This document shows, piece by piece, positions 1-12,467 of a stretch of DNA of 12,467 nt. Where the stretch lies: IMG/VR virus record IMGVR_UViG_2778261382_000004, positions 1 to 12,467 of that record; one strand, written 5' to 3'. This DNA comes from a virus. Taxonomy: Duplodnaviria > Heunggongvirae > Uroviricota > Caudoviricetes. The notes below the pieces were generated by a model. The model had not been told where the DNA came from and did not search any database. It was given only the letters and a program-made list of their open reading frames with translations. Every line of letters begins with the position of its first letter. Within the stretch, counting starts at the first letter, position 1. The position numbers and the translations under genes were made by a program.

Positions 1-219
1 TCACATCCACATAATTTGCTGCCCTGACGGCAACGGGTGCGGCCTTACGGCGTGGACTTCTCCCGGCTTCACGATGTATCGCTGTACCGACTCATAAGTG
101 ATGAACGTGGCACTGCAATTCACGTTCTGGCACTGATGATAACGCTCTTTTGTCGTGTCAGTGATATAGCGGCTTGTACGCGCATGTGCGGCATGCTGGC
201 ATAAAGGACAATGAAACAT
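1..219 (-). CDS. ogr: Ogr late-gene transcription activator (C4 zinc finger)
   Basis: Translation from the ATG at 217-219 reads MFHCPLCQHAAHARTSRYITDTTKERYHQCQNVNCSATF..., recognised from memory as P2 Ogr with a CxxC...CxxxxC zinc-binding pattern. The tabulated ORF extends to 282 but the recognisable protein starts at the internal Met. Stop codon is at 1-3. Confidence 0.85.
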   Translation of the reverse strand: MFHCPLCQHAAHARTSRYITDTTKERYHQCQNVNCSATFITYESVQRYIVKPGEVHAVRPHPLPSGQQIMWM

Positions 220-300
220 CGCGAGCACCTCTTCCGGTTTTGTTGATGGTGCCATTTTAGTTAATTTATCCTTATAAAACAAACAGATAAAATAAAAGCA

Positions 301-801
301 TCACTCATCATCTTCTGTTTCGTACTCCACATCAGAAAGCCTGACCTCAAGCTCCAAGGACGTCGTGAAGCCGCTATTATTCAGAAAATGTGTCACCTTA
401 GTGATTGTCCAGTCCTGCTCGTCTATGACGCGCTTAAAGCCTGACACTTTAACCGGTGTTTCCGTGTAAATATCTGCCCGACCGGTAGCCAGGCTGATGG
501 AGAACTCCGCCACACCCCGTTGCAGTTTATCCCACTTCGCCTGAGCGGCGCGCATGGCCTGCGCTTTCGTGGCATATACCGTGGTCAGGGCAAAAACGTT
601 GTCAGCCTCACCGGCCATGTATTCACCTTCGCGCGCTTCCGGTACTTTTGGCGCTTTCTTCTGCGTGACCGGTTTCGCTTTCGGGTGCTCCAGTGCGCGC
701 AGGTGTTTTTCTTTCTTTTTGCGTTTCAGTTTTACCTTCTGCTTTTGCGGCTTCGGGTCTTTGGTGTGTATCCTGAAATCCCGCCAGATTGGCGCGACGT
801 T
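301..801 (-). pseudogene. D: Tail gene D, C-terminal fragment only (N-terminal roughly 60 percent missing)
   Basis: Reading frame open from 801 down to the stop at 301-303, ending ...FKRVIDEQDWTITKVTHFLNNSGFTTSLELEVRLSDVEYETEDDE. It sits immediately upstream of ogr in the same orientation, as D does in P2. The frame is closed by a stop at 802-804 and there is no plausible start or upstream D sequence. Identification as gpD is from context plus sequence memory. Confidence 0.55.
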
Positions 802-2053
802 TTATTTTTCCCGCGAGGCGCTGCTGCGCGCCCTGAAAACCGGTCATAACCAGATTTTTCTGTCGGCCAGTAAAACGCAGGCGTATGTGTTCCGCGAATA
901 CATCATCGCCTTTGCCCGTCTGGTTGACGTTGACCTGACCGGTGACCCGATTGTCCTGGGCAATAACGGCGCAAAACTGATTTTTCTCGGCACCAACTCC
1001 AACACCGCACAGAGCCATAACGGCGACCTGTACGTCGACGAGATTTTCTGGATCCCGAATTTTCAGGTACTGCGTAAGGTGGCATCAGGTATGGCCTCAC
1101 AGAGTCACCTGCGCTCGACCTATTTCTCCACCCCGTCCACGCTGGCGCACGACGCCTACCCGTTCTGGTCGGGTGAACTGTTCAACCGGGGACGCGCCAG
1201 CGCCGCCGAACGTGTGGAAATCGACGTCAGTCATAACGCCCTTGCCAGCGGGCTTCTCTGTGCGGACGGCCAGTGGCGGCAGATTGTCACCATTGAGGAC
1301 GCCCTGAAAGGCGGCTGCACACTGTTCGACATTGAGCAGCTCAAACGTGAAAACAGCGCCGACGATTTTAAAAACCTGTTCATGTGTGAATTTGTTGACG
1401 ACAAGGCGTCGGTGTTCCCGTTCGAGGAGCTGCAACGCTGCATGGTCGACACGCTGGAAGAATGGGAAGACTATGCGCCGTTTGCCGCCAATCCGTTCGG
1501 CTCACGTCCGGTATGGATTGGTTACGACCCGTCACACCGTGGCGACAGCGCCGGATGCGTGGTGCTGGCACCGCCGGTGGTGGCCGGTGGCAAATTCAGA
1601 ATACTTGAGCGTCACCAGTGGAAAGGCATGGACTTTGCCACCCAGGCGGAATCCATCCGCAAACTCACCGAAAAATACAACGTCGAATACATCGGCATTG
1701 ATGCCACCGGCCTTGGTGTCGGCGTGTTCCAGCTCGTGCGCTCGTTCTATCCTGCCGCGCGCGATATCCGCTACACGCCGGAAATGAAAACCGCAATGGT
1801 GCTCAAGGCCAAAGACGTTATCCGCCGTGGCTGTCTGGAATATGACGTCAGCGCCACCGACATCACCAGCTCGTTTATGGCTATCCGCAAGACCATGACC
1901 AGCAGCGGACGCAGCGCCACCTATGAGGCCAGTCGCAGCGAGGAAGCCAGCCACGCCGACCTCGCCTGGGCGACCATGCACGCCCTGTTAAATGAGCCAC
2001 TCACCGCCGGTATCAGCACCCCGCTGACATCCACCATTCTGGAGTTTTACTGA
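779..2053 (+). pseudogene. P: Terminase large (ATPase/nuclease) subunit gpP, N-terminally truncated
   Basis: Protein-like sequence begins near codon 76 of ORF 554..2053 with a Walker-A-like SRQIGATFYFSREALL, followed by LYVDEIFWIP and a long terminase-like C-terminal part. The first 75 codons of the ORF (554-778) are Cys/Phe-rich nonsense that is antisense to the D fragment. The stop overlaps the Q start (TGATG at 2051-2055), as in a P-Q operon. Confidence 0.65.
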
Positions 2054-3087
2054 TGAGCAAGAAAGAAGGGAAAACACCGCAGCCAGCGGCAAAAACAATC
2101 ACCGCCAGCGCCCCGAAAATGGAAGCATTCACCTTTGGCGAGCCGGTGCCGGTACTCGACCGCCGTGACATTCTGGATTACGTCGAATGCATCAGTAACG
2201 GCAGATGGTATGAGCCGCCGGTCAGCTTTACCGGTCTGGCAAAAAGCCTGCGTGCTGCCGTGCATCACAGCTCACCGATTTACGTCAAACGCAATATTCT
2301 GGCCTCAACATTTATCCCGCATCCGTGGCTTTCGCAACAGGATTTCAGCCGCTTTGTGCTGGATTTTCTGGTGTTCGGTAATGCGTTTCTGGAAAAGCGT
2401 TACAGCACCACCGGTAAGGTCATCAGACTGGAAACCTCACCGGCAAAATATACCCGCCGTGGTGTGGAAGAGGATGTTTACTGGTGGGTGCCGTCCTTCA
2501 ACGAGCCGACACCTTTCACGCCCGGTTCCGTGTTTCACCTGCTGGAGCCGGATATTAATCAGGAGCTGTACGGCCTGCCGGAATATCTCAGCGCCCTTAA
2601 CTCTGCCTGGCTGAATGAGTCGGCCACGCTGTTCCGCCGCAAGTATTACGAAAACGGCGCACATGCCGGATACATCATGTACGTTACCGATGCCGTGCAG
2701 GATCGCAACGATATCGAAATGCTTCGCGAAAACATGGTGAAGTCGAAAGGCCGCAACAACTTTAAAAACCTGTTTCTCTATGCCCCGCAGGGGAAAGCCG
2801 ACGGCATTAAAATTATCCCGCTCAGTGAAGTGGCGACGAAGGACGATTTTTTTAATATCAAAAAAGCCAGCGCCGCTGACCTGCTGGACGCACACCGCAT
2901 CCCCTTTCAGTTGATGGGTGGCAAGCCGGAGAACGTCGGGTCACTGGGCGATATTGAGAAAGTGGCAAAGGTCTTTGTCCGCAATGAGCTAATCCCGTTA
3001 CAGGACAGGATTCGGGAAATAAACGGCTGGCTCGGCCAGGAGGTCATCCGCTTTAAAAACTACTCACTGGACACTGACAACGGCTGA
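2053..3087 (+). CDS. Q: Portal protein gpQ
   Basis: 344-aa ORF, the same length as P2 gpQ, directly downstream of and overlapping the terminase gene, followed by a terminator and the cos site. The sequence MSKKEGKTPQPAAKT...GKPENVGSLGDIEKVAKVFVRNELIPLQDRIREINGWLGQ is recognised as P2-type portal. Confidence 0.85.
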   Translation: MSKKEGKTPQPAAKTITASAPKMEAFTFGEPVPVLDRRDILDYVECISNGRWYEPPVSFTGLAKSLRAAVHHSSPIYVKRNILASTFIPHPWLSQQDFSRFVLDFLVFGNAFLEKRYSTTGKVIRLETSPAKYTRRGVEEDVYWWVPSFNEPTPFTPGSVFHLLEPDINQELYGLPEYLSALNSAWLNESATLFRRKYYENGAHAGYIMYVTDAVQDRNDIEMLRENMVKSKGRNNFKNLFLYAPQGKADGIKIIPLSEVATKDDFFNIKKASAADLLDAHRIPFQLMGGKPENVGSLGDIEKVAKVFVRNELIPLQDRIREINGWLGQEVIRFKNYSLDTDNG

Positions 3088-3092
3088 ACATC

Positions 3093-3114
3093 GCCGCCTG
3101 CGGGCGGCTTTTTT
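3093..3114 (+). terminator. Rho-independent terminator of the P-Q operon
   Basis: Perfect GC stem GCCGCC (3093-3098) / GGCGGC (3103-3108) with loop TGCG, followed by TTTTTT (3109-3114), 6 nt after the Q stop codon. Confidence 0.7.
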
Positions 3115-3256
3115 ACACCCCGTCATCACGCCCTCACACGCTCACCACCGCACAAAACAGCCCGCAGACACACCAACGCCCCGGCGCACAATCTAAACGC
3201 CATTACGACGCGCTGAGACGCTGAAAAAATAAAATCAGCACCACCGCCAGCGCGCA

Positions 3257-3275
3257 GTGCTTTCCCCGCCTCGCC
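3257..3275. other. cos site (19-nt cohesive-end sequence of P2/186/P4 type)
   Basis: gtgctttccccgcctcgcc at 3257-3275 is the reverse complement of GGCGAGGCGGGGAAAGCAC, which I recall as the P2-family 19-nt cohesive end. It lies about 170 bp beyond the Q stop, where cos is expected. Confidence 0.65.
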
Positions 3276-3311
3276 CGCCCGCTTCATGGGGCGGTTTTAA
3301 TGCAGTTGCAC

Positions 3312-3333
3312 AGCCATGTCAAAGCCATGTCAA
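3312..3333. repeat. Perfect tandem duplication of an 11-bp unit AGCCATGTCAA next to cos
   Basis: AGCCATGTCAA at 3312-3322 is repeated exactly at 3323-3333, 37 bp from the cos 19-mer. Confidence 0.8.
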
Positions 3334-3518
3334 CACTAGCAGTATGTAAAAAGAGCAGATATAAGAAACAAATGCAGTTTCATGCAAAAAGCGACACACA
3401 TCATGTCATGAAACAAAGCCGCTAATGAACACTTGCTTTGGTTATCTTAAGGTTTTATCTTCAGCCTAACCTATTGATTGCATGAAACTAAAATGAACTC
3501 TCAGCAAGGAACGACTAT

Positions 3519-5477
3519 ATGTCAGATTTCGAAATTAAAATTGATTTGAATGTGCTAAATCACCTAGGGATGAGTCTCTATTCCAATACTCCCGCGGTAC
3601 TAACTGAGATTATATCAAATGCATGGGATGCAGATGCTCAAAATGTAGAAATTACACTTGATGTTGAGAAAGGAGAGGTCATCATTAAAGATGATGGTCA
3701 TGGCATGTCTAAAGATGACATTATTAATAAGTTCCTAAAAGTCGGTTATGCTCGCAGGGAACATGGAAGAGCCAAAAGCGATCATCTAAAACGTCAAGTT
3801 ATGGGCAGAAAAGGTATTGGTAAGCTTGCCATGTTTTCACTTGCCAATAAAATCCAAGTTTATTCGTACAAAAAGGGGGAACAGCCTCAGGCCTTTGAGG
3901 TAGATGTCAAAGATTTACAGCAAAGTATCAAAGAATCAAAAAACTATATTGCTGACTCCCTTGAAATACCCGAAAATCTTGCTTACGGCACTACAATTAA
4001 ATTATTTGAACTAAAAAAAGCCATTGATAGGACTCAAACTTACCTCAGAAAGCGAATAGCTCGTCGATTTAGCATTATTGGCCCCAACCATAACTTTACA
4101 GTTAAAATTAATGGGACCGATATTACACCGGCAGATAGAGATTTCCTTTCAGATCTCGAGTTCATTTGGGAATTTGGCGAATCCGACCCTGAAAGGATAA
4201 AATCCTGCACAAACATCACACAAAAAAACATATTACCAAATACTATTACCTTTGAAGGAAAAGATGTAAAAGTTAGTGGGTACATTGGCAGTGTAGTTAA
4301 GCCATCACAGTTAAAGAAAGACCCTGAAATATCTAACAACAGCATTACTGTAATCTCTCACGGACGTGTTTTTGAGGAGGACATATTATTAGAATTTGGA
4401 AGTGCTAAAGTATTCACCAATTATCTGGTCGGTGAAATAGTCGCCGATTTTCTAGATGATAACGAAAAGCCTGATATGGCAACATCTTCTCGTCAAAAAC
4501 TACAACAGAATGATCCAAGATACCCTGTACTTAAAGGTTTTCTGGAAAGAACGCTACAACTAATCGATAAAGATTGGGATAAATGGAGACGCGAAAAAGG
4601 AGTAAATGAAGTTAAAAGCAATACTCCAATAGTAAGTGAATGGCTGAATTCTCTCAAAAAACATGAGAGAGAAAGTGCCGAAAAGTTAATTGGACGAGTA
4701 AACACATTCCGTTTTTCTGGTAATGAGGAAGAACAAAAAGCAGCAAGAAAAACCGTATTAAAAAATACGGTATTAGCCTTTGAAAGACTTAGAATTCAAG
4801 ACAACCTTGATGCATTAGATAAAATAAGCAACCTTCAATCAGAAAATTTTAAAGATGTATTTGCATCTGTCAATGACATTGAAGCAAGCATGTTTTATGA
4901 AATTACTTCGCAACGCCTTAAAGTAATTGAAAAATTCCAAAAAATAACTGATGAAAATCAGCTTGAAAGAGCTGTACAAATGTATTTATATGATCATTTA
5001 TGGTTATTGGATCCTTCATGGGAAAGAGTCACAGGCACATCTGTTATGGAGCAAACATTGACCAAGGAACTAAAACAGATAAACCCTGATGCTGCTAGCG
5101 GTGCTCGTATTGATATCGCTTTCAAAACCGTTTCTGGCAAGCATGTAATTATTGAGATGAAACGACCTAAAGTGCACCCAGATATAATGAACCTAGTCGC
5201 ACAAGGTAATAAATATGTACAGGCAACGACACAATGGTTCTCCAATAACCCTAAAAATTGCCCAGGTGGAAATATACCGCATATAGAAGTAATATTCCTG
5301 GTTGGCTCTGGATATTTACAAGAGAACCAACACTTTATAAATATGCAATTACTTTCTATCAATGGAAAAATATTGACATATAATGACCTAATCGTGCAAT
5401 CAAAACAAGCCTATGCTGAATATCAAGACAAAAAGAATGATGCAGCTAGAATTATGAAAATAGTTGAGGGAATCTAA
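3519..5477 (+). CDS. GHKL (Bergerat-fold, HATPase_c_3-like) ATPase with a C-terminal PD-(D/E)xK-like nuclease motif; candidate restriction/effector component
   Basis: N-terminal GHKL motifs: E..SNAWDA (nt 3606-3632), DDGHGM (nt 3690-3704), GRKGIGKLA (nt 3804-3830). C-terminal ...GARIDIAFKTVSGKHVIIEMKRPK... has D (nt 5112-5114) then E-x-K (nt 5154-5162) with hydrophobic flanks, as in PD-(D/E)xK nucleases. AAGGA lies 8 nt upstream of the ATG. The gene is AT-rich relative to the prophage backbone. Confidence 0.7.
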   Translation: MSDFEIKIDLNVLNHLGMSLYSNTPAVLTEIISNAWDADAQNVEITLDVEKGEVIIKDDGHGMSKDDIINKFLKVGYARREHGRAKSDHLKRQVMGRKGIGKLAMFSLANKIQVYSYKKGEQPQAFEVDVKDLQQSIKESKNYIADSLEIPENLAYGTTIKLFELKKAIDRTQTYLRKRIARRFSIIGPNHNFTVKINGTDITPADRDFLSDLEFIWEFGESDPERIKSCTNITQKNILPNTITFEGKDVKVSGYIGSVVKPSQLKKDPEISNNSITVISHGRVFEEDILLEFGSAKVFTNYLVGEIVADFLDDNEKPDMATSSRQKLQQNDPRYPVLKGFLERTLQLIDKDWDKWRREKGVNEVKSNTPIVSEWLNSLKKHERESAEKLIGRVNTFRFSGNEEEQKAARKTVLKNTVLAFERLRIQDNLDALDKISNLQSENFKDVFASVNDIEASMFYEITSQRLKVIEKFQKITDENQLERAVQMYLYDHLWLLDPSWERVTGTSVMEQTLTKELKQINPDAASGARIDIAFKTVSGKHVIIEMKRPKVHPDIMNLVAQGNKYVQATTQWFSNNPKNCPGGNIPHIEVIFLVGSGYLQENQHFINMQLLSINGKILTYNDLIVQSKQAYAEYQDKKNDAARIMKIVEGI

Positions 5478-5482
5478 TTATA

Positions 5483-5506
5483 CCCCCCTGTTTTTTGACA
5501 GGGGGG
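5483..5506. terminator. GC-rich hairpin between convergent genes, probable bidirectional terminator
   Basis: CCCCCCTGT (5483-5491) / ACAGGGGGG (5498-5506) form a perfect 9-bp stem with loop TTTTTG, inside the 41-bp gap between the two convergent stop codons (5475-5477 and 5519-5521). There is no clean U-tract, so efficiency is uncertain. Confidence 0.45.
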
Positions 5507-5518
5507 ATGACATAAGTT

Positions 5519-6568
5519 TTAAATATTCATTTCTGACAAATGTTTTAAAATAGTTTCACCTACGACCTCACCAAGCCTAACAGGAACAGCATTACCTATT
5601 AAACGCGCAACTGTTCTCATTTCAATTTTTACATCATCAGGCCAAAACTCATACTTTTCTGGGAATGACTGTAATAGCGCAGCCTCTCTTAAACTTAATG
5701 CTCTATTTTGGACAGGGTGCCCAAAGCGTCCATTCCCATATCCAATACATTGAGTTGTAATTGTCGGTCCAAGTTTATCCCAACACATTCTCCCATATAC
5801 AGCAGTATATGTAGAACCACTTTCTTTTGTATGACATTTTGCTCTTAGCTCTTCTGGCCAATCACGCCATGTTCCACCAGGTTTTGATGCCATTATTCTT
5901 TTTATATTAATATCAGATAATGATGCAGAGCGATGTAGTTTATCTCCAGCGTGAACAGCACCGGCACTAATTTCAGGAAGATTACCGATTATATCTCGCA
6001 CCGTTTTATAATCATTCTTCTCATGAGTTGGTGGAATTATTTCTATTTCTCCATATTTTGATGCCAATAACACTAATCTTGAACGACTTTGTGCCATTCC
6101 ATAGTCTGGACAAAACACCACCCCATACCAAACAAAATAGCCATCATTTTTAAGAGACTTAATGAAGTCCTTAAAAACCTTATGATTCACCACTCGGGGA
6201 ACGTTTTCCATTGTAATAATATCTGGCTTTGCAAATTTAATTTGCTTAGCAAAGCTATAAAGCAAAGACCATCTTTTATCTTTTGAACGTACTACCCCTA
6301 ATTTAGCACTATTGGTATAGCTTGAAAAAGGTTGGCATGGGGCACAACCAGCCAAAACTCGAACCTTCGCTCCTTCGAAATATTTAACTAATTCGCCGTC
6401 CTCAATGTCTGTAACACTTTTCTGGACAAAGAGTGATTTATTATTTGTCTCATAGGCAAATCGACAGGCTGCATCTATATCATAACCTGCAACTACATTA
6501 AGCCCCGACTTCTGAAGACCGTGAGTCAAGCCACCCGCGCCACAGAATAAATCAACAACCTTAATCAA
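5519..6568 (-). CDS. DNA (cytosine-5)-methyltransferase
   Basis: Canonical m5C MTase motifs in order: I DLFCGAGG, IV GCAPCQPFS (catalytic Cys codon at 6335-6337), VI ENV, VIII QSRSRL, IX/X RFGHP...RALSLREAALLQSFP...IGNAVP. Start chosen at TTG 6566-6568, preceded by a strong SD AGAAGGAGG (6575-6583) with a 6-nt spacer. The tabulated ORF begins further upstream at TTG 6668-6670 without an SD. Confidence 0.85.
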   Translation of the reverse strand: MIKVVDLFCGAGGLTHGLQKSGLNVVAGYDIDAACRFAYETNNKSLFVQKSVTDIEDGELVKYFEGAKVRVLAGCAPCQPFSSYTNSAKLGVVRSKDKRWSLLYSFAKQIKFAKPDIITMENVPRVVNHKVFKDFIKSLKNDGYFVWYGVVFCPDYGMAQSRSRLVLLASKYGEIEIIPPTHEKNDYKTVRDIIGNLPEISAGAVHAGDKLHRSASLSDINIKRIMASKPGGTWRDWPEELRAKCHTKESGSTYTAVYGRMCWDKLGPTITTQCIGYGNGRFGHPVQNRALSLREAALLQSFPEKYEFWPDDVKIEMRTVARLIGNAVPVRLGEVVGETILKHLSEMNI

Positions 6569-6624
6569 GATAAACCTCCTTCTAATGCTGTGGGGATTGT
6601 AGCATTGTTCTTTCTCATCATCGA

Positions 6625-6655
6625 TGTTTACTTGATGCTTGATTTGTGAATACAA
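6625..6655. promoter_or_regulatory. 11-bp inverted repeat in the MTase leader; candidate operator
   Basis: ATGCTTGATTT (6625-6635) and AAATCAAGCAT (6645-6655) with a 9-bp spacer. It lies between a TTGACA hexamer (minus strand, 6670-6665) and the MTase SD. No U-tract follows, so it is unlikely to be an intrinsic terminator for A. Confidence 0.4.
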
Positions 6656-6679
6656 AATCAAGCATGTCAATCATTATTG

Positions 6680-8953
6680 TTAGTTTGTTTCAAATCCCGC
6701 CCAACCATCAGAAATCGGATATGAAAACGTTTTCCCATCATAATTTACGGTCGCGCCACGCGCCAGCGCCTCAAGCTCCCATCGCTGCGGCCTGATACCG
6801 TTCTGAGCAAGGTCAACGCGGATACGGGTAATTTGCATTCGTTCCGACCGGGCCAGTCTGGCCGATGGTGCAATTTCATGTGGTTTTAACGAGCTTCCGT
6901 TTCTTTGCTGACGATTTGGCGTTCTCCGACCGTGTTTTAATGCACCTCTGAGCGCCCTCACGACCTCCGGGTCACTCCATTCGATAACACTGTCATCAAC
7001 CAGATTAAGCACTGCTGCGGCGTGCTCAGAAGGTGTGGGAGCCGGTAACGAAGTATCACCACCGGTGAGTTTTCCACAGTTATTGACAGGACTCCGAGGC
7101 GCGGCGATGCCGCTTTTTAAAGTCAAAGGCTCAACGACCGGCACTTTCGGAACAATGCGCCAGTCCGTCGTTCTGGTGATATGAATATGACGCGCGCCGA
7201 GATGCGGCGCGTAAATGCCGACCACTCTCTCGACTTCTTCCTCGTACTCGTTAACGTCATCCGACGGGCTACGGGCAACCCTGACAGTCTGGCAATCGCG
7301 CGGGACATTTGCCCCACCCTGCGCGCTGATATACAGCGCAAAATCACCACTGTCTGCGGCGGCGCGTGCAGCCTCGACGCGCTCGTCAAACTCATCAGCA
7401 ATGCTGACGCCGCGAGGCAATTTGCGTAGTTCACGGTAAGCCCCCATTGTCGGCAGGCCAACCGTTTTAAATTGCGGAATGCGCCACGTTGACGCCCATG
7501 CGGTAACAGCCGCGGCAGTATCTTTCAGCGGTCTGCCGGTATCGTTATCGAGCTGCCCATCCAGTGCATAGCCGTCGATATTTTTTGAGATGTATTTCGC
7601 GATATACCCCGCAGCACCGCCCCGGTTAAGGTGTTTTTCCTGAAAACGGTTTCGCGCGGCTCCTCTTTCGTCGCCATCCTCTTTGAGCGCATAGCGACGC
7701 ATGATTTCGATAATCTGGTTACGCTGGCGTGGATGACAAAAAAGCATCATATGCCAGTGCGGCGTTCCGTCGTGGTGTGGCTCGACGACACGCAAACCGT
7801 AGACCTGTAAATCATTATCCTTGAATGCCGTGCGCATCAGACTCCAGATACGGCAGAGATAACGCTGCGCATCCTTTGGATTAAATGCCTCATCGTTCCA
7901 GCCGTGATTAAGCTGAACGGTTTTACTTTCGCCTTTTCCGACCTGACGTGTCGGGTGATACTTTGACGGCGCGGTCAGCGTGATAAACATCCCCAAATCA
8001 CCCTCTGCGGCGGCGTAACGCTCAATACCGGCAATGGTGTTCATCAGCTCCATCCGGCGAATTTCTGGATTAGAAATACTGCCCATCACCTTACTGATAA
8101 GGTCGATGCGCTCGCCGGTTTCCCTGTTTTCAAGGTCACACGATTTAAGAAATTCCAGATTTGCCTGGCGGCGCGCACGCACATCACGAATGGCATGTTT
8201 ACTGGCATAAGGAGAACGGTCTTTATTGACCTCCCCGACAGCAATCAGTAACGCCTCATGCCAGCGCATACGCTGGCCTTTAAGCTGACTAATCCACCAC
8301 TCATCGTTAAACAGACGGGCAATGGCAGAATATGCCTGCCTCGTGGTCATCTGTCCTTTACTGTATTTTTTCCAGTAGAGCGGGGAAATATTGAAAGCAC
8401 GTGCAGCGCCAGCAACATGACCATACAGGTGAGCCTGCGCCTCATCCGTAAACAGCGATTCTTTTTCACCATGCGCATCAACCCATGCATCGCAGAGTTC
8501 CTCATACATCATGAAAAGCTGCGATGAGATACGGGCGGCAAACTTTTTCAGCTCCTTGTCATTCATTCCAGGCAGGCGCGCATAGTGGTCACGCTCTGCC
8601 AGAAACAGCAACGACGCGTCGGTGTTCATTTCATGGCGCTGATTCACGCGCTCAATGCGCGGCCATAAACGACGCTGAAAAGTGGATGTGAGGAAATAAA
8701 ACCCGTGCACCGGGCTTTTATTGCGCCGGATGTAGTCATAGCGTGAAGTAAACAGCGAACGCAAAAAGTAAGGCAGGCGGTTAATCGTGGATAAAACACC
8801 TTGCACCTGACGCATCTCGTCACGTGTAAGGGGTCTTTCGCGCCCGACGGCCTCGCGTGGCGCGTTCCATGCATAAGCACCGGTAAACGTCTTACCGGTG
8901 CCTGCGGCAAATGCTGACGGAGGGACAAAACGCCCGGAGGCTTTAACGTCCAT
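6680..8953 (-). CDS. A: Replication initiation protein gpA (rolling-circle nicking enzyme)
   Basis: Large ORF of P2 gpA size and position at the end of the early operon. It contains an HUH-like metal-binding motif HWHMMLF and, about 50 residues downstream, an active-site-like YIAKYISK. Start set at the ATG at 8951-8953 (MDVKASGRF...); the tabulated ORF begins at an upstream TTG at 8995. Confidence 0.85.
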   Translation of the reverse strand: MDVKASGRFVPPSAFAAGTGKTFTGAYAWNAPREAVGRERPLTRDEMRQVQGVLSTINRLPYFLRSLFTSRYDYIRRNKSPVHGFYFLTSTFQRRLWPRIERVNQRHEMNTDASLLFLAERDHYARLPGMNDKELKKFAARISSQLFMMYEELCDAWVDAHGEKESLFTDEAQAHLYGHVAGAARAFNISPLYWKKYSKGQMTTRQAYSAIARLFNDEWWISQLKGQRMRWHEALLIAVGEVNKDRSPYASKHAIRDVRARRQANLEFLKSCDLENRETGERIDLISKVMGSISNPEIRRMELMNTIAGIERYAAAEGDLGMFITLTAPSKYHPTRQVGKGESKTVQLNHGWNDEAFNPKDAQRYLCRIWSLMRTAFKDNDLQVYGLRVVEPHHDGTPHWHMMLFCHPRQRNQIIEIMRRYALKEDGDERGAARNRFQEKHLNRGGAAGYIAKYISKNIDGYALDGQLDNDTGRPLKDTAAAVTAWASTWRIPQFKTVGLPTMGAYRELRKLPRGVSIADEFDERVEAARAAADSGDFALYISAQGGANVPRDCQTVRVARSPSDDVNEYEEEVERVVGIYAPHLGARHIHITRTTDWRIVPKVPVVEPLTLKSGIAAPRSPVNNCGKLTGGDTSLPAPTPSEHAAAVLNLVDDSVIEWSDPEVVRALRGALKHGRRTPNRQQRNGSSLKPHEIAPSARLARSERMQITRIRVDLAQNGIRPQRWELEALARGATVNYDGKTFSYPISDGWAGFETN

Positions 8954-9218
8954 GTGAGCCAAAAGCCTCTGAACAACGCTTGCTGAGTTGCTCAACCTGC
9001 GCGTTTAAATCAGCAAAAGATTTTGCGCTTCCGGTCAGAATATCGTGATGCATCAGGCCGGAAACGAGCTGGCTTAATTTCGGGTAATAACCAACCACCG
9101 CCAGCCATTCCTGACCGGCGTTTTTACCGCTTTCCGCTCTCTTTTTCTCGTGGAGAATAAACTGAAAGCTGTCACTGGTAACGACATAACGTTCGCCAAT
9201 TTCAATACGAATACTCAT
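8943..9218 (-). CDS. Hypothetical early protein (position of P2 orf83)
   Basis: 91-aa ORF between the zinc-finger gene and A, 4-nt overlap with the upstream gene (ATGA), same strand and compact spacing as the P2 early operon. Confidence 0.55.
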   Translation of the reverse strand: MSIRIEIGERYVVTSDSFQFILHEKKRAESGKNAGQEWLAVVGYYPKLSQLVSGLMHHDILTGSAKSFADLNAQVEQLSKRCSEAFGSHGR

Positions 9219-9439
9219 GCCGTTCTCCGGTAATGTTTGTTTTTTGCTTCAAAGACTGACTGACAGGAAACACAACGCGTGGCTGACGGATAAGCCGCAC
9301 GACGGGCAGCAGGTATTGGCGCGTCACACTCTTCGCAAACCAGCGCAGAAGCACCGCAATGTTTTACCCTTGCCGCGTTAATCTGACGCTCCAGTAATTC
9401 AGCCTGTTGTTCCTGAATAAAATCTACGTTGTCCGGCAT
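9215..9439 (-). CDS. TraR/DksA-type C4 zinc-finger protein (position of P2 orf82)
   Basis: 74-aa ORF with two Cys pairs, CEECDAPIPAARRAAYPSATRCVSCQ, typical of the TraR/DksA zinc-finger family. Confidence 0.65.
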   Translation of the reverse strand: MPDNVDFIQEQQAELLERQINAARVKHCGASALVCEECDAPIPAARRAAYPSATRCVSCQSVFEAKNKHYRRTA

Positions 9440-9744
9440 TACCAGCTCCTTTTGTCGTTAAGTTTTTTAAATTCATCAGCGCAATAGCTGGCAATTTCTG
9501 TTGTTAATTTTGTCAGTTCATCCACGGAGGAGATTTTCTTGTGAAATACAGCGCGTTTAACAAGTAAATTGACCACATCAGACAGGAGATTTAATTCGTT
9601 CTGATAAATCGCGATAACAGACTCAGTTATTTCGCGTTTTTCTTTATCAAGACCAAGTTGAATAAGAGATAAATCGCCATTTTTCATAACGGCGATTTTT
9701 AAGGCGTTATTCAGTAATACAACTGAACGAGAACAGGACATCAA
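9439..9744 (-). CDS. Hypothetical early protein (position of P2 orf81)
   Basis: 101-aa ORF in the early operon; its start overlaps the upstream stop and its stop overlaps the downstream start. Confidence 0.55.
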
Positions 9745-9965
9745 AGCACCTCCCCGCGAGACAATCCGATATTGTGAAATTTTTCCGACTCCTGACTGAG
9801 CAGCTCGACTATCTCCACGCGGGATAACTCCGCCTTTGTGATGTGGCGAATCATGGCGTCAAGATGAGAAGAAAAGCGCGTCGCTGCGTCGGCCTGTGCT
9901 TCGGTTCTGGCCTGTTGCAGCAGTAATGCGTATTTACCGCACTGATTTTCAGAAACTGTATGCAT
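9741..9965 (-). CDS. Hypothetical early protein (position of P2 orf80)
   Basis: 74-aa ORF immediately downstream of B in the early operon. Confidence 0.55.
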
Positions 9966-10028
9966 GACTTTCTCCAGGCAAAAAGAAGCCCCGCACGATT
10001 AAGTGCGTTAAAAACTCTGGTTAATTAC

Positions 10029-10535
10029 TTAATGCAGATATTGCTCTGGTTTTACCGACGTCAGAATTGTCGGTGCATACTCAAACAGGCTGAATAATTC
10101 ACGTAATGCACGGAATAAAGCATCACGCCAGTAACATAATTCTTCATTAATTCGCCAGTATGGCTGGTTGAATTCTTTTTCAGTCAATCCGGCATGCATA
10201 AATAAAGTACGACGCTGACTGACTGTTAAAAAACTAATATATGCATACTCACTTGCGCCAACCTGACGGCGTTTTGAGAATGCCCCACGCAATTCATCAA
10301 TTGCACAAACCAGCCGTTCACGTTCGACGTCGTTCATTTCTTCAAAACGCATCGTTGCGTGACGCTGTTTTAACTGCGCATGGAAGCAAACCGTTAGCCG
10401 TTCGCGTTCCATCATCTGATTATAATAATCGCATGTCTCCTGCCAGCGAGGGACGGCCAGATGCTTACCAATTATCCGGCGCATAGCTGCTGGCTGTTTT
10501 TCAACGAGATTGAGCGTCATCACTGTCATTTCCAT
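10029..10535 (-). CDS. B: Replication protein gpB (helicase loader-like)
   Basis: 168-aa ORF beginning MEMTVMTLNLVEKQPAAMRRIIGKHLAVPRW..., recognised as P2 B (about 166 aa) and located between cox/orf78 and A as in P2. Confidence 0.8.
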   Translation of the reverse strand: MEMTVMTLNLVEKQPAAMRRIIGKHLAVPRWQETCDYYNQMMERERLTVCFHAQLKQRHATMRFEEMNDVERERLVCAIDELRGAFSKRRQVGASEYAYISFLTVSQRRTLFMHAGLTEKEFNQPYWRINEELCYWRDALFRALRELFSLFEYAPTILTSVKPEQYLH

Positions 10536-10723
10536 ACCCTCCGGCTTTTCAGAAAGGTCAGAGCCTTTTTTAACGGACTCTGTTTTTTGGTGCGGATAAT
10601 GATTCCCTTACGCCCCTTACCGTGGGTGATGGTGAAGTCAATCGCCCTGGGGCTTTCGTTACGCAGTAACTGAGCAATACAACGCGGTTCACTCATAATC
10701 ACAACCCCATCCACAAAAGCCAT
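10526..10723 (-). CDS. Small early protein (position of P2 orf78); start uncertain
   Basis: ORF between cox and B. The ATG at 10721-10723 overlaps the cox 3' end. An alternative ATG at 10694-10696 sits just past the cox stop with a G-rich SD-like stretch 8 nt upstream, giving 56 aa. Confidence 0.4.
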   Translation of the reverse strand: MAFVDGVVIMSEPRCIAQLLRNESPRAIDFTITHGKGRKGIIIRTKKQSPLKKALTFLKSRRVWK

Positions 10724-10971
10724 GCATCACGCTGTTCAACTGGTCGGTTATAAAACGCCTCTCGTACAGCGCGATTAAACTCTGGAATGAAAACCCACTT
10801 CTCACCGACACGGGCGTTCGGCTTACTTGGATCACGAAGCTCAATAACTGGCAATTTATTCTCTTTTACCATCTTGACTACAGCCGTTTCTGGCTTACCA
10901 AGTAACTCTGCAAACTTAACCGTATGTACCGCATCAATCGGGTACTGAATCACATAGTCATTGACTTCCAT
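10699..10971 (-). CDS. cox: Cox excisionase / early-promoter-side repressor
   Basis: 90-aa ORF divergent from C, first gene of the early operon. KLPVIELRDPSKPNARVGEKWVFIPEFN resembles the P2 Cox core (KLPVI...W), and P2 Cox is 91 aa. Confidence 0.7.
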   Translation of the reverse strand: MEVNDYVIQYPIDAVHTVKFAELLGKPETAVVKMVKENKLPVIELRDPSKPNARVGEKWVFIPEFNRAVREAFYNRPVEQRDAWLLWMGL

Positions 10972-11123
10972 TGATTAGCCCTTTTTGCTTTCGTGTTACC
11001 CTTATTAGATCCAGTCCCTTCTAGGTCGCCCCTGTCCTTTCTAGGGACTGGCTAACACACTCAAAAGGTCACCAATACACAACCTTTTGACGGGAATATA
11101 AGTCACCAATAGGTTACTGTCAA
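10972..11123. promoter_or_regulatory. Immunity switch region between divergent cox and C (Pe/Pc promoters and operators)
   Basis: 152-bp divergent intergenic region. 9-bp inverted repeat CCAGTCCCT (11011-11019) / AGGGACTGG (11043-11051). 7-mer TTCTAGG repeated at 11019-11025 and 11039-11045 (20-bp period). 10-mer GTCACCAATA repeated at 11068-11077 and 11102-11111. Confidence 0.55.
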
Positions 11124-11417
11124 ATGCAGACATTCGAAAAACTGAAAGCGATTAGGAAAGCAGAAGGCTTAACACAGGCGAAATTCAGCGAAATTAGCGG
11201 GATAGCTCTAGGAACAGTCAAAAATTACGAAAGTGGGCATAAAGACCCTGGTCTCAGCATCGTTATGCGAGTCACAAATACGCCTTTATTTAAAAAATAT
11301 ACGCTCTGGTTAATGACTGGTGATACGTCACCACAAGCTGGTCAGATCGCGCCGGCTCTCGCACACATTGGGCAAAAACCAACAGAATCAGACCACTCCG
11401 AAAAACAGACTGGTTAA
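11124..11417 (+). CDS. C: C immunity repressor (P2 type)
   Basis: 97-aa ORF with an N-terminal HTH-like AEGLTQAKFSEISGIALGTVKNYESG and C-terminal ...KYTLWLMTG...SGQIAPALAH..., resembling the P2 C repressor (99 aa). It is upstream of int on the same strand and divergent from cox. Confidence 0.8.
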   Translation: MQTFEKLKAIRKAEGLTQAKFSEISGIALGTVKNYESGHKDPGLSIVMRVTNTPLFKKYTLWLMTGDTSPQAGQIAPALAHIGQKPTESDHSEKQTG

Positions 11418-11486
11418 CACTCTATAAACATTACATTTTCACTATTTGTTACCAAGATGGTGAATACAGCGTCAGAGGGCTTTCTT

Positions 11487-12467
11487 ATGTCAATTAAGAA
11501 GCTCGATGATGGACGCTATGAAGTGGACATTAGACCTCGCGGTCGCGACGGAAAACGCATCCGCAGGAAATTTGAAAGAAAAGCTGAGGCTGTAGCATTT
11601 GAGCGATACACAATCGCCTACGCCAGCCAGAAAGAATGGGCAGGTCAGCGAGCAGATCGCAGAACTTTGAGTGAGTTGCTGGACATCTGGTGGAAATATC
11701 ACGGGCAAAACCACGAGCATGGAACAAAAGAGTTTAATCATCTGCTCAAAACCATCAGCGGCATAGGTGATATACCAGTGAGCCGGATGAGCAAAAGAGC
11801 TTTGATGGATTATCGTTCCATGCGACTACGTGATGGTATCAGTGCCGCAACGATAAACCGTGACATGTACCGATTATCCGGCATGTTCACAAAATTAATT
11901 CAATTGGATGAATTTTCCGGGCAACACCCAATTCACGGACTGCCGCCACTGGCGGAGGCCAACCCTGAAATGACGTTCCTGGAAAAAGCAGAAATCGAAA
12001 AACTGTTAAATGTTTTGGATGGTGATGACTTACTTGTCGCACTTTTATGTCTGAGCACTGGAGGAAGATGGACGGAAGTTGCCACGCTAAAACCAGCACA
12101 GATTACAAATTGCAGGGTTACCTTCCTGAAAACCAAAAACGGTAAAAAGCGAACCGTGCCGATTTCTGAGGAACTGGAGAAAAAAGTTAAAGAGGAGGCC
12201 AGCGCTAAATTATTCAAAGTTGATTATGAGAAGTTTTGCGGGATTTTACGCAGAGTGAAGCCAGATATACCACCCAATCAGGCAACCCACATCCTGCGGC
12301 ATACATTCGCAAGCCATTTCATGATGAATGGGGGCAATATAATCGCACTGCAACAGATTCTGGGACATGCGAGCATTCAGCAGACGATGGCCTATGCGCA
12401 CCTTGCGCCTGACTACCTGCAAAATGCCGTCGCACTGAATCCTCTAAAAGGCGGAGTGACGTTATAA
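11487..12467 (+). CDS. int: Tyrosine integrase (P2 Int type)
   Basis: Starts MSIKKLDDGRYEVDIRPRGRDGKRIRRKF... at the ATG at 11487, with GAGGG 8 nt upstream; the tabulated ORF starts 10 codons earlier without an SD. The C-terminal catalytic region has HILRHTFASHF (HxxR) and the tyrosine in QTMAYAHL. The stop codon is the last 3 nt of the window. Confidence 0.85.
   Translation: MSIKKLDDGRYEVDIRPRGRDGKRIRRKFERKAEAVAFERYTIAYASQKEWAGQRADRRTLSELLDIWWKYHGQNHEHGTKEFNHLLKTISGIGDIPVSRMSKRALMDYRSMRLRDGISAATINRDMYRLSGMFTKLIQLDEFSGQHPIHGLPPLAEANPEMTFLEKAEIEKLLNVLDGDDLLVALLCLSTGGRWTEVATLKPAQITNCRVTFLKTKNGKKRTVPISEELEKKVKEEASAKLFKVDYEKFCGILRRVKPDIPPNQATHILRHTFASHFMMNGGNIIALQQILGHASIQQTMAYAHLAPDYLQNAVALNPLKGGVTL

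Follow-up and report, generated by a model that had tools for sequence, protein, structure and literature searches.

A very probable recent deletion scar between genes D and P of a P2-like prophage, and the recurrence of TA joints in related Escherichia coli remnants

Results

Gene content of the window

Positions 301-2053 of the virus record IMGVR_UViG_2778261382_000004, here analyzed over its whole stretch of 12,467 nucleotides (the window), are very probably the scar left when a P2-like (Peduovirus) prophage underwent one recent deletion that was independent of homology. The window as a whole corresponds to a P2-type prophage in inverted orientation, which begins at the stop codon of ogr and ends at the stop codon of int. 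The reference used throughout (L004) is the intact 32.4-kb P2-like prophage of E. coli CFSAN061771 (NZ_CP042896), which lies between fieF and cpxP and carries the same cargo; it is a near-identical relative and not the parent itself. The features of the window are as follows.

1..219, minus strand: ogr, complete late-gene activator gene, equal to ogrK of L004 (11603-11821); 97.7% identity to P2 ogr
220-300, spacer: ogr promoter; the P2 ogr -35/-10 signals map to this D-ogr spacer
301..770, minus strand: D', 3' fragment of tail gene D, codons 232-387 of 387 plus stop; 100% identical to L004 11903-12372
769..770, no strand: deletion junction with crossover dinucleotide TA, from three-way base-by-base alignment and exact-switch analysis
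554..2053, plus strand: chimeric ORF of 499 aa, 72 residues from D antisense in frame with gpP 164-590
770..2053, plus strand: P', 3' fragment of the terminase large-subunit gene P, codons 164-590 of 590; 100% protein identity
2053..3087, plus strand: Q (portal), complete; equal to the L004 portal gene 33276-34310
3093..3108, plus strand: terminator tQ of the P-Q operon, a terminator-like hairpin matching the position of P2 tQ
3257..3275, no strand: cos, the 19-nt cohesive-end sequence with both flanks, from the overlap of two P2 end alignments
3519-5477, plus strand: BbrUII/HgiDII-family restriction enzyme (RefSeq name of the identical L004 gene; Pfam HATPase_c_3)
5519-6568, minus strand: C5 cytosine methyltransferase (RefSeq name of the identical L004 gene; Pfam DNA_methylase)
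6680..10971, minus strand: early operon with A (6680-8953), homologues of orf83/82/81/80, the B region, and cox (10699-10971)
11124..11417, plus strand: immunity repressor C, within a block identical to L004 42347-43690
11487..12467, plus strand: integrase, within the same identical block; its stop codon is the end of the window

The position of cos follows from the placement of window 769-3275 on P2 2505-1 and of window 3257-3304 on P2 33593-33546, the 19-nt overlap being cosL/cosR. The restriction-modification (R-M) cargo (3519..6568) occupies the old/tin hotspot within a low-GC island at about 3300-6700 (GC 32-40% versus 50-60% elsewhere); it is identical to that of the intact CFSAN061771 prophage, and its restriction enzyme has a GHKL-ATPase-like N terminus. 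The early operon is colinear and identical with that of L004 save for one synonymous SNP at 7841, and is 96.7% identical to P2 26290-30294.

The junction and the deleted interval

BLASTN placed window 1-773 on L004 11603-12375 and window 769-12467 on L004 31992-43690, with identities of 770/770 in the left part and 11,698/11,699 in the right part (99.99% overall), and the only structural difference between the two sequences is a gap of 19,621 bp. A first-pass annotation, made from the letters of the window, had proposed that one deletion, starting within P, took out the capsid, lysis, and tail genes and ended in D, with a junction at about 760-800; alignment to the intact prophage returned precisely such a single gap and mapped its breakpoints. 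Read base by base, the match to the left parent is perfect as far as 770 and that to the right parent is perfect from 769 onward, which puts the crossover at the TA at 769-770, and the microhomology that had been anticipated there amounts to 2 nt only. This TA sits in an imperfect 5-nt TA[A/T]CC, flanked as GGTGTG-TA-ACC on the D side and CGCGA-TA-TCC on the P side. An overlap of that length is by itself at chance level, at least 2 nt being shared at 16% of random junctions; the joint has no significant homology, as in illegitimate recombination, and we infer that two double-strand ends were joined in this RecA-independent way. In a megablast search of 50,697 phage records, 122 matched the window, and the P-Q homology begins exactly at 769 in 25/25 of the P2-like matches listed. 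The same junction is present in an independent Logan contig (2.6 kb, run ERR4561312), which equals window 515-3159 with one 1-nt indel.

The fusion joins D nt 694 to P nt 489, D having lost its 5' 694 nt and P its 5' 488 nt. In P2 these two genes are divergent and about 19.8 kb apart, in agreement with the first-pass annotation, and its reading of the left side as a piece of D is borne out by tblastn and by identity to L004 for 301-770. With tblastn, gpD residues 232-387 plus stop aligned to 771-301 and gpP 164-590 plus stop to 770-2053 at 100% identity, whereas gpP 1-163 and gpD 1-231 were found nowhere in the whole window, an N terminus of P encoded elsewhere having been the finding that would have spoken against a truncated terminase gene. 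Likewise, no part of the deleted 19.6 kb of L004 was found elsewhere in the window.

The deleted L004 interval holds 29 annotated late genes, which include U, T, E/E', FII, FI, a small accessory gene, G, H, I, J, W, V, S, and R, the genes lysC, lysB, lysA, K, Y, and X, and L, M, N, and O. No capsid, small-terminase, lysis, or tail gene is left intact. The activator sites and start points of pP/pO, pV, and pF, as annotated in P2, also lie inside it, so that all four Ogr-dependent late promoters are gone and ogr is an activator without targets in cis. The orphan ogr survives with its own promoter (window 1-300), and its product could act in trans if a P2 or P4 resided in the same cell. With the late genes O to U annotated inside the deleted interval and D and P cut, the claim that the element makes no virions on its own stands, and the remnant is predicted to be unable to form particles or to lyse the cell. 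What the first-pass annotation listed as kept is indeed kept: integrase, repressor, cox, B, A, cos, portal, and R-M cargo are present with the same sequences as in the intact phage. The att repeats of L004 are at 11445 and 43806; because the window stops at the int stop codon, the att sites of the remnant fall outside it, and its length from att to att would be 32,361 - 19,621 = 12,740 bp.

Expression and annotation of the truncated genes

As had been noted from the open reading frames, the D frame on the minus strand is open from 801 to 301 and is closed by a TAA at 802-804. D' has neither a start codon of its own nor the pF promoter, and it matches positions 210-304 of 305 of the Pfam Phage_GPD profile below the cut-off. 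P' retains complete Terminase_6N ATPase (profile 1-215) and Terminase_6C nuclease domains. Missing from it are the N-terminal 163 aa, the promoter pP, and the Terminase_5/HTH match (gpP-type HTH), which only the intact gpP gives. The breakpoint in P lies three codons ahead of the KSRQIGAT segment, where the ATPase domain begins. A consensus scan of window 1-3500 found no sigma-70-like promoter, and on that basis P', Q, and the 499-aa chimeric ORF are most likely silent.

The P frame happens to be open upstream of the junction into D antisense, and gene callers report the resulting 499-aa ORF as a terminase. The chimeric protein is on record once, in the Logan contig of ERR4561312, and the annotation of another remnant (L001) presents a similar chimera as an intact terminase of 584 aa. 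Both 301-770 and 770-2053 are best labeled as fragments of pseudogenes, and the name terminase should be withheld from the 499-aa ORF.

Age of the deletion and alternative readings

The sole non-structural difference from L004 is the synonymous base 7841 in A, and there is no second lesion. The junction is absent from all 5,426 complete E. coli genomes searched, and a 45-mer spanning it was not found in GTDB species representatives, IMG/VR, or JGI metagenomes. Because the remnant has hardly diverged from the intact phage and its junction occurs in one Logan read set only, the deletion appears to be very recent and private to its lineage. With D and P truncated and O, N, M, L, and the lysis and tail genes missing, the element is a defective (cryptic) prophage. 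It belongs to Peduovirus by gene order and by nucleotide homology across ogr-D, P-Q-cos, and A-cox, and it lacks the full capsid, tail, and lysis operons that virions require.

The first-pass annotation went further and saw a pattern that fits a domesticated cryptic prophage retained for its cargo. On such a reading, selection for R-M and immunity would long have kept the element, and the lethal late genes would have been purged. The intact cargo, repressor, and integrase fit such a history, as does the recurrence of deletions that remove the late region (see below), but any fresh deletion leaves intact genes behind, with or without selection. The long vertical retention and purifying selection on kept genes that mark a domesticated prophage were not seen: with one synonymous difference in 12.5 kb, secondary decay is absent, a junction that turned up in a single read set, and in none of the 5,426 complete genomes or of three further collections, gives no sign of vertical inheritance or spread, and domestication is therefore unlikely.

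It had also been suggested that the element could be packaged by a helper; as a mini-P2 it would excise through int and cox, replicate through A in cis and B, and be cos-packaged by a P2-like phage, in effect as a satellite. The P2-type cos with both flanks (3257-3275) is compatible with such a helper, and the intact phage has identical int, cox, A, B, and ogr. The satellite P4 is 11.6 kb long, close to the 12.7 kb estimated here, and the ogr-to-int length of ten related remnants is 10.0-13.5 kb, although this range follows from the way the survey selected them. Against this, the element holds nothing beyond genes colinear with those of the parent phage, with neither capsid-size or helper-hijacking genes nor a distinct replicon of its own, and the same junction was not found in unrelated strains. 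A 12.7-kb monomer would also underfill the P2 head, and three copies (38 kb) would exceed the 32.4-kb parent. Among related remnants, cargo size and the amount of late DNA retained do not compensate for each other, and the clustering of their ogr-to-Q spans is weak (p = 0.035), all of which makes helper-dependent propagation quite improbable. Finally, a mis-assembly joining D' and P' across a repeat, conceivable for a window that comes from a single assembly of unknown quality, is highly implausible, given that D and P have no repeat in common, that the overlap is 2 nt, that the independent Logan contig carries the same join, and that junctions of like type are present in finished genomes.

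Survey of related remnants

A query composed of ogr, 6.4 kb of random filler, and Q was run against complete E. coli genomes; by design it ranks first the prophages that have ogr and Q no more than about 4.4 kb apart, whatever their breakpoints. Among 2,084 matching records we found at least 34 mini-prophages with about 23 junction architectures, inserted at three att sites (fieF-cpxP, pflB-pflA, and yegQ-yegR) and with ogr-to-Q spans of 1.4-5.7 kb. Many of them are damaged further, for instance by a deletion in A-cox or A-C, an inserted IS30 or IS5, or truncation of int, whereas the window has one lesion. Three D-P fusions, at 19.49, 19.62, and 19.71 kb, have lost nearly equal lengths of DNA.

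A fixed genome or packaging size, which these lengths had suggested, is not supported. The cluster of spans at about 3.1 kb is weak (scan p = 0.035; 4/20 new events, p = 0.037), total lengths vary between 10.0 and 13.5 kb, and cargo size is not offset by the late DNA that is kept. In seven independent deletions, the endpoints of which shift by more than 2 kb (ogr/O' to T'/Q'), the ogr-to-Q span is nearly constant at 2,991-3,273 bp (p about 0.035); four other deletions leave spans of 1,413-1,517 bp.

Several remnants are more complex. Those with more late DNA often bear a second deletion in which A is fused to cox, C, or int (L010, L016, L017, L018, and L001). At 13773-14518 of L018 (NZ_CP133811), pieces of N-M and T are inverted between U' and P', which implies that several breaks were rejoined in a new order and that this is not a simple deletion. 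The survey also turned up a curiosity of chromosome records: in L012 (NZ_AP027634) and L014 (NZ_CP172217), base 1 of the record lies inside the prophage A gene ("replication endonuclease"), and in L019 (NZ_CP076305), L023 (NZ_CP058618), and L024 (NZ_CP041628) the remnant lies 4-11 kb from the record start, suggesting the same A-gene start. A rotation tool probably took the prophage A gene for the chromosomal start gene.

Recurrent breakpoints and TA crossovers

Twenty-eight late-region and five early-region junctions, from 22 loci of complete E. coli genomes (L001, L002, and L007-L026) and from the window, were mapped onto L004 or P2; most of these prophages differ from the reference by 3-7%, and single junction calls may be off by 1-3 nt. 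Breakpoints were reused. A 14-nt segment of P (nt 1480-1493) is an endpoint of eight events, a clustering reached in 0/20,000 simulations, and it is joined to ogr, U, the U/T spacer, T (at two sites), FI, and J (at two sites). Other repeated sites are P nt 876-877 (endpoint of three events), ogr nt 17 (start of four events), and Q nt 173-176 (endpoint of two events), and the D site of the window (L004 12371-12372) is used again in strain H1827/12 (L026), where its partner is in J.

Microhomology at the mapped junctions is 0-5 nt. The crossover contains TA at about 19/33 junctions, and at 11/22 of those exactly resolved against L004, whereas a random junction in this DNA would have a TA crossover with a probability of 0.0047 (binomial p below 1e-16). 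When junctions using the three hottest sites were removed, the crossover still contained TA in 7/20. Among the early-region junctions, 3/5 cross at TA. Together, the TA crossovers and reused breakpoints argue against random decay of P2-like prophages, and they point to sequence-directed breakage and joining as the origin of the deletions.

A number of candidate mechanisms for the TA joints were rejected. Nicking by P2 gpA (an HUH nickase) at pseudo-origins does not fit, as its nick site CCTCGG/AGTCC contains no TA and neither endpoint is at ori. Chi-limited resection by RecBCD was discarded because Chi is absent from the 32-kb prophage: no Chi site (GCTGGTGG) occurs on either strand of L004 11400-43900, where several would be expected for E. 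coli DNA of that length. For hairpin-directed cleavage, the folding energy at breakpoints is not significantly below background (p = 0.075), with several of the TAs lying in small loops. Annotations show no IS at any ogr-Q junction, which disfavors IS-mediated deletion. As to restriction of the EcoRV type, GATATC adjoins two hot sites but not the rest, and the Rpn nucleases are reported to be without sequence specificity. Recombination by Int at secondary sites was set aside on the finding that the same hot sites are used in prophages with three different integrases and att sites.

The candidate that remains is recombination by type IIA topoisomerases (gyrase and topo IV), which needs little or no homology, as with the 2-nt TA of the window. 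Topo-Seq gives the E. coli gyrase consensus as ...CGGCGGTAT/NNNN/ATACCGCCG... (PMC6379681), and determinants common to gyrase and topo IV are -4G/+8C, -2A/+6T, and -1T/+5A. Consensus and determinants together put G-T-A and T-A-C just outside the staggered cut, which resembles the G-TA-C of many junctions. Reading outward from the TA, C is the adjacent base at 11/28 unique sites on the retained side, as against 3/28 on the side that was lost (Fisher p = 0.029), with a background of 0.23. The inner determinant (T on the inner side) is not enriched at these breakpoints, the combined score gives p = 0.08, strict 8-mer matches to the gyrase consensus give p = 0.054, and the flanks of the window's own junction fit the gyrase motif poorly. 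Taken as a hypothesis, these base preferences weakly suggest that type IIA topoisomerase cleavage may possibly lie behind the TA joints.

Discussion

The sequence relationships described here are best accounted for by the following scenario. The parent would have been a 32.4-kb Peduovirus prophage of the fieF-cpxP type with an HgiDII-type R-M pair in its old/tin hotspot. The DNA would have broken once in D and once in P, and the ends would have been joined at a common TA, with the loss of 19,621 bp; the product would be a mini-prophage of about 12.7 kb with ogr, D', P', Q, cos, R-M cargo, A, B, cox, C, and int. Its R-M cargo and immunity would still work. D' and P' would be dead 3' fragments diverging from the junction without promoters, the 499-aa ORF being a by-product. 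As for the source of the breaks, cleavage complexes of gyrase or topo IV, poisoned for example by quinolones, microcin B17, CcdB, or ParE, could have supplied them.

On its own, this is one more prophage without late genes, whose loss would be a single very recent event and not the outcome of a long domestication; the feature is an ordinary defective prophage of a well-known kind, made by internal deletion, although none of the other remnants has this junction. The wider comparison leads us to propose, tentatively, that a recurrent sequence-directed process cripples P2-like prophages in natural E. coli, using a limited set of break sites and TA joints, with gyrase or topo IV complexes as a plausible source and the deletion in the window as one instance; we found no description of such a recurrent TA-joint process in the literature. 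If this proposal holds, decaying prophages in nature would bear a legible trace of the mechanism behind their decay, possibly one tied to drug exposure. An intact twin exists, and upward of 20 independent deletions can be placed with single-base precision, so that P2-like prophages offer a natural data set on prophage inactivation.

Comparison with known P2-like elements places the window close to several of them. It has the gene order of phage P2 (NC_001895), to which ogr-D', P'-Q-cos, and A-cox are 96-98% identical, whereas C and int are only 70-79% identical to their P2 counterparts, so that the element would be heteroimmune to P2 and use another att site. From the CFSAN061771 prophage, with which it shares gene order, integrase, repressor, and cargo, it differs by the absence of 19,621 bp of morphogenesis and lysis genes together with the four late promoters. 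P4 is similar in having a P2-compatible cos, a comparable size, its own integrase, and no structural genes; it differs in possessing dedicated genes for replication, helper derepression, and capsid size (sid, psu, delta, epsilon, and alpha), all absent here, and the element in the window is by comparison a truncated helper. The P2 remnant of E. coli K-12, with ogrK and the D fragment yegZ, and the remnants in natural E. coli are like the window in that ogr stands beside the 3' stump of D or of another late gene and the late region was removed by a homology-independent deletion, but the other remnants have different junction partners and often carry IS insertions or extra deletions that affect A-cox or int. 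Defective P2-like elements whose defense genes are conserved have been described in a recent preprint (bioRxiv 10.64898/2026.02.27.708500), which, in the sections available to us, leaves the question of domestication undecided and treats the class statistically, without mapping junctions or mechanisms. That class, as presented in those sections, is like the window a non-mobile P2 derivative whose hotspot defense cargo is the same as that of intact phages.

Follow-up and report, generated by a model that had tools for sequence, protein, structure and literature searches.

The AT-rich insert between cos and gene A of this P2-like prophage very probably encodes a Type II restriction–modification system, a member of the HgiDII/BbrUII family that occupies the cos-proximal hotspot as accessory cargo. 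The window analysed is a stretch of 12,467 nucleotides from the Caudoviricetes record IMGVR_UViG_2778261382_000004, and the features of the insert and its left edge are collected in Table 1. The family, its architecture (2008), the hotspot (2022) and the exact gene pair are all already known; with a named family in a documented defence slot, the finding is therefore real but ordinary.

Table 1. Features of the cos-to-gene-A region (positions are those of the window).
Feature	Position	Strand	Basis
P2 cos 19-mer (GGCGAGGCGGGGAAAGCAC), left edge of hotspot	3257-3275	-	Exact match
Variable AT-rich cargo, P2 cos-to-gene-A hotspot	3311-6692	.	Homology breakpoints and GC drop
Restriction endonuclease gene, 652 aa, BbrUII/HgiDII family (= paraMORC3)	3519-5477	+	NF050001, PADLOC REase_II, RefSeq product name
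GHKL ATP-binding domain (aa 26-149)	3594-3965	+	Pfam HATPase_c_3, 2e-25
β-rich middle (S5/transducer-like) domain (~aa 170-330)	4026-4508	+	
Long helical linker (~aa 334-475)	4518-4943	+	AF2 secondary structure
C-terminal PD-(D/E)xK nuclease domain, predicted Shedu/DUF4263 type (aa 476-652)	4944-5474	+	
Predicted catalytic residues D532; E546; K548	5112-5114; 5154-5156; 5160-5162	+	
GC-rich hairpin between the two convergent stop codons	5483-5506	.	10-bp stem, dG -21.6 kcal/mol
C5-cytosine DNA methyltransferase gene, 349 aa, TTG start after GGAGG	5519-6568	-	Pfam PF00145, PADLOC MTase_II, RefSeq coordinates
Perfect 11-bp inverted repeat (ATGCTTGATTT / AAATCAAGCAT, 9-nt spacer)	6635-6665	.	Between gene A stop codon and methyltransferase start

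The P2-like backbone is interrupted by an insert of ~3.4 kb, flanked on one side by the P2 cos 19-mer (none of 200 shuffles contained a match) and on the other by gene A; portal and gpA are both recognised by Pfam. Homology to P2-like phages is lost at ~3310 (3328 for phage 9W) and found again from ~6692 (6653 for pro147), which delimits the variable segment, and the GC content is 0.31-0.40 over ~3400-6600 compared with 0.50-0.59 in the flanks. An earlier sequence-only reading had placed the insert at 3340-6670; the AT-rich insert stands, but the breakpoints give it slightly wider limits. The non-conserved segment thus lies between cos/gpQ and gpA in a backbone that is otherwise P2-like, the slot occupied by old/tin in P2 and by other cos-to-gpA cargo. 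This locus is an established hotspot of defence cargo with high turnover and hundreds of different occupants, several of which have been validated as anti-phage (Rousset et al., 2022; PMC9122126). Table S5A of that study includes the exact pair found here (WP_000598783 and WP_001279022), which was outside the systems tested by its authors. Together with cos, gpA and the breakpoints, this entry bears out the initial assignment of the cargo to the tin/old slot. The insert genes show no homology to old/tin, and their proposed mechanism is restriction–modification rather than old/tin exclusion. RefSeq agrees that there are exactly two genes; one GenBank phage record adds a 41-residue open reading frame at 3300-3425, for which no support was found. 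No controller (C) protein was found, this small frame being the sole extra candidate.

Against NCBIfam NF050001 ('BbrUII/HgiDII family restriction enzyme', cutoff 550 bits) the 652-residue protein scores 751.4 bits and aligns end to end, its residues 4-651 covering positions 1-658 of the 659 in the profile, a match at the equivalog level. PADLOC REase_II (PDLC03419) matches it at 2e-91, RefSeq already names the product as a BbrUII/HgiDII family restriction enzyme and a GenBank phage record labels the gene pair 'ParaMORC3 + Dcm'. The system had been regarded as uncharacterised in the sequence-only reading, a claim that fails in view of the full-length match above the cutoff; the locus is also catalogued and annotated. 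The accompanying statement that the pair had no characterised example and lay outside the classical layouts is likewise incorrect, as the founding enzymes, HgiDII from Herpetosiphon and BbrUII from Bifidobacterium breve UCC2003, are characterised Type II systems, reported to have GTCGAC as their SalI-type site and m5C methyltransferases as partners (PMC5867850; PMC5005818). Homology, through NF050001 and REase_II, places the protein in a characterised family, the outcome that the same reading had named as decisive against novelty.

The architecture itself was described in 2008, when R.HgiDII was reported to combine an N-terminal GHKL domain with a distinctive C-terminal domain (PMC2441816), the same arrangement as in the 652-residue protein. 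The methyltransferase partners of HgiDII and BbrUII fall in the same orthologous group as the 349-residue protein. The systems differ in host and vehicle, the present copy residing in the hotspot of an Escherichia coli P2-like prophage. The protein also fits paraMORC3, a family with a GHKL and S5 module and a C-terminal restriction-endonuclease-fold domain bearing an E-D-ExK signature, which occurs in restriction–modification neighbourhoods with cytosine methylases and is in part standalone (Iyer, Abhiman and Aravind, 2008; PMC2292703). The paraMORC3 family was delimited computationally and has no defined biochemical activity; the member described here is linked to a methyltransferase.

Residue conservation was assessed over 31 homologues with identities down to 44%. 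The GHKL residues E30, N34, D37, D58, G60, G62, G96-G101 and G157-T158 are invariant, as are the nuclease residues E483/E511, D532 and E546-M-K548, which correspond to the paraMORC3 signature. The GHKL signature, the C-terminal PD-(D/E)xK-like motif and the open reading frame that had been noted from the letters are all confirmed, the last with identical RefSeq coordinates, and the proposal that the nuclease partner is a GHKL ATPase of the MORC type, ending in a PD-(D/E)xK domain, is supported. The linker comprises four helices in the AF2 model (residues 334-368, 370-394, 403-426 and 442-475), with low confidence around residues 446-461.

A sequence search of the PDB with the entire protein matched only Hsp90 and MutL, in their GHKL domains, a PDB search with a profile of the C-terminal domain gave nothing significant and a direct Pfam scan of the C-terminal 207 residues gave no match. 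A DUF4263/SduA-like match at the C-terminus surfaced with a slightly longer segment and with family members, the protein's own score against SduA_C (PF14082) being below the gathering threshold. The C-terminus was resolved only by fold comparison, in which the nuclease domain resembles solved SduA structures and agrees with the PD-(D/E)xK assignment, leading us to propose that the domain left unassigned in 2008 has a Shedu/DUF4263-type PD-(D/E)xK fold. If so, the C-terminal domain of R.HgiDII can be placed in the same way, which would tie a classical Type II family to Shedu.

This resemblance suggests a different reading, in which the 652-residue protein acts alone as an infection-sensing nuclease of Shedu type I-D (VcSduA-like), with the GHKL domain as its gate and no dependence on methylation, and the Dcm protein is an unrelated orphan that might, for example, shield P2 DNA from the restriction enzymes of other hosts. 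VcSduA, compared here by description only, has the same order of GHKL ATPase, middle domain and DUF4263 PD-(D/E)xK nuclease (PMC12137116; 10.1101/2023.08.10.552793). It works alone as a single-gene defence and depends on its ATPase residues as well as on those of its nuclease (PMC12137116), and Gu et al. placed GHKL–DUF4263 proteins in Shedu Type 1D. A Vibrio cholerae homologue, P0047 (61% identity), was considered as VcSduA and rejected, as it sits in a P2/K139-like prophage and not in VSP-II. Shedu systems are single-gene and methylation-independent, whereas the protein described here is genetically coupled to a cognate methyltransferase. It also scores at the equivalog level for the HgiDII/BbrUII restriction enzymes, and its sole PADLOC hits were two REase_II models and a weak MzaB match, with no Shedu model.

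The coupling was surveyed in 80 homologous loci, drawn from a large number of bacterial and archaeal phyla, in which a methyltransferase was sought within 5 kb. An orthologous C5-methyltransferase is present in 66 and a divergent C5-methyltransferase in one more (~67/80). In 59 of the 66 the gene lies immediately upstream on the same strand, the same-strand gap in linked loci usually being less than 40 bp, and the orthologues adjoining nuclease homologues in these distant genomes share 45-58% identity. In four of the loci without a methyltransferase the contig stops short on the upstream side, while ~9 of the 80 have full flanks and lack the gene; methyltransferase-free relatives therefore exist, a point in favour of the Shedu-like reading. 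Among 5426 complete E. coli genomes, however, the same 30 carry both genes and none carries just one of them. Adjacency in most distant loci and in every E. coli carrier makes a methylation-independent Shedu nuclease beside an unrelated methyltransferase very unlikely, and the orphan methyltransferase without this partner, raised as an alternative at the outset, was not seen. The earlier proposal of a restriction–modification pair is instead sustained by the PADLOC REase_II and MTase_II assignments and by the conserved gene linkage.

The methyltransferase is encoded within a minus-strand open reading frame at 5519-6670, and its likely start is a TTG codon at 6568 behind a GGAGG ribosome-binding site, in agreement with RefSeq. 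Pfam DNA_methylase (PF00145) matches the protein at 1e-55 over positions 1-323 of 324 and PADLOC MTase_II matches it at 3e-88. The catalytic motif set is complete [FCGAGG (FxGxG), PCQ, ENV, QSRSR (QxRxR) and GNAVP], confirming the identification as a C5-cytosine methyltransferase made from the letters. Its target-recognition region (residues ~185-290) is as conserved as the catalytic core across 58 orthologues, as would be expected if they share a single specificity. GTCGAC is the reported recognition site of M.HgiDII and M.BbrUII (PMC5867850; PMC5005818). From family membership and the conservation of the target-recognition region, GTCGAC is most likely to be the site of the E. coli copy as well. 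No depletion of this site was detected in the window (two sites versus ~2.7-3.0 expected), nor was there a signal in the 21.6-kb locus (three versus ~5.4-6.6 expected); these counts are uninformative, since no avoidance is expected of a self-methylating element.

In the 30 E. coli genomes both genes are intact, at least 99.9% identical and free of pseudogene flags. This bears on the suggestion that only a decayed or silent remnant is present, with an inactive or unexpressed nuclease and a functional orphan methyltransferase left behind. BbrUII is one of three characterised restriction–modification systems that interfere with transformation in B. breve UCC2003, and the gain in transformation efficiency from M.BbrUII methylation was small beside that from the other two systems (10.1101/2023.09.16.557782), a hint that some family members restrict weakly. 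However, the nuclease gene described here is full length, retains all of the invariant ATPase and nuclease catalytic residues and has a plausible ribosome-binding site and start codon, so that a remnant is scarcely credible.

We therefore return to a functional Type II system, for which the following mechanism may be envisaged. The 349-residue methyltransferase would add a 5-methyl group to the cytosine of its target site, most likely GTCGAC, on host and prophage DNA. The 652-residue enzyme, a MORC/MutL-like GHKL ATPase and transducer joined by a helical linker to a Shedu-type nuclease, would probably act as a homodimer that closes via its ATP-binding N-termini. The closed dimer would then use D532, E546 and K548 to cut phage or plasmid DNA entering the cell at sites that lack methylation. 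Expression of the pair from the lysogen could thus exclude unmodified foreign DNA, with prophage stabilization by post-segregational killing as a possible side effect.

Type II restriction–modification systems are well known for post-segregational killing, and the main selected role of a true pair might conversely be that of an addiction module, in which methylation is diluted and prophage-free cells are killed, with defence secondary. The strict co-inheritance of both genes, intact and nearly identical in the 30 genomes, would suit such a role. Defence nevertheless fits better than stabilization in a high-turnover hotspot with validated anti-phage cargo, and the two roles are not mutually exclusive; stabilization as the principal function appears unlikely.

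A more speculative and rather doubtful extension is that HgiDII-family enzymes in general are ATP-gated nucleases rather than plain Type IIP enzymes, in which a MORC-like clamp closes on DNA before a Shedu-type core cuts it. The classical Type II enzymes and the single-gene Shedu type I-D systems such as VcSduA might then represent methyltransferase-linked and methyltransferase-free branches of one machine. No demonstration of a contribution of the conserved ATPase to restriction was found in the accessible literature, and such a contribution is relevant to the way in which methylated DNA is read by MORC-type ATPases. Should the ATP-gated reading be true, the E. coli prophage copy would provide a tractable model for a GHKL/MORC ATPase acting on methylation-marked DNA.

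The common layout of the family, with the methyltransferase upstream in tandem, is not that of the E. coli prophage pair, in which the two genes are convergent and 41 bp apart. The GC-rich hairpin shared by their 3' ends, which had already been noticed in the sequence-only reading, is more stable than all of 200 shuffles (z = -4.5) and is likely to be a bidirectional terminator; an intrinsic-terminator scan did not call it a clean terminator, as no T-run follows on either strand. At the other end of the methyltransferase gene, the perfect inverted repeat could serve as the terminator of gene A or as an operator.

On profile searches, the 652-residue protein encoded in the insert of this prophage is a BbrUII/HgiDII family restriction enzyme. 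NCBIfam NF050001, the equivalog model of that name, matches it end to end with 751 bits (cutoff 550 bits), the PADLOC Type II restriction enzyme model PDLC03419 matches it at 2e-91 and most genomes carrying the protein use the same product name in RefSeq. The neighbouring 349-residue protein is a complete C5-cytosine methyltransferase with every motif visible (PF00145, 1e-55; PADLOC MTase_II, 3e-88). These matches, together with conserved linkage of the two genes, bear out the sequence-only reading of the pair as restriction–modification cargo. Its description as an uncharacterised, non-classical system was wrong: the insert is a known, annotated Type II family in a described prophage hotspot, the P2 cos-to-gpA interval (Rousset et al., 2022; PMC9122126). 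Table S5A of that work lists the pair, but its table of tested systems does not contain it.

The architecture was described twice in 2008. Orlowski and Bujnicki recognized an N-terminal GHKL domain in R.HgiDII and gave the C-terminal domain no fold (PMC2441816), while Iyer, Abhiman and Aravind gave the name paraMORC3 to proteins in which GHKL and S5 are joined to a restriction-endonuclease fold (E-D-ExK) at the C terminus, and located them in restriction–modification neighbourhoods with cytosine methylases (PMC2292703). The same cargo is present at 99.9% identity in Escherichia phage PhiR44_1 (GenBank PV340563.1), with the genes labelled `ParaMORC3' and `Dcm protein'. M.HgiDII is reported as an experimentally characterized m5C methyltransferase with the site GTCGAC (PMC5867850), which is also the reported recognition site of M.BbrUII (PMC5005818), and BbrUII is among three characterized Type II systems that hamper transformation of B. 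breve UCC2003 (10.1101/2023.09.16.557782). The introduction of PMC5829577 calls M.BbrUII an N6-adenine methyltransferase, which conflicts with PMC5867850 and PMC5005818, where it is an m5C enzyme for GTCGAC, and is probably a mislabel.

Linkage was analysed in 80 loci, one genome per species, with nuclease homologues of 34–43% identity from many bacterial phyla and archaea. A methyltransferase orthologue, mostly 45–58% identical, lies within 5 kb in 66 of them; in 59 of these it is directly upstream on the same strand, usually with a gap of less than 40 bp, and in four the genes converge as they do here. One further locus (L032) has a divergent C5-methyltransferase, and the upstream side is cut by a contig end in four of the loci left without one. 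Of 5426 complete E. coli genomes, the same 30 carry both genes; every copy is full length with an identity of 99.9% or more, and no genome has only one of the two. An orphan methyltransferase, the outcome that would have spoken against a functional pair, is thus excluded. In 58 orthologues the target-recognition region is conserved to the same degree as the catalytic core, which argues for one common specificity.

The GHKL signature of the nuclease is complete (Pfam HATPase_c_3, 2e-25), its four motifs being invariant across 31 homologues, as is the D532...E546-x-K548 motif. Structure prediction of the C-terminal segment, which the sequence-only reading had proposed as a check, gave a separately built model of residues 470–652 (pLDDT 77) that matches PD-(D/E)xK nucleases only; among these, SduA aligns over the most residues (149) and is the most similar in sequence (23% identity), and B. 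cereus Shedu scored 7.3–7.4. Pfam SduA_C (DUF4263) matches 22 of 23 C-terminal segments of the family; the segment encoded here has an E value of 0.0056, under the gathering score, which is reached by a 68%-identical Proteus homologue. The fold and SduA_C matches together identify the C-terminal domain of R.HgiDII, and of the present protein, as a predicted Shedu-type PD-(D/E)xK nuclease, a structural detail that is new here.

This kinship raises the alternative of a Shedu-like nuclease that acts independently of methylation beside an unrelated Dcm. VcSduA from V. cholerae has the same domain layout and functions as a single gene (PMC12137116), and some nuclease homologues lack a methyltransferase; such a reading is nevertheless unlikely here, given that linkage in operons is conserved, that the two genes co-occur without exception in E. 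coli and that the nuclease matches an equivalog model. Decay of the pair is also improbable, as neither the ORFs nor the motifs are disrupted. The best-supported mechanism is a Type II pair of a methyltransferase and a putative ATP-closed nuclease. The methyltransferase would mark the cytosine of (probably) GTCGAC in the DNA of host and prophage. Incoming DNA would be cut at unmethylated sites by the D532/E546/K548 centre of the nuclease, which is probably a homodimer that closes when ATP binds to its GHKL domains. Action as an addiction module is compatible with this restriction–modification reading. That the ATPase residues are strictly conserved, and that VcSduA no longer gives defence once it carries E27A (PMC12137116), suggests that the ATPase matters; its contribution in these enzymes, and their relation to the Shedu family, are where the remaining interest lies.

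Features of the prophage segment and its insert
Feature	Position	Strand	Remarks
Large terminase	554-2053	+	
Portal	2053-3087	+	
P2 cos 19-mer	3257-3275	-	Exact match
41-aa ORF, between cos and nuclease gene	3300-3425	+	`Hypothetical protein' in PV340563.1; absent from RefSeq annotation
652-aa nuclease gene	3519-5477	+	RefSeq coordinates identical
10-bp GC hairpin, between both stop codons	5483-5506		dG -21.6 kcal/mol, z = -4.5
349-aa methyltransferase gene	5519-6568	-	TTG start after GGAGG site; RefSeq coordinates identical
Perfect 11-bp inverted repeat ATGCTTGATTT / AAATCAAGCAT, 9-nt spacer	6635-6665		Directly past gene A stop codon
Gene A	6680-8995	-	
Integrase	11457 to window end	+	

The whole window belongs to a P2-like E. 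coli prophage and runs in reverse to the usual P2 map. Chromosomes such as NZ_CP042896 are 100% identical to it, and the ∼190 bp between the integrase end and cpxP in NZ_CP042896.1 (L001, 17288–18954) places the attachment site beside the cpxP-cpxRA locus. Homology to other P2-like phages ends at ∼3310 and restarts at ∼6692, thus defining a variable insert of 3.4 kb, with a GC content of 0.31–0.40 over ∼3400–6600 versus 0.50–0.59 outside. Every sequence feature first noted is present: the AT-rich insert with two convergent genes, the hairpin, the GHKL signature, the D...ExK motif and the methyltransferase. A domain search with the 41-residue ORF gave no match and no sign of a controller protein role. 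The inverted repeat has a TTGACA hexamer on its edge and lies ∼70 nt before the start of the methyltransferase gene. It may act as terminator of gene A or as operator for the methyltransferase; phage pro147 matches the window from 6653 onward, so part of the repeat may be backbone.

Several homologues occur in other settings. An `uncultured Cenarchaeum sp.' MAG (OY282369.1; L025, L030, L036, L052, L060) carries at least six copies of 37–38% identity, most without a recognizable C5-methyltransferase nearby and one beside a DDE transposase, suggesting either a lineage that proliferates without the methyltransferase or cargo of mobile elements. Two homologues without the usual methyltransferase lie beside a GmrSD_N protein (L037) and a PD-(D/E)xK (PDDEXK_1) protein (L077), and L032 is followed by a gene for an HNH protein. 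Such surroundings look more like defence islands than like simple restriction–modification pairs. A V. cholerae homologue (P0047, 61% identical; L083, GCA_026766275.1, ABJTBP010000026.1) immediately follows a gene for a CI-type repressor. The prophage that contains it, perhaps K139-like, encodes a P2-type replication protein A (Phage_GPA); both slot and prophage family differ from those of the window, and the contig ends within the P0047 gene. Within the window, a second, smaller GC dip (0.39 versus ∼0.45–0.53 nearby) at 9400–9800 lies in the early-gene region, amid small ORFs between gene A and cox.

Follow-up and report, generated by a model that had tools for sequence, protein, structure and literature searches.

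The 652-aa protein encoded in the window (the whole stretch of 12,467 nt analysed here) forms, with the neighbouring C5 methyltransferase, a conserved restriction-modification (R-M) pair of which it is the R subunit, and its sequence places it in a family of restriction enzymes that already bears a name, BbrUII/HgiDII. Four modules make it up: a GHKL domain for ATP binding, a transducer resembling those of MORC and MutL, a helical arm and a PD-(D/E)xK nuclease of the Shedu type. The reading favoured here, with a probability of roughly 0.8, is that the protein is the endonuclease of a two-gene HgiDII/BbrUII-type R-M system that a P2-like E. coli prophage carries in its gpQ-gpA hotspot as cargo against phages. 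The domain architecture originally predicted for the protein was supported by the analysis. The kind of protein is already known, the gene being annotated in RefSeq and the architecture being in print as paraMORC3 (2008, Iyer, Abhiman and Aravind, PMC2292703) and as Shedu type I-D/VcSduA (2023-2025). The coordinates of the features are given in Table 1.

Table 1. Features of the restriction-modification cassette and its surroundings, in window coordinates
Feature	Position	Strand	Basis
Restriction endonuclease gene, BbrUII/HgiDII family, RefSeq WP_001279022.1	3519..5477	+	NF050001, PADLOC, RefSeq
GHKL (Bergerat) ATP-binding domain, residues 1-165	3519..4013	+	Motifs I-IV
Alpha/beta middle (transducer/S5-like) domain, residues 166-333	4014..4517	+	DSSP of AF2 model; N+M module alignments; R325 invariant
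Helical linker or arm, residues 334-478	4518..4952	+	AF2 model helices 334-475
Predicted PD-(D/E)xK nuclease domain, Shedu/DUF4263 (SduA_C) type, residues 479-652	4953..5474	+	
G+C-rich hairpin CCCCCCTGT / ACAGGGGGG, between convergent genes	5483..5506	.	Fold energy
C5 cytosine DNA methyltransferase, 349 aa, TTG start after AGGAGG	5519..6568	-	Pfam DNA_methylase, TIGR00675 dcm, RefSeq coordinates
Variable cargo region of P2-like prophage, between gpQ and gpA	3088..6679	.	GC, flanking Pfam families, RefSeq
Portal gpQ	2053-3087		
Replication gene gpA	6680-8953		

The predicted open reading frame was borne out, with an ATG start and the expected 652 codons for amino acids. The protein matched NCBIfam NF050001 ('BbrUII/HgiDII family restriction enzyme'), a curated equivalog HMM with a cutoff of 550 bits, at 751.4 bits (E = 9e-226) and from end to end, residues 4-651 aligning with profile positions 1-658 of 659; it also matched the PADLOC model REase_II PDLC03419 (E = 2e-91), and its RefSeq name is already BbrUII/HgiDII family restriction enzyme. 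A protein identical to it occurs in phage PhiR44_1, where it was deposited as 'ParaMORC3'; no literature on this phage was found. The PHROGs entry for the family still reads 'unknown function', which leaves room to improve phage annotations.

The N-terminal Bergerat ATPase of the original prediction was confirmed by a match to Pfam HATPase_c_3 (E = 2.3e-25) and by the AF2 model. The three GHKL motifs proposed earlier are intact, with IISNAWDADA at residues 31-40 (preceded by E30 and including N34), DDGHGM at 58-63 and GRKGIGKLA at 96-104, and a fourth, G157-T158, absent from the earlier list, is also present. The motif residues are thus E30/N34/D37 (motif I), D58-G60-G62 (II), G96-G99-G101 (III) and G157-T158 (IV), and the protein shows the features of the GHKL superfamily, namely the motifs ExxxNxxD, DxGxG, GxxGxG and GT and a Bergerat fold with a transducer (S5-like) domain after it. 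In structure, the N-terminal 300 residues most resemble MORC3, SMCHD1, MORC2 and MutL; 284-320 residues aligned with the N-terminal and middle (N+M) modules of MORC3, SMCHD1, MORC2, TRAP1 and MutL, and a Foldseek search with the full-length model matched Hsp90 N+M at E ~1e-13. Identity to the corresponding modules of MORC, SMCHD1, MutL and Hsp90 is 11-18%, and the window protein lacks the CW or coiled-coil domains of MORC, the C-terminal endonuclease of MutL and the client-binding domains of Hsp90, having a helical arm and a PD-(D/E)xK domain instead.

The long helical middle of the original prediction was found to hold for residues ~334-478, whereas residues 166-333 form an alpha/beta transducer domain that had been overlooked. 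This domain carries a conserved loop, A321-T-S-S-R325-Q326. In the helical part, the Lys/Glu enrichment ascribed to the middle region is modest, with 11% K (7-10% elsewhere) and 10% E (6-7% elsewhere). The arm is the least conserved region of the protein (mean conservation 0.42 vs 0.47-0.56 elsewhere) and the lowest-confidence part of the AF2 model, with pLDDT 48-68 over residues 440-510.

The C-terminal nuclease had been put forward on a short motif as the weakest element of the architecture, and it is now upheld by the predicted core, by SduA_C matches among relatives and by invariant motifs. A search of the PDB sequences with the full-length protein returned GHKL domains only, and a profile of the C-terminal domain matched nothing real among them, so that structure prediction was needed for the nuclease assignment. 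In Foldseek, the full-length model returned mostly Hsp90 N+M matches and none for the nuclease, and the C-terminal part was therefore modelled on its own. The resulting AF2 model (residues 470-652, pLDDT 82.7) shows the alpha-beta-beta-beta-alpha-beta core that had been named as the structural check. The segment RIDIAFKTVSGKHVIIEMKRPK (residues 530-551) carries D532, E546 and K548, with the 14-residue spacing between D532 and E546 noted originally; the acidic residue, however, does not end a strand as had been described, D532 instead opening strand beta2 according to DSSP of the model. The motifs are E483 (I), D532 (II), E546-x-K548 (III) and Q562 with Y566 (IV), so that the core fold of the PD-(D/E)xK superfamily is accompanied by D...(D/E)xK, flanked by an E upstream and a Q downstream.

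The 652-aa protein itself scored 17.3 bits against Pfam SduA_C (PF14082; E = 0.0056, gathering score 27), and 22 of 26 relatives matched this family at E <= 1; one homologue (P0039, 68% identical) scored 28.1 bits, above the gathering score, over profile positions 3-159. No SduA model of PADLOC or NCBIfam matched the full-length protein at E <= 0.01. Identity of the C-terminal domain to the nuclease domains of NucS/EndoMS and SduA is 15-22%, and their N-terminal partners differ. Judged from profile matches and the model, the C-terminal domain of this R.HgiDII-family protein is a predicted PD-(D/E)xK domain of the Shedu type. R.HgiDII has been placed among the Type IIP enzymes, with a GHKL domain at its N-terminus and a C-terminal domain described in 2008 as 'unassigned to any known fold' (PMC2441816).

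Conservation was assessed in 87 full-length relatives with a median identity of 37%, down to 33%. D58, G60, G62, G96, G99, G101, G157, T158, R325, E483, D532, E546, K548 and Q562 are invariant in all 87, and E30, N34 and D37 are each kept in 86; the predicted ATPase and nuclease active sites are both strictly conserved. Along with the profile scores, this invariance puts the motifs well outside what chance would produce.

The gene downstream encodes a C5 methyltransferase, matching Pfam DNA_methylase (E = 1.3e-55) and TIGR00675 dcm, and is convergent with the endonuclease gene. A longer TTG-initiated frame of 383 aa (5519-6670) was rejected, the RefSeq start at 6568 being preferred on account of its ribosome-binding site and a product length matching that of homologues. 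The hairpin between the two genes has fold energies of -21.6 kcal/mol (+ strand, z = -4.6) and -18.4 kcal/mol (- strand, z = -4.2), with none of 200 shuffled sequences folding as well, and is probably a bidirectional terminator. A consensus scan of the cassette for promoters and terminators found promoter-like sites no commoner than in shuffled sequences.

An orthologous methyltransferase (45-58% identity) was found within 4 kb of the endonuclease gene in 66 of 80 GTDB loci from Bacteria and Archaea of diverse phyla, and 59 of these 66 have it upstream in the same orientation, mostly at 5-90 bp (two at >2 kb), an arrangement suggestive of an M-then-R operon. Of the 76 loci that could be assessed, about 10 have no orthologous methyltransferase. 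A C5 methyltransferase also adjoins the endonuclease in all five contigs inspected, which comprise P2-like prophages of Shewanella, Gallibacterium and Proteus, an Alcanivorax chromosome and a metagenome-assembled genome. Vsr genes occur close by in several loci. The window protein shares with R.HgiDII and R.BbrUII the end-to-end NF050001 match, the N-terminal GHKL domain and the m5C methyltransferase partner; the window copy comes from an E. coli prophage and is known from its sequence, and its R and M genes are convergent, whereas in most relatives M lies upstream of R on the same strand. Both the pairing with the methyltransferase and the existing family name had been overlooked in the original prediction.

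M.HgiDII is an m5C methyltransferase for GTCGAC (PMC5867850), and one methyltransferase homologue at 58% identity was named 'HgiDII' by its source. The recognition site of the window pair is probably GTCGAC, as taken from the family name only; the count of this site in the window (2 observed vs 2.0 expected) is uninformative.

The R-M pair occupies the defence hotspot between gpQ and gpA in a P2-like E. coli prophage, a site already described in such prophages (PMC9122126). The low-GC part of the cargo, from ~3500 to 6670, has a GC content of 0.32-0.39 against ~0.53 in the flanks. Of 5426 complete E. coli genomes, 30 carry the cassette, and the flanks match in 2157. In P2 the same slot beside cos holds variable anti-phage cargo, the old/tin locus (PMC9122126), where the window prophage carries the R-M pair.

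The strongest rival explanation, which we nevertheless regard as unlikely, is that the gene encodes a stand-alone Shedu type I-D/paraMORC3 nuclease like VcSduA, its GHKL domain sensing an infection cue and the methyltransferase being either an orphan Dcm with no relation to it or a cargo gene in its own right. VcSduA (PMC12137116; Gu et al., bioRxiv 10.1101/2023.08.10.552793) has the same layout of GHKL domain, Hsp90/MORC-like middle and DUF4263-type nuclease and works as a single gene, the likeness being one of architecture only. The paraMORC3 proteins likewise share, by architecture, the GHKL domain, the S5/transducer and a C-terminal RE-fold domain with E-D-ExK, and their nuclease-bearing genes mostly stand alone without conserved neighbours (Iyer et al., PMC2292703). 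The Shedu-like nuclease domain, the 'ParaMORC3' name given to the identical phage protein and the relatives with no orthologous methyltransferase nearby also speak for this explanation. However, the BbrUII/HgiDII genes show a close linkage with a C5 methyltransferase, in the loci enumerated above, and the pair travels jointly between unrelated contexts; VcSduA is a single gene without a methyltransferase, and a Shedu system is defined by having no modification partner, while the window protein has a conserved adjacent one. Further, NCBIfam and PADLOC group the protein with REBASE-derived Type II enzymes rather than under their SduA models.

A modification-dependent (Type IV-like) nuclease directed against foreign methylated or hypermodified DNA, with the adjacent methyltransferase serving another purpose, appears considerably less probable. 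GHKL/MORC modules do occur in many restriction contexts, and the DNA that is cut might carry methylation, but a conserved tight linkage of such an enzyme to an m5C methyltransferase would endanger its own host, the named members of the family are classed as ordinary Type II, and no SRA, EVE or PUA reader domain was detected in the Pfam scans or the model; this role was therefore rejected. Least credible of all, and likewise rejected, is an ATPase akin to MutL or MORC that acts in DNA repair or chromatin compaction and whose nuclease fold is degenerate and non-catalytic. The structural neighbours of the N-terminal 300 residues would point to such a role, but the whole E-D-ExK-Q motif set is invariant across the family and the gene lies beside a methyltransferase in a low-GC prophage defence hotspot and is too rare among E. 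coli genomes to fit a housekeeping role.

For the favoured R-M system, the following mechanism may be proposed. The C5 methyltransferase would mark the host copies of a specific site, and the endonuclease would cut unmethylated copies in incoming DNA. Two endonuclease subunits would dimerise through their ATP-bound GHKL domains, in the manner of MutL, MORC and Hsp90, and the helical arms of the dimer would close around DNA; R325 in the transducer loop may sense the gamma-phosphate, and ATP binding and hydrolysis would license both nuclease domains for a double-strand cut, with E483/D532/E546/K548 carrying out metal-dependent hydrolysis. We infer ATP binding, hydrolysis and nucleotide-driven dimerisation from the conserved catalytic residues (E30 in 86/87 relatives, R325 in 87/87) and from the E27A mutant of VcSduA, in which this GHKL substitution and the nuclease substitution K557A each abolish defence (PMC12137116). 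A dimeric clamp has been proposed for VcSduA (PMC12137116), and for proteins built in this way the literature (PMC12137116, PMC2292703) envisages cleavage coupled to a dimerisation or clamping that ATP drives; by analogy, the 652-aa protein may be an ATP-gated clamp as well.

Type IIP enzymes like HgiDII were detected with standard assays, which contain no ATP; where that applies, the ATPase may have a regulatory role or may not be needed in vitro.

The GHKL N-terminal domains of Shedu homologues have been suggested in the Shedu literature to sense misfolded proteins. The genomic behaviour of the BbrUII/HgiDII family is that of an ordinary restriction enzyme linked to a methylase. This suggests that the family's GHKL module works on DNA, as a clamp or in a licensing step, and is not a stress sensor, and the R-M pair offers a tractable E. 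coli system for this question. The fusion of GHKL and Shedu modules in a classical Type II restriction enzyme family seems to be under-appreciated, and no connection between HgiDII and Shedu was found in the cited literature. The practical change is small. It can be suggested tentatively, and with rather less confidence than its opposite, that the classical 'Type IIP' HgiDII/BbrUII enzymes are ATP-gated MORC-like clamps with a Shedu nuclease, in which restriction needs ATP hydrolysis by the GHKL domain. If true, HgiDII/BbrUII would constitute a distinct mechanistic subclass of restriction-modification, and the methylase-linked restriction enzymes and the stand-alone GHKL-Shedu proteins such as VcSduA would represent two uses of one machine.

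The open reading frame of the 652-aa protein is present, begins with ATG and comprises 652 codons, and the residues of the three GHKL motifs named in the original prediction were found as stated: E30 and N34 within IISNAWDADA (motif I), D58-x-G60-x-G62 in DDGHGM (motif II) and G96-x-x-G99-x-G101 in GRKGIGKLA (motif III). A fourth GHKL motif, G157-T158, was also identified, and E546-M-K548 lies 14 residues past D532, the spacing claimed for the nuclease motif. Pfam HATPase_c_3 matches residues 26-149 (E = 2.3e-25), and the motif set is confirmed not to be a chance pattern. Residues 4-651 score 751 bits on the NCBIfam equivalog model NF050001 'BbrUII/HgiDII family restriction enzyme' (cutoff 550 bits), while PADLOC reports REase_II PDLC03419 (E = 2e-91), grouped with the REBASE-derived Type II enzymes. 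Its score above the HMM cutoff and its methylase partner place the protein in the BbrUII/HgiDII family. Copies of the 4-kb cassette with 100% identity occur in several complete E. coli genomes, where the RefSeq names are 'BbrUII/HgiDII family restriction enzyme' beside 'DNA cytosine methyltransferase', and 'ParaMORC3' is the deposited name of a 100% identical protein that adjoins a 'Dcm protein' in Escherichia phage PhiR44_1. The corresponding PHROGs v4 family, phrog_6203 (943 bits), is labelled 'unknown function', so that annotation pipelines centred on phages will overlook the restriction enzyme.

Four parts are visible in the full-length AlphaFold2 model, built on 34 homologues (pLDDT 78.9). 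The proposed helical middle holds for residues 334-478, the transducer domain having been overlooked; this segment, described as Lys/Glu-rich, is only modestly enriched in these residues and shows the lowest conservation and the lowest model confidence of the protein. The nuclease domain (479-652), modelled separately as residues 470-652 (pLDDT 82.7), has a helix followed by three strands, a second helix and a final strand. The first helix carries E483, D532 opens beta2, E546 and K548 close beta3, and the helix after that bears Q562 and Y566. The best matches of this model among solved structures are all PD-(D/E)xK nucleases. [quoted passage not shown] The restriction-endonuclease-like core, whose absence would have refuted the original prediction, is present in the model, and the nuclease assignment therefore stands.

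None of the ATPase or nuclease motif residues varies among the 34 homologues (44-82% identity). Among 87 full-length proteins of the same architecture (median identity to the query 37%, range 33-59%), D58, G60, G62, G96, G99, G101, G157, T158 and R325 on the N-terminal side and E483, E511, D532, E546, K548, Q562 and Y566 on the C-terminal side are invariant in 87/87, with E30 and N34 retained in 86. Judged from these alignments, the ATPase and nuclease catalytic centres are both under selection. R325 belongs to the transducer-domain loop ATSSRQ and is a candidate counterpart of the gamma-phosphate-contacting residue of other GHKL ATPases. A search of 1.84 billion representative proteins with the C-terminal-domain profile yielded 662 clusters at E <= 0.001 (169 at E <= 1e-30); nearly all long matches measure 640-690 aa and carry the domain around 470-660, and thus share the architecture of the window protein.

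The restriction-modification (R-M) pair lies in a low-GC stretch (0.32-0.39 vs about 0.53) of a P2-like prophage that has integrated adjacent to cpxP; its portal gene gpQ and its replication gene gpA flank the stretch. This slot is the cos-proximal defence hotspot of Rousset et al. (PMC9122126); in 5426 complete E. coli genomes, the flanks were matched in 2157 and the cassette in 30. Besides the genes tabulated, the window contains portal gpQ, gpA, cox and small early genes. The methyltransferase start was placed at the TTG at 6568, in agreement with the RefSeq start, with homologues of 345-350 aa and with the ribosome-binding site; a 383-aa form (mechanical ORF 5519-6670 (-), TTG at 6670) is disfavoured. 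The intergenic hairpin, a probable bidirectional terminator, is stable on each strand (z about -4.6 and -4.2).

Features of the window and of homologous loci (L-numbers denote loci)
Feature	Sequence	Position	Strand	Remarks
Early and packaging end of P2-like prophage	window; also L006	1-12467
Terminase gpP	window	554-2053		truncated ORF call
Restriction enzyme (R)	window	3519-5477	+	652 aa
Hairpin	window	5483-5506	both	9 bp, G+C-rich, CCCCCCTGT / ACAGGGGGG, exactly between convergent R and M stop codons
C5 cytosine methyltransferase (M)	window	5519-6568	-	349 aa, TTG start, AGGAGG ribosome-binding site; directly downstream of R, convergent
C-type repressor	window	11124-11417
Integrase	window	11457 onward
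Vsr gene or Vsr-like ORF	L007	6035-6436
Vsr gene or Vsr-like ORF	L039	2211-2663
Vsr gene or Vsr-like ORF	L044	3562-3963
M-R pair	Yersinia phage P37 (MT239398.1, L090)	2932-5977
GHKL-nuclease copies	OY282369.1, L032	3983-5959; 7097-9070
GHKL-nuclease copies	OY282369.1, L037	3986-5962; 6791-8452
GHKL-nuclease copies	OY282369.1, L043, L059, L067

In five further contexts (Shewanella, Gallibacterium and Proteus P2-like prophages, an Alcanivorax chromosome and a gammaproteobacterial MAG), a 345-350-aa C5 methyltransferase adjoins the REase homologue, with a Vsr gene between the two in the MAG. A survey of 80 loci from GTDB species representatives, covering many bacterial phyla and some archaea, revealed an orthologous methyltransferase within 4 kb in 66, mostly 45-58% identical to that of the window; M lies upstream of R on the same strand in 59 of these 66, with a gap of mostly 5-90 bp (two >2 kb). 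The other 14 loci, four of which are cut at the relevant end, include at least one divergent C5 methyltransferase, and Vsr-like ORFs lie upstream in two. The gene order varies by lineage (loci L009-L088), the convergent order of the window being common mainly to enterobacterial, Vibrionaceae and Pasteurellaceae prophage copies. Vsr genes or Vsr-like ORFs near the pair were observed in some distant relatives, and none within the E. coli cassette itself. The company of these very short patch repair (Vsr) genes fits m5C methylation, as deamination of m5C creates T:G mismatches. In the Peduovirus Yersinia phage P37, the same P2 gpA-cos hotspot holds a C5 methyltransferase and, after it, a 670-aa homologue that aligns end to end; this homologue, annotated 'hypothetical protein', has 26% identity, falls short of the NF050001 cutoff (329 bits against 550), and in pairwise alignment retains D532 and E546, with K548 of the ExK replaced (E-F-M-R). 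The 3.17-Mb MAG chromosome OY282369.1 ('uncultured Cenarchaeum sp.') carries at least seven GHKL-nuclease gene copies, including two tandem pairs and none beside an orthologous C5 methyltransferase; paralogue expansion, a repeat element or a binning problem could account for this multiplicity.

The conserved methylase linkage is as expected of a restriction-modification pair and argues against a stand-alone Shedu-like protein, a reading that the architectural equivalence to VcSduA, a stand-alone GHKL-Shedu (type I-D) defence protein, might otherwise suggest. The architecture is also that of paraMORC3. The 652-aa protein is predicted to work like a GHKL-Shedu protein; it should not be filed as Shedu proper, since it scores below the Pfam gathering threshold, its full length matches no Shedu model in PADLOC, and it has a methylase partner whereas Shedu is a single-gene system. 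The original interpretation was supported with corrections, having missed the transducer domain, the membership of an R-M pair and the family name already in use. Orlowski and Bujnicki (2008) had to leave the fold of the R.HgiDII C-terminal domain unassigned, a gap that the present analysis fills. As two later Shedu papers mention neither HgiDII, BbrUII nor a cytosine methylase partner, the HgiDII-Shedu link seems under-appreciated. The result brings known facts together and describes no novel type of system.

The Type IIP enzyme R.HgiDII carries a GHKL domain at its N-terminus (PMC2441816), and M.HgiDII is an m5C methyltransferase of the site GTCGAC (PMC5867850); reports on M.BbrUII conflict, describing an N6-adenine methylase or a 5mC methylase homologous to M.HgiDII (PMC5829577 vs PMC5867850). 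In VcSduA, for which a dimeric clamp is predicted, phage defence depends on a glutamate of the GHKL domain (E27A) and on a lysine of the nuclease (K557A) (PMC12137116). According to a proposal by Iyer et al. (PMC2292703), the GHKL+S5 modules of paraMORC proteins power DNA looping or conformational change within restriction systems. Alongside the domain architecture, the conservation of both active sites and the methylase partnership demonstrated here, a working cycle can be proposed in which the methylase would protect host sites, the endonuclease would dimerise via GHKL domains with ATP bound, the DNA would be held by the helical arms together with the transducer domains, and the paired PD-(D/E)xK domains, licensed by ATP binding or hydrolysis, would cut unmethylated sites. 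HgiDII was reportedly discovered with ordinary ATP-free assays; if so, the ATPase may have a regulatory role and not be obligatory. A tentative proposal, with perhaps one chance in three, is that restriction by this classical Type II family depends on ATP hydrolysis by the GHKL domain; if true, the methylase-linked restriction enzymes and the stand-alone GHKL-Shedu proteins would be one machine.

Follow-up and report, generated by a model that had tools for sequence, protein, structure and literature searches.

The closest described relatives of the restriction–modification (R-M) pair analysed here are those of the HgiDII/BbrUII family. R.HgiDII has been described as a GHKL module plus a C-terminal domain, the latter left unassigned by Orlowski and Bujnicki (PMC2441816), and M.HgiDII as an m5C enzyme acting on GTCGAC (PMC5867850). 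The paraMORC3-Dcm modules (Iyer, Abhiman and Aravind 2008) are predicted R-M modules, sporadic, mobile and common in proteobacteria, in which paraMORC3 is defined as GHKL plus S5 with a C-terminal restriction-endonuclease-fold domain containing E-D-ExK (PMC2292703). For R-M systems that lack a C protein, promoter methylation (CfrBI), methyltransferase autoregulation and antisense or convergent transcription serve as means of control (PMC3874152). Finally, the slot between gpA and cos/portal of P2-like phages is a known defence hotspot (Rousset et al. 2022, PMC9122126), in which P2 carries orf91, tin and old.

We compared these systems with a locus in a window of 12,467 nucleotides, that is the whole stretch of DNA analysed, to which all coordinates refer. 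Its plus strand encodes a 652-aa protein (3519..5477) with an N-terminal GHKL ATPase (Pfam HATPase_c_3, E=2.3e-25, residues 26-149), which we assign to the BbrUII/HgiDII-family restriction enzymes on the basis of an NCBIfam NF050001 equivalog match (751.4 bits versus a cut-off of 550; residues 4-651 on profile positions 1-658 of 659) and a PADLOC REase_II match (2e-91). RefSeq already names the gene BbrUII/HgiDII family, and PV340563.1 labels its product 'paraMORC3'. Converging on it from the minus strand is a C5-cytosine DNA methyltransferase gene (5519..6568), whose 349-aa product matched PF00145 (E=9e-56; 190 bits, cut-off 22; residues 2-341 on profile positions 1-323 of 324) and TIGR00675 (130 bits versus a cut-off of 100.65). 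The product contains the m5C motifs I, IV, VI, VIII and X (DLFCGAGG, GCAPCQPFS, TMENVP, QSRSRLV and IGNAVPV, defined by FxGxGG, PCQ, ENV, QxRxR and GNAVP, respectively), whose core residues were invariant and whose remaining residues were largely conserved in an alignment of 39 sequences. Both genes were linked in the window and in ten related loci, nine of them convergent (L012-L014, L021-L025, L027) and one tandem (L026). Judged by these matches, the methyltransferase ORF is the methylase half of a complete two-gene Type II HgiDII-type R-M pair; the original prediction had reasoned from protective methylation, a rationale that is off in that the gene does not stand alone but is partnered with a convergent restriction enzyme. 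It is the family membership of the partner enzyme, and only this, that points to GTCGAC as the specificity.

Like HgiDII/BbrUII, the window pair combines an N-terminal GHKL restriction enzyme, covered end to end by NF050001, with an m5C partner carrying canonical motifs. It differs in that the window copy is carried by a P2-like phage and not by a chromosome and has convergent genes with a putative terminator hairpin between them. This GC-rich 9-bp hairpin (5483..5506, -18.4 kcal/mol) lies in the 41-nt spacer separating the two genes and is probably a bidirectional terminator closing the methyltransferase unit against the restriction gene; a strong, non-homologous hairpin was present in the corresponding spacer of 10/10 convergent cassettes. 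The GHKL(+S5) protein with its C-terminal extension and the adjoining cytosine methylase also recall the paraMORC3-Dcm modules, a likeness that consists of the GHKL part and the name in the deposited record.

The surroundings of the pair are those of P2. Replication gene A (gpA; 6680..8995, minus strand, stop at 6682-6680) matched Pfam Phage_GPA (E=1.8e-122), and P2-like backbone homology ended at ~6692 (BLAST to P2, Wphi and others; query 1293-1294). A P2-type cos site (3257..3275, minus strand; the reverse complement of GGCGAGGCGGGGAAAGCAC, compared with P2 cosR) bounds the cargo slot on its far side. GC content was 36-38% in the R-M cargo versus 53% in the backbone, and we identify the R-M pair, on its sequence features, as AT-rich cargo in the P2 hotspot of a P2-like E. 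coli prophage. As with orf91, tin and old of P2, the cargo is AT-rich and fills the gpA-cos slot, with the first gene running in the direction of gpA and the gene or genes after it running towards it from a promoter close to cos, a predicted one in the window. In contrast to P2, where orf91 is adjacent to gpA and overlaps the A stop, the methyltransferase gene is preceded by a 111-nt spacer that holds a dedicated, conserved predicted promoter and a hairpin; to our knowledge, orf91 has no promoter of its own. A literature search found no paper on PhiR44_1, and a 'paraMORC' mention in a V. cholerae WASA paper proved irrelevant to this R-M system.

Within the methyltransferase gene, two start codons had to be weighed. 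The longest minus-strand ORF in the ORF list (5519..6670, 383 aa) opens at TTG 6670-6668, and a second TTG (6568-6566) lies in frame 34 codons in. The original prediction had favoured the inner TTG, arguing that the outer one has no ribosome-binding site, that a strong Shine-Dalgarno sequence precedes the inner one and that motif I would then fall a few residues from the N terminus, and it was borne out on each point. Nothing purine-rich lies ahead of the outer TTG (ACAATAATGA); the inner TTG is preceded by AGAAGGAGG (6583-6575, minus strand) at a spacing of 6 nt (TTTATC), and starting there puts motif I at residue 6 and the beginning of the PF00145 domain at residue 2. The GGAGG core was kept in 9/9 aligned cassettes, and among the four AGGAGG sequences on both strands of the 12.5-kb window (~5 expected from shuffles) this is the sole case with a start codon 4-9 nt on. 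The TTG itself was invariant in nine related cassettes (65-100% protein identity), three relatives had no alternative start before motif I, and about 30 of 38 homologs started 1-3 residues before IKVVDLFCGAGG in an N-terminal alignment. We place the start of translation at TTG 6568-6566, which is the start already annotated for a 349-aa form with these bounds in GenBank PV340563.1 and RefSeq WP_000598783.1.

It is hardly credible that the protein is instead the 383-aa form. The outer TTG does open the longest ORF, and similar N-terminal extensions have been called in two database homologs (P0002 and P0003), but this likeness comes from translating the promoter and the Shine-Dalgarno sequence, with EQCYN encoded by GAACAATGCTACAAT. 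Moreover, the outer TTG lies upstream of the conserved promoter, the 34-codon extension overlaps that promoter and is itself not conserved, the relatives lack an in-frame upstream start in five of eight cases, with stops 2-22 codons upstream, and the usual length in the methyltransferase family is 340-352 aa. We rejected the outer TTG as a start on these grounds. Its three bases are also the first three of a TTGACA hexamer (6670-6665), which was rejected as a second promoter because no acceptable -10 element was found at 16-18 nt (ACAAAT, CACAAA, CAAATC).

Returning to the inner start, we found TTG at 10 of 12 gammaproteobacterial loci, GTG at the other two and ATG at none. The absence of ATG across 12 diverged loci fits the proposal that a non-ATG start would limit the amount of methyltransferase, although some of the weakness of the codon is made up for by the strong Shine-Dalgarno sequence.

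The original prediction had also assumed that the methyltransferase has a promoter of its own, and a candidate was found as a phylogenetic footprint at 6626-6596. Here, the palindromic box CATCGATG (6619..6626, minus strand) is followed by an extended -10 element, TGCTACAAT (6596..6604, minus strand), with a predicted transcript start near 6589. A 17-nt gap separates the last six bases of the box, TCGATG, from the -10 hexamer, and CATCGATG would accordingly provide the -35 element of a predicted sigma-70 extended -10 promoter, TCGATG-17 nt-TG-c-TACAAT (6624-6596). This hexamer matches TTGACA at three of six positions, yet nothing else in the region is as well conserved. At 12/12 gammaproteobacterial loci, among them a V. 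cholerae cassette in tandem M-R order and a Yersinia copy that lacks the GHKL partner, the distance from the box to the -10 TG downstream of it was exactly 22 nt (10 exact copies, two with one change). Similarly, TG(C/T)TACAAT was invariant in 9/9 close cassettes, and TGnTACAAT was retained at 11/12 loci, V. cholerae and Yersinia included, the twelfth having TGTTAAGCT; the window contains two TGnTAnAAT sites only. Bases flanking the box and in the spacer varied among loci, and homology from cassette to cassette started just upstream of the box (~6626-6640 in the window). A simple promoter scan of the window did not report this site. Distant homologs from other phyla (37-56% identity; single-protein contig scan), which served as an outgroup only, mostly started with ATG and were without the CATCGATG box. 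As aligned, the predicted promoter, the Shine-Dalgarno sequence and the non-ATG start are co-conserved in enterobacterial, Vibrio and Yersinia relatives, regardless of their upstream context.

A palindrome over a -35 element could also be a control site. We consider it unlikely that CATCGATG is an operator or methylation-sensitive switch that sets methyltransferase expression in the manner of CfrBI and replaces the absent C protein, but several observations speak for it: the 8-bp palindrome combines a poor -35 match with fixed spacing at all 12 loci, even where protein identity falls to 59% or the genes are arranged differently; it is scarce, with at most two copies per 4-12 kb locus and a single exact copy in the window; the R-M cassette lacks a third gene; and control by promoter-site methylation is established in other R-M systems (references in PMC3874152). 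Against this, the palindromic symmetry is lost at the two variant loci (CCTCGATG, CATCGAAG), which nevertheless keep TCGAnG at the 17-nt spacing, as expected of a plain -35 element. GTCGAC, the characterised specificity of the HgiDII family, is not contained in the box and is absent from both cassette promoters, its only sites in the window being at 1034 and 1445, and the methyltransferase carries no additional DNA-binding part at its N terminus. Whereas CfrBI-type regulation acts through a known target site in the system's own promoter, the window palindrome is a candidate site only. The window otherwise resembles C-protein-free Type II systems in having no C gene, convergent genes and a palindrome over the methyltransferase -35 element; the putative terminator hairpin between the genes, in contrast, argues against extensive convergent interference. 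A search for a C-protein gene, which would encode a small helix-turn-helix controller, revealed no third database-called gene inside the cassette at any of the loci examined. The raw ORF list shows small overlapping ORFs in the cassette.

We then considered transcription entering from gpA. As the original prediction had stated, the methyltransferase follows the A stop on the same strand at a distance of about 110 bp (111 nt as measured from 6682-6680), and a consensus scan detected no hairpin with a T-run, and hence no canonical intrinsic terminator, between the two genes. Not mentioned before is a perfect inverted repeat, ATGCTTGATTT-N9-AAATCAAGCAT (6665-6635, minus strand; 11-nt arms, 9-nt loop), with 15 nt separating it from the A stop and the promoter box directly downstream. 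Its RNA folds at -11.7 to -13 kcal/mol, but the bases that follow, CAAGUAAACAUCG (CAAGTAAACATCG), form no U-tract, so that it is not a canonical terminator; it may be a site of pausing or processing, stabilise the 3' end of the A mRNA or be a scar. The repeat lies within a junction segment of ~50 nt that only this E. coli prophage lineage carries: searches in phages, IMG/VR and E. coli genomes returned the same lineage only, and it was absent from eight related cassettes. As this lineage is near-clonal, conservation gives no functional signal. Inspection of the repeat by eye showed neither an Ogr/Delta-type TGT-N12-ACA late-promoter dyad nor a P2 Cox, C or IHF-like site. An Rfam search at a permissive threshold gave chance-level matches only, far below gathering scores. 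The 111-nt spacer is A/T-rich and not C-over-G (C 20, G 19), so its composition reveals no obvious rut site or rut-like C-rich stretch; rho action may still occur. Direct adjacency of gpA and the methyltransferase was restricted to this lineage and one Providencia prophage. Most relatives carry one or two small genes in between (DinI-like, 62-aa ORF), so that direct adjacency is not a conserved design. Co-orientation with gpA, in turn, was found in 10/10 P2-like contexts. Descent from one ancestral insertion could account in part for this orientation and for the common TTG. In public assemblies, the longest contigs with the exact protein were genomic ones and not transcript-shaped.

Read-through from the early operon into the methyltransferase is plausible, because P2 orf91 occupies the corresponding slot. 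The suggestion that it would raise methylation during prophage induction has a weak rationale, as the immunity region, which encodes a 97-aa C repressor and Cox, is of the P2 type. P2-type phages are not SOS-inducible, and any gain from the early operon would therefore count chiefly when an unmethylated host is infected or lysogenised and while the phage replicates lytically. The explanation we favour overall, and regard as likely, is that of an HgiDII R-M cargo with a TTG start, a conserved promoter of its own and probable added transcription from the early operon. The methyltransferase's own promoter would drive constitutive, modest expression in the lysogen from a transcript with a leader of ~20 nt, and the non-ATG start may have been selected to hold the enzyme's level down. 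During infection and lytic growth, early-operon transcripts would probably enter the gene and add expression, as co-orientation, the 111-nt gap, the lack of a canonical terminator and the orf91 slot together suggest, and the lineage-specific 11-bp hairpin (6635-6665) may lower or process this read-through.

A tentative and less probable alternative is that the methyltransferase is insulated, the hairpin at 6635-6665 being a terminator, pause or RNase-processing site that ends the gpA mRNA and leaves the gene to its own promoter in both lysogeny and lytic growth. The perfect 11-bp stem with its folding energy does sit between the A stop and the promoter box and might end or process early transcripts despite lacking a U-tract, the conservation of the cassette promoter everywhere suggests sufficiency, and weak terminator-like hairpins upstream of the promoter were also present in L012 and L023. 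However, the stem is AT-rich, fails the definition of an intrinsic terminator and occurs in one near-clonal lineage only, and no terminator-like site occupies this position in L021 or L027.

In practical terms, the result is modest: the locus is an ordinary, largely annotated member of a named R-M family in a known phage defence hotspot. It bears on how phage-borne R-M systems become established without killing a new host, and two of its features may be useful and testable, namely the compact promoter, leader and non-ATG-start module kept with the methyltransferase across Enterobacteriaceae, Vibrio and Yersinia, and the constant co-orientation of the methyltransferase with the early replication operon. 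A more far-reaching idea, which we think quite improbable, is that HgiDII-family gammaproteobacterial cassettes share an undescribed C-protein-free control module made up of the 8-bp palindrome, fixed over the -35 element of an extended -10 promoter, and an obligatory non-ATG start; the palindrome would be an operator or epigenetic switch timing methyltransferase against restriction enzyme on phage entry into a naive host, with placement behind the P2 early operon giving the methyltransferase a head start. On the restriction side, a promoter-like TTGCTT-17-TATCTT sequence (3433..3461, plus strand) lies upstream of the gene and may be its promoter, an arrangement (TTGnnT-17-TATCTT) common to the window, L012, L013 and L014.

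The real start of the methyltransferase is, judging by sequence comparison, the inner TTG at 6568-6566 (minus strand) and not the first codon of the longest open reading frame (5519-6670, minus strand). As originally predicted, that longer frame lacks a ribosome-binding site, no purine-rich stretch preceding its TTG at 6670-6668, and the inner TTG, 34 codons in, follows a strong Shine-Dalgarno sequence, AGAAGGAGG at 6583-6575, with a 6-nt spacer. On both strands of the window, this is the only case of AGGAGG with a start codon within the next 4-9 nt. Pfam domain, homolog N-termini, cassette alignment and database annotation all agree on the inner start. In the short form, the Pfam C5-methylase domain starts at residue 2, and about 30 of 38 homologs (56-87% identity; typical length 340-352 aa) begin 1-3 residues ahead of IKVVDLFCGAGG. 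Comparison with the DNA of eight related cassettes, each a methyltransferase with its restriction gene (L012-L014 and L021-L025; 65-89% protein identity), revealed TTG at the codon aligned with 6568 in all eight; five carry in-frame stops 2-22 codons upstream of it with no possible start between, and three have no alternative start ahead of motif I. Long, seemingly 'conserved' N-termini are called for two database homologs, but this extension was rejected as an artefact: its EQCYN translates GAACAATGCTACAAT, the -10 region, and its RRRFIL translates the Shine-Dalgarno region. GenBank PV340563.1 and RefSeq WP_000598783.1 both already annotate the 1050-nt CDS 5519-6568, so the start-codon finding is correct, but not new.

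Aligning the 230 nt upstream of the start from nine cassettes, we found unalignable flanks, then the box CATCGATG (6626-6619, minus strand), a variable spacer, the element TG(C/T)TACAAT (6604-6596), invariant in all nine, and a second variable stretch leading to GGAGG and the TTG. At the sequence level, this pattern is a classic footprint. Box and TGnTACAAT also precede the Vibrio cholerae homolog, where methyltransferase and restriction genes lie in tandem, and the Yersinia homolog, which has no GHKL partner; in a Providencia homolog, box and TGn are retained and the -10 hexamer reads TAAGCT. From the start of the box to the TG is exactly 22 nt in 12 out of 12 loci, which leaves 17 nt between TCGATG and the -10 hexamer, and no locus has more than two copies of the box. 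The box is absent from distant homologs of other phyla, whose starts are mostly ATG. Homology between cassettes begins just upstream of the box, at about 6626-6640. We read these alignments as showing a putative extended -10 promoter, conserved and travelling with the methyltransferase gene, which gives substance to the promoter of its own that had been assumed. Transcription from it is predicted to start near 6589, giving a leader of about 20 nt and a transcript without the upstream TTG at 6670.

The box is palindromic and matches the -35 consensus poorly, yet no other element of the region is as conserved. It could be an operator or a methylation-sensitive promoter site like that of CfrBI, described in work cited by PMC3874152. 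We consider such a role unlikely: the two variant loci retain TCGAnG without the palindrome, GTCGAC, the known target of the family, does not occur in the box, and the methyltransferase has no DNA-binding extension. The promoter module is not confined to P2-like phages: its neighbor in V. cholerae is an integrase, the tandem genes overlapping, and its neighbor in Yersinia an ssrA-side integrase, where GmrSD and HEPN genes replace the GHKL enzyme.

Across the 12 loci, the methyltransferase starts with TTG in ten, GTG in two and ATG in none. The next codons have changed at synonymous positions (ATT/ATA, AAG/AAA, GTT/GTA/GTG), and ATG lies a single T-to-A change away from TTG. The persistence of non-ATG starts points to selection favoring a weak start codon, an effect not fully separable from common descent, and fits the original idea that methyltransferase levels are held down. 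The restriction gene has the opposite design: it starts with ATG (GTG in one locus), and the Shine-Dalgarno sequence ahead of this start, CAAGGAA, is weak. About 60-75 nt upstream of the gene lies a promoter-like TTGCTT-17-TATCTT (3433-3461, plus strand), kept as TTGnnT-17-TATCTT in the four closest cassettes.

Whether the early operon also feeds the methyltransferase depends on the gap behind gpA, its last gene (6680-8995, minus strand). The predicted spacing of about 110 bp was borne out, with 111 untranslated nt after the stop at 6682-6680, and a consensus scan of the gap for a hairpin plus T-run found no intrinsic terminator. What had been overlooked is a perfect 11-nt inverted repeat, ATGCTTGATTT-N9-AAATCAAGCAT (6665-6635, minus strand; RNA fold -11.7 to -13 kcal/mol). 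It is directly followed by CAAGUAAACAUCG and, having no U-tract, does not qualify as an intrinsic terminator. The hairpin-bearing junction of roughly 50 nt (6641-6691) matches neither the phage backbone nor other cassettes, is found only in the window's near-clonal lineage and may be a deletion scar.

We put the chance that read-through contributes to methyltransferase expression to some extent at about even. Both genes lie on the same strand without a canonical terminator between them, the gap contains no C-rich, G-poor stretch suggestive of a Rho site, and gpA and the methyltransferase point the same way in each of the ten P2-like contexts examined, the upstream open reading frames in L012 and L013 being a gpA C-terminus and a DinI-like gene. 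In P2, orf91 occupies the same slot and overlaps the A stop codon, and thus belongs to the early unit; tin and old converge on orf91 from a promoter near cos. On the other hand, transcription could pause or partly stop at the 11-bp hairpin, or the RNA be processed there, and in most relatives the methyltransferase follows gpA only after one or two small genes, direct adjacency being confined to the window's lineage and one Providencia prophage. Most of L021-L025 and L012-L013 have a DinI-like gene in this position, in many cases accompanied by a 62-aa ORF (phrog_698); the window's lineage lacks both. The proposed benefit of read-through, protection during prophage induction, needs adjusting: the immunity region is P2-type, and it is established that such phages are not SOS-inducible. 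An early methyltransferase burst would matter instead on entry into an unmethylated host, whose chromosome must be protected before restriction enzyme accumulates, and also in lytic replication, where new phage DNA must be protected.

At the other end of the gene, the 41-nt spacer between the methyltransferase and restriction-gene stop codons holds a GC-rich 9-bp hairpin (5483-5506; fold -18.4 kcal/mol). Strong, non-homologous hairpins occupy the equivalent 33-65-nt spacer in all ten convergent cassettes, several with flanking A and T runs, and are most simply read as bidirectional terminators. Such a terminator would stop methyltransferase transcripts of either source short of an antisense run into the restriction gene.

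The window joins two ends of a P2-like (Peduovirus) prophage: the immunity-replication end, with integrase (11457-12467, plus strand) and the 97-aa helix-turn-helix C repressor (11124-11417, plus strand) identified, like gpA, from the ORF list and Pfam, and the packaging end, with portal Q (2053-3087, plus strand) and, upstream of it, terminase P. Comparison with P2 placed a cos site, the reverse complement of GGCGAGGCGGGGAAAGCAC, at 3257-3275 (minus strand), flanked by the portal terminator (about 3093-3120) on one side and the promoter region of the restriction gene on the other; the cargo slot thus extends from cos to gpA. Homology to other P2-like phages ends at about 6692, and the gene pair has a GC content of 36-38%, versus 53% for gpA and Q. 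Together with the cos position, this indicates that the cassette sits in an already known variable slot (Rousset et al. 2022, PMC9122126), where P2 has orf91, tin and old. Escherichia phage PhiR44_1 (PV340563.1) is 99.9% identical to the window; the 3.4-kb cargo segment recurs at ≥99% identity in 29 of 5426 complete E. coli genomes, gpA adjoining every time, and thousands of assemblies index the exact methyltransferase protein. One E. coli genome (GCA_030283945.1) carries two cassette-bearing prophage segments at different chromosomal positions. The gpA start is ambiguous too, its longest ORF giving 771 aa from a TTG versus a 757-aa RefSeq product and a 2283-nt CDS in PV340563.1.

The methyltransferase is not a solitary protective methylase. 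Its convergent 652-aa GHKL-ATPase neighbor (3519-5477, plus strand) is matched along its whole length by the NCBIfam equivalog 'BbrUII/HgiDII family restriction enzyme' (751 bits; cut-off 550), also matches PADLOC REase_II and is named BbrUII/HgiDII in RefSeq. R.HgiDII has been described as carrying a GHKL domain at its N terminus and a C-terminal domain that was left unassigned (PMC2441816), M.HgiDII, an m5C enzyme, acts on GTCGAC (PMC5867850), and GHKL-Dcm pairs, named paraMORC3, were predicted as restriction-modification systems by Iyer et al. (PMC2292703). GTCGAC occurs in the window at 1034 and 1445. The gene had been annotated before, belongs to a known restriction-modification family and sits in a phage hotspot that is likewise known. 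The sequence features of the original prediction were confirmed, and its interpretation is supported in part; small additions are the conserved module of promoter, leader and non-ATG start, the hairpin that had been overlooked and the terminator conserved between the convergent genes. In two genomes (GCA_050200525.1 and GCA_964051075.1), a 1-nt insertion frameshifts the restriction gene (stop at aa 246) beside an identical methyltransferase and promoter; in some strains, the system seems to be losing its restriction half and leaving an orphan methylase.
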